Shown piece by piece: positions 1 to 64,000 of a stretch of 64,000 nucleotides of DNA. The stretch is from Raja brachyura. Taxonomy: Eukaryota. How positions within the stretch are numbered: position 1 is the first letter of the stretch; every line of letters starts with the position of its first letter. The DNA is taken from contig OY740813.1 of assembly GCA_963514005.1 (NCBI GenBank), forward strand, positions 17,174,001-17,238,000, given 5' to 3'. The notes beneath the pieces were generated by a model. That model saw only the letters and a list, made by a program, of their open reading frames with translations, had not been told where the DNA came from and ran no database searches. A program made the position numbers and the translations under genes.

Positions 1-1079
1 TCTTGCCAGTCACAACCTCATTAGCAAACTGACAGCTCCTCACTGAAGAGGAAGTTATTGAATTGCTGTTGTTCTGAAGAGGAATAAAGCATAAATGGTA
101 TATATTTGACATTAAGAAAGTCAGTTTGTGAATTAGTTATTGAAACACTTCAATAAAATGTCCAATTGGAAAATCCGTCGTGAATTTACGTTTCTTAACA
201 AAGTTTATTTAGAGTGGTAAGACAGTGTATTTCTGTTCTTCAATCCAGGAAAATTGATCTTTCATGGGAATGAAGTTAGAGTCTAGTGAACGGAATTTGC
301 GGAAGGAGCTGAAGATCAAAGCTTTGATCTTTCCCAATTTTTAGCCGGACTTCCGAATATGATGGATTGGATATTGGACGAACTACACAACAAGTCAGAG
401 TCACTGGAGGAGTTGAGAGAAGTGGTGAATAGGTGTGACTGAGTGTTGTCAACATCCATAAGGAAACTGGTGCGTTTTGGGGGTGATGTCACTGAAGGGC
501 AGCATCAATATCCAGAGAGGAATGAGCAAACAGTTTAGTTCTTTCATTCAAGGTTGAAGGCTGGCGGTATCTGGTGCCATCTTTTGCAGCTGGAGCAGTT
601 CAAATTATTGACAAGATTAGGCGTCATTTACCTTCTGAGCTCATGGGTGTTTCTGAGGTTGTTGCCCGCACTAACTGAACCAATTATTCCGTGAATGTCA
701 ACCTCCGAAAGCATTCATTGATTTTTGAGCGGGCGTTGTGTATATGTCACTGCTCATCCACTCAATGGTCCATAAATGTAAAGGGTGGACACATGTGCCT
801 GTCAATATAGCCTTGACCTTTTCACAAGGTTTCACAGCCATGACTCACCCTCGATTTTCACTACCGCCACCTTTCTCGGAAAGCACTTGGGCTTGTTTCA
901 CTCAGCACATCTTAACCCAGAGGCATAACTATTAAACAAGGGCTTGTTGCTGTGCGGTACTGTTCTATGCTCTATGTTCTATGAATGTTATCCAACGGTG
1001 CTATCCTTTTTCCTCACTGGAATCACAGAACCCTAAGACCACCATCTCCATTCTCTGGAATTAAAGTTTACCAAAAGGG

Positions 1080-1645
1080 CATTCAATAAAAGAGTCATCT
1101 TGCAGCTTTATAGGACATATTTCAATCACAGGATGTGGGTGCTTTGGAGAGGGTGGAGAAAAGGTTTACCAAGATGCTACCTGGATTAGAGGGGATTTTC
1201 TATGTGGAGAAGTTGGGCAAACTTGGATGGTCTTCTCTGGAGCATCGGAGGCTGATGGAAGGGGGGAGAGCGAGGAGGACATCACAGCAGTGTATAAAAG
1301 CATGACAGGCATAGACAGGGTAAACAGTCAGAGTCTTTTTCCCCTGGGTCAAAATGTAAACGACTAGAGGATACAGCTTTAAGGTGAGGGGGGAAATTTT
1401 TTAAGTAGATATGAGGGTCAAGTTTTTTTACGCAGAGAGTGATAGGTGCCTGGAATGCGCAGACAGGGGATAATGGTGGAGGCAGATATTATAGTGGAGT
1501 TTCTAACGACTTTTATATAGACACATGGATTTGCAGGAAATGGAGTGATATGGACCACATGCAGGCAGAGGAGATTAGTTTAACTTGGCATCCATTTTGG
1601 CACGGACATTCTGGACTGTAGGTAATGTTCCTGTGCTGTACTCTA
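1080..1645 (+). mobile_element. Degenerate CR1 3' fragment
   Basis: TTGGAGAGGGTGGAGAAAAGGTTTACCAAGATG...TTTTTTACGCAGAGAGTG...GTTCCTGTGCTGTA. Confidence 0.85.
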
Positions 1646-3469
1646 CCATGGCGACACAAAAAGACACAACGCGCTTGAGTAACTCGGCGGCTCAGGCAGT
1701 ATCTCTGGAGAACACGGATAGATGATATATCAGATCGAGACTCTTGTTTCGCACCAAAGAAGGGTCCCGACCTGAAATATTACCCTTTAAGCTACCCCGG
1801 TACTTTTGTGTCTGTACTGTTCTATGTTCTATAATAACAATTACATTTGATTAGTTTAACATCATCAACCTGATTTAAGATGAACAATTTGTATGGAATT
1901 CTCCGTCAGTAAAGGTGTAAATATTTGTTAATTTACAGATTATTTTTCATTGAATAATTTGACATTAAATGTATCACTTTAAACCACATGAGCATGTTGT
2001 GATGCCGTGATGCAGTAATTCAGCTATTTCACTTCAGAGATTTGACAACTAATGATCAGTTTATCTCTCATGTCTCTGCCATCATATGTTCCTTCAATTC
2101 ACTCGTGTCCTTGTGAGTAGAGGCAGATTTACCGTTTGTCTTCTGAAAGCACATGTTAGAAAACCGTCTGGGTAAATGCAATTCATTTTTATGAATGAAG
2201 CAACACTTTGAGGTCAGAGGACACAGGAAATCCAGGAAGAGTTATTCAAATCATGTTTTCATGTTCTATATCTCACATTATAGAATTACTCCCAGATAGC
2301 TAGAACAGATAAATAACTTTAACATACAGTATCTCTAGCCATCTCAAGATATCTCAATGAAAGAAACTCAATTTTCATTTATAACTTTCAGAATGTAGAA
2401 TATTGTAAAGGTGGAATCATATGCAATAAGGACTTTATTTTTGCCATGAACTGATCTTCTTAATTGTAGAAACAAGGAACTGCAGATGCTGGTTAATACA
2501 CAAAAGGACATAAAGTGCTGGAGTAACTCAGCGGGTCAGGCATCATCTCTGGAAAACAAGGACAGATGATGCTTCGGGTCACCTCTTCTTAATTACCACC
2601 TTCAAAATAAGAAGCTGACAGCAGGGACGAAGTGTTCTTGAACCTGGTGGCATGTGCTTTCAGGATATCCCAGTTTCCACTCTCCTCCTCTTCCACCCTG
2701 CTTCCTCTGCCATCTTCCCTCTTCTTCAGCTTGTCAAAAAACCAGCTGCTATCTCCTCACTCCCTCTCACTTCTACATACTGGCTATCTTCTCCCTACAC
2801 TTTCAATCCTGATGCAGGGCTTTGACTGGAAATGCCAACATGCCTTTCCCCCAACATGCCCCCCCACCCCACCGGCAAACCCCACTCCCCCCTCCCCCCT
2901 CCCACCCCCTGTAAATTTAGGTTTTAGGTTTATAAATGAGATGTGTACCAAGTGCAGTGATAAGCTTTGTTTTGCATGCTATCCAATCAGATAATAATAT
3001 ACATAAATACTATCAAGTCAAACTCAAGTACAATAGGTAGAGCAAAGGAGAAGATACAGAGTGCAGAATATCGTTCTCAGCACTGTAGCACTTCAGATGC
3101 CTCTTGACCTGCAGGATTTCTCCAGCAGTTTGTTTGTTTGTTTGCAGCTGTAGCCGGGTCCTCTCTTACCCTACAGAAATCAACTTTCTCCCGATGCAAT
3201 ACTCGAGGATCAACCTTCCATAATTTTCTTGAAATGTAGAGGGTTATGATCGCCGCTGCCGCAGTGTCCCCCACTGACTCTTCCACCATTTGCCCAGCTT
3301 CATTTCCCAGGATTAGGTTGAATATTTCCCCTTCTTAATAGGACTCTGCACGTGGTCTCAGAAAACTCAGAAAATGCTATACGTCTTACACCATTCTGTG
3401 CTTTGCTCACAAATCTGTGGCTCTGATTCCTACTGACTATTGAGGGACCCACTCTATTTGTCTGCAAGA

Positions 3470-4072
3470 TAGCGGAGCGGTACAGTTCTGCCTTACAACG
3501 CCAGAGACCCGGGTTCGATCCTGATTATGGGTGCTGTCTGTAAGAAATTTGTACGTTCCCCCTGTCACCCATACGGGTTTTTTCCGGGAGCTCCGGATTC
3601 CTCCCACACTTCAAAGACGTACAGTATATAGGCCAATTTGCTTGGTATAATTGTAAATTGTCCCTGGTGTGTAGGATAGTGTTAAGGGCCTTCTGCGACC
3701 TTGACAGGCGACTGCCGGCACCCGTCATAAGTCGCCGAAATTTTCAACATGTTGAAAATTCAGCGGCGACCTGAAAGACGCTACGACTCTTTGGAGACCT
3801 CTCAGAACCATACAGGCGACCCCTGGCGACATACCCCTTACAGCCTGTATGGTCGTGAGAGGACTCCTATGGTCGTGAGAGTCGTAGCGTCTTTCTGGTT
3901 GCCACTGAATTTTCAACATGTTGAAAATTTCGGTGACCCATGACGGTTGCCGGCAGTCGCCTGTAAAGGTCGCGTAAGTGGAACATACCCTTTAGTGTAC
4001 GGAGATGGCTGGTCGGCGTTGACTTGTGGGCCGAAGGGCCTGTTGCCGCACTGTATCTCTAAACTAAACTAA
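3470..4072 (+). mobile_element. HE1-type tRNA-derived SINE, split by a MITE
   Basis: B box GGGTTCGATCC. CR1-like tail GGGCCGAAGGGCCTGTT...(CTAAA)n. Confidence 0.9.
3685..3991. mobile_element. PIF/Harbinger-like foldback MITE nested in an HE1 SINE
   Basis: TTA on both sides (3682-3684, 3992-3994). AGGG...CCCT ends. Arms are near-complete inverted repeats. The SINE resumes after it. Confidence 0.85.
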
Positions 4073-5324
4073 ATGAAGTACAACCCGAGCAAAGAAACTT
4101 GGATTAAGTAGAATTTAGGATCAAGAGAGGGACAGGCACTTGTTTGAAGATATGGTCCATAGGATGGTTTTGGACCAAATTGTAACCGTAAAGCAAACGC
4201 CTTTTAAATACTTGGAAAAGTAAGGCGGGAAATACAATCTCCCGAGGTCAAGAGCTCAAAGAACAGCACTGTAGCGTGGTATCAAATAAGTTGCCAAAAA
4301 ATCTTTCATTGGCTGTGATGTTCCTTCGGTTCGGATGGGCACTATATAAAATCTGCTTGCAATAATATTTTGGCAGACTTAAAATTGGTAGCATCTGCCG
4401 ACTATTTTGAATTTACAATGGGCACGTATGTGTAGACACCTCATAACATCAGCAAGCAGACTTTAAATATTATTCCCCTCCTGATAATTTGAGCGTGGCT
4501 GGGATGGCTGTCAAATTAACTGGGCCCCACAAAGTAATTAATTATTAGCACTGACATCATCTTGCATAATGCAGCCTGAAATGCCCGATAGCTTCCCTTC
4601 CTTCACAGTCGTACTTTACTGCACAGAGGAAGGCATTTAGCTCATTGCATTTATGCAGTTGATTTAATCTCAGTCTTCTTTTCCTATAATTACATAGCAA
4701 TCTCATATGTTTATCTGCTCTGCCTTTAAAAGTTACTGCAGTCCATTCTCCTTGGTAGGGTGTTTACATCCTAAAATTCTTCTGGAAAATGATTTTCTTT
4801 CATGTTGATGATGACCTTGTGTGAACTCCCAAGTTACCGGTTCAATGGCCAGAGGGAATAACTTTCCCTGAATTTTCTGTATTGAAACCTTTCAAAGGCT
4901 TCATCTAATGTTGGCGGAAGGGCGGGGTGGTTGGGTGGGTGCCCTGGGAGGATGGTGGACTGGTCATTGAGTGAGGGAGGTGCGGTGACAGCTGCCTGCG
5001 AGACTGCATGAACCTTTCAATGATACGGCAGAGCAGCTGGATAGTTGTGGAGCGGAGGAAATGTGTGGGAAAGAACTGCAGAAGCTGGTTTAAATCGGAG
5101 ATTGACATCAAATGCTGGAGTAACTCAGCAGGGCAAGCAGCATCCCTGGAGAGAAGGAATGGGTGACGTTTCGGGTTGAGACCCTTCTTAATGGAGTGGA
5201 AACGCATCGTGTTGACAAGAGCAGATCCTTGGTGCCTCAATGGCTACATGTGCACAGTTTGTAACCACCTCCGAGTGAGGGAAGTCAGCTGTTATTCAAC
5301 TGTCACACAGCGCTGTCTTATTTT

Positions 5325-5460
5325 CACCATTGCTGGGGGCATTGATTATAAAAGTCAGGAAGTCAGGATGCAGCTCTATAGGACTTTGGTTAGGCCGCAT
5401 TTGGAATATTGCATGCAGTTCTGGTCGCCCCATTGCTGGAACGAAGTGGAGACTTTGACT
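5325..5460 (+). mobile_element. CR1 fragment
   Basis: GIDYKSQEVRMQLYRTLVRPHLEYCMQFWSP. Confidence 0.9.
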
Positions 5461-6156
5461 ACCCTCAGCCAAACAGGATCCTGATACACTGATCTGACGC
5501 ACTCTACCCACTGAATAACACCTTTCTCTTTCCAACATCATCCACAACCCACTGTCTTCTCTTCTCCACAATGCACCCTCCATCCCTCCCAGTTCCCCAC
5601 CTACCTTTGCTATCCAGACTTAGAGATAATGGTTTTGCCATTTCTTTTTGATGCTTCAGGCTTAAGAAGGTGTACTATGGGAAGCAGAGGATAGTGTGTT
5701 ATGGAAAGATGAGATCAAGAATACCTCTCCTGATGTGGTTATCAACACTGCACAATGGAAACCATGGGAATTGGATCCTTATCAAAGAATTCCCAATGCC
5801 TTGCACTTCTGAGAAGAGGTGACTGCTTTGTTTTTTTGAACACTGGAACATTTTTAGATGCTGAATCAGTAAGATTCTTGTGTGTTAACCTCATTCCTGG
5901 CAGAGTATCCAAACCATACAAGGATCTATCACATATGGAAGACACAGCTCAATCTGTCAATGTTAAAATTGGCAGCTTACCTACGGGAATGCCTGTGGTG
6001 ACATTTCGGGGAATTTTGAGGCTGCAATCAAGTTTAGCGGAATTGCTTCCGGTCAAATTGAAACTGCTGGAAATGGAATCAAAAGGTCAAAGTTGTATAG
6101 CACAGAAACCAGGCATTTTGGCCGACCACACCCGTGCCTATCTTCTTTGTCCATCC

Positions 6157-6452
6157 TTTAGCTTAGTTTAGAGATACAGCACGGAAACAGACCCTTCGGC
6201 CCACTGAGTCCGCACCGACCAGCGATCCCTGCACACTAATACTATCCTACACACACAAGGGACAATTTACACTTATACCAAGCCAATTCACCTACAAACC
6301 TGTACGTCTTTGGAGTGTGCGAGGAAACCGAAGATCCCAGAGAAAACCCACGGGGGGACGTACAAACTACGTACAGACAGCACCCGTAGTCGGATCAAAC
6401 CCGGGTCTCCGTCACGGCAAGCGTTGTAAGGCAGCAACTCTACCGCTGCACC
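6157..6452 (-). mobile_element. HE1-type SINE
   Basis: Reverse-complement match to the other copies; (TTTAG)n tail. Confidence 0.9.
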
Positions 6453-6789
6453 ATCTAAGTGATCACAATGTTCAAGTGAAGCTGGATAAAGGCTTTGTTA
6501 ACCAATAACATCCTGCTTTCATCCTTCCAGAAATTGTCTCTTCATTCTTATTGTCTACATTCCTGTCAGGTTTGGAGTAAGTGCACATAGGTCCACAAAT
6601 TCAATCTTTGATTTGAGGGCTATGCAATTGAACGTAAACTTTGGGCAAAGTGAAACATAGTTATGATCTTTTCTGTATCAATGTGCATCTCTCCAGAAAA
6701 GGGAGCAGTTTCCCAGACAAAGTCACACCTGCACATCTAATACAATTTCCATGTCAGCACACATCACCTATTGCCATTCCAACTCTATC

Positions 6790-7102
6790 CCCCCCTCTGG
6801 CTTTACATTCCACTCCTCGTCTCTCTTTATCTGACATCCCTTTTGTCTCATTTTCATCTCTAGGTTTTGTCCACCCTTATGACAATCAAACCCCTCTCAC
6901 CTGTATCCACCTATCACATGCCAGGTTTTATCTTGTCCCCACCTCTTTTCCAGCGTTCTCCCCCTGTTATAATCAGTCTGAAGAAGGGTTCCGACCCGAA
7001 ACGTTTCCTATATGTCCTTTTCAGATATGCAACCGGACCTGCTGAGTTACTTCCAGCACTTAGTTGTTTGCTCAAGATTCCAGCATCTGCAGTTCCTTGT
7101 GT
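6790..7102 (+). mobile_element. Penelope-like pseudo-LTR fragment with hammerhead core
   Basis: Pyrimidine-rich tract, then CTGAAGA-AGGGTTCCGACCC-GAAACG and CCAGCATCTGCAGTTCC. Similar to 60395-60755. Confidence 0.75.
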
Positions 7103-9349
7103 TGAGATATTCTCGTTGCTCATACGTTGTCTCTGTTGGAGCAAAGTCTGGGGAACAGTTCATTATACTGGCATTCATTATAGTGCAGCTGCCCACTGGC
7201 ACTCCACGTGGATAGGTCCCATACTTCTATTCTCAGCACTTCTCCACTGTGGTATAGGACATCCACCCAGTCTATTTTCAGTGCCTCCAGATAACTCAAA
7301 CTCCATTTCTCCCACCTTACAGGCTCGTGTATACTGGCAAAACATCACAAGTTCGCAATAACAACAAGCTCGGCAATCTCAGCCCACATTGTGAGGTCTT
7401 AGCAAAAAAAAAAGAATATTTCATAGAACAATCTATTCCTATTGGTGTTTTGATATATCATGTTACAAGATATTCAACTATTTGCAGAAATATCCCCATA
7501 CTTAGCTGTGTTAGGTTTTCTCTTTCACATGCCAGTGCTAGTATGAATGAATGTACAAGAGGATCTCATGACCTTCCCTTGTGAATGAGGATAAGGGAAA
7601 AATGCGTGAGAGAAACTACTAGTTTGATCAGAAATTCGAATTGTGAAGATCAAAGACAAAAATCTAACCACACTGCCTGGACCTATCTTACAATTGCACT
7701 GCTAATTACATCTTCATGCTTCAGCCCAGGCAGTGACAGGCATCTTAAATGATAGGAACATTATAGAGCTTATTTGTAACAAAGGAAAGTGCCCTGGGGA
7801 TCCACCTCTGAGAAGGATCTAAATAGTTATTGGCTCCATTGGAAAGCTGCATTTGTGAAATGAAGGACTTGAGAAATATTGTTGGCTTATCATCCTTCAT
7901 GCAGTCAATTGTTTCTGAAAATTAGTTGCAACATTTTAAGGTGAAAGGAAGTATTTGGGGTATTTCTTGGATGCAGTTCATTCAGTAAGTTTTGGATCAG
8001 ACCTCAGTAGAGACTTAGTTCATAGATTTCAGTCTCTGAGAAATAATGCATCCAAGGATTGATTCAGGACATTTTTGAGGACTTTAGCAAATGCTGTCGT
8101 CTGAGGTAAAATCTATCAGCGTCATAATGGTGCTGAAGGAACATAGTTTAGATGTTGTTACAACTAAGTAGTATAAGTGGTCAAGTCTCCTACGGGCTCT
8201 TTCTATTTGTATTGTTTTATAAATGTGTTCCAGACTACAGTGCTCTGTGAATTTATGTCTGGAAACAACAACTGTCTCTCCAAAGCATTTCATTGTGTCT
8301 TTACACATGTGGTGTGAAGGCGAATGTCACTAATGAGCCACTGCCACCCCCTGGTGTTAACCTTCAATGGGAAAATTGTACATTGTTCCGTTTCACAACT
8401 AAATACTCATAGACAATAACAAACAGGCCATGCCAAAGGACCAACCAATGTACGACAAGACGTTTCAGAGTACACGGCAGATGTGGGGTTTGGGGTTGGG
8501 ATGCCAAGGGAGAACCGCCATAAGGGGTGTGGATGAGGCCACACCTGAGGTGAGCTTCTAGTGCGGAGGTTCGCAAGCCATGACTTGGTCAGGATGTGCC
8601 ATTGTACACAATGAGGAAACGGATCCTGTCAGGTCCTGTGCCATGCCTACTTCTTCATGTTTGGATCCAGACCATGGAGGTGCAGTCCAGGCATCCAGCG
8701 ATCTCTGTGTGTCAGTGCAACAACAACATGGAACCATGTTTATTGGGGACATCCAGCCAGTCCACCATTTTCAGTCTGATTCCTGCTTTAACTGAGATTG
8801 AATCACACAACAATGTCGATGCCAGAAAGGTACTGCCTAGGTGAGGTCTGCTATATAATTTAACCGGGTTGAATGCAAAACAAAGCATTTCACTGTACCT
8901 AGGTACTTGTGACAATAACATATTATTGACTCATTGAATGAGAGCACATTACATACCAATGACGCTTGGTGGCGTGTACCTCAGGACTGTGTGGAGAATG
9001 GAATAACCCTGCTATTTACTGATGTTTCCTTTCTGTTGTTTGATGTTTGCAATTGGTCCACGATGGTGCACTGAACAACTTGGACAACAAATTGTGCTAA
9101 CAACAGGCAGTTAACACTCAACTCTCATGAAACAGACAATGACTCTGAGGTTCCCCAACGATTAACATCTTGGGTGTAATCACTGATCGTTAAGTGGACT
9201 TTTTGACATCAAAGTTCTGATTGCAAGTGATGTTCAGGCTTTCTCATGGGCAACCTGTTTCCAACCCCCCCACCCCCACAATGTCCTTTCAACGTCTAGA
9301 ATTAAGAACTAGGACCAACCCTCACACCTGTTGCACCATTCACCATAAT

Positions 9350-9650
9350 TTTAGTTTAGTTTAGAGATACAGCATGGAAACAGGCCCTTCGGCCCATCGA
9401 GTCCACGCTGACCATCAATTACCCATTTACTAGTTCCATGTCCTGCACACTGGGAGCAATTTACAGAAGCCAATCAACCTACAAACCTGCACGACTTTGG
9501 AATGAGGGAGGAGACCGGAGCACCCGGAGGAAACCCACGCAGTCACAGAGAGAAAGCACAAACTGCATACAGACAGCACCCGTAGTCAGGCTCGAAACCG
9601 GGCGTCTGGTGCTGTAAGGCAGCGACTCTACCGCTGTGCCACCGTGCTGC
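9350..9650 (-). mobile_element. HE1-type SINE
   Basis: Head, body and tail all present. Confidence 0.9.
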
Positions 9651-10547
9651 CCCTTGCATGCCAGATGTTTTACCTCACTAACGCGTCCTCCACTTATCAT
9701 TGATATCCAAAATCACTCAAGGGCCCTCTCAGTGACTGACCCTCCATCAAACCTCTTAGGCAGAGATTTCCAATGGTTCATGGCTCACAGGCTGAAGTGA
9801 TTTCTCCTCATCTTGGTACTGAATAGCCAACCCCTTAATTCTGCGTTGGTGGCTCCTGGTTCTAGACACCCATCAACTCTGCTAGTACCCTGGCAAGCCA
9901 GGTAAGAATTTTGTACGACTCAATGGGATCATCTCTCATTCTTCTAGAGTTGAGAGAGCGTGGTTTTTGGGATCATTCACTCCCACAAGGTTCAAGTGAG
10001 CACAAACTTCACCTAGGCAAGTGCAGCCACATAAAACTCAAAGTGCTTGATTCGTAAACCCCCTCAAATGAATGTAACATCCAACTGCTTTACTGCCGCA
10101 GCTGCCGGGAGAACAAGTTGCAGGATGCACTGCAGCACACTGATGCGACATCACCGACTGCCTCATCAGCTTTGCTATCAAGAACAAGGACAGAAATACC
10201 TTGGGAACTTGCAGATAAATTACCAGTACTTCAATGCGTCTGGGTCAGAACCTTTGGCATTCTCTCTCCATTAGCACTAGACTGCAGCATTAACCAAGGA
10301 TGTCCAATTAATGAGGCATTACTCACCACTGATTTCCCAAGAGAAAGTTGCTAAAAATATAATTCATATGAGATTTGAAGCAGAAAAACAAATTAATGCA
10401 AAGAGCAAATGCTGCTTGGAGCATGAACATATATCAAAAGTGTGTCCCAACAGTAGCAATTGTACACATGGCAACAGATAAATCTAAATCTGCATGAAAA
10501 TATTGGTTGTAAATCAATGATATATTAAGTTGTACTCTGAATGCACA

Positions 10548-10846
10548 GGGTGGCACGGTGGTGTAGCAGTAGAGTTACTGCCTTACAGTGCCAGAAACCC
10601 AGGTTCGATCCTGACGATGGGTGCTTGTCTGTACGTTCTCCCTGTGACCTGTTTTGGTTTTCTCCAAGATCTTCGGTTTTCTCCCTCACTCCAAAGACGT
10701 ACAGGTTTACAAGTTATTTGGCTTGATATAAATGTAAAAACAATTGTCCCTGGTGTGTGTAGGATAGTGTTAGTGTGCGGGGATCATTGGTCGGTGCGGA
10801 CGCGGTGGCCCGAGGGCCTGTTTCCGCGCTATATCTCTAAACTAAA
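10548..10846 (+). mobile_element. HE1-type SINE
   Basis: A box TGGTGTAGCAGTA, B box GGTTCGATCC, tail. Confidence 0.9.
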
Positions 10847-12264
10847 CGGTTGAAAATCATTAATAAAATGATTAAGTAAAGGCCACCTGATACTCACAGA
10901 AAATGAAACAAAGCACACACTACTTCCTAGGATGTTTTGGGTTTGGTAATAAGTAATGTTTCAGTCAGGTAATTGAACTGTCCTAGTTTGGCATAAACAC
11001 CATGTTTAAACGTAATTTTCCAAACCAAAATTAACAATCCCACATGGAGTTAATTGGACACAGTATTCTAATCTTTTCCTGGACAAAGCAATAGGGCTTG
11101 AGCTATTTTTAAGAGGATTAGAATTATTATTTGAACTCACTTTTACTAGTCCACTTGAGCAATAGAATTTGCAGGGTGGATTTTAATTGAATTATTATCC
11201 TCCTGCAATTACTTTCAGAATTCTTCCCCTCTGCAAGTGAGTTTTTAACAAAGGCATCACTGACTGCAGGTCTAATGTTACAACACACTGCTGTGTAATT
11301 TTAGTTCCAGAGGCTGGTGTTGATCGGAGAGAATCAGCGGCCTGTACAGTTATTTTGTTTTCATTGTGAAAGGTAGGTTCCCGTGTTAGTCGTGAGGATG
11401 AGGGGAGCTTGGTGGTGGGTGAACAAGCTGACGATGCTGAGGACTTAGCTAAATGAAAGCAATGACAATTCCTGCAGGCCAAGATGGCAAGCTGGCTGGG
11501 GTCAGGGGTTATGGGGAGAAGGCGGGAGAATGGGGTTGGGAGGGAGAGATAGATCAGCCAAGATTAAATGGCAGAGTAGACTTGGTGGGACGAATGGCCT
11601 AATTCTGCTCCCATCACTTATGAACATGGACGAATAGACAAACGCACAACCATATCAGGCTATGAACAGGGATATCTCGAGAGGACAGTGGGAGCTCAGT
11701 TCGTTGAGTCAGGTCAGAGTCATGGATTCATATAGAATGGAAACAGGCTTTCAGGCCACTATGTCCATGCTAACCACTGAGTACTCATGTGCACTAATCA
11801 CATTTATCGTCACTTGGCTTCACTCCTCTCAGGCAGTGCCTACCAGATTGCAACCACCCTCTGGGTGAAAACCTTCTTCCTTATTACAGGCACATAGACT
11901 CAGACAAACACACAAAAACAAATTGTATGTAAACTCTACATACATTCTGCTAGAAGGTAGAAAGTAAAACGTGTAGAAAACGAGACATTAGTGCAGAGAA
12001 AACAAGTCCATGGCAGAGTATGGTGGTCTGAGGCTGAGGTGGGATTAGCAGGTCAGTTCAAGAACCTAATAATTGTAGCAAAGTAGCTGTTGCTGAACCT
12101 GGTGGTGTGGGACTTCGGGCTTCGGTACCTCTAGCCCGATGGTCGCAGTGAACAGAGGGCACGGCTCAGATAGCATGAAGCCTTGATGATAGATGGTGCC
12201 TGCTCGAGGCAGAGCATCAGGTAGATGCTTCAATGAGAGGGAGAGCTGTGCCCATGGTGGCCCC

Positions 12265-12530
12265 TACTGAGGCACACAATATAGCAGCTGTGGCCTAACC
12301 AATGTAAGCACAAAGCTGTACCATATATCCTTGCACTTATATTCTCTGTCCAAACTCGTGAAAGCCAGCACCCCATATGCCTTCTCCACCACCATATATA
12401 CCTGTGTTGCCACTTTCAAGGACCCTTGGCCCAGTACATCAAGGCCCCCCAATTCCTCAATGCTCCTTAGGGCTCTACCATGTAGGTCCTACTGTTATCT
12501 GACCTCCAAAAGTGCACCACCTCACACTTA
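12265..12530 (-). mobile_element. CR1 fragment
   Basis: SLKVATQV...KAYGVLAF...LVRPQLLYCV. Confidence 0.85.
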
Positions 12531-14357
12531 TCAGACTTTATCAGGCGCAGGTTGTATCATTAGTCCTTCCTGATGCAAAAGGAAACTTGAACAATTATCA
12601 ATATGTATTTTCTAGCCTAGAATCCAGGTTGTTTCTGCCTGGGGAGGCAACATGGAACTGACCCGTCGACAACAAATGGGTGTGATTTTCATTTTCCAGC
12701 GAAGGACTCCCATCTTTGCTGCAGGTGCCTCGGTTAAAATTAGGAAACGGCGGAACGGAAGTTTAATCGAAAGATCACATCAAGTGTTGTTTTTAACAGC
12801 TCCCCCTCCATCACTGGCCCACATCACCTCCACTTGGTGCAGGCAGGTGTGGGCCAGGGGAGGTGAAGCAAGTTACTGAGCGTCTGGGAGAAAGGGAAAC
12901 TTACAGTAAACCCATCTCTTAATTGAGCCTTTTCCAAAAAGAAGTGATGAGGTCGGTTTGGATGATTCCTGTGGTTAGTGTGGGTTTCGGGGGAGGGTTT
13001 CCGGGCCGACACTAGACTTCATGACTGCACTGCGTAGGCAATGTGCTCAAGTTGGAAGCCTATCAACTCACCCTAGAGAATCAGGCAGGGGGTTAGCCAA
13101 GACGCATGTGTAATTGCTGGAATCATACCCCGACTTGATTTAATGTCTCAATACAATAAGCTGTGTGCTACCAGGGGTTATATGAGTTGTTCAAACACCT
13201 CATTGTGACCACATCATTGAGAAAATCAAGAGACTTGGGACCTCTGCACAAAGGCAACAAAATCACACCATTGTCTAGAAGTACAATTGCATAACGGTGC
13301 TTTCCTCAATGTTACATAATAGAAGACTGATGTAAATCACACCTATTTCAGTGTCAATGGTGCATTAAGTAACTATGGTTGTCCTCCCCTGATATAACCT
13401 CCCAACGCGCATCACCTTGTGCTTATCAGACTTTATCAGGCCCAGGTCTGGTCATTAATCCTTCCAAGCTTTTTGGAACACAGTGGGGGAACTTGGACCA
13501 CGTTGTCTGCAGAGTAACTTTCACTGGGCAGTTGACGCCAACTTACCCCAAAATGACCTGATAGCCAGCCCCTGATGTACTGAGCAAGTTGGCTAGTGTC
13601 GCTGAATTTCCATTCCCGGCTAGACTCTGGGTGACATATCCAAGATTTAAGTTGATAGATGTATCTTCTCTGACAAGGAATTTATCTGGCTCTCGGGCCA
13701 AGCTTAGTATTCTGAAAAATTATCCATTTATGCGGTGTTTCTAACATCTATTTGGCAACCTAAAAGGACTTTACGGTGACGTATCTTGTATGTAGAATAG
13801 CCTCCACTATTGCAGGAACACAGCTGTCTTGCTAATAACGTGTTAATTCTGAGACTGATCCTTTTTAAGAATGTAGATTGGGAGATAATTACTGGCCCTT
13901 TGAGAGTGTTGTGTACCATATTTGTCTTAAGTAATAATGGCTGTGCACCCTTTTAAGAATTCTGGCATGATACCTGCTAGTCTTGGTTTGTTGCCCCAAA
14001 TGGTTTCAAGTGTGAGTTTACAGAAGCTGTTGGTTCTTTAGACGTTGCCACAAGTTCTGATGAAGGATCTTCGATCTGATAAGTTAACCCTGTTTCTCTA
14101 CCCACATCCTCCATCCAGTCCATCTGACAATGCATTGCGTGCATGATTTGCAGAGTATTTCCAGCATTTTCGTCAATGCAAGAGTGAATAATAAAATGTA
14201 AATAATAAAATGAAGTATCTTTGTGTGTCAGTTTATTCAGTTCCAGAAAGGAGATTTGGATCGTGACTCAGGAGATTACATGACACAGAGCCATAACTAA
14301 CATCACAAGGCCATACCCACATTGGGAGAGCACATAACTCATTTGGTTTTCCCTTGA

Positions 14358-14650
14358 TAAGTTCATAAGCCATAGGAGCAGAAGTAGGCCATTCAGCCCA
14401 TCGAGTCTAGTCCACCATTCAATCATGACTGATCTATCTTGCCCTCAAAACCCTATTCTCCTGCCTTCTCCCCACAACCCCTGACACCCTTTTACCAATT
14501 AAGTATCTGCCAGTCTCCGCCTTAAAAATACCCAATGACTTGGCCTCCACAGCCGTCTGTGGCAATGAATTCCACAGATTCACCACCATCTAAATAAATT
14601 CCTCCTCATTTCCTTTCCAAAGGTACGTCCTTTTATTTTGAGGCTATACT
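14358..14650 (-). mobile_element. CR1 3' end
   Basis: ATAGGAGCAGAAGTAGGCCATTCAGCCC...GAATTCCACAGATTCACCAC. Confidence 0.85.
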
Positions 14651-15439
14651 CTTCGTGCTCTTCATTTACAGAAGGACTGTGTAGAGAAGTGCATAAGGAT
14701 ACAACCAAAGGTGTTTGAAGGAATATAAAATCGACATCAGGGTTATCCTGTTGTGGTGTGCTAATATTGTTTGAAGATCTGAGATTGGTGTTGAAATATC
14801 AAGAGAAGACATGCCTTATTATTGGTCCAGTAATGGAGTGAAGTGACAGATCGGCCAGTACCTGATATAATAAGTACTGGATTTACAATGCTCGGCCTAA
14901 GTCTACGACTTATTTTAGAGGGAAGCGGATGAGCACTGGTGGTGTCCCTTCCGAACTGCTGGACACATACAGAGTTACTCTATCCAGGATTTTCCTAGTG
15001 CACTTTTATCTCCTTTAAGATCGGTTTCACTCTTATTTAAACCACTTTGCCAGTGATAGTAAAATTGATCTTTTCACATTTTCAAATATAAATGAGATAG
15101 CAGTCATGGTCTCCATTTGAAAGTGGGTGAAGGAGCAAACAGCAGATCCAATGAAGTCGAGAAATGAGGTTTGATTTCACCTCAATCATTACACGAAGCA
15201 ACTTTCGATGAACCTGGTGCACTGATTGTGAGGGGAGTTTGCAAAACCCTCGTTCATGCTGACTTTTGTTGCTTCAGCAATAGTTCCCGTCGACACCTGT
15301 GCACAGTGGTGGTGTTCAGAAAGCACTGAAGATGTCTTTGAACCTAGACCAAATCGGATGATTGACCAAATCGTCTGACGCAAGCGGGCAGATTCGCAAG
15401 CGTAAACTAATATGGTGAGTCCGCAGAGTCCGAGACCCC

Positions 15440-15960
15440 AAATGTTGGATTAATTCCTGGGATGAGGAGTTTGGTGCACTTTGAGATACATTGACCCATA
15501 CATCCCTGGAGTTTACAAGACCAAGGGGTTTCTCATCATGTCCTGTAAGATTCTGAGAGAGGTTGACAAGGTCGATGTTTCATCCAGAGGTGTAGTCACG
15601 TTGCAGAGGTCCAACGAGTTAGGAAAGGGGGTCAGGATCTTCAGATATAGAACCATGATCACAAGACAAGGGGCTTTAGTTTGAGGACAAGAGACTCTAG
15701 ACTCAATTTAAGGAATCAGCAACTTCTGACTGAAATAAGGAGAGGTTTCTTCATGCAAGAGGTTGAAACTAATTGGGATTCTCTACATTCGAAAGACTGT
15801 GAGTCTTCAGTCACTGAGTGTATTTCAGGATAAGGATGGTAGATTTATGGCAACCATTAGCATCAGGAGACATAAGGGTGGGATCAGAAGTTTAACCTGA
15901 GGCACAGAGTCAGCCAAAATCTCTCTGAATGGCAGAGTGGATTACTCCAGCGTCCACTTC
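15440..15960 (+). mobile_element. Old CR1 3' fragment
   Basis: TAATTCCTGGGATGAGG...TCTCTGAATGGCAGAG; degenerate similarity to the other CR1 tails. Confidence 0.65.
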
Positions 15961-16542
15961 CAATGTTCTCAAGTTTACCTTTAGAGGAAAGAGAGTAAAG
16001 GCCACTGAGCCCACCAGGAGCAAATTCTAGTTTCTATTGCAACCCTCAGCTAATGCATGGCTGTGTATTACCAAGAGATTTCTCTTTAGTCAGACATCAA
16101 ATATTCGCAGAGCAATTACTTCCTTCCTTTCCATATTTTTAATGTTTCGTGTTTGTAACTGATCCTACTCATAATCATCCCAATTACTCTGGAGGCTTGC
16201 AATAAATTTTCAACAACATTAAGCAATCTTTAATGTTGAAAGCATGGCACATTGATATATCCTTTCTTGGGCCTTTTTATGATGTTTGAACTCTCTCTGG
16301 TAACTGTGCAGCTTTAGCAGTTCTGCACCTGATGTTTAAGGGGATCTAGGGAGAGTGCATAGAAGATAGGATAGATACATGGGGCAAATGTTGCAAATGT
16401 CAAGTTCCTGCAAAAAATTCTTGACTTAATGTCCTTGCCCATAATATCCATTCTGAACCAGGTGCAAAGTTAAACTAATCTCTTCTGCTGTACATGATCC
16501 ATAACCCCATATTCTCGTCATATCACTGTGCCTAGTTAAAAG

Positions 16543-16974
16543 CAAAGATCCTATAGCGGAGCCCTCTAGTCCAGCGGACGAAGCTGTTGCCGCGGGAGCT
16601 CCGGAAAAACAGGTCACCAACCTGTGACCTGCGAGCTCCCGACGATTTAGTCTACTGGCTCGCGGCCAAACCTCCAAAGCCAGGCCGCCGTCGCCACCGG
16701 GACACAGCTTCAGCCCCTAGTCAGGCCGCTCCGCCGGGACACAGCCTCAGCCCCGAGTTGGGCCGCTCCGCCGGGATACAGCCTCAGCCCCAATTCGGGC
16801 CGCCGCCTCAACCCCGAAGACGGAGGCGGAAGCAAAGATCATATCTTTGGGCGGAAGCAAAATGGCGGAGGTTGGTTGCTGAAATGGGTCCTATAATTAC
16901 CCATGAATCTGCCCATGACCGTACTATGCGTTTTACGTGGGAGTTGGCCATCTTGCTCTGCTATAGGATCTTTG
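16543..16974. mobile_element. Non-autonomous DNA transposon (MITE), probably P-element superfamily (hAT not excluded)
   Basis: 20-bp TIR CAAAGATCCTATAGC(G/A)GAGC. Perfect 8-bp TSD GTTAAAAG (16535-16542, 16975-16982). GC-rich interior with tandem CAGCCTCAGCCCC...GCCGCTCCGCCGGGA units. Sits in a CR1 3' fragment. Confidence 0.9.
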
Positions 16975-17006
16975 GTTAAAAGCCTCTGAAATGCTACCAT
17001 CATATC

Positions 17007-17073
17007 CAGGGTCGGCCTTAGGTGCAGGGTCCAATTGGGAACAATTAGTCTAATTGGCTTAAGGCCGGCCCTG
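17007..17073. mobile_element. 67-bp hAT-type mini-MITE
   Basis: TIR CAGGG(T/C)CGGCCTTA. Perfect 8-bp TSD ATCATATC (16999-17006, 17074-17081). Confidence 0.88.
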
Positions 17074-17967
17074 ATCATATCTACCACCACTGGTAGCGCT
17101 TTCCTGTCACTCACTGCCCTCTGGGTAAAAAAAAACCAGCCCATTTATCTCCTTTTAACTTTTTCCCTCTCACCTTGAAGCTCTGGTCTCTAATCTTTGA
17201 CATTTCCACCCTGGAAAATATACAATTCTGACTGTCTACCCTATCTATGCATCTCATAATTTTATATACTTCTATTAGCATACACATTGTGATATGAACT
17301 TATTAGTTTAATTTGAACCCACTGTGACAGTTAAACCCTTAATATTCAGAGTCTGGGTTCTACTTTCACCCACTTCTGCTCATCTAATCCCCATTCAAAA
17401 GCTCCCCCTTAGATTTGCAAATTCTATTTCCAAAGAGCTGCGGAATATCACTCCTGATATAATCATGTGGGTTATATCCCAGTGAATGTTGGCCTTTAAG
17501 TCCTTGATAATATTAAAATGCAAAAATAGATCATGGGAGTCCAAACAGTAAATAACATTTGTTAACATCTGGCACAAGCGTGGAGAAAATCTCATTTATC
17601 ATTCTGACATTTCAACCTGCAATCAAAGCCCACATGAAAACAGATGGAGGATGAATCAGCTCATGCTGATTCCAACTGCTCAATATGATTAACAATTCTT
17701 TCGTGTCATTCATTGAGATTCATTTTCCGGCCTGCTAGTTGAAGACAATAGCATGGAATTATTTTTTGGAAACATTGGAGGTTGAATCATGAATGCATTC
17801 ATTTTATATTATGAATGCATGAAATACCATAATAGCAACGAAGTTCATCTCGAAACTCCTGGCCCTTGTTCTTGTGGCCTCTATCTGCAACTGGCTTCTA
17901 GACTTCCTCATGGTCAGTCCTCAGTTGGTTCAAATTGGTCATTCCGTTTCCTCCTTGCTCAATGCTG

Positions 17968-18195
17968 GGAGGCACAGTGGCGCAGCAGTAGAGCTACAGC
18001 CTTACAGCGCCAGAGATCTGGGTTCAACCCTGACTACGCGTGCTGACCGTACAGAGTTTGCACGTTCTCCCTGTGTAACCATGTGGGGTTTCTCTGGGTG
18101 GTCCGGTTTCTTCCCACATTCCAAAGACATGCAGGTTTGTAATTGCTTTCTGTGAATTGTCCCTAGTGTGTGGGATAAAACTAGTGTGAATGTAT
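17968..18195 (+). mobile_element. HE1-type SINE 5' part (3' part at 23039-23095, split by DIRS copy A)
   Basis: The halves are colinear with intact copies. Confidence 0.88.
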
Positions 18196-18420
18196 AATAG
18201 TAAGATTAAACGAGAACTTACCAGTTTTAAGTTTGATCTTGATTTTATGAGGAGTTACGATGAGCGATTACGTGAAGAAGGCCATCAGTCGTCATGCGCG
18301 TCAATCTTCAAAGCAGCGGTGTGGGATCACAGATAAGACAAGTTGACCTGAAGATAGTAAGATTGGGAGAACTAGAACTACCAGATGACCTGATAATATG
18401 AGGGTTGGGAGCGGTGGGCA

Positions 18421-18530
18421 CGTAATTGCTCATCGTAACTCCTCATAAAATCAAGATCAAACTTCAAACTGGTAAGTTCACGTTTAATCTTACTATTTTA
18501 CTTTGGAGTCACGTGAGTGACTACGTGAAG
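18421..18530 (-). repeat. DIRS internal complementary region (ICR), the circle-junction template
   Basis: 18421-18497 is the reverse complement of the terminus 18196-18272. 18498-18530 (TTACTTTGGAGTCACGTGAGTGACTACGTGAAG) matches the other terminus. The two parts join as CTTACT-ATT-TTAC. Confidence 0.92.
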
Positions 18531-18722
18531 ATTTCAAAGCTCTGTGATTTCACGCCGGTTCGAGTCCACGCATCACACACTGAATGGATTGACCATGGAT
18601 GAGTGAGAAAAAATTAATGCATTCAGACATAACGTAGTTAGGTAACAATACTGATGCTTTAATGTGAAAAACAAAATGATAGCGACCCTGCCCAACCTGG
18701 GTGGAAACTATAAAACAGAATT

Positions 18723-19680
18723 TTAAATGGTACATGCAAACACCCCCAGTCCGGCAACGGGTTTATTATAAAACCGGTGGAACATCCTTTCATTGGCCCA
18801 TCCTGCAGCCGCTAAAATGTTGTCGAGGGGCATGTCCATAGCCCTTGCTGCCGACGTTGATGCAGCCCTGGTGGAGTGAGATTTGTAAGTGTCAGTATTC
18901 ACACCTGCACCCGCCAGTACCCCCTTTAACCATCTGGAGATGGTTTGTGCTGATACCCTGTGGTTTTTTTTTTGTGGCTTATTAGGACAACTAACTCAGA
19001 GCCTCTGAGGCTCCTCGTGACTTTAATGTACTGGTGCAAGTGTGCGACTACACATAATCGTGGATCTTCGGGGTATGCCAGGAACTCAAGCTTGGGCCCT
19101 GGTATCCCTGGCCTGCTCTGTTTAACTAAATCATAGATGTCGAAGGTTATGGTGTTTACAGTGGTGTTCATGTTGTCCAGTCGCAGCTTGTGCAACGTCT
19201 GGACTCATTGCGCCATTACCAGCGCCATCAGCATGACCACCTTGAGGGTGAGCTTGGTTAAGGATAGTGGGGTGGCTGGGGCCCACTGACGAAGTAGTGT
19301 TAGCACCACGCTAACATCCCATGTGTCCATATACTGTGGCCTGCGGGGTGTAGTGTCGTATATTCCCTTCATGAACCTGGTAATAAGGGGATGTGTTTCC
19401 ACCAGGTGGGGCCCCGTTTCCAACACTAAATATGAGGATAGTGCACTCCTGGCACTGTTGATGTAGCCTAATTTATGGTCATAATATAAAGTTGACAGAA
19501 ACTCCAGTATATCTGTGATGCACACTGTGTCATATGAGATGTTGGAGGCATGACAGTACATCTCCCACTTCTTGATGTGAGAGACATACTGCCTTTGTAT
19601 ACTGTCCCTCCAGGCTGCTGTAATGACATTCACTGTCCGGTCAGCCAGTCCGAGTCCCAGGTATGGTCTCCTCAGAATCT
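18723..19680 (-). pseudogene. DIRS copy A tyrosine recombinase, disrupted
   Basis: SAM-like N-terminus (INSARSALS, HPLITRFMKG). LMALVMAQ*VQTL box I. Manual translation of 18723-18920 gives KSHSTRAASTS...AAAGWANERMFHRFYNKP (HxxR, W, Y). Confidence 0.92.
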
Positions 19681-21600
19681 GCAAACCAATAAATTGATTT
19701 GGCATGTAGTGGGTGGTTGCCCCCCGTTACTGGGTGTACCAGCAGCTCCCTGCTGTTGGGGACAGCCATGAAAGGCTGTGTCATTATTCCCAGGACTAGT
19801 GGGAACCAAGATTGCATAGGCCAATCTGGCACTACCAAAATGCCGGTGACATTGTCTTGCTTTATTTTAGCCAAGCATCGGCTGATGAGGCAAAATGGAG
19901 GAAAAGCATACAAGAACATTCCTCCCCAATGCAGTGTGAACGCATCTACTGCCACTGCACCTGGGTCTGGCTCCCATGAGACATATTTGGGTAACTGGTG
20001 ATTCAATCTGGAGGCAAACAAGTAAATATCTGGCATGCCATATCCGGCAACAATGTCGGTAAACATGACATGATTCAACATCCATTCTGCGTTATCATTG
20101 AATTTCCATGATCTAGTGTCCGCCACCGTATTATATCTACCTGGTAGATAAATAGCCGTGACCCAAATGTTCCTTGCAATACACCAATGCCAAAGAAGGT
20201 TTGGCAATTTGTCACATGATACAGATTTGATTCCACCCATGTGATTGACATACGCCAATGTCAATCTGTTGTCAATCTGTAGTTGAACATGCACATGATG
20301 CATATTGCTGCAATAACCCTTTAAACCATAGAGTGCTCCCAACAACTCTAAGTAGTTAATGCCATATTGCTGTAGTATTAAGGACTCCTGCACATTCCAT
20401 CTGCCCCCGCTACTGGAGATGGTATCTGTTGCTCCCCAGCTCAGGCCACTTGCATCAGTTTGTAATATTACCGATGGTGTATCAATTTAAATTTTCTCAG
20501 AGCAGTGATGTTTATTCGTAGCCTACCAGTGTAATTCTGCCATGGCGTCTGGTGGTAATTGCGTATGTTTCCCGAATTGGCCTGTGTGGGATTTGACAGC
20601 CCGTAACTTTGCACTTTGTAGATTTTGGTAGTGCAAAGGTCTGAAAAGCTGGAAAAGCTGCCACAAGCATGCCAATTACACTTGCTACTTGTCTGATTGT
20701 TGGCTGCTGGTTAGCAATTAGCTTATTGCAGGCTTCCATTAAGTCTGATTGCTTACCACTTGGCAGAGTCACTGACATTTGAATTGAGTTAATTGTGAAC
20801 CCCAGGTAATCAATTACCCTGATTGGAGTCAATTTTGACTTAACTGGATGGATTAGGAATCCCAACCTCTAAAACCTCTCAAACATGAGTTTGGTAGCTG
20901 AAACAGATGATTTAGCTGATTCCTTAGTGTCCCCAATTATTAGAATGTCATCCAAATAAACCATCGCCATGTGATTCTGAGCTCGTAGTAGCCCCAGAAC
21001 TGGTTTTAGTAATTTTGTAAATAGTCTGGGAGCTGAAGTCGGCCCATTAGGCAATGCTTTGAATTGCCACAGCTGCCCCACCCAGTTAAATTTCAAATAT
21101 CTCCTGTGCTCCCTGTGAATGGGTACTGAGTAGTATGCATCTTTTAGATCTATGCATGCCATATTACACCCTTTGGAAACCAGCTGGATGGCTGTGCCAA
21201 AATTATCAATTTTTAAATGTTTATACTGCACATGGATATTGAGTTCCGTAAAGTCTTGGATGATATGACTTCCTCCATCCTTCTTTCGCTTTGGGTAATA
21301 TGTTGGAAACAAATTGGTGTGATTCCTGGTTCGACCTCTGAATCACCCCTTTTGTATGTAAAGCCTGAATTTCAGCTTGTACCTCAAATCTTTCCTGTTG
21401 TGAGAACACATATGTGCGGTTTGGTAAATTTTGTGTGGATGGTGATGAATCAAGAAGGAACTCAACTTTAAACCCTTGTACACTGTGCAGTATGAACGAG
21501 TCTGCTGTGATCCAATTCCATTCATTCAAAAAATGTCGCAATCTCCCCCCAACTTGTGAGTTAGTGATGTGTAAGGTGTTCCACAAGGAACTAGGTTCTC
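19672..21600 (-). pseudogene. DIRS copy A pol: reverse transcriptase, RNase H and adenine-methyltransferase-like domain, disrupted
   Basis: IDLKDAYYSVP, ALPNG-TSAPRLFTK and VYLDDILI (RT). INYLEL, DN and ADTRS (RNase H). DIYLFASRLN...AVDAF...YAFPPF (MT-like). Confidence 0.93.
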
Positions 21601-22820
21601 CTACCTTGGACGTTGCTGCCGGTGTGGTCCTGGCTTCCTTCCTCGTGCCATGGGAAAGAGGTCTGATGGCGGATGCCCCCCCCACATCCGAGCCCCCACT
21701 GGGGCCTATCCCTAAAAATGACCTTGGTGCTTGCAGCTCGAGTCTTCCTCCTGTTCCGGAGCCCCTAGACTGGTTTTGCCTGGTGTTGAAGTCGGCATAG
21801 GGGTGGGCCTGGTGTGAGGAGCCCCTGAGTGTAGTTGGTGCTTGGCTCATGAGGCATATGGTCTTGGGCTCATCATCCAGCTCTGCCCCAAATAGATAAT
21901 TGGCCGGCTGGACGTTGCTGGCTTTGCACAGCACAGCAAATTTGGGTTGAGTGCCGGCCGTATTGGGTTTTTACGCAAACAGGTAATTTCAAAAAGTGCA
22001 TTACAGAGATGCCCCACAGCGTCCTGCTGTGTCTCTGTCAGTGGCCTCCCATCTACGGACCTTGCAAAGGGCCGTTATGCCTGAGGCCAATAATTTTAAA
22101 AAATTGGCGTTTGACCTTCTGGTCTCTTACCCCCACTCAAATATGGCCCCAGATGGCGTGATTGACGGCCGGCACATTGAGGGAGGCACAGTTGGCAGGT
22201 GTGTTGTATCTGCCGGCGGTCTCCTCCATAACCAGGTCCTTGAGCTGATGCGACGCCAGGTAGTTAATAGTGGTGGCCAGCTCTTCATCTAGGGGTGCTC
22301 CGGTAGGAGTAGGAATGGCGAATTTGGATGACAATAGAGGCACTTCGGCCCCATGCCCCCAAGAGTGTTCACCTGATGTGCCTCCCTGCTCTGAGTCAGG
22401 GTAATACTGACTCTATGTACTCCCCTCTCCAGAGAGGGAGACACTTCGCAGCCCTATGAATGGTGCTGCTAGTGCAGGCTCCCATGGAGACCCGGCGTGA
22501 TACTGCTCCCTCCTCTGGAGCAGATCAGTCTGGAGCCACCTCTCCAATAGGTGCTCCATCTGGGAAAGGCGCCCGCAGATGCTTCCCAGTGTTAGAGGGG
22601 ATCCCTCCGGCCCGGACTCGTCTAAGTCTACTGGCCTGGCAGACTTGTGAGTGGCCTTGTGCCCCGGCGGGACTGCCACGGTGCTCTCCTGAAGCACCAA
22701 GTCTGCTGCCACTGGTTCCACAACCAGCGGCCTGGAAGGTGACTCGGACAGTCGCCCGCTACCCGCACCTCCGCGGTCTTCTGTAGCTGGCTTCGCAGAC
22801 CATCTCCTCACCTTCAACAT
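21600..22820 (-). pseudogene. DIRS copy A gag-like ORF1, frameshifted
   Basis: ORF pieces 22413-22820, 22137-22343 and 21221-21934 align by eye with copy B gag (LDEELATTINYLASHQL vs LGEELAASINYLALHQF; VPAVNHAIW vs VPAINHAIW). Confidence 0.8.
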
Positions 22821-24855
22821 GGTAGGTTCTTTCCGCTAGAGAAAACAGAAAACCGAACCCGCCAAAACGACCGCAGAGTAGTTTTGGAAACACTTACCTC
22901 GGTATTTAAAACTTACCGCTGGAAGGATGCAACACGCCTGCCAGCCAGTCGTTGGCGCATGCTTCAGACGTAATGACGCGCATGACGACTGACGGCCTTC
23001 TTCACGTAGTCACTCACGTGGTCGGTGGTCGGTAAAATCACTGGTCGGTGGTAGCCAAAGGGCCTCTCTCCACACTGTACCTCTGAACTAAAAAATGAAA
23101 CTGGTGTTCCTCAAGTTGTGTGCTCAGCCTTTTGCTCTACTCTTTGCGAACCCATGACTGAAAGGTTTGGCATGTCCACAAGGATTCTGTTAAACTGCAG
23201 ATGCTCCATAGAGAGTATTCTGGCACGATACATCTCAGCCGATGTGGCAACTGCTCTGCTCTTGACCACCTGAACCAGTAGAGAGTGGTTCATCACACTC
23301 CAGTCCAATTTTAGTCTCGTCACTCACCTCCATCCAGTCCGTCTCCACAATGCGTTGTTTCAGCAGGGCTGGAAAATATCAAGGATGCCTTCCATCCTGG
23401 CTATTCCCTTTTCTCTCTTCTATCTTCAGGGAGATGATACAGGAGTTTGAAAGACCATTTATCCAGACTAAAGGACAGCTTCTGCCCCACCGCCCTTAGA
23501 CTCCTGGACCAATAATCTCTTTCTCACCCCCTTCCTGGAGCTGCTGCCACGTACTTTTACTGTTAACTCCACCCCATTTGCTTATTCCATTATTGAAGTT
23601 TAGTCCTCAATCTGATGGTCTCGGCCCAAAACGTCACCTATTCCTTTTCTCCATAGAGGCTGTCTGACCCGCTGAGTTACCCCAGCATTTCATGTCTATC
23701 TTCGGTTTAAACCAGTATCTGCACTTCCTTCCTACACATTGTACTTCAGTATTTTTTTACACTTTTCAAATTGCATTGCAATCTTTGCACCATATTGCTG
23801 ATTTGCTCCTGTCATTTATTAATTGCTGTATTTACTCAATGAGCTTTATACAAACAAGGAATATAATTGCACATTTCTCAGTCTTGTGGCCTGTCATTTG
23901 AACATACACACGTATTTATGCAGCATTATTACGTGCCTTACACAAAAAGCTGGAGTAACTCAACCGGTCAGGCAGCATCCCTGAATCTCAGTCTGAAGAA
24001 GGGTTTCGATCCGAAACATCGCCTATTCCTTTTCTGCAGAGGTGCTGCCTGACCCGTTGAGTTACTCCAGCATTTAGTTTCTGCCAGTGGCGTAAACCAG
24101 CATCTGCAGTTCCTTCCTGCTGAATATTACACGACCGACTGCTATAAACCTAATCATTGAATGTAAACAAAATTGTGCTTTACAAAATAGCCCAACAGCC
24201 CAAGGCCCAATTTCTGCAGAATCTGAATCCATGTTTTATTGTCATATATCCAAGATAGATCAATGAAAATCTTACTTGCAGCATACCAAAAAGAAGAATG
24301 TGTAGGAAAGACCGGAACATCGCCCATTCCTCCACTCCAGATATACTACCTGTCCCACTGAGTTACTCCAGCATTTTGTGTCTATCTTCAAAAAAGGAGA
24401 ATGCTCCATCTGCTGCTTAGCGCGGATGTTAATCTTTTTACTTTGTTGATTTGGTGAGAACGCAGTTATGCGAGCGTGTTAATTATTCCATGTCAGTTTT
24501 GTGCCCGTATATCTTTTCTAAGTGCCCCCATTACCCTAGAGCTCTGTTAATATGGGTAGTCAAACAATCTGCTTGCTTTCAACCTTTTGCCATACTAATA
24601 TGATTTCAGTCATATTTTAGCTTCAGAAACATTCTTTAGTAGATTAGAGCCACTATGCTGATCATTTTATCTTTTCTTAATCCCTTTATCTCCAATTACT
24701 CTCAATAGTTGTGTCTGCTTCTACTGTTGGAGCTGAGGGTGGAATCTTCAAAGATAATGACTGCAAATTGTTACCTACAGGGGTTCATCCATCTCAAGAG
24801 CTTTTGCAAGTCAGGAAGGTAAAAACACTTCAGAAAAGAGCTTGAAAATGAGAAG

Positions 24856-24986
24856 TGTGTAAGAAAGAACTGCAGATGCTGGTTTAAACCGAAGATAGAC
24901 ACAAAAAGCTGGAGAAACTCTGTGGGACAGGCAGCATCTCTGGGGAGAAAGAATGGGTGACGTTTCGGGTCGAGACCCTTCTTCAG
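24856..24986 (-). mobile_element. Short Penelope-derived repeat, representative copy (others near 1653, 2466, 5062, 23610, 23940, 24299, 43465, 46908, 51060, 51651, 53705, 56328, 56591, 60950, 61527, 62960, 63728)
   Basis: 12-bp flanking direct repeat GAAAATGAGAAG (24844-24855, 24986-24997). Contains CTGAAGA-AGGGTCTCGACCC-GAAACGTC. Confidence 0.8.
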
Positions 24987-26522
24987 AAAATGAGAAGAGT
25001 GATTTCAGTCATATCTTCAGATACAAGCGTGTGGATTAGGTACTTGGATCTCAATGTTTGAAAGTGCTGGAAGGGTTCTTTTCTACCAATAAAGCAAGGG
25101 CAAGCTTACAATTCTGCTCAGCCTTTGGTTAGCTCAATGTTTAGGTAGATAGCATGAAGTAGATGTAAAGGGTACCTGGATGTGGAACTGTTGTGCACCA
25201 GTGATTTACATAATGTTCAAGTTTTAAATTTAAAACATTACAGCAGCTTAGCAAAAATAACTGACACACCAATATTTAGAGTCACTTGGCCATTTAAAAA
25301 AAAAAATCTTTATTAAAACCACAATATTATTTGCTACCACAACATTAAAGCAAAGTGTGGAGCTGCACAAGATCAGATTTCACATCCATTTTGCAGACCT
25401 GCATTTATTGATATATATTTGGACAACTAAATTCCTGTGAAGAACATTTTGATAAACTGCTTGCAGAAAAACACCCCATTCGACTTAAATTGCATTGGCA
25501 GGGCAACTGCTGCTGAACACAATTTGTTGCAATTCAGTCTACTGGTATAAATGTAGCTTTTGAACATCTCACGCAGTGACAAAGAGCTAATTGTGATTGC
25601 TTCACTTTCTTGGTGGCGAGTCCAAAATTTGGATGAAGAAAGGAAATTACCTAACCTGGTGCCAGAACGGTGAAGGACCATTTCCCACCTCGTTAAAGGA
25701 TTGTAAAAGAAAATTCCAGTCAGTTTGTTGGAGACTGTGACTGAGAAAAAGCATCTCGCTAATGTACATTGCAAATGACACCACATCCGCCCATTACCAC
25801 CTTTTCCTGAGCGTGTTGGGTCAATGGTGTAGACATATACCAGTGCTCCATCAACAACTCACTGGTATTCTCAGTCTTAAGGCATGCCATTAAAATGAAG
25901 GAAACATACACAGGGATTTATGCAGCAATTTTATGCAATGGACTGCCATAAATCTAATCACTGAATGCTAATAAATTTCTGTTTCACAAAATAGTCAGCT
26001 AGTCCAAACACCAACGAGGTTTTTAAATCTCAACTTTAAAAAGCACCAACTTTTTAAAGTGTTTTTCTTTGCTGAAGATACCTGTTTCTCAGTCAAACCT
26101 AAGACAAATAGTTTCATCGAGTAATCAAGATTTAAACTAGGGTAACAGACCACCACATCGAAAACTCCCATGTTCATTAATCCCATCACCCAGCATCTAG
26201 TCTATCCTCTTCTCTGCTGGGGCAATTCAAGCACTTGTTGAGATATTTCTCAAATGCTGTCAGCTAATCTGCTTCAACCACTCTCTTGGACAGTGCATTC
26301 CAGCTACTCGCCACTCAGGGTAAAATACAGTAGGTTCCCCCATCAGATCACTTCAAAATCTCTCACCCCCTTACCCTGAATCCATGTCCTGTAGTTTTAT
26401 GTACCTCTGATATTGGGTTGAGGTTTCCGGCAGACCATCCTATCTGTACCCCTCCTCATTTTATATACCATTGCTCCTCTGGCAGGACTCTTGGCAGAGA
26501 TACACAAATCATCATCAACTGG

Positions 26523-26870
26523 GGAGTCACAGTGGTGCAGCTGCTGGTAGAGCTCCAAAGACCCAGGTTTGACTCGGACCTTGAGTGCTGTTTGTGTGGA
26601 GTTTGCACTTTCTTCCTGTGACAGCGTGTTTTTTTTTTTTTTTTCCTCCGATTTTCTCTGTTTTTTTTGCGACGGTTTTCTCCCACATCCCAAGGACGTG
26701 CCAATTTGCTGGGTATTTGGCTTCTATCAATTGCCCCTGATGTGTGGGCAGCGAATGCAAAAGTGGGATAACATAGAACTAGTGTGAATGGATGATTGTT
26801 GATTGGTCTCAACTCAGTGGGCCGAAGGGCCTGTCTTCATGCTGTATCTCTAAACTAAACTAAACTAAAC
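26523..26870 (+). mobile_element. HE1-type SINE with T-rich internal insertion
   Basis: Head, body and (CTAAA)n tail. Confidence 0.88.
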
Positions 26871-27476
26871 GGGTGAGTTGGCGGAAGACTATGTGTTCCT
26901 ACAGACAGCTATTTTTCTCATAACAACAACCGTCTTAGGGTTAGGGGGTGATATGAACATTGCTTCCCTTCATAAACTGTTGCTGTTGAGTCTTTTATTT
27001 CCACCTGACGGGACAGATAGTAATTGCAATGGGTGTGTCCTGTCTAGGTGTGTCAGCCTGGATTGCCTACACTCAAACCTCTGGAGTGGAAACCCAACCC
27101 ACAATCAGAGATGGATATAAAAGGAACTGCAGATACTGAACTATTGAGCAAAACACAAAGTGCTGGAGTAACTGCAGAAAGCACATTGTAAGTCTGGGTC
27201 AGAACACTCACATCGAGAGAGAAGCAAGAATCCTAGAGGGGGAGTAATGAATGAATTAATACGTTTATTGGCCAAGTATGTACACATACAAGGAATTTGC
27301 TTTGGTGCTCCGCTCGCAAGTAACAACACAACATACAGTAAACCGTTAAGAATAAAACATAAAATATTAAAACATTAATAATAAAACATTATAGTTTAAA
27401 CATGTGAATGAAATAAAATACCAGAGCAAAAGGAGGCTATAGAATTTTGGTTATTGAGTAGAGGAATGAGGGCAAT

Positions 27477-27547
27477 CACAATGAGACTTGAGTCCAAACA
27501 TAATGAAACTTGAAGGCAAACACAATGAGACTTGAATGCAAACACAA
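27477..27547. repeat. Short tandem repeat, about 23 bp x3 (CACAATGAGACTTGARTGCAAA)
   Basis: Visible directly in the sequence. Confidence 0.8.
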
Positions 27548-28059
27548 GGCCACCACAGGGACACTGTAGTTATCACAGTGATACTCACTCTCGGGGCTAG
27601 GCTGAACTGCCATGTCAAGTCAAATCTATTGTTATATATGCACTAGTACGTTGGAGTACAGGTACAATGCAAATGTTGTCTGCATTTGTATCGCAGTCAC
27701 ATGGACTCAGACATTCACAAAAACATATATACATTACACATGCATTCTTCAAGAAGTTGAAAGCAAAAGACTGTGCAAAAAACAAGACATTAGCCTTTCC
27801 TTCAGTTACAGCGCTGCAAGACTTTTTGTGGCTGCTGCTTTGTTTCTGACTCATGCCAACTAACAAGCCAATGAACAGGGATTGAGTATGAAATCCTCAC
27901 TGGACATTGTGTCAAGAAGCAACATTGCAATCTCACTATACAGATCGTGGGTTCAACATTGGTCCTGGTATTGGGATTGGGATTGGTTTATTTTTGTCAT
28001 GTGAACCAAAATAAACTGTATATATGTAAAAAAAGCTGTATGCATTGCTCTCCTGTCAA

Positions 28060-29177
28060 ATGATAACATATATATATGGTAGTATAAGCCAAAAATAACA
28101 TAATACATTTCATGTACCACTTCTTGTTTTAAACTTTAATAATGGGAAAGTAACAGAAGGAAGAAAAAGAGAAATAGAGAAGGTTAGATAAGATAGTAAG
28201 TATGTGAGAAAGTGAAAAGAAATAGCCCTTAAAGACGTAGAACGTGAGGAAGAATTAAAAAATAAATAAATAAATAAAATTAAAATAAGATAAAGGGGAT
28301 GTACCTACTTCATATCTTTACACACCCCTCACCAGGTCCTGAAACTATTTACAAAGTTATGTTGCACCTTATGCTTGTAATAAGTCAATAAATGGCGACC
28401 AAATCTTTAAGAATTGGTCTGATTTGCCTCCTAGGACGAATCTCATGTCTTCGAGGTGTAACATTTCGGACATATTTGAAATCCACATTTTTACCGTTGG
28501 TGTGGTAGAGTTTTTCCAAAATTTAAGTATGAGTTTTTTTGCCGTTACTTAGCCATAATTAAGGAAACTCTTTTGGAACGAAGTCAGCTCAAAGCCGGCT
28601 TCCATTGTTCCAAAAATAATCAATTCTGTGTTCGGTTACAATTTTATTTTAAATAATTTTGTAAAAATTTCAAAGATTTCATTCCAAAATGTTTGGATTT
28701 TTATGCAAAAAACAAAGGAATGTGCTATAGTTGCATCTTGAGATAAACATTTATCACAAGTCTTGAGACTTATCTTGAGATAAACATTTATCACAAGTCT
28801 TGAGACTTATCTTGAGATAAACATTTATCACAAGTGGGGGAAACATTGGGAAACATTTTACTTAATTTAGTTTTTGAATAATATAATCTGTGTAGGATTT
28901 TAAATTGGATTAAAATATGTCTTACATTGATCGAGCATTTATGCACATATAGCAAGTGTTTATCCCAACTCTCTTTCGGGATTTTTATAGATAGTTCTTG
29001 TTCCCAATCTCTTCTAATTCTATAGGATGATGGTATTCCTATATTTAGGATGATATTATACAAGTATGATATTAAGTTAGTTGAGTTCATAGCTCTGGAA
29101 TCAAAGTTTGGTATTCTTGTGTATGTTTTTTCAAATAATCACAGATTTGAAGATATTTAAAATATTGATTGCTTCTC
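28060..29177 (-). mobile_element. L1-clade LINE 3' fragment (ORF2 C-terminus with zinc-knuckle region, plus 3' UTR)
   Basis: ORF 28791-29090: WEQEL...IQFKILHRLYYS...CDKC, continuing HSFVFCIKIQTFW. Confidence 0.85.
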
Positions 29178-30399
29178 AGATTGTATTTAAGTTGTAGTTG
29201 TTGGAATGATAACATATATGAGAACAATCAAGCCAAACATAATTACAACAGGGAGAAAGGGAAAAATACTGAAGATAGTTTTCCAGCATTATAGAATTAC
29301 AGTTGCAGAGAAAGTGCGGATAAAACAAAGTGTAAAGGCACAGTGAGGTAGGTTGGGAGATGGGGACCACACTCTTGGCTTATGGAAGGTCCATCAGTAT
29401 TCTAACTACAGCAAGGAAGAAGCTGTTCCTTAATCTGATGTCACACTTTCAAACTTCTGTATCTCTGTCTGACAGGAGAGAAGAGGGAAAACATGTTCCT
29501 TGATTATGTTGGCTGCTTTCCTGAGTCAGCGTGAAGCGTGGACGGAATCATTGGGGGGGGGGGGGGGGGGGGGGAGGCTGGCTTGTGCCATGAACTGGAC
29601 TACAATTATCAAAAATTTCTTACGATTTTGGGCTGAGTTGTTGCCAAGAACATCCACCATCCACAAAACCAATGTAAAGCACAAAAGTCCCATTCACAGT
29701 GCCTGGTGTGACAAAGGATGACAGAGAATGAGCACAGGCTTGCCACAGGGTATTAACTGTGTCAGAAGCAAAAGAGGTTAGAGCCAAACCTAGTGTTCCT
29801 GAACCCCGTGAAACAAAGGCTCCTGGAGTCTCTGTCTAAGCCAGCAGTCTGCTACTAAATACCTTGCACATTACATCACTTGGCTACTTCTGTGGTTCAG
29901 TTACATGCAATGGATTCCCTCACGTAAATTGCATTGGATTTCCTATGTGGTGGTCTGAGCACTTACATCCCACCATCGGGAATATGTGTTGGAATCCCCA
30001 GGGATCCCCGGGGCTGGCTGTCAAGACACATTTCAGGCAGTACAGCAATTTATTTATACACTGGTAAGCTAACCCACAGAGGGATATCGTACCTACCCTT
30101 GGAAATATAACGTCTGAGGGAGTTGTGCACTGACTTTTAACATAGATTAAACTGAATCAGACAGATTGATTACAGTGCCCCAGACAGTATAAGTGTCAGA
30201 ACTCAGCAAGTGTTGATAGCAATGTAGTTACAAGCCATTAATACTTCCCTTTCAAAGATTAATCATTTTCTACTTCTGTAAATTAACTTACAAAGATTAT
30301 GTTCTTAACAAATGGGAGCAGAGGGCAAGTCTGTATGGAATTAATTCAGGACAGTGGATTATAACGCTATTTGGAGCTGTACAGTCATAGATCCGTTTG

Positions 30400-31070
30400 A
30401 TGTGTGGGGGTGTCAGAGGTTACGGGGAGAAGTAAGAGAATGGGGTTAGGAGGGAGAGATAGATCAGCCATGATTGAATGGTTAAAACCAATTTTAAACG
30501 TCGCCTATCTCCTTCGCTCCTTAGATGCTGCTGTACCCGCTGAGTTTCTCCAGCTTTTTGTGTAACCCCCGGTGGAGTAGACTTGATGGTTTGAATGGCC
30601 TAATTCTCCCCCTAATCACTTATGACCTTATGACCTTATCTATTGAGTCATGGAGTCATACAGCATGGAAACAGGGCATCTGGCCAAACTTGCTCATGCT
30701 AACCAAGATGTCCCATCTATGCTAGTCCCACCTGCCTGGTTTTGGCCCATATCCCTCTAAACCTATCCATGTACAGCCATAGAGCATTTCAGCAAAGAAA
30801 TGGGTCAGAAGACCTAATTTGTCCATGGCGACCAAGTTGTCCATCTGAGCAGATCCCACTTGCCTGCACCTGGTCCATATTTCTCTAAACCTTTCCCATC
30901 CATGTACCTGTCCAAGTATCTTTTAAATATAATCGTAATCTGGTAATTCATTCCATATACCCACCTCACGCTTAAAAAAAATCCTCCTCTGGTTCCTTTT
31001 GTTTCCCCTTTTACCTTAAACCTATGCCCTCTCGTTTTAGACTCCCCTACCCTAGAAACAAGACTTTGGT
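30400..31070. mobile_element. Cluster of CR1 3' ends (+ then -), with a Penelope piece inserted at about 30482-30570
   Basis: CR1 tail GATCAGCCATGATTGAATG...GGAGTAGACTTG is split by GATGCTGCTGTACCCGCTGAG. ORF 30814-31077 KTRGHRFKV. Confidence 0.8.
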
Positions 31071-31576
31071 TATTCAATCAGCTTGTTGTTTTTCACTTCA
31101 TTTGGCTTGTTTAGTTTATTTAATGATAGATGGCTCACTGCCTTTCAAGAAATAAACATTTTAACAGACTTGTTGGTTTCAACATTGGCACTAATGCTTT
31201 TGAATCCAAGACTTGTGCTTTGAGTCCCAATTTGGAAATTTGAGTGTAAGATGCACGGCAACGCACAGCGCAGAGTCGAGGGAGTGTGTGACTGTTTGAG
31301 GCACTGACTTTTTCTCAGGGTTATAAGCCAAACAATGTCTGCCCTCTCAGGTGGAGGTATAATTCCATCACGACAAGAAGATGAATCGCCCTGTTGAACT
31401 GGGTGATATTTGTCCCCAACCGACATTATTGAAAAAGATGATTTTGACACGGTCTCTTAGCAACTTGTGTAACCTTACTGTCCACAAGTTGAGTTTTATA
31501 AATTATACAATGGTTACAATTCAAAAGATTCAAATGATTGCAAGAGGCAAAGACGTGTTCTGGTAGCCTGGTGTTA

Positions 31577-32410
31577 TAGAAACATAGAAAATAGGTGCAA
31601 GAGTAGGCCATTCGGCCCCTCGAGCCTGCACTGCCATTCAATATGATCATGGCTGACCATCCAACTCAGTATCCTGTACCTGCCTTCTCTCCATACCCCA
31701 TGATCCCTTTAGCCACAAGGGCAACATCTAACTCCCTCTTAAATATCGCCAATGAACTGGCCTCAACTACCTTCTGTGGCAGAAAATTCCAGAGATTCAC
31801 ACACAGAAAATTCCAGAGATTCACACACAGAAAAATGTTTTTCTCCTCTTGGTCCTAAAAGATTTCCCCCTTATCCTTAAACTGTGACCCCTTGTCCTGG
31901 ACCTCCCCAACATCGGGAACAATCTTCCTGCATCTAGCCTGTCCAATCCCGTAAGAATTTTGTAAGTTTCTATAAGATCCCCCCTCAATCTTCTAAATTG
32001 TAGTTAGTACAAGACGAGTCTATCCAGTCTATCTTCATATGAAAGTCCTGACATCCCAGGAATCAGTCTGGTGAACCTTCTCTGTACTCCCTCTATGGCA
32101 AGAATGTCTTTCCTCAGATTTGGAGAACAAAACTGTACACAATACTCCAGGTGTGGTCTCACCAAGACCCTGTACAACTGCAGTAGAACCTCCCTGCTCC
32201 TATACTCAAATCCTTTTGCTATGAATGCTAACATAACATTCGCTTTCTTCACTGCCTGCTGCACCTGCATGCCTACTTTCAATGACTGGTGCACCATGAC
32301 ACCCAGGTCTTGTCGCATCTCCCCTTTTCCTAATCGGCCACCATTCAAATAATAGCCTACTTTCCTGTTTTTGCCACCAAAGTGGATAACCTCACATTTA
32401 TCGCACGTTA
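31577..32410 (-). mobile_element. CR1 LINE 3' fragment
   Basis: DLGVMVHQSLK...LYRVLVRPHLEYCVQF...EGVQRRFTRLIPG. (TTCTATGT)n tail. Confidence 0.95.
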
Positions 32411-32440
32411 TGAAATATGCTAAATATATATTTGCTTGAG

Positions 32441-33300
32441 GGGCAGCATGGTGGCGCAGTGGTAGAGTTGCTGCCTAAAGGGCCTGTCCCACCAGCATCC
32501 AACTCCATGCGATGAGCGTGATCAAACTAGAAGCGGGGGCCGCGCGGAGGTCGGGTGATCCCTGTACAGGGCCGTTCCCACCAGCATGCGCCTGCATGCG
32601 GCAAGCGCGACCAAACCGGCAGCGAGGGCCGCGCGGAGGTCGGGTGAGTGGCGCAATGCGGCGCAAACTTGGAGCGAAGTCTTAAAGGTAAGTTCGCCAG
32701 GACAGAGAGGGGCACACAGAGAGGGGCACCGAGGCACACACACAGAGGGCCATGGAGCCACACACAGAGAGGGTCACGGAGGCACCTACAGAGAGGGTCA
32801 CGGAGGCACGACGTCGAGACGGTGTGTAATGCGTCGAGGCAACTGCGAGCCGACAAGCCGTTGCCGCGCGGAATGTTTGAACAGTCAGTTTTTCGGAGCC
32901 CCGCGGGATGTCGGGACGAGCTCCGCACGGCTCCGGTGATCGAAGTGGGACCGGCCCCGCGACGCCGGACGGCTCAAGCGACCACGTTAGGTCGCGGTCA
33001 TCGCATAGAGTTACATGCTGGTGGGACAGGCCCTTTAGAGTGCCAGAGACCCAGGTTTGCTATTTGTATGAAGTTTGTGTGTTCTCGCTGTGACCGCGTG
33101 GGTTTTCTCTGGGTGGTCCGATTTCCTCCCACACTCCAAAGATATACAGGTTTGTAGGTTAATTGGATTTGGTAAAAAAAATTGTAAATTGTCCCCAGTG
33201 TGTAGGATGGCACTAGTGTACTGGGGCGAAAGTTGGTCAGCGCGGACTCAACGGGCCGAAGGGCCTGTTTCGGCACTGTATCTCTAAAGTCCAAAGTCTA
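32441..33300 (+). mobile_element. HE1-type SINE, split by a MITE
   Basis: Head at 32441-32478; the body resumes at 33035. Confidence 0.88.
32479..33034. mobile_element. PIF/Harbinger-like MITE nested in an HE1 SINE head
   Basis: TIR AGGGCCTGTCCCACCAGCAT...ATGCGATG, flanked by TAA and TTA. Splits the SINE motif gctgcc-TTA-cagcgccagagac. CpG-rich, with internal repeats. Confidence 0.88.
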
Positions 33301-33564
33301 TATTACACTTACTTCAGTAAATATGGCTACATAATGTGCAATGTGATGGTAGGCAGAAGACTTAATTAAGCAGGTAGCTCGACATCTCTTGGGTTTCACT
33401 TATTCAGCGGAAAAGGGTGAACTACAAGTCCTGGCGTCTCAAGCAACGGAAGCAGAATATCACTAATTCCATTACAATATTCAGGAGGTCCTGTCGGTGA
33501 CTTTGGTTTCACTTTACACATGTAGAAACCTCTTGAGATTGTTGGACTATTAAGGAAGAAATCT

Positions 33565-33865
33565 TTAAGGCCACAGTCCTAGAATAAAGGCAAGGTCATT
33601 TAAGACTTAGGTGAGAACAAACTATTTTACCCAGAGAGTTGTGAATTTATGGAGTTCCCTGCCACAGAGGGCAGTGGAGGCCAAATCACTGGATGGATTT
33701 AAGAGAGAGTTGGAGAGAGCTCTAGGGGCTAGTGGAGTCAAGGGATATGGGGAGAAGGCAGGCACGGGTTATTGATAGCGGACAATCAGCCATGATCACA
33801 ATGAATGGCGGTGCTGGCTCGAAGGGCCGAATGGCCTCCTCCTGCACCTATTTTCTATGTTTCTA
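33565..33865 (+). mobile_element. CR1 3' end
   Basis: GGCCACAGTCCTAGAATAAAG...CCTATTTTCTATGTTTCTA. Confidence 0.9.
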
Positions 33866-34599
33866 AATCAGAAATTTAAATTGTTTGGGTCACTTAAAGC
33901 TTCTCCAGAATCTCAAATGTCACTTCATTGATGTGGGTAAAGTAGTGTTGGCTTTTAAAGAGAAACTGTCCAAACCATGTTTCATTCTCTTGTGCTCAGT
34001 GTCGACTTAACGGTTTCTTTCGTATTTAGAGCGTTATTTATTTAGATCTGTTAGTAATCTCTGTTAAATTGTGTCTCAAATATTACAAAGTGACTGACCT
34101 TAGTTTGGTTTGCATTTTGACCTATTTTGCGGAGTGATTTTCTAGCCTGAACTCAAGGGTGGTTATGTTCTACAGAAAAGCATTAAAACAAAATACTGTG
34201 TGAAGCTGGAAATCGAAAATAAGAGCAGAAAATGGTGGAAGTGTTTTGCAGGTCCAATGGCTTCTGTGTGGAAACAGACACAGTTGTTCTTCATCAATGA
34301 TTTTTCATCAGAACTTTGGGGGAGAGATACACTGATTTTACTACTCATGTAATAAATCCCTGCACTTCCGAGGAAAAACAACATGCTCTGAATTGATTGT
34401 TGAACTTCTCTGGTCAAGAGTTGTTTGTTTATATTTCATAGACTTGGCGTTGAAAAGCCAAGTCTCCAATCTTGGTGGTGATTATTTGGCTTCTGAGGGA
34501 GGATGACCTTAGTCTTATGATCTTACCGGAATGTTGAACAAAATTCCCAATGTAACCTCAGGAGACGCCACATCTGCCCTTTCAATTCCTCTCTCCTCC

Positions 34600-34770
34600 T
34601 CATCCACACACTCCTTCCAGCTGAGGCAGTGACTTGCTTACACTTCACTGTGCCTAGTGTTCACAATGTGGTCTCCAGTATATTGGAAAAAGCAAACTCA
34701 GCTTGGGTGACCTAATTGGAAAGTGCTTGAGTTCAGTCTACAGGGACCCTCTCAAAGCACATGTTGCCAC
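34600..34770 (+). pseudogene. Penelope GIY-YIG endonuclease relic
   Basis: TCACAATGTGGTCTCCAGTATATTGGAAAAAGCAAACTCAGCTTGGGTGAC translates as SQCGLQYIGKSKLSLGD (C-G-x-x-YIG motif), preceded by HSFQLRQ. Confidence 0.65.
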
Positions 34771-34830
34771 CTTGGATTGGATCTCCTATGTGGTGGTCTG
34801 TGCACTTGCATCTCACCATAGGGAATAAAT

Positions 34831-35889
34831 TAGATTAGATTAGATTACCTTTATTGTCATTCAGACCTTCCGGTCTGAACGAAATTTCGTTGCCTGCAGT
34901 CATACAAAAATTCAAAATAACTTAAAAATAACAAAAACACACAAATTTAACATCCACCACAGTGAGTTCAGCAAACACCTCCTCACTGTGGTGAAAGGCA
35001 AAAGTCTTAGTCTTTGTCTCCTTCCCTCCTTGTACTCCCTCTGCGCTGAGGCGATCCAGGCCTCTGGTGTATTGTCCCTGCCGGGTGTTGGTACCGCTGC
35101 CGCCACCGGAACGCCGGAATGCCGCCGCCGCTCCAAATCGGGCCGCCGCCTCCACCGGAATGCCGCCACAGCTCCAGGCCGGTCTGCCGCTCCAGGCCGG
35201 GACGCCGCCACCGGAATGCCGCCGCCGCTCCAGGCCAGGACGCCGCTCCAGGCCGGGACGCCGCCACCGGAACGCTGGAATGCCGCCGCCGCTCCAGGCC
35301 GGGACGCCACCACCGGAAACGCCGGAATGCCGCCGCTCCAGGCCGGGACGCCGCCACCGGAATGCCGCCGCCGCTCCAGGCCGGGACGCCGCCACCGGAA
35401 TGCCGCCGCCGCTCCAGGCCGGGACGCCGCTCCAAATCGGGCCGCCACCACCGGAACGCCGGAATGCCGCCGCTCCAGGCCGGTCCGCCGCCGCTCCAGG
35501 CCGGTCCGCCGCTCCAGGCCGGTCCGCCGCTCCGCCGCTCCAGGCCGGTCCGCCGCTCCAGGCCGGTCCGCCACAGCTCCAAGTCGGGCCGCCGCCGCCA
35601 GGCCAGGTCAGTCGAGCCACCGCCGCTGCAGCGAACGCCGCCCGAGGCCGTCAGCTCCGCCATTAGGGCCTCAGCGCAGACGGAGACAGGGGGATACAAC
35701 AAGAAAAGGTTGTATCCCCCCGAAGGAAGGGACTAAGCCCTGTTTCTCCCACCCCCCCCCCCATACAATCTAATAAACTAACTAAACTAACATAAACTAA
35801 ACAGACATAAACAAAAACAAACAAAAAAAAAGAAAAAACAGACGGACTGCAGGCGAGTCGCAGCTGCCAGGCAGCGCCGCCACTTCCGG
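34831..35889 (-). mobile_element. Non-autonomous retroposon with GC-rich VNTR core and LINE-like tail
   Basis: TAAAT at both ends (34826-34830, 35890-35894). Flanks rejoin to match 29935-30000. 5' CCGGAAGTGGCGGCG; 3' TGACAATAAA plus (TAATC)n tail. Confidence 0.8.
35095..35600. repeat. GC-rich minisatellite built from GCCGCCGCTCCAGGCCGG / GACGCCGCCACCGGAAT modules
   Basis: Modular tandem repeat visible directly in the sequence. Confidence 0.95.
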
Positions 35890-35997
35890 TAAATGTTGGA
35901 ATCCCCACGGTTCCCTTGAGGCTGGGTGCCAAGCACAAGGGGAGATTGGGGGGGGGGGGGGTAAATTGGATGTGGAAGGAATTGGAGAAGGGAGTAA

Positions 35998-36686
35998 TAG
36001 AAAATAGACAATAGGCAATAGGTGCAGGAGTAGGCCATTTGGCCCTTCGAGCCAGCACCGCCATTCAATGTGATCATGGCTGATCATCCACAATCAGTAC
36101 CCCGTTCCTGCCTTTTTCCCATATCCCTTGACTCTGCTATCTTTAAGAGCTCTATCTAACTCTCTCTTGAAAGCATCCAGTGAATCGGCCTCCACTGCCT
36201 TCAGGCAGAGAATTCAACAGATTCACAACTCTCTGGGTGAAAAGGTTTCTCTTCATCTCCGTTCTAAATGGCCTACCCCTTATTCTTAAACTGTGGTCCC
36301 TGGTTCTGTATTCCCCCAACATCAGGAACATGTTTCCTGCCTTTAAAATGTCCAATCCCTTAATAATCTTATGTCTTTCAATAAGATTCCCTCTCATCCT
36401 TCTAAATTCCAGTGTCGACAAGCCCAGTCGTTCCATTCTTTCAACATGTGGCAGTTCAGCCATCCCGGGAATTAACCTCGTGAAGCTACGCTGCACTCCC
36501 TCAATTGCAAGAATGTCCTTCCTCAGATTTGGAGACCAAAACTGCACACAATATTCCAGGTGTGGTCTCACTAGGGCCATGTACAACTGCAGAAGGTCCT
36601 CTTTGCTCCTATATTCAACTCCTCTTGTTATGAAGGCCAACATGCCATTAGCTTTCTTCACTGCCTGCTGCACCTGCATGCTTACA
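35998..36686 (-). mobile_element. CR1 LINE 3' fragment
   Basis: KKANGMLAFI...RPHLEYCVQFWSP...FTQRVVNL. Confidence 0.95.
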
Positions 36687-37225
36687 ATTGGGGATGAGTG
36701 TAAAAGGACGGAGGGGAGTGGGGGCAAGTAAAAAGGTGACAAGGGTTGGGGGGGAAATGCCTGGTTGAGGGTGGGTGGGGGTGAGTTGGGGGAAGGTTTA
36801 ATGTGATGTGCTTCTGAAGACCACCAGTCCCAACTTAATGTGTTGCTGATGTCAGCAAAGAGATTATTCATGGTCTTATATATTTGTTCTACGAATAGAG
36901 TGATAGGCTAGAGCGGAACTCTACTTGCAATGGGTCTCCAGTGATCACAGTCTGACACTGGCCTCAGGCTGGCAAATGCACTGAGTGTGGAGAGGATTGG
37001 ATGAGGTGGAGTGAACGGGTAATTTTATTTCGGAGTCACGTGAGTGATTCCGTGAAGAAGAAGCCCGCCAGTCGGCATGACGTCTGACGCATGGCGCAGC
37101 GACCGGCTGCGAAGAGCAGCGCTCCTCCAGCGGTAAGTTTTAAAAAGCCTCAGGTAAGTGTCAAACTTGTTGGAGGTCGATTTTCTGCGCTTGTTAATTC
37201 TTGTTACACGAGGGCAAGTTCAAGC

Positions 37226-38352
37226 ATGAAGAAGTCGTTAGCAGCAAGGCGAGCCGTAGCCAAAGTGTCTAATGCCCGCGGGAGCGCGGGTAGCGGGCGG
37301 CCGCCTAGCTCATCCACGGAGTCGCTGGTAGTGACACAAGCGACTACAGACTTGGTGTCCAAGAGCACCGTGGCTACGTTGGAGGGGCGTAAGGCAACTC
37401 GAACGTCTGTCCGGCCGATAGACTCCGGTTCTCCCTCAAGAATGGATACCGTAGAATGGGTATCCAGGATGGAGCTCCTGTTGGAGAGGATGCTCCATCA
37501 AGAGCGCCGGCCTCTCCAAGAGCGCACGCCAGCAGCAACTACTGGGTTGCCTAGTATCTCCCTCTTGGAGGGGGAGAGTATACCGGGTCAGTACGATTCT
37601 GACGCAGACTCTGAGGGCTTAGTGTTGGAGGCCGCCCCATGGGACGAAGGGCAACAGCCAGAGGTCCCATTCCTGGCGGCCAGTTTTGCCGTCCCAATAG
37701 ACTCTGGAGAGCCACTGGGGGAAGAGCTGGCTGCCAGTATAAATTACTTAGCTTTGCACCAGTTTCAGGAACTGGCCATGGACACAACGGCCAAAAATTA
37801 TGACCCCTCAGAAAATTGTATTCCACTCAAAGTGCCGGCCATCAACCATGCCATTTGGGACCATATGGGACTAGGCATCCGAGCGCAGGAGTTGAAACTG
37901 CAACAGGTGCTGAAACTGCTCTCAGCCGGCATTTAGCCTTTTGGTAGGTTGATGGATGGTGGGCTCCTGACTGAAGTCCAGCAGGATGCCCTGGCTCTCA
38001 TGTGCAATGTGCACTTTGAAATGAACTGTCTTAGAAAGAGCGCCATCCGCCCTACCATTAACCCAAGGTTCGCTGCCTCGCAACATCCAGGGCCCGAACC
38101 TATTGTTCGGGGAAGACCTCGCAAAGAAGGTAAAGGAGCTAGACGAAGAGGCAAAAACCGTTGGGCTCATCAAGGCGCCAGTGACCAGCAGAACCCTTCG
38201 GCGACAATACCCTTACAAACGGTTTGCTGAAGCCGGGCCCGGACAAGGACCAAGCTGGCCATTCAATGTGCGCAGCTGGCGCACTCCAGCAGGAGTACGG
38301 GCAAACATGCCTTTTACATCCAGAGCCAGGGGACACAAAACTCCACCTGTAA
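37226..38352 (+). pseudogene. DIRS copy B gag-like ORF1
   Basis: ATG at 37226. ORF pieces 37091-37936, 37949-38230 and 38103-38462 (LFGEDLAKKVKEL-type motif). Homologous to copy A. Confidence 0.8.
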
Positions 38353-38354
38353 CC

Positions 38355-40289
38355 ATGGAGATAGGTGGGTCTGATTCTGGTCAAATCATATTGAGTGAGA
38401 ATTACCTACCAGTTGGGGGGAGGTTACCCAGGTTTCTCAAAGAATGGTGTAAAATAACATAAAACGTGTTTATACTGCAGAGTATACAAGGGTTTCAAAT
38501 TGAATTTATTCCCAACCTATGTCCACCCACCCAGCACAAGCCAGAGCGGGCACTCATTTTCTCACAACGGGAGAATTTGGAGATTCAAGCTGAAATAGCA
38601 AAATTATGTTTTAAAGGTGTAATAGAGAAAACAGTTTATCAAACCCATCAATTTGTGTCTAATGTGTTTCCTAGACCAAAGAAAGATGGTGGGTGTAGGA
38701 TTATTTTGGACCTGACAGCACTTAATCCGTTTGTGCAGTATAATCATTTTAAAATGGAAACGTTCGCTACTGCCAAGCAATTGTTTTCCAGAGGGTGTTA
38801 TATGGCATGTATAGATCTTCAAGATGCATATTATTCAGTGCCTGTTCATAAAGAGTATCGTAGATATTTGAAATTTAGCTGGATGGGGCAATTATGGCAG
38901 TTTAGAGCACTGCCTAATGGGTTAACCTCAGCCCCTCGCTTATTTACCAAATTGCTAAAACCAGTGCTTGGGTTATTATGGTCACAGGGCCATATTGTAA
39001 TGGCCTATTTGGATGACATCTTAATAATTGGAAACACCTTTGTGGCAGTCGAATCATCAGTTTCAGCTGTTAAACTCATGGTTTAGAGGTTGGGGTTCAT
39101 TATTCACCCAGCTAAATCCAAATTGGTGCCGGTTAACACAATTGACTATTTGGGATTCACAATAGATTCAATTAACATGTGTGTAACTCTGCCCAAAGGC
39201 AAGAGATTAGATTTAATTGAAGGCTGTATCAAGCTCTTGAGGGAGCAATCACCTTCAATTAAACAGGTCGACAGCTTAATTGGTGAATTGGTAGCTGCCT
39301 TCCCAGCTGTGCAATATGGACCTTTGCATTACCAACATTTACAGAGGGCAAAGGTACAGGCATTGAGAATACATGCAGGTCATTTCAATCGGCCCATGCA
39401 CTTACCATCTGCAGCCATTACTGAAGTACAGTGGTGGATTAGAAACATTTCAAATTGTTCTAGCAAAATTTTGATCGAAACACCTTCAGTTGTTTTGAGG
39501 ACTGATGTTAGTGCCCTAGGTTGGGGTGCTACTGACACCAGGCCTATCTGTGGAGGCAGATGGAATATGCATGAGGCGTTGATTCTCCAATCGCATGGAA
39601 TTAATTATTTAGAGCCTCTAGGAGTATTTTATGGGCTCAAAGCTTACTGTACCACTAAACATCACTTACATGTTTAGCTTCAGATTGACAACACCACGGC
39701 AGTGGCGTATGTCAATCACATGGGTGGAATCAAATCGAAATCTTGTGATGGCTTGGCTAACCTTATTTGGCACTAGTGCATTAAAAAGAATATTTGGATT
39801 TCAGCTGTCTATTTGCCAGGCAGATTCAATATGGTGGCAGACATATTGGTCACGCAAATTCAATGACAACACTGAGTGGATGTTGAATCATGATGTATTT
39901 AAGGAAATTGTTCTCTGGTATTGGGTACCAGATATCGATTTGTTTGCATGCAGACTTAATCACCAGGTACCGAAATATGTTTCATGGGAACCAGACGCAG
40001 GGGCAGTGCAGGGAGAATGCATTCTCGCTGTACTGGGACGGAATGTTTTTATGATTTTCCCCCCTCCTGCCTCATCAGTTGGTGCTTGACTAAGATCAAA
40101 CAGGACTCCGCTTTAGGGGTTTTCGTGGTACCCGACTGGCCTACACAGCCATGGTTCCCCTTGATTTCGGGTATTAGTACACAACCTATTGTGGTGGTTC
40201 CAAAATGTCAAAATCTGTTAGTGCACCCTGTGACTGGAGGTCAACACCCATTGTATGATCGTCTAAATTTGTTGATTTGCAGATTTTAA
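38355..40289 (+). pseudogene. DIRS copy B pol (RT-RNase H-MT), multiple stops and frameshifts
   Basis: PRPKKDGGCRIILDL, IDLQDAYYSVP, LPNGLTSAPRLFTK, AYLDDILI, TDVSALGWGA, INYLE, PDIDLFACRLN, VVPDWPTQPWF. Confidence 0.94.
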
Positions 40290-40642
40290 GAAGGTCATAT
40301 TTGGGTCTGGGACTATCCAATCAGGCCGTGGATGTCATCACAGCATCCTGGAGGGATAGTACGAAAAGGCAGTACATCTCTCATGTCAGGAAATGGAAGG
40401 AATTTTGTTTACAGGGGAACATTACATACCACACAGCCTCCATCCCAGATGTTCTCGAATTTCTGTCCAACTTGCATTTCGATGAAGGGTTGAGCTATAG
40501 TGCCATCAAAAGTGCCAGGAGAGCTTGGTCCTCGTACCTATGCTGGGGGTCAGACCTTCCGTCTATAGGATCTCATCCGTTAATATCCAGATTTATGAAG
40601 GGTGTTTTTAATTCCAATCCTCCCAGGCCGAGGTACTCTGAG
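40281..40642 (+). pseudogene. DIRS copy B tyrosine recombinase, N-terminal fragment
   Basis: ASWRDSTKRQY...LSYSAIKSARRA...HPLISRFMKGVFNSNPPRPRYSE, fused directly to the right ITR. Confidence 0.88.
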
Positions 40643-40904
40643 GCCGACTGGCGGGGTTCTTCTTCACGTAATCGCTCATCGTAACTCCTCATAAAACAAA
40701 GATCAAACTTCAAACTGGTAAGTTCTCGTTTAATCTTACTATTTTGGTGGTGTACGATTCTACGATTCTATGAATTATATCTATTTAGTCTGGCCTACCA
40801 TTGCCACCACCCTTGTCAATAACAAAATCATGAAAGCCAACTAATAAATAAGAGCCAAGAGTCAAACGTTAAGAGTCTCAGGATCTGGCATCGCTTCTGA
40901 AGTT

Positions 40905-41103
40905 TTTTTTAATTTTGGGGAGACAGCTTGGGAACAGGCTGTTTGGCTCATCAAGTCCACACTGACCATCAATCACCCGTTCACACTCCCTACATGCTAG
41001 GGGCAATTTACAGATGCCATTTAACCTACAGATCCGGACTTCTTTGGGATGTGGGAGAAAGATAGAGCACCTAGAGGAAACCTGTGCAGTCACAAGGAGA
41101 ACG
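40905..41103 (-). mobile_element. HE1-type SINE fragment
   Basis: GGGCAATTTACAGA...CTTTGGGATGTGGGAG. Confidence 0.8.
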
Positions 41104-42377
41104 TAATAGTAAGCTAAACTAATCCCCTCTGCCTTCACGTGATCTGCTTCCCTCAATTTCTTGCATATCCATGTAACTATCTAAAACCCTCTTAAACGCC
41201 AGCATTGTATCTGCTTCCAGCACCACTACTGGCTTCATGTCCCAGGTCCCCACCACCCCGTGTTAAAAAACCGACAATCACCAACAGCTTCAATGTACAA
41301 GCAGAGCTTTTGACTAGTTGCAGAAAAGGGTGTTTAAAATTCATGTTCGCAGACATAGCACAGAATTAACAGTCAGATCCCACACTGTATGTTCTCGTTC
41401 AAATCATTTATACATACTACAAACAACAATGGTCCCAGGTTCGATCCTTGTGGTGCCCCAGTTCCAGTTGGATAAACACCCATTCACCACCACTCTCTGC
41501 CTTCTACCACCAAGTCAGTTTTGGATCCAATTCAACAACATGCCTCGGATTCCTGGCGCCTTCTCGGTTGGGGAAAAGGTACCACAATGCAGAGTGAAAA
41601 TATCATAGCATGCTTCTGATCTTCCAGTCTAATACTGTGAAGGTACTTTCACCCTGAGTATGTAATGTGACCCGATATTTGAGTAACAGCTTCAGAAGAG
41701 GAGCTAATGAAAAGAACCTGGGTGCTGTTAATACCTTTCTTAACCATGTCCAGACACTAGGAAAAACAGAATAAGGACCTGATCCACAGACTAAAGCATT
41801 TATTGGCATTCCTGAGGTCAACTCTAGAATTTAGAATCACCTGATATTTATTGAAACTCACTTGTGGAAATTAATATTGTAAATGATAGGTAGCCCTAAT
41901 CAAGGTCTATTTATTATAAAGAATTTAAGCATTTAACGACTGTGAGAACGAGGCTTTGTGAAGCTTTATTACATTTGTCACCATGCCTTTGGAGTCTCCC
42001 CTGTTTAAACAGGAAGGCCCTTCCTTAACGTGAATGGGTTTCATTCTTATCTTGCTCAACTTGCCTACTGTTTGGTCAGAATTGAAAATCCATTACTGAA
42101 CATCACATATAAAGCAACACATACTGAACACATGGCTATCTTCAACTTATAATGTGGTTCAAGATTTCTTAATATAGTTCAAGTTACTTAATCATAATTG
42201 AGCACAATAATGAGTAAACCACTTCCCAGGATTCAGGAAAATACAGATAATCACAGTATTTATGTAAACACTGAAGGGAAACTATAAAGATGAAAAAATG
42301 TTTGAGATTGCCAGTCAAAAATATTTAAAAATTTCCAATTTGTTTATGGACTGTGTATAAACCCATCAGCATGGACG

Positions 42378-42860
42378 AGTTTAGTTTAGTTTAGTTTATT
42401 ATTGTCACATATACCGAGGTACATTGAAAAGCTTTTTGTTGTGTGCTATCCATTCAGCGTAAAGACAATACATGATTACAATCAAGTCACCCACAGTGCA
42501 CAGATACATGATAAAGGGTATAACATTAGTGCAAGATAAAGTCCAGTAAAATCCAATTAAAGTAGATGTGAGGTCAGCCAAGCTCTCTCGATGGTGAGAG
42601 GATGGTTCAGTTGCCTGATAAACAGCGGGGAAGAAATAGTCCCTGAATCTGGATGTCTGTGTTTCCAAACCTGTGTATCCCTTGCCTGGTGGGAGTGGGG
42701 AGTAAAGGGAGTGACCAAGATGAGACTGGTCCTTGACTATGCTGATGGCCTTGCTGAGGCAACATGAAGCACAGATGGAGTCAATGGAAGGGAGGTTGGT
42801 TTGCTTGATGAATTGTATCTACAATTGTCTACAATTTCTTGCGGTCTTGGATGGAGCTGT
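42378..42860 (-). mobile_element. Rex/Babar-like LINE 3' fragment (related pieces near 2915-3090, 8790-8930, 11880-12260, 23370-23900, 27250-27460, 29190-29650, 45620-46540, 51310-51645)
   Basis: TSRFRDYFFPA motif. TGTGACAATAATAAA plus microsatellite tail. Confidence 0.75.
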
Positions 42861-44329
42861 GATGGATGGTTTAGAGGGTAATGGCTTAAATGCAGGCAAA
42901 CGAGCCAAGCCCAGTACACCAACTTCTTTGGCACAGACAAGGTGGGCCAAAGGGCCTGTGCTGTGAAACTCTATGACTATTTACCCGTGACCAGAACATC
43001 ATGGGACTGTTGTAAAAACACATCCCAAAAGGCTTATTTCTGTGCTGAATTACTATCAGTTTGAGTGTCCCACTCGAGACCAGGCTTTGCCATATTTAAT
43101 GTAACAGCTTTTGTCCCTTTTACAAGTAGTACATCCCGCTGACCAGGCTGACAAGGACTGTCCTCTCCTTGACCTCCCCTCCCAGCAGGATACGATTCCG
43201 GTCTCACTTTTAATTTATCGGGATTGCAAATTCCACAGGCGGGGGAAATACAAACAAAGTGAGTTTGCTGTGGAAAGATGTTGCTTTGTTTGCGCAGAAA
43301 TCTCGGAAGTTCTCTTTCAGCGGAAGCGTTCATTTTGATCACGTTTTGAACAGAAATTTGTAAAACCAAACCGAAGAAGAATCAGGAACAACCATTCTTT
43401 CCAACTTTTCATGTAAATGTTATATCTATTCAGTTCACCCAGAGGAAATTAATAATATAGACAGGAGGCACAAGCGACTACAGATGCTGGAATCTTGAGG
43501 AAAAAACTAACTGCTGGAGCAACTTAGTGGGTTAGGCAGCATCAGTCTGGTAAAGGGTCTCAACTTGAAATGTTGTCGGTCCCTTTCCCTTCACAGATGC
43601 TGCCTGACCCATTGAGTTTGAACCAGCAGCCTGATATTTGCACAAAACTAAAAATATATTTGTCAGAGGTTTCAATGGGTGAGTGGGGAAATTATACATT
43701 CATGCAACATGATTTCTTGTGCATGATGATCAACAATGTGGCTGATCTTTGTTTAGTGTCTTTGAGCTGATTAATTGTACCTATGTGCTGTGTGCATTCC
43801 TGTGTATGTCTGTTCCTTTTTGTGATTGTAGCTACCTGCTCTATTCTGTCTGTACAGCACTTTGGTCAACGTGGGTTGTTTTTAAATGTGCTTTGTAAAT
43901 AAATTTGATTTGATTTGAGATCTTTTTGCTGCACTATTCTAAGTTAGGATTGAAATATAGGCATAATCTGGCGTAGAAAAAAAATAGCAGCCATATCTTA
44001 CCTACTGGGACACATTTAGAAAGTCTGCTCACTTCCTAATCAGGGTGGGTCATCGCTGGCAAAGAGCACAATTCGACCTGTAGAGTGGAAAACAGGAATT
44101 CTGCTAGATTTAGTGGGAAGGGTTCCTGCTGTCTCTTATGGTAACAAGGGATGATGATCTCGACAGCTGTAAACGAAGAAAAATATAACTCACCCAAACT
44201 AATGAGAATTATTTTACATCCAACAACTTCCCATGGTAGAAGTCCGAGTGTTTGAGTTTATTTAGTTGTACTCCACAACAAATGTGCTACGTTTGATAAG
44301 CCATCATGTTGGCAAATTTGGCAGAGGAT

Positions 44330-44613
44330 GTGTAGGAGGAAGGAACTGCAGATGCTGGTTTAAACCGAAGATAGACAATAAATGCTGGAGTAACTCAGCG
44401 GGACAGGCAGAAGTCTTTGCCTCAGAAGGGAGTGGAGGCCTCTTCTCTCGATGCTTTCAAGAGAGAGCGAGGTAGAACTCTTAAAGATAGCGAAGTCAAG
44501 GGATATGGGGAGAAGGCAGGAACGGGATACTGATTGTGAATGATCAGCCATGATCACAGTACTGACTCGAAGGGCCGAATGGCCTACTCCTGCACCTATT
44601 GTCTATTGTCTAT
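44330..44613. mobile_element. Penelope-derived fragment fused to a CR1 3' end
   Basis: GAACTGCAGATGCTGG...GACAGGCAG followed by a CR1 tail ending (CTATTGT)n. Confidence 0.85.
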
Positions 44614-47335
44614 TGGCTCTCACACCTGCACTACTCGTTCACACCCGGCAGGTATTCAACCTCTCTGGAGCGTGCCACCTCTGTGTCCAGCACTGTAACC
44701 AGGATTCTGAACATGTGGCATCAGAAAGCCCTGTATAATACATGTGGCATCAAAAAAACCCTTCTGGATCATTTTGTTCCACACCATCTTGGCAATAGTT
44801 CATCATCAGTATAATTAAAGAGTGCTCTGTGTGAATTTGTTTTCATTCCCAATCTGCTGCCAGGATATTTTCTTTATGTGCACTGCAGTACATTTTGCAG
44901 GTTTCTAGACAATGTGTAACTCAGCATCCTGGCCTTAGTGGACACGAGGAAAATTGCCCCCAATGGTGCCAATACTAGCCTATCCTGGTGAGAAAATCCA
45001 AAAAGTCTTTTCCACTATTTTGGTCAAACAGCTTTAAATGGAAGCTTTGTGAATGCAATGTCTAGTGTTAAGGAGCTCATTTATATTCCATGGTATTTTT
45101 CTGGGCAGTATGTATCAACATTTTCCATGGATAAAATTCATTGCTTAAAAGGTATTTCATGAAAAATTGAATTAGGTACTGTATGAATGCAAGTATATTG
45201 TTATGAGGAGGGATTTCTTCATTCAGAGGTTGTAGAATTCTTTACCACAGACAACTGTGGAGGCCAAGTTCTTGGATACTTTTTAAGTGGAGAATGATAG
45301 GTTCTTCATTACTAAAGACATCAACGGATACAGGAAGAAGGCAGGAGAATGGGGTTGAGAGGGGAAAATAGATCAGTGCAGATGCAATGGGCCAGATGGC
45401 CTAATTCTGCTCCTATATCTTATGATTTTATGGTCTTTTGATCTATGCACGTGCACTGAAAAGTTTAAAGAGCTGGTTTGAGGTGCAATATTCTTAACAT
45501 ATATTGTGGGAGCGGGGATTCCCAATTCTAAAATGTATCGGCTTAAATCTGGAAAATTGAAACATTTAAGGAAATTCACTGCCATTCTCAATTTGCTTCA
45601 AGCTTCAAGTTCTTGAGTGGAAATATCACTAATACTTTGTCCTGGACTAGACACATGGAATCCATAGCAAAAAAAGCACACCAGTGCAGCAACTTCCTCA
45701 GAAGACAAATGAAGTGTGACATGTCTCCAATATATCTTGCCAACTGCTACAGATGCACCATAGAAAGCATCCTATCGGCATGAATCTCACCTTGGTTTGG
45801 CAACACCTCTGTCGAAAACTGTAAGAACTCGCAGTGGATTGTGGATGTAGTTGCAGGACAGAGGGACGTGGGAATATAGGTCCATGGTTCCATAACTGTG
45901 GTGAGTAAGGTGGACAGTGTGGTGAAGAAAGCTTCACACTTTGTTTGACACGCTTGTCTTCATAGGGAAGGGTTGACAAGCAGTCCAAGATCACATTTAG
46001 AAAGGGTGCAGCGTAGATTCTCCGTGATCTTACCGGGGCATTGCGGGCTTGTAGTATGGACAGAGTTTGGAGGATTAAGTGGGCTTAGGGCCAAATCAAG
46101 GCAAATGGGACTCGCCCAGTATGCCAACTCGGTCAGCATGGAGTAGGTGAACTAAAGAGCCCGTTTCGTGCTGTACAGCACTCTGACTCCCGCCCAGTTC
46201 ATCATATAAATCTGACTCTCCGCCATTGACTCCATCTACACTTCATACTACCTTGGAAATGCACCCAATATAATATGGACAATTTCAGCCCAGTCATTCC
46301 ATCTGTTCCTCTCCCCCATTTGGCAGGACATTACCTGAGCATGCAGGCTTGACTTTCTCTGCAATTGTAATGCAATAACACTGTAAGACTATATTCTGCA
46401 CTCTGGTGTTCTTCTCCTTGCACTACCTGTTGTACTTGCGTGCGGTGCGATTGTACTCCTGTGCAGAATGATTTGCCTAGATACAGCAAAAACTTGTTTG
46501 TGTTCTATCTCGGTACAATTGACAACAGCAATAAACCAATACCAGCACGATTTCATCAATGCTGTAATCTAACATTTCCTGATTTCCACTAGGAATCGGT
46601 GCAGACATTTCAGATCAGGCTTTGTGTGGGGACAGCGACTGAATGACGTGGCAACTGTCCAAAGAAAACAGTGGAATGCCAACAGGACTTTGGATCACAG
46701 TTGCATACTTTTGGAAGAGCAGAGAAACAGGATCTCTGGAAGACCCATTAAACTGGCATCAAACAGATCTATTGTGCATTCTGTGAAGCTCAATTCTGAT
46801 AATTCCACCAATTTTTCTTTCTTGCACTGGTGACGGCTGAACACAACACAGTACTGGAATATATCCAGGGAATTAAGCCTGGTTTGGGGCACAAATATTA
46901 ATAAAACAGAAGGGTCTCGACCTGAAATGTCACCCATTCCTTCCCTCTAGAGATGCTGCCTGTCCCACTGAGTTACTCCAACATATTGTATCTACCTTCG
47001 CTTTAAACCAGCATCTGCAGTTCTTTCTTACACAAAACAAAACATCTGTAATCTCTATGACTAAACCATAATCTGTGGCAGCAGGGAGGAGGATTACAGT
47101 ATATTCCGATTTCTGCACTTGGATATTTTTATGTAATAATATAAACCTCAGCTGGTCAGATAATCACAGCAGAGTTCTTTTAAAATGATACATTGCCTAT
47201 ATCAAAGATATTATTTCTAAATTAATTACATTCCGTAACTAAACCAGTTGTAAGGGAAGCAGATATAATTCTCATGGCTGTATAATGTAGCAAATGGCTG
47301 CTTTGGGACACATTTTTAAAAGGAAAAACAAATCA

Positions 47336-48590
47336 AATAGAAACATAGAACAATAGGTAAAGAAGTAGGCCATTCAGCCCTTCGAGCCAGCACCGCCATT
47401 CAATATGATCATGGCTGATCATCTAAAATCAGTACCCCGTGCTATCGTAGGTTGTCGCCAGGATAACGTATGTTGTCACTGGTTTTTCAGTGACCTGCTA
47501 CGACTATGACAGTCACCGGCAGTTGCCTAAATAATCGCCTAGTGGGACAGGCCCATAACTCTCTCTTGAGAACATCCAGTGAATTGGCCTCCATTGCCTT
47601 CTGTGGCAGAGAATTCCAACTCTCTGGGTGAAAAAATGTTTCCTCATCTCAGTCCTCAATGGACTACCCTTTATTCTGAAACTGTGACTCCCCCAACATC
47701 GGGAACATTTTTCCTGCATCTAGCCTGTCCAATCCTTTAAGAATTTTATCTGTTTCTCATCCTTCTAAATTCCAGTAAATACAAGACCATTCGACCCATT
47801 CTTTCATCATGTGTCAGTCCTGCCATCCCGGGAATTAACCTGGTGAACCTACGCTGCACTCCCTCAATAGCAATAATGTCCTTCCTCAAATGAAGAGACC
47901 AAAATTGCACACAATATTCCAGGTGCGGTCTCACAAGAGGCCTGTACAACTGCAGTAGGACTACCTTGCTCCAAAATTCAAATCCTCTTGCAATGAAAGC
48001 CAACATGCCATTAGCTTTCTTCACTGCCTGCTGTACCTGTATGCTTACTTTCAGTGATTGGTGTACAACCACATCCAGGTCATTGCACCATCCCTTTTCC
48101 TAATCTGACACCATTCAGCTAATAATCTGTCTCCCTGTTCTTGCCACCAAAGTGGATAACCTCACATTTATCCATATTATACTGCATCTGCCATGCATCT
48201 GCCCACTCACCCAACCTTTCCAAGTCACCCTGCAGCCTCTTAGCATCCTCCTCGCAGCTCACACTACTACCCAGCTTTGTGTCAACTGCAAACATGGAGA
48301 TGTCATATTTAATTTCCTTGTCTAAATCGTTAATAATATATATAATAACTGGGGTCCCAGCACCGAGCCTTGCCCCACCCCACTAGTCACTCCCTGCCAT
48401 TCTGAAAAGGACCAATTAATTCCAACTATTTGCTTCCTGTCTGCCTATCAGTTCTCTATCCATGTCAATACCCTACCCCTAATACCATGTGCTCTAATTC
48501 TGCTCTTGTTTGGGGCCTTGTCAAAGGCTTTTTGAAAGTGCAGATACCCCACATCCACTGGCCCTCCCTTATCCATTCTACTTGTTATAT
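47336..48590 (-). mobile_element. CR1 LINE fragment (RT C-terminal part to tail)
   Basis: ORF 47746-48072 RPHLEYCVQFWS. RT remnant upstream. CR1 tail. Confidence 0.93.
47440..47555. mobile_element. Right arm of a Harbinger-like MITE in a CR1 3' end
   Basis: Ends AGTGGGACAGGCCCA-TAA and resembles the right arm of the 3685-3991 element. Left TIR absent. Confidence 0.75.
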
Positions 48591-49399
48591 CGTTCACAGG
48601 GGGAACGTACAGACAGCATCAGTAGTTTGGATCAAACCTGGGTCTCTATTGCTGCACCACCATGCCACGTGATATTGATCAGTCACAAATGATTGTGACA
48701 CTGGTAAACAACCACTCAGCCCTCCCAGCTTGTTGTGTCTCCTTGCCATAGCCGCCCACACCATCCTCTCATGCGCCTTCACCAGGTGGGAAGATAGTCA
48801 GGGAACCGCTTCACCATCACCAATTGTACCATTGCCTGTTATTTAGCTCACTGTGTTGTCCTTGGTCATCTTTTGAAATAAATAGGCATGAGATTCTCAT
48901 CCACTGTAACTTATTAACATATTGCTGAATATATACTAACACAATCAATTGGTGTCCCAGAACATTGTTTTAAAATGCAACTGAAATACACCTTAAGGAA
49001 AATAATGATGATAAACTTTGCATTAGTCAATGGATTTACCACAAAAAAATTATTTTTAATCGAAATATTTAGTTCAACCTACAACTAACAGATCTAAATC
49101 ATTGAAAATGATTTAAAAGTGAAAAGACGAAAGCATTAGCTTGATGTTGATTGGTATTGAAAATGGTTTAATATTGTCACATGTACTGTGATATAGTGAA
49201 AACTTTGTATGGATTATATCATACATGATTACTATCATATACATTAGTAAAACAGTAACAGAATGCAGAATATAGCGTTATAATGTCTTGGGCAGATACG
49301 ATGCGTTCTATAGAAATGTTTAAGAATCGTTGGAGACATGAGAAATTTGCTTTGTCTTTCAAGGAAGTAGAGTCATAGATTTATAGAATCATACAACAA

Positions 49400-49712
49400 T
49401 GGTGGCATGGTGGCGCAACGGTAGAGTCGCTGCCTTACAGCGCTTGCAGCGCCGGAGACCTGGGTTCGATCCTGGCTACATGTGCTGTCTGTACGGAGTT
49501 TGTACGTTCTCCCCGTGACCAAGTGGGTTTTCTCCGAGATCTTTGGTTCTTCCCATACTCCAAAGACAGGTTTGTATGTTAATTGACTTGGTGTATGTGT
49601 AAAAATTGTCTCTAGTGTGTGTAGGATAGTGTTAATGTGTGGGGATCACTGGTCGGCATGGACTTGGTGGGCCAAAGGACCTGTTTCCGTGTTGTATCTC
49701 TAAACTAAACTA
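49400..49712 (+). mobile_element. HE1-type SINE
   Basis: Full-length match to the other copies. Confidence 0.9.
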
Positions 49713-49723
49713 CAAAACAGATC

Positions 49724-49913
49724 CTTTACCCCCAGGGGGTAAATTTGTTGATTCTGGATTTGTACATATTTTTTCTCATTGACTGACTGAGTTTGGTTCT
49801 GGTATACCGGTATCTGTTCATCATTTAATTGTTCATAAATAAGTGAAATAACATTGTTATGTGCTATTAAAGTTGCCTGGGGTAAACGGGACGAAAAAGG
49901 TTGGGAACCCCTG
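49724..49913. mobile_element. hAT-Charlie-like MITE fragment (one end only)
   Basis: Ends AAAAGGTTGGGAACCCCTG followed by GTCTATAT. Palindrome TTTACCCCCAGGGGGTAAA at 49725-49743. Confidence 0.7.
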
Positions 49914-50405
49914 GTCTATATGTCTTTCTACGACATTTGACTGTTGCTTCTCATCACGTTGACTTCTGACTTCCAGGAATAAAAGCCATGTTTCCCTGAT
50001 GCTGTCAGCAACAGAGAGTTTGTACATACTGTATCTCAACATGCAACACAAGAAGCCACACTTGCTTTTTGCATTAAGAATAAAGAAGTCAGCATAAGGT
50101 CTATAAATATTCCTTGTTCTAACGTGTTATCATATTTTTAACACGTTTTTACATCAGACTTTGAGCAGGCTAATGAAAGTGTAGTTTCTCCATCCACATT
50201 CTCATCTCAGGGCTGCCTCATATTTTTTTTGCCTGTTCTCAGATGCAGCCCCTTGCTGAGACCAGATGTTGCGTTGCGGGAGATGGAAATGTTATTCTCT
50301 GGTCTGTGCTCCTGTTCCACTCACTAATCCAAATATATAGACAGACTCGTGTTGCTGCTGTAACTAATGGCTTGCAAGCCTTTTTTTAATTTTCAGTTCA
50401 TTTTC

Positions 50406-50716
50406 GGGCAGCACAGTGGAGCAGAGGTAGAGTTGCTGCCTTACAGCACCAGAGACCCGGGTTCGATCCTGACTACGGGTGCTGCCTGTGCGGAGTTTGT
50501 ACGTTCTCCCTGTGTGGGTTTTCTCCGAGGTCTTCGGTTTCCTCTCACACTCCAAGGACGTGCAGGTTTGTAGGTTAATTGGCTTGGTATAAATGTAAAT
50601 TGGCCCTAGTGTGTAGGATAGTGTAAATGTGCAGGGATCACTGTTTGGTGCTGACACGGTGGTGCCGAAGGGCCTGTTTCCATGCTGTATCTCTGAACTA
50701 AACTAAACTAAACTAA
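50406..50716 (+). mobile_element. HE1-type SINE
   Basis: Full-length match to the other copies. Confidence 0.9.
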
Positions 50717-51933
50717 ATAGATGGGTGACAGACTCAAAATGGAAGAATAGTGACAAGCAACATGGCATTGTGCCCATCAACTGGTCCAACCGGGGCGGAC
50801 GAGAAGTCCATGCTCTTGTAATGAATAATACATACAAGTTGTGCTCTTCAATATTCTTACTGTTTGACAACAGATAGGTATAGAGATATAGTGAGGGGGT
50901 TGCCCTCTTTTTATCAATATCACATTGTTTTTTTATTTCATCAGCCTTAAAGCAATGAGATTGTTTACTGCATTTGTGATCACATACTGAGCCTAATATA
51001 TTTCAGCACAATAGTAAACTTTTGCTTTTATGTGTATTGGAATTCATATTTACTACTTTAGTCTGAAGTGGGGTTCCAACCCAAAACGTCACCTATCCAA
51101 GGTCTCCAGAGATGCTGCCTGACCCGTTGAGTTACTCCAGAACTTTGTGTTGTTATTTGCTGCTATACTTTCTAGCCTGGTTCAGTTCAGGGAATCATTG
51201 TCCAATTATTCACCTTTGTCTTGATAACTATGTCACTACACTATGATCCATTCCCAAAGTAGAGTTTCGCTGACTCGGTACCTACTGTCAGGCGGAAGCT
51301 ACCTAAAGTCCACACTGATTCAGGAACAGTTACTTTCCTACAACTATCAGGTTCTTGAAACAATCTGCACAACTCTAATACAACTACAACAGAATACTGT
51401 GTGTCATCTCTTGCACACCGTGGACTTGTTATCTAAGTGCGTATTTTTACACTAATGTCTTGATCATTTTGCAATGTCTTTTTTCTTTTCACCGTCTTGT
51501 AGAATGAATGTATGACATGCCTAATTTTGCATGATTTGTGCATTGTGTGTTGTCTATGTGCCGGCAATGCTGCTACAAGCAATTCTTTCATTGTACATGT
51601 TCCTCACATACTTGTGTTCATAACAATAAATTCAACATGACTTGACTAAAGATAGACACAAAATGTAACTCAGCAGATCGGGCAGCATCTCACGAGGAAA
51701 AGGAATAGGTGATGTTTCGGGTCGGGACCCTTCATCAGACTAATAAAATACATTTTATTCCTTGTCTCTAGAGATGCTGCCTGACCCGCTGAGTTACTCC
51801 AACATTTTGTGTCTATTATCGGTGTAAACCAGCATCTACAGTTCCATCTTACACACGACTTTACTAAAGTTATCAGGAGAAGGATTGGAGGGGAGGTGGA
51901 GAAAACATTCCCACAAAGGGTAATTATTTAAAA

Positions 51934-52231
51934 TTACTGCCTATTATGCCTCCTGGCATGGAAGGCAGCAACGAAGGTCCTTCACTCAGTAGTGTTGATT
52001 CCTTCAATTGCTGTTTCCGTAACATATTTGTTTTACGAGACAGGGTTGTTAGCCCTGTGCTCAACCTCCAACCTGGAGGACCAGTGGATCGCTCTTCGTC
52101 TCGCCTCTACCCTTCGACCTGTCCAGCATGGGAGACCCTAACAGGATACGAATCTCCCGCTGGCTTAGCTCTAGGGGTCACTGAGACACACAAGCTCCCT
52201 GACCACGACAAGGTTGCAATCCAACGGGGAG
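51934..52231 (-). mobile_element. Bipartite non-autonomous RTE-derived element (5' UTR joined to 3' tail)
   Basis: 5' CCTTGTCGTGGTCAGGGAGCTTG and CTGGTCCTCCAGGTTGGAGGTTGAG resemble RTE/BovB-type 5' UTR motifs. 3' GACCTTCGTTGCTGCC...GGCAGTAA resembles an RTE tail. Confidence 0.7.
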
Positions 52232-53039
52232 AAAAAAAGGTGTTTGAGATATATTTCTATTTGTGCACATCCCGAAAGACTGGCAGAGATGAAAACCATC
52301 ATCACATTGAACAAATATTCATAGGTCCACTTGAAAAGCCTTACCCTGCAGGTTCACAAACCTAGAGCTGGATAGTAGCATGTAGACTGGCTGGTTCTTG
52401 TCAACCAGCATAGGCGGGTGGGCTGAATGGTCTGCCACAACATTCCTATGATTCAAAGTTTCTGTGGAAAGAGTATTTGAAAAGACATGTTGTTGTACTG
52501 TGAGTGCGGTATTAATGTCACGACAACGACAAGACTCACATTCTTCACGTCTAAGAAAAGATTGTAACGATCACCACTTAAATAAACCCTGGCTTTATTA
52601 ATGTCAAAATCATCAATGTGATTGTAATTCTTCCTGTCGAGTCCCTGGACAATTAGTTTCTTCTTAGTTCCATTTGTCTTTTTCGTTGCACGAACATGTC
52701 CTGTCTTTGAAAGGGTCTCCAAAGCAAATTCCAAACATGCCGAGTTCCCTAATGAAAATGGGATTGAACCAAAGTCCCACAAAATGTGGGTGGGGGAAAG
52801 CAGATGTCCTCTTTTGGCACCAACCAAGCTGTGCATCAAAGGACAGATTAAAATTCATATAGACCCCTGCTCTGTGTACTGAACTATGAATAAATCATTT
52901 CCACAAATAATTTTACATGGAAGTGCTCAAACAGTTGAAAAAACATTTGCTGCAAAGGTTGAGATTCAAGTTTTCAGTATTTCATTATCAGGAGATTTGC
53001 CTCAGCAACATATTGCACAATTGGTATTGTATTGTGGCT

Positions 53040-53310
53040 GACTTACAGTGCCAGAGACGCAGTTCGATCCTGACTACGGGTGCTGTCTGCATGGAGTTTG
53101 CACGTTCTCCCTGTGACTGCATGGGTTTTCTCCGGGTGCTCCGGTTTCCTCCCACACTCCAAAGACATACAGGTTAGTGGATTAATTGGCTTTGATGAAA
53201 TTGTAAAATTGGTAGGAATAGTGGTCGCATATGAGGCTCTGCGGTCAGCACAGACTCAATGGGCCGAAGGGTCTGTTTCCACACTGTATCTTTAAAGTCT
53301 AAACTAAAGT
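53040..53310 (+). mobile_element. HE1-type SINE, 5'-truncated
   Basis: B box to tail. Confidence 0.88.
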
Positions 53311-54239
53311 CGAAATTAAAACAGGTTTTGGTTGGTTTGTCAATGAATAAGACCAAAGATGTCTTGTGGATAAATGGGGCTTGATTGGTGGTCTATAAGG
53401 GTGATGATTAATGCGAAGTTGATCTGAATTGCATGTGTTGCCCCTGGCTGGTGTTCCTACAACCACACTCACAGTCTTTACATAAAGGTTAGCTATCTAC
53501 AGACAAGAATACATTTCCTTGCCCAGAAGGGAGTGAATTTTCTACTCCAAAGATCTAAGATGATTCAGGGCAAAATTCCAAGTGAATGGTCAGGCAAGAT
53601 TCCAAGTGAAGAACAATGGGCAGGCAGCATCTGGAGAGAGAATGGATAGCTGATGTTTTGAGTTGAGATACTTCAGACTGATAGGATTAAGAGGGGAGAG
53701 AGAACGTAGAAACAAGGAACTGCAGATGCTGGTTTACAAAAAAAACAAGGTGTTGGAGTAACTCAGCGGGTCTGACGGCATCTCTGGAGAACGTGGATAG
53801 GTGACTCCTTTTGTCCAGAGATGCTATCTGACCCGCTAAATTACTCCAACTTTTTATGTCTATCATTGGAGGTAAAAGATCAGCCATGATCTTAATGATT
53901 GGCAAAGCAGGTATAGGGGGTGAAAAGGCCGACTCCTGCTCCTGTTTCTTACTCTAGTTCCTGAATCTTCCTTTTTCTTCCTGGTTCTTACATTGGTCTT
54001 GCAGACTAATGTCAATCTTTTCACATTTATGCGATGATTGTTTCAATACTAGCTCTCGGCAAATTCCCTAAATCGTAAGCTCAGGATCTGGGAAGACCCT
54101 GATACAAAATCGGCAAAGGTAAAATGAGATTGAAGATTAGAACGTACCTTCTAACACAGTCTGAAAAAAACCTTGAATTATTAGCAGCGTAGCAACTATT
54201 TGAAATTAAGTTGGAAAATGTGTTGTGTAGAATGGAGCT

Positions 54240-54379
54240 TCTTCTTCTTCTAGCGTATGGCGTGCACAGCCTAAAGTTGTAAGACAACTTGTTCTGTTTG
54301 GTCTTCTGTTTGTGCAGGCCAGGTTGATTCCATTCGCCAAAACAGGGTGGACCACATGAAGGTTACAATCTCACAACCC
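54240..54379 (-). mobile_element. 140-bp non-autonomous Ingi/Vingi-like retroposon
   Basis: 11-bp TSD AGAATGGAGCT (54229-54239, 54380-54390). 3' end GCCATACGCTAGAAGAAGAAGA. Family assignment is from recalled Vingi tail similarity. Confidence 0.75.
54326..54379 (-). ncRNA. Candidate minimal HDV-like ribozyme (degenerate copy)
   Basis: GGGTTGT-GA-GATTGTA-ACC-TTCATGT-GGT-CCACCCT-G-TTTTGG-CGAA-TGGAATC maps onto P1/P2/P3/L3/P3'/P1'/P4/J4-2/P2'. Two mismatches in P1 and one in P2. Confidence 0.65.
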
Positions 54380-54413
54380 AGAATGGAGCTAAAGACTGCA
54401 AACTAATCCATAA

Positions 54414-54466
54414 ATCAATCAACCAATCAATCCATTAATCAATCAATCATTCAATCAATCAATCAA
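54414..54466. repeat. (TCAA)n microsatellite
   Basis: Visible directly in the sequence. Confidence 0.9.
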
Positions 54467-55237
54467 TTATTTAATGCATTAAATAATGTACTGAGCATCG
54501 TGGCTGCAGCAATGTAAGATCTTTGGGAATGCCACCTGGACCATTGAAGTGGTCACTGGTGAATGGCTACGATTCTAATGTTTCGAGCTTTCCTGTTCTT
54601 CATTTATTAACATTGGATTTCAGGAAGATGTTAGATGTTTCTTTTACTTCACAGATTTTACCAGTAGCTCCAGCTCCCCGGGGAAATTAAATGAAACGAG
54701 TCATGCAAGACTGCTTAATTAATGCACTTCCAACTCTCCACTCGTGCAAACATGCCCACTGGAGCAAGGAGTGGAAAGGGCACGACTAAACAAAGATCAG
54801 CGTTGTGGAGTCTCTCTCTCACACCCCACAAAGCCTTCGACAGCCTCTCATACACATACCTTTGACCTAATCCCAAACATCCAGTACTTCCACACTTTGG
54901 AAATCTGTGCGGTAGGTCCTCTGATGTGTTTCCTTAGTTACAGAGGAGAAAGCCCATTAATTGCAACATTATTGTCGTGTTGAACGACTCTCGGCCTCTG
55001 AACATTGTCTGACCATTCATTTGCCGAATGGTTTCTGTGAAAGTTAATTGCACGCCATGAGCGCAGCCAGTGAGCCACGCAGTTTGTGAATTGAGATAAT
55101 GAGCTGGATTGGCCTTCCCTCGTTAATTATTAGTCAGCCATTGCATCGTGCGAATACTTGCGACATAGTTACACCTGCTCAGACACTTTCCATTACGGTG
55201 CGACTGACGCATCTTTATGAATCTATCCCGTGTAGTT

Positions 55238-55440
55238 GGGCGGCTCGGTGGCGCAGAGGGAGAGTCGCTGTCTGACAGCACCAGAGACCCGGGTTCGATC
55301 CTGACTGTGGGTGCTGCTGTATGGAGTTTGTGCGTTCTCCCTGTGACCATGTGTGTTTTCCCCGGGTGCACCGGGGGGTTTCCTCCTACACTCCAAAGAC
55401 GTGCAGGTTTGTAGGTTAATTGGCTTTGGTAAAATCACAA
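55238..55440 (+). mobile_element. HE1-type SINE, 3'-truncated
   Basis: Head and body. Confidence 0.88.
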
Positions 55441-55707
55441 ACACCTGTTAGTAGCATCAAAATCCTGGGTGTGAACATCACTGATGACCTGTCCTGCTAC
55501 CAGCACATGGATCTCATCACCAGGAAGGTGCATCAATGCCTCCAATTTCCGTACCTCACCAAACTGCAGATGATAACATTTTGACGAAACCTTTCCCATT
55601 AAAAGACATAACAAACCAGGGGTAGAGACTATGTGTACACAGTTACATTATTCAGCCTCAGAGACACGAGAATATTGTGGTACTTGATCCATTGCACTAG
55701 TCAGCAT

Positions 55708-56025
55708 GGGGGCGGCACAGTGGCGAGTGGTAGAGTTGCTGCCTCACAGTGGCAGAGGCCGAGGTTCGATCCTGACGACGGTGCTGTCTGTACGGAGTCT
55801 GTATGTTCGCCCAGTGACTGCGTGGGTTTACTCTGGGTGCTCTGGTCTCCTCACACACTCCAATGATGTACAGGTTTGTAGGTTAATTGGCTTTGGCAAA
55901 ATTATAACTTGTCCCTAGAGTGTCGGATAGTGATAGTGTAGGTGGTGACCGCTGATCGGCGCGGGTTCGGTGGGCCGTAGGGCATGTTTCCACACTGCAT
56001 CACTAAAGTCTAAAGTAAAGTCTAA
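55708..56025 (+). mobile_element. HE1-type SINE
   Basis: Full length; the tail is the insertion site of the 56026 element. Confidence 0.88.
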
Positions 56026-57380
56026 AACCCCTGTCTCACGGTGCGAGTTGGCCCACGAGTGACCCCGAGTTTTCACTCGTGGTGATCACGTACAGCCAAC
56101 GTAGCGGGAACGTCGGAACTCGCGCGATCAACTTGTCCACTCGTGGCGCTAACGGCAGGTACCTGTGAAACTTGTGAACTCGTGAAAAAAGTCAAACATG
56201 TTTGACTTTCTCCACGAGTCAAGTTTCGTGGTCAAGTTTAAAATTGAAACATTTAAACTCAGAGTTGTATCGTAGTGGCCCGTGCGTTAAGTTTAGTGAT
56301 TCGTGCGTCTACCGTGGGAACTCTTTAATAGACACAAAATGCTGGAGTAACTCGCGGACCAGGCAGCATCTCTGGAGAGAAGGAATGGAGTCGAGACCCT
56401 TCTTCAGACTTACCCAAAACTTACCACCCATTCCTTCTCTCCAGATATGCGGCCTGTCCCGCCGAGTTACTCAAGCATTTTGTGTCTATTTATACTTCGG
56501 ATATGATCAAGTGTAAGAAACGCAAACCAGACTACCTTCACATCAGAGAATCCTAATGTTCCTAATTTGGCCGAGGCACTTCACTGTCCGTGTGTAGGAA
56601 GGAACTGCAGATGCTGGTTTACACCGACGATAGACACAAACATGCTGGAGTAACTCAGCGGGGCAGGCATCGCATCTGGAGAGAAGGAATGGGTGATGTT
56701 TCGGGTCGGGACCCTTCTTCAGACTCCCCGCTCATTCTTCCCTCGTCGATGTGAACTTGTGGGGGTGCGAGGAATCGGGCGTCGCTGGGTACGGGGAAGA
56801 GAGGTTTTACTGCTGAATTATGCGCAACAGAAGCATGAAGTGGGGGTAAGGTCCGTTTAAACTATCTTGTTGTCGTCCCCCCCCCCGCAATGTTGGGAGA
56901 GAGTTGTGCAAACAAACCACGGGAGACTGCATCTTTGGAGGGAAATCATAAAATGTATAGGGATGTTTCGGGCCGGGACCCTAAAGGTTGACTACCCGTT
57001 TCGCAGATGCCGTTCCTAGCCCCCCTCTCACTCCTCCCCACCCATAGTCTTTGCCTTCTCCCAATTCCACCATCCCTCGCACCCCCCCCCCCCCCCCAAA
57101 CCTATCCTCGCCTGAACTGCTGAAGATAACCGAGTGCTTTAAATGCGAATCCCGGACTGCGGCAACAACACACGCCCTGAGCGGGAGAGGAACTTGGTAA
57201 CTCAAGAGCAAACGGGAGGGGAACTTGGTAACTCTGGAGTCGATCTCGGAACATCGCAGATTACCATACCCGTGGGAACTCGCCTCAAACACTTGCACAT
57301 CAACTTGGAATATTGTACACAACCACGAGTCTGTCACTCTGGGTCACTCGTGTGTCAACTCGCACCGTGAGACAGGGCCT
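56026..57380. mobile_element. Large Harbinger-like non-autonomous element with nested Penelope-derived inserts
   Basis: About 45-bp inverted ends (CCCTGTCTCACGGTGCGAGTTG...CACGAGTGACCC). TAA at 56023-56025 and 57381-57383. Confidence 0.75.
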
Positions 57381-57939
57381 TAAAGCATGTCTCCTATCTC
57401 TCTCTGACCACGAGTCATTCTCCAGCAACCAGTCAGCAGCTGACTGCCGAAAGGCGGCGGTAGCGCGGAGTCAAATTGACAAACTCAGTTCAGTTCAGTT
57501 TAGTTTATTGTTTTGTGGACTGAGGTACAAACGCTTTTGTTGCATGCTAACCAGCCAGCGGAAAGACAACACATGATTACAACTCCACCTCCGTTGGCCA
57601 GATGGCGAAGACCAAGACCCAGCCTCACCGCTGCCAAAGCTACAAATGAGAATGAATGCTTGTAAAAGTCTAATGTTCAACCACATTCAACAGCGCTCAT
57701 TACTAAAGACTAACAATAAAATTCACTTCTTAAAAGATATTTAAAATTGCAAACAAAATGCCAAAGAACATTAGGAATCAATTAAATGTATTTAAAACAA
57801 CCCAATTAAAGTTTAACAAAGGTAAATGCCTTGTTCTTAGTCATCCATCCGCTGTGGAGGTCTGTAACATGCATTAGGCCACTGGATCTGTACCTTGTTA
57901 ACCTGGTGCAGGCTCTGGGAAATACTGAATATACTGTGG

Positions 57940-58915
57940 GTTTAGTTTAGTTTTAGTTTAGAGATACAACATGGGAACAGGCCCCTTGGCCCACCGAGTC
58001 CGTACCGACCAGCGATCCCCGCACATTAACACTATCTGGCATGCACGTACCAAACCAATTAACCTGCAAACATGCATGTGTTTGGAGAGTGGGAGGAAAA
58101 AGATCTCAGAAAAAACCCGCGCAGTTGCAAGGAGAACGTATAAACTCCATACAGACCGCACCTGTAGTCGGGATCGAACCAGGGTCTCTGGCGCAGCAAC
58201 GCTGTAAGGCAACAACTCTACCGTTGCGCCGCCGTACCGCCCACCGTAAACACGATGGGTGTTCCACTCCCCCATTGGACTCCTTAAGGAATCGTATGAT
58301 GGAGCACAGTTTCCATTATGGTGCGACGAATGAATCTATCCCCTGCATATGGGCGGCACAGTGGCACAGAGTTGCTGCCTTCCAGCACCAGAGACTCGGG
58401 TTCGTTCCTGACTAAGGGCGTTCTCTGTATTTAGTTTGTACGGTCACCCTGTGCTGAGGAGGGTTTTTCTGGGTGTTCCAGTTTCCTCCAAACGCCAAAG
58501 TTGTACAGGTTTGTAAGTTAATTGGCTTGGGGAAAGATAGTAGGGCCTGTTTCTACGCTGTATCTGTAAACGAAACTAAATTAAAATTATGCAACTTTTC
58601 CTCAAAACAGTGGGGCAGGTGGTGGAGCTGCTGCTTCATGGTGCCAGAGACCCGGGTTTGATCCTGACCTTGGGTGCTGTCTGCATGGAGTTTGCAAGTT
58701 CTCCCAGTGACCGTGTGGGTTCACTCTGGGTGCTCCGGTTTCCTGCAATGTCCCAAGGATGTGCGGGTTTGTAGGTTAATTGGCTCTCTGTAAATTACTC
58801 CCAGTGTGTCAGGAGGGGATGAGATAACATAAATCTTGTGAACGTGTGGTGAATGGGCAGTGTGGACCAATGGGTGAGTTGAAGGGCCAGTTTCCATGCT
58901 ATATCTTTCAATCAA
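57940..58915. mobile_element. Cluster of three HE1-type SINEs (57940-58245 -, 58350-58585 +, 58612-58915 +)
   Basis: Each has recognisable head, body and tail. Confidence 0.87.
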
Positions 58916-59089
58916 AATAATCAAACAAAAATAATAGTAGACAGAAGAATCTGTCTGTACTCAGTAAACACGTGTTTGGTAAGTTCACACTTCAAATTAT
59001 AATTGGAAAGGGGCCCAGAAGATGTCCAGTAATAGAATGGCTTATATTTTTTGCCATTATTGTGGATTTATTATGGAAATATAGTATAG

Positions 59090-59803
59090 GATGCCTTGTT
59101 AACAGTCTGTCTGTACTTTTCTTCTTTGTGTCTGTTTTGTATGTGTTAAATGTATGTTTTTTTGTGTTCTTTAGTTTGTTTTATGTGGGGGGTGGAGGGG
59201 TGGGGGAGTTGGGGGAAACGTTTTCGAATCGCTTACCTCGACTGAGGAGCGATTTTTTTCCGTATCGTATCTCCGTTCACACTGCGGCCTAACATAGTGG
59301 AGTTGGCAGCCTTTGCTGGAGATCGACCGGGAGCTCCATCGCGGGAGCCAGTGGATTTACCATCACGGACATCACGATCACTGTCGGGGGTCATCTTTGG
59401 GGTTCCAACCATGGGAGCACGCAGGACTTTAACATTGCGGAGCATGCGGTCTCTGGTTAGAGACTAACATCGGGGACGCCAAGCAGCAGGGGTTTTTTCG
59501 ACCGCCCCGAAGCAGGAGTTTCGCTCACCCCGACACGGGAACTTCGATCGCCCCAACGCGGGAGCCTCGCTCGCCGGATGCGGGGGCTTTGACTGCCCCG
59601 ACTGCGGGAGAATAAAGAGGAAGGAGGTTGGACCTTATTGCCTTCCATCCCAGTGAAGAACGTGGGGAATCCACTGTGGTGGAAGTTTATGTCAACTTTT
59701 ATGTAGTTGTGTGTCTTGTTTCTTTTTTTTAGTATGTATTTCTGTATCTTAATTGGTACATGTGACAATAAACTGACCTTGAACCTTGAACCTTGACCCT
59801 TGA
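59090..59803 (+). mobile_element. Relative of the 34831-35889 retroposon, without the VNTR
   Basis: Same block order: CAGTC(C/T)GTCTG, T-rich, G-run, TCTCCGT...GGCC(C)TAA, GC-rich core, CAGTGA...CACTGTGGTGGA hairpin, TGACAATAAA plus (CTTGAAC)n tail. Confidence 0.7.
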
Positions 59804-60394
59804 AATATTGAATTACATTTTTAGTGTGTTCGTGGTGGGGTTCCTGCTTTGTCACATATTTGTTCTACTCTCTTTGCTTGTTACGAGTTTAATCTTTTCC
59901 CCAAATTCCACCAATGGAAATTGATTGCAGGTGTTTAGTTGGATATTTGCAATATCCTGCATCAGGGCTGGAGTGAGAGTTTTGCTCAGAACCAGTGTGT
60001 ATTCTTCAGCGACCTGCAAATCATTCCATTCCAGCAGCGTGGCAGGGCTCTGGCAGACTGTGAATGCACCTGTAAATAGCTTGCACCCAGGGGGATGCTG
60101 CAGCCACAAAGCTTTGAAGAATAAATCTGCTTTCACTTATGGGCCGGTGCACATTTCCTCCCGACGGCTCGGTCTAGATGAGCTGCGTTCAGTTTTGGTC
60201 ATCCTGCTGTTGGAAAGATACCATTAAGCTGGAACGAGTGCAGGGAAGATTTACTAGTATGTTGTCAGGACTAGAGGGCCTCCGATTCAGAGAAAGGTTG
60301 GGGAGCCATGACTTAATTCCCTGGAGAGCAGGAGGCTGAAGGGTGATAGGATGAATACACAGAATTCACCTCTCCTGTGCCCAAACTGGACTGG

Positions 60395-60755
60395 GGGATC
60401 TATTTCTCCCCTTCCCCTCCTCTTTCACCTATATTCCTTCCTCTGGCTTCACAATTTGTAACGCTTCAATCCTTTTGTCTCACACCTTCTGTTTTGACAT
60501 CTCTTGCCTTTGTCCAGCCATCAGCCTTTCAAAAACCCCTCTCACCTGTATACACCTATTACTTGCCACTCTTTGTCCTGCCGCTCCTCTCTTCCAGTTT
60601 TTTTCCCCAACCCACCCCCTCCCCACAATCAGTCTGAATAAGAAGGGTCCCTACCTGAAACGTCAGCTATCCATGTCAGCTGCCTGACCCGCTGAGTTAC
60701 TCCAGCACTTTGTGTCTTTTTGCGCAAACCAGCATTTGCAGTTCCTTGTTTCATC
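60395..60755 (+). mobile_element. Penelope-like pseudo-LTR fragment
   Basis: Colinear with 6790-7102. Confidence 0.75.
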
Positions 60756-61844
60756 CACACTGTGAACACACCCAGCAGGTCAGGCTGCAATAATGGAGCT
60801 GGGGACGTTTGCCGAGGAGCATGTTTTGGCTGTGGATGCAAATCATGGTCAAAATCGTTTTGAAGACTGGAAGGGAAAGATAAACCAATTCAGGTGAACA
60901 GGGAAAAAGGGACGGGGGAAATCGCACAGTTAAGCAAAAGAGAACTCAAACATCGCCCATTCCTTCCCTCCAGAGATGCGGCCTGTCCCATTGAGTTACT
61001 CCAGCTTTTTGAACCCTTCTTTGGTTTAAACCAGCATCTGCAGTTCCTGCCTACACAAGAACTCCTCAAGGCATGCATTACATGGAATGGAGGGATAAGG
61101 ATCATGTTCAAGCAGAAGATATTAATTTGGCTTCATGTTCGGCACAGACATTGTGGGTCAAAGGCCCTGTTCTGGTCTATACTTGCTATGTTGTGTGTTG
61201 GCATTCCTGGGCGTCGCAGAAAACTCAGCAATACGTGAAACTCAAAGAAATCTGGTTAAAAGAGAAAAATGCTGGAAACCCTCAGCAAGTATCATTCTTT
61301 GCGTCTATAGCTTTCTCCCTCATGCATCTCCCTGGGCTACCCACTGCTCACTAGCTCAACTGCCTTCTGTCATCATGATTTCCATATAGTATCCATGCAA
61401 CGCTGGGTAGCGTTTACCTGAATGCCGTGTGGTGAATAAAGACACCCTTGAGGAAGCAAAGGGTTTGACTGTTCTGTATCTCGATGGCTGGGCAATCTAA
61501 AAATAAGCTAAAAATCAAATCAGGCGTCTGAAGAACGGTCCTGATCCAATACATCACCTATCCATGTTTTCCAGAGATGCTGCCTGACCCATTGAGTTAT
61601 TCCAGCACCTTGTGTCAGAGGTAAAGTTGGGCAATGTGTCCACACACACTGTGTTTGGCATTGTGCGAGGCAATTGATTCAATTTTATATTTTAATTTTC
61701 AATCTTCAAATAATATCATGTTCACAAATGCTATTAGATGATACATGAAAAAATTGGATCCATTAGCTGCTAATTTAGTCTGCTAATCATGTTAATAAGT
61801 CATTTAACTCAACGTGGGCACTGTTAGCAGATTCTGTACTTACG

Positions 61845-62280
61845 GGTGGCACATTGGTGCAGCGGTAGAGTAGCTGCCTTACAGAGCCAGTTACCTGGGT
61901 TTGATCCTGACTATAGGCGCTGTCTGTATGTGGTTTGCATGTTCTTCCTGTTCTCCCCGTGGGTTTTCTCTGGGTGCTCCTCTTTCCTCCCACACTCCAA
62001 AGACGTGCGTGTTTGTATGTTAATTGAGTTCAGAACTTAGAATTTAGAGATACATCGCAGACACAGGCCCTTCGGCCCGTCTGCGTGGACCAGGGATCCC
62101 CATACACTAGCACTATGCTACAGACTAGGGAGAGAATTTACACATTTTACAAACTAGCTTCAGTAAATACTGTAAATTGTCTCTAGTGTGGAGGATAGTG
62201 TTAGTATGGGGGTGATTGCAGGTCAGCGTGGACTCGGGGGGCCGAAGTTTTTGCACTGTACCTCTAAACTAAACTAAATT
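61845..62280 (+). mobile_element. HE1-type SINE containing an inverted SINE 3' fragment (about 62035-62152)
   Basis: TTTAGAGATACA...GGCCCTTCGGCCC in antisense inside a sense copy. Confidence 0.85.
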
Positions 62281-62384
62281 GGGTTGAAATGGCATCCACT
62301 AAGAAATTGGCTCAGTCAGTAGCACGTGGGATCCATGTGCCTGAAACCTACCCAGCAACCGTCACACACTGAATGACATCATCA

Positions 62385-62535
62385 GGCACACACCGGATGA
62401 CACCACCAGCCACACACCTGATGACATCACCACCGCACACCTGATGACATCACCAGCCACGCACCTGAGGACCTCACCAGCTGCACACCTGATGACATCA
62501 CCATCCGCACACCTGACGACAACAACACTTGCACA
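62385..62535. repeat. Minisatellite, about 23-bp unit CACACCTGATGACATCACCAGC
   Basis: About six degenerate copies visible. Confidence 0.9.
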
Positions 62536-64000
62536 CCCTGTGTTTGCCTGTCACACTGTCACAAACCGATGCAACCTGTGACTTATACCAAACGTCCAAG
62601 GTGCAACAAGGAGCCTGCCAAGCCACTTTGTTGCATTAACATCTATTTAGAGGGACCATCTGCTCACATTGACCAGGCAGCTGTCAAACTGCTGGCAAGT
62701 AGCTCAGGCACCTCCAGAACTTCATGAGCGTGTAAATTAACATGACTACATGTCTTTCAGCATGCAACCTCTAATGTATTCAGTCAATGGGTGCCTCAGA
62801 ACCTCCTGTAAGAACTCAGACATAGACTTTTCTCAGCACTTTTCCATTCTCAATGACTCTAAAATAAGAATTTAGCATAATATAGGAATGTGGCAACAGT
62901 GATGGATGATCTTAAACTAATGCCATTGCAGCCTTAATGCCCCAGTGAGGGTAGCTATATCTGAAGAAGGATCTCAACCCGGAAATTCACCCATTCCTTC
63001 TCTCCAGAGAAGCTGCCTGTCCCGCTGAGTTACTCCAGCATTTTGTGTTTAACCCAGCATCTGCAGTTCTTTCCTACCTATATCTGATGTTACTTGTACA
63101 TCTTTGGCCAGCTGGCATCACAGCACGGGTTCATTGGCCTCCAGGTATCTATGGCTCAAATTCACAGGATACTGGGCTTGGACTTAACAAAGTAAATAAT
63201 GTGCCCGCAGTGTGCTTGGTTGGAATTAGTGCTCAATTTTCAGGTTCTAGCTGTTATTTAACATGATTGACAGTATTGATTATAGCACTAAGTCTATGAC
63301 CCGTTTCTGAACAAGTTGAAAGTTTGCACTTCCATTACATATTGCTGAAACAACATCACATCCAGTGCAGATATTTGCTGTGTGAGTTACTTCTGGACCT
63401 CCTGAAGGTTCACCGTTGGTGGTTCGGATAAGACAGAAACTAACTTTCACAAAACTTGCTCAAAAAGGAAAAAAAACAAAATGTGAATATTTCTAAAGCT
63501 GCAGAATGGAATGTGATGCAGCCCACTTGCTCTTACAATCCTTTTAATAATTCACCTGTGAAATGCATGCAAATAATCTAAATGAACTGGAAAATTAACA
63601 GGAAACCCTTTAATTTGGATTGGTAATTTGCTACAAAATCAACCAAAATATAGCACAGCTGATCACAGAGATTGACACGATGAAACAGAGGGGTGGAAGC
63701 GAATTCTCTCTTTCGTTTATTCTTTGGCAGACCACCAACTTTTAATTAGACACAAAGCTCGGCGGGACAGGCAGCATCTCTGGAGAGAAGGAATGGGTGA
63801 CGTTTTGGGTCGAGACCTTTCTTCAAACACAGTCTATCTTCGGTTTAAACCAGCATCTGCAGTTCCTTCATACACCAACCTTTAATTCATGTTTTCACAG
63901 GTGTGTGGCCATTACTTGTTCAAAAGTATTTCAGGTCAATCCCAAGGTTGTGTGAGATGCTGTATAAAACCAGCTCCATCTTTCAAGGATGAATAGAATT

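Follow-up and report, generated by a model that had tools for sequence, protein, structure and literature searches.

A 17-bp sequence (the stub, 16833-16849) in the 64-kb stretch of skate DNA analysed here (the window) is probably the donor-site excision footprint of a P-type transposon, a reading that concerns one site. The stub lies within a 432-bp non-coding TIR element, hereafter the host, and is flanked on both sides by the 8-bp direct repeat GGCGGAAG (16825-16832 and 16850-16857), while its first 8 nt and last 7 nt are the outer TIR ends of the surrounding element. The first-pass annotation had described an 8-bp TSD that flanks a 17-bp footprint with the terminal 8 and 7 nt of the host TIR, and this description holds letter for letter. 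The stub is a scar without function. Judged by analogy with characterized systems, it would as a direct excision product fit P and not hAT, and it appears to work like the donor-site footprint of a P element, an analogy that does not by itself place the family in the P superfamily. The weights given below to this and the competing readings are our judgement and were not computed. The features of the stub are as follows.

16825..16832, + strand: left 8-bp repeat, putative TSD of a lost inner element (from sequence reading and the shuffle test)
16833..16849, no strand assigned: 17-bp stub, with 8 nt from the tip of one TIR, 2 central nt and 7 nt from the tip of the other
16850..16857, + strand: right 8-bp repeat, putative TSD (from sequence reading and the shuffle test)
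16858..16861, + strand: four flank bases identical to the TIR start, by which the direct repeat becomes 12 bp

When read as 8 plus 7 nt, the stub contains two central nt that are unaccounted for. Comparison of the stub with all simple joins of both TIR ends yields an equally simple parse, in which the left 12 nt and the right 7 nt are joined at a 2-nt AT microhomology and from which the stub is one substitution away. The identity of 16858-16861 with the TIR start has a chance of about 0.01 for either flank, and the putative empty site and the left junction of the host share 7 nt in register, with a chance of about 1.5e-4 if target preference is left aside.

The stub structure is real and far beyond chance. 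A generic pattern, defined as an 8-bp direct repeat around 14-40 bp with a minimum of 7 perfect inverted bases, is present once in the window, at this site, and in none of 150 dinucleotide shuffles; relaxed to 6 inverted bases, it is found twice in 150 shuffles. Two 7-nt TIR ends at most 40 bp apart, with the direct repeat ignored, are less rare (11 times in 300 shuffled windows), so that much of the significance is carried by the TSD. This last frequency speaks for a chance arrangement or an assembly error, to which we nevertheless assign a negligible probability: with the 8-bp repeat included no shuffle matched, the analytic chance of the stub inside the 432-bp host, given the host TIR, is about 2e-10, and the window is free of N.

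The host itself is bounded by 20-bp TIRs with one mismatch, whose outermost 15 positions are perfect, and by a perfect 8-bp TSD, and its ends can pair as a 20-bp stem. Its features are listed below.

16543..16974, no strand assigned: whole host, non-coding TIR element of 432 bp with an 8-bp TSD; no match in Pfam or Rfam
16535..16542, + strand: left host TSD, 8 bp, identical to 16975-16982
16543..16562, + strand: left host TIR, 20 bp; it agrees with the right TIR at 19 of 20 nt, and the inverted match ends at 16562
16563..16691, + strand: GC-rich interior, homologous to a stretch of a little-skate gene model (28 of 44 aa identical to residues 51-94 of XP_055505059.1)
16694..16804, + strand: three GC-rich tandem units of 37 bp, resembling a GC-rich repeat at about 35100-35600
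16862..16954, + strand: right subterminal part of the host, without a relative (its match in the window does not rise above the shuffled null, and there is none at the protein level)
16955..16974, - strand: right host TIR, 20 bp, from the inverted-repeat match
16975..16982, + strand: right host TSD, 8 bp, identical to the left copy

The host had been taken for a MITE belonging to a family. It is short, non-coding and bears a TIR and a TSD, all of which are MITE features, but it is the only copy of its family found in the 64-kb window by blastn and local alignment. The 7-nt start of the TIR has 25 matches in the window, of which none besides those at the host ends and in the stub is part of the element. 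Neither a second stub nor an empty site was found in the 64-kb window. The region 16000-18600 gave 0 Rfam matches, and a search of bacterial and archaeal genomes with the 20-nt TIR pattern, made as a host contamination check, also gave 0 matches. A stop-free frame of 140 codons (16557-16976, + strand) that runs across host and stub was considered as a gene and rejected as spurious, as it has no family and no full-length relative. Next to the host, 32 bp downstream, lies a 67-bp mini-element (17007-17073) with CAGGG-starting TIRs and a perfect 8-bp TSD (16999-17006 and 17074-17081), which we take to be hAT-like.

The ORF that runs across the host, used as query in a full HMMER search, returned one match at E values up to 0.001, XP_055505059.1, a gene model of Leucoraja erinacea (little skate) described as leukotriene B4 receptor 1-like, whose C-terminus is a 7tm_1 receptor. 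The match covers only 16563-16691, with the stub site outside it, and this one homologue of the host interior speaks for a skate-like lineage and fits the cartilaginous-fish lineage that had been proposed. The N-terminus of XP_055505059.1 is probably a repeat wrongly taken into the gene model, i.e., a repeat-derived false exon. The aligned stretch starts directly interior to the left TIR, and the six codons that lie within the TIR show no agreement with the skate protein, though the match could also end at the TIR through an indel or an exon boundary. At its left end the host probably has no more than 20 nt of TIR, next to sequence with a different continuation elsewhere, which would make the host either a deep one-sided deletion or a carrier of captured filler. 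With one end down to 20 nt, the host may be a one-sided gap-repair product and not a mobile MITE; its asymmetric ends may be compatible with a one-off repair product, and copying may have brought in the stub together with the host. Word-index protein searches for an empty site via the translations of other copies found none, at a sensitivity low enough that one of them missed the known skate match, and exact look-up of three other ORFs of the window in the protein collection gave no match.

The three 37-bp units of the host and the repeat at about 35100-35600 align locally with a score of 93, compared with 44-54 for three shuffled queries, a null that does not preserve tandem structure. The GC-rich repeat as a whole extends over about 34836-35890 and consists of an 18-21-bp minisatellite, which resembles the host units, and a pentamer-repeat end; similar GC-rich stretches are found at about 32500-33000 and about 59100-59800.

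If the stub is a P-type footprint, an element with the host's TIR would first have entered an 8-bp site and duplicated the target. By the biochemistry of Drosophila P, its transposase would then have made a flush cut at each 3' end and a cut several to about 17 nt inward at each 5' end, so that each flank kept a single-stranded 3' tail of outer TIR. End joining would have trimmed and joined both tails, through either the AT microhomology followed by a later substitution or a 2-nt insertion, and both TSD copies would have survived because they were shielded by the TIR tails. The copy analysed here may itself be the site of the excision, or the event may date from one of its ancestors or from the template used in a repair that produced it. 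What is observed is the end product; the steps before it are reconstructed.

The stub compares closely with the excision junctions of Drosophila melanogaster P. The P transposase cuts with a 17-nt stagger (PMC7776569), and P excision leaves 17-nt non-complementary 3' TIR tails on the donor (PMC2895639), in agreement with the statement of the first-pass annotation that P leaves TIR overhangs at the donor site. In the P{wa} assay, the excision junctions share with the stub intact 8-bp TSDs, short TIR pieces from both ends and either a 2-nt AT/TA microhomology or an insertion of 1-3 nt (PMC2895639). By our tally of Table 1 of that paper, which counts 66 junctions from Rad51-mutant flies where the legend gives 68 sequenced, 63 of the 66 retain both TSDs and intervening TIR letters; one junction has the form 8+1+7 nt, and among short microhomologies AT/TA is the class most often used for joining (PMC2895639). 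The Drosophila junctions differ from the stub in being induced, in arising in a Rad51-mutant background from a known transposase, and in being mostly at least 25 bp long (PMC2895639), while the skate stub is a natural scar with an unrelated TIR sequence. Against a P-type origin of the 17-bp stub stand the result that none of the 315 ORFs of at least 62 aa in the window matches a DNA-transposase family, the failure to find a second stub or an empty site, and the length and join of the stub. Among the 63 junctions with both TSDs, 24 are at most 20 bp and 38 at least 25 bp, and only 4 fall at 12-20 bp (PMC2895639), so that stubs of this length are a minority in Drosophila; and the junction ignores the longer microhomologies of 4 and 6 nt that the TIR offers through its own palindromes, at TIR nt 5-8 and 9-14, joins at which would give stubs of 12 and 22 bp, respectively.

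The features that might assign the family to a superfamily point in different directions. The perfect 8-bp repeats at both host and stub are a P feature that is also found in hAT and Zisupton and hence is not diagnostic. The CA..TG termini are likewise those of P elements, and such termini are widespread across transposon families and therefore also undiagnostic (PMC2577343). The TIR begins with CAA and not with the CAT of P, a start that is a tendency and not a strict rule: strong conservation of the first 3 nt is described for P elements of both insects and vertebrates (PMC2577343), and CAT is found in Drosophila P and in zebrafish Pdre2 (PMC10983969). The P target motif spans 14 bp, the outer 3 nt on either side being copies of the TIR ends (PMC2577343), which would explain the CAA after the second repeat. 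Such copying is seen at 3/3 positions on one side and 0/3 on the other at the stub site and at 1/3 on each side of the host, or at 5/12 flank positions over these two sites. The host TSD agrees with the Ac/Ds and hobo target motifs at 6/8 positions and with the P motif at 3/8, and the stub TSD with Ac/Ds at 3/8, hobo at 3/8 and P at 4/8. The comparison of target motifs thus fails to separate P from hAT.

A direct hAT footprint is rejected, as both repeats are intact and the filler is TIR-derived. With the enzymes of hAT, MULE and Transib it is the flanking DNA that receives the hairpin (PMC5499845), and excision of Ds in Candida left flank deletions or palindromic insertions in 128/128 revertants, with element ends unreported in the accessible part of the study (PMC5873905). 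The first-pass annotation had stated that hAT excision leaves no TIR on the donor, which stands for the cut itself but not for its repair, as gap repair can rebuild the ends (PMC3814204); hAT membership with later gap repair is not rejected along with the direct footprint. Its further claim that the stub implies a once-active P transposase fails for the same reason: a single stub does not imply one, since ends can be rebuilt in Ac, P, Tc1 and Mutator alike.

An origin by internal deletion is the most probable of the alternatives, though we consider it unlikely. The inner element would be a hAT or a member of another flush-cutting family with an 8-bp TSD, shrunk to its tips either by abortive sister-chromatid gap repair after excision or by replication slippage across a TIR hairpin, and a stub formed in this manner would be uninformative about cleavage stagger. 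Abortive gap repair has been invoked for non-autonomous derivatives of Ac, P, Tc1 and Mutator (PMC3814204), and in maize 486 Ds-like elements share about 30 bp per end with Ac and otherwise contain filler DNA, much as the host does (PMC3260210). The fit of the host TSD to the hAT motifs and the 20-bp stem that the host ends can form agree with this origin, and the 67-bp element 32 bp downstream shows that very short elements with 8-bp TSDs are present here. Against it, the shortest of the 903 maize Ac/Ds-related elements belong to a class of about 400 bp (PMC3260210), although that survey required near-complete 11-bp TIRs and such a stub would be missed; two-sided resynthesis of only 7-12 nt lies far below the described Ds classes, and direct Ac/Ds footprints damage the flank and are without element ends (PMC5873905). 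Insertion may also be dispensed with altogether. A break in the host could have been repaired by template switching from the host's own ends, giving a 12-bp duplication with a 13-bp patchwork filler that mimics a TSD with TIR stubs, and alternative end joining often yields templated insertions (PMC2895639). The insertion is fully tiled by overlapping exact same-strand matches nearby, namely 16830-16840 with the left host junction at 16540-16550 (11 nt), 16837-16846 with 17073-17082 at the right junction of the neighbouring 67-bp element (10 nt), and 16843-16850 with the right host end at 16968-16975 (8 nt). Of 124 other 500-bp tiles, just 2 contain such a 10-nt match, and the 7 nt shared in register by the putative empty site and the left host junction are also in keeping with such copying. 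Yet the scheme needs three switches over 120-290 bp and has to stop at the TIR tip and reproduce the exact TSD length of the host by luck; the 7-nt match is partly explicable by shared target preference; and the 10-nt match is weak, as 3 of the 16 possible 2-nt fillers match equally long in the same neighbourhood, for which reason the neighbouring mini-element was downgraded as a template of the 2-nt filler. We consider template switching improbable.

Cleavage inside the TIR by a transposase other than P, from a group with 8-bp TSDs such as Zisupton/KDZ, would yield the same scar and seems to us slightly less probable again. Zisupton has TIRs and 8-bp TSDs (PMC12730594) and has been described from fish (cited in PMC3424704), and the TIR of the host lacks the typical CAT start of P. 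This explanation has no positive evidence, however: none of the 315 stop-to-stop ORFs of at least 62 aa in the window matches a DNA-transposase family in Pfam, and P is the sole superfamily with a documented long stagger in the literature examined, within the accessible passages of PMC7776569 and PMC5499845.

For the P-type reading, the closest counterparts by setting are the P-like elements of zebrafish, which carry 8-bp TSDs and were mobile (PMC10983969, PMC7776569). The Pdre2/zfTHAP9 elements resemble the skate case in coming from a fish and in having a short TIR, an 8-bp TSD, CA..TG termini and internally deleted copies; they differ in a 13-bp TIR with a CAT start and in 12-bp subterminal inverted repeats, and the likeness of the two TIRs is confined to CA (PMC10983969). 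In cell assays, zfTHAP9 excises with larger flank deletions and without detected integration, and the accessible text reports no neat TIR stub (PMC10983969). The host shares its layout with the P-MITEs of Anopheles gambiae (PMC1562414) and with BuT5 of Drosophila (PMC3698922), which are short and non-coding with P ends around an unrelated interior, whose TSDs are 8 bp and 8-9 bp, respectively, and for which an origin by gap repair on ectopic templates has been proposed (PMC1562414, PMC3698922). These elements form multicopy families with a known P master, and each of their ends retains tens to about 100 bp (PMC1562414, PMC3698922), whereas one end of the skate host shows only 20 nt. The maize hAT elements Ds1 and Ds-l4 are similar to the host as well, with 8-bp TSDs, lengths of at least about 400 bp, tips shared with the master and a filler interior (PMC3260210). 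In contrast to the stub, Ac/Ds excision yields flank deletions or palindromes and not tips (PMC5873905), and the accessible passages on maize Ds contain no class of TIR-only remnants (PMC3260210). As the layouts of P-MITEs and BuT5 and of maize Ds fit the host alike, the form of the host gives no means of telling P from hAT.

Footprints of this class have been described in fly experiments, and vertebrate P-like elements are also known. Our literature search, with most subscription journals outside its scope, turned up neither this TIR nor P-type elements of skates or sharks, nor any natural P-type footprint from a vertebrate genome. P-type elements in cartilaginous fish are unmentioned in the accessible passages of PMC12361510 and PMC3424704, as are footprints in those of PMC3573991, and the readable supplementary files of the skate genome paper (PMC12361510) contain no matching superfamily labels. 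The family may already be filed in Repbase or Dfam. We tentatively propose, as a possibility that falls short of probable, that the skate lineage harbours a family with CAA-starting TIRs that was cut by a long-stagger transposase, from either a divergent P/THAP9 branch or a convergent non-P group, and that left many scars. Skate assemblies may also contain many short palindromes of such ends, a possibility given little weight here.

If the proposal is true, scar lengths would be a natural record from which one could read, without the need for the enzyme, how far a vertebrate P-like transposase staggers its cuts and by which pathway they are repaired, and full cycles of insertion and excision would have occurred in cartilaginous fish, in contrast to zebrafish THAP9 with its lack of integration in cell assays. 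If such scars are common, an unannotated TIR family could be classified by its cleavage chemistry alone, the 17-nt stagger of Drosophila P could be tested in a vertebrate relative, and P-like transposons would be shown to have been mobile in cartilaginous fish.

Other repeats are present in the window. The Pfam matches among the 315 ORFs are confined to reverse transcriptase, tyrosine recombinase and one ALKBH8_N/ObR_Ig match. The former two belong to a pair of decayed elements with reverse transcriptase and tyrosine recombinase, at about 18190-22900 (- strand) and 37000-40750 (+ strand), which are mutually inverted, about 72-79% alike in their shared stretches and presumably DIRS-like; inverted arms of 86 bp are found at 18189-18274 and 18419-18504. 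The ALKBH8_N match lies at 45547-45780 (+ strand, E = 3.6e-07), and this model often matches C-terminal fragments of LINEs in fish. A strongly palindromic element of 307 bp (3685-3991), with AGGG..CCCT ends and located between TTA triplets within a SINE-like repeat, is one that we assume to be PIF/Harbinger-like, and a tandem array of a 24-bp repeat occupies 62334-62547.
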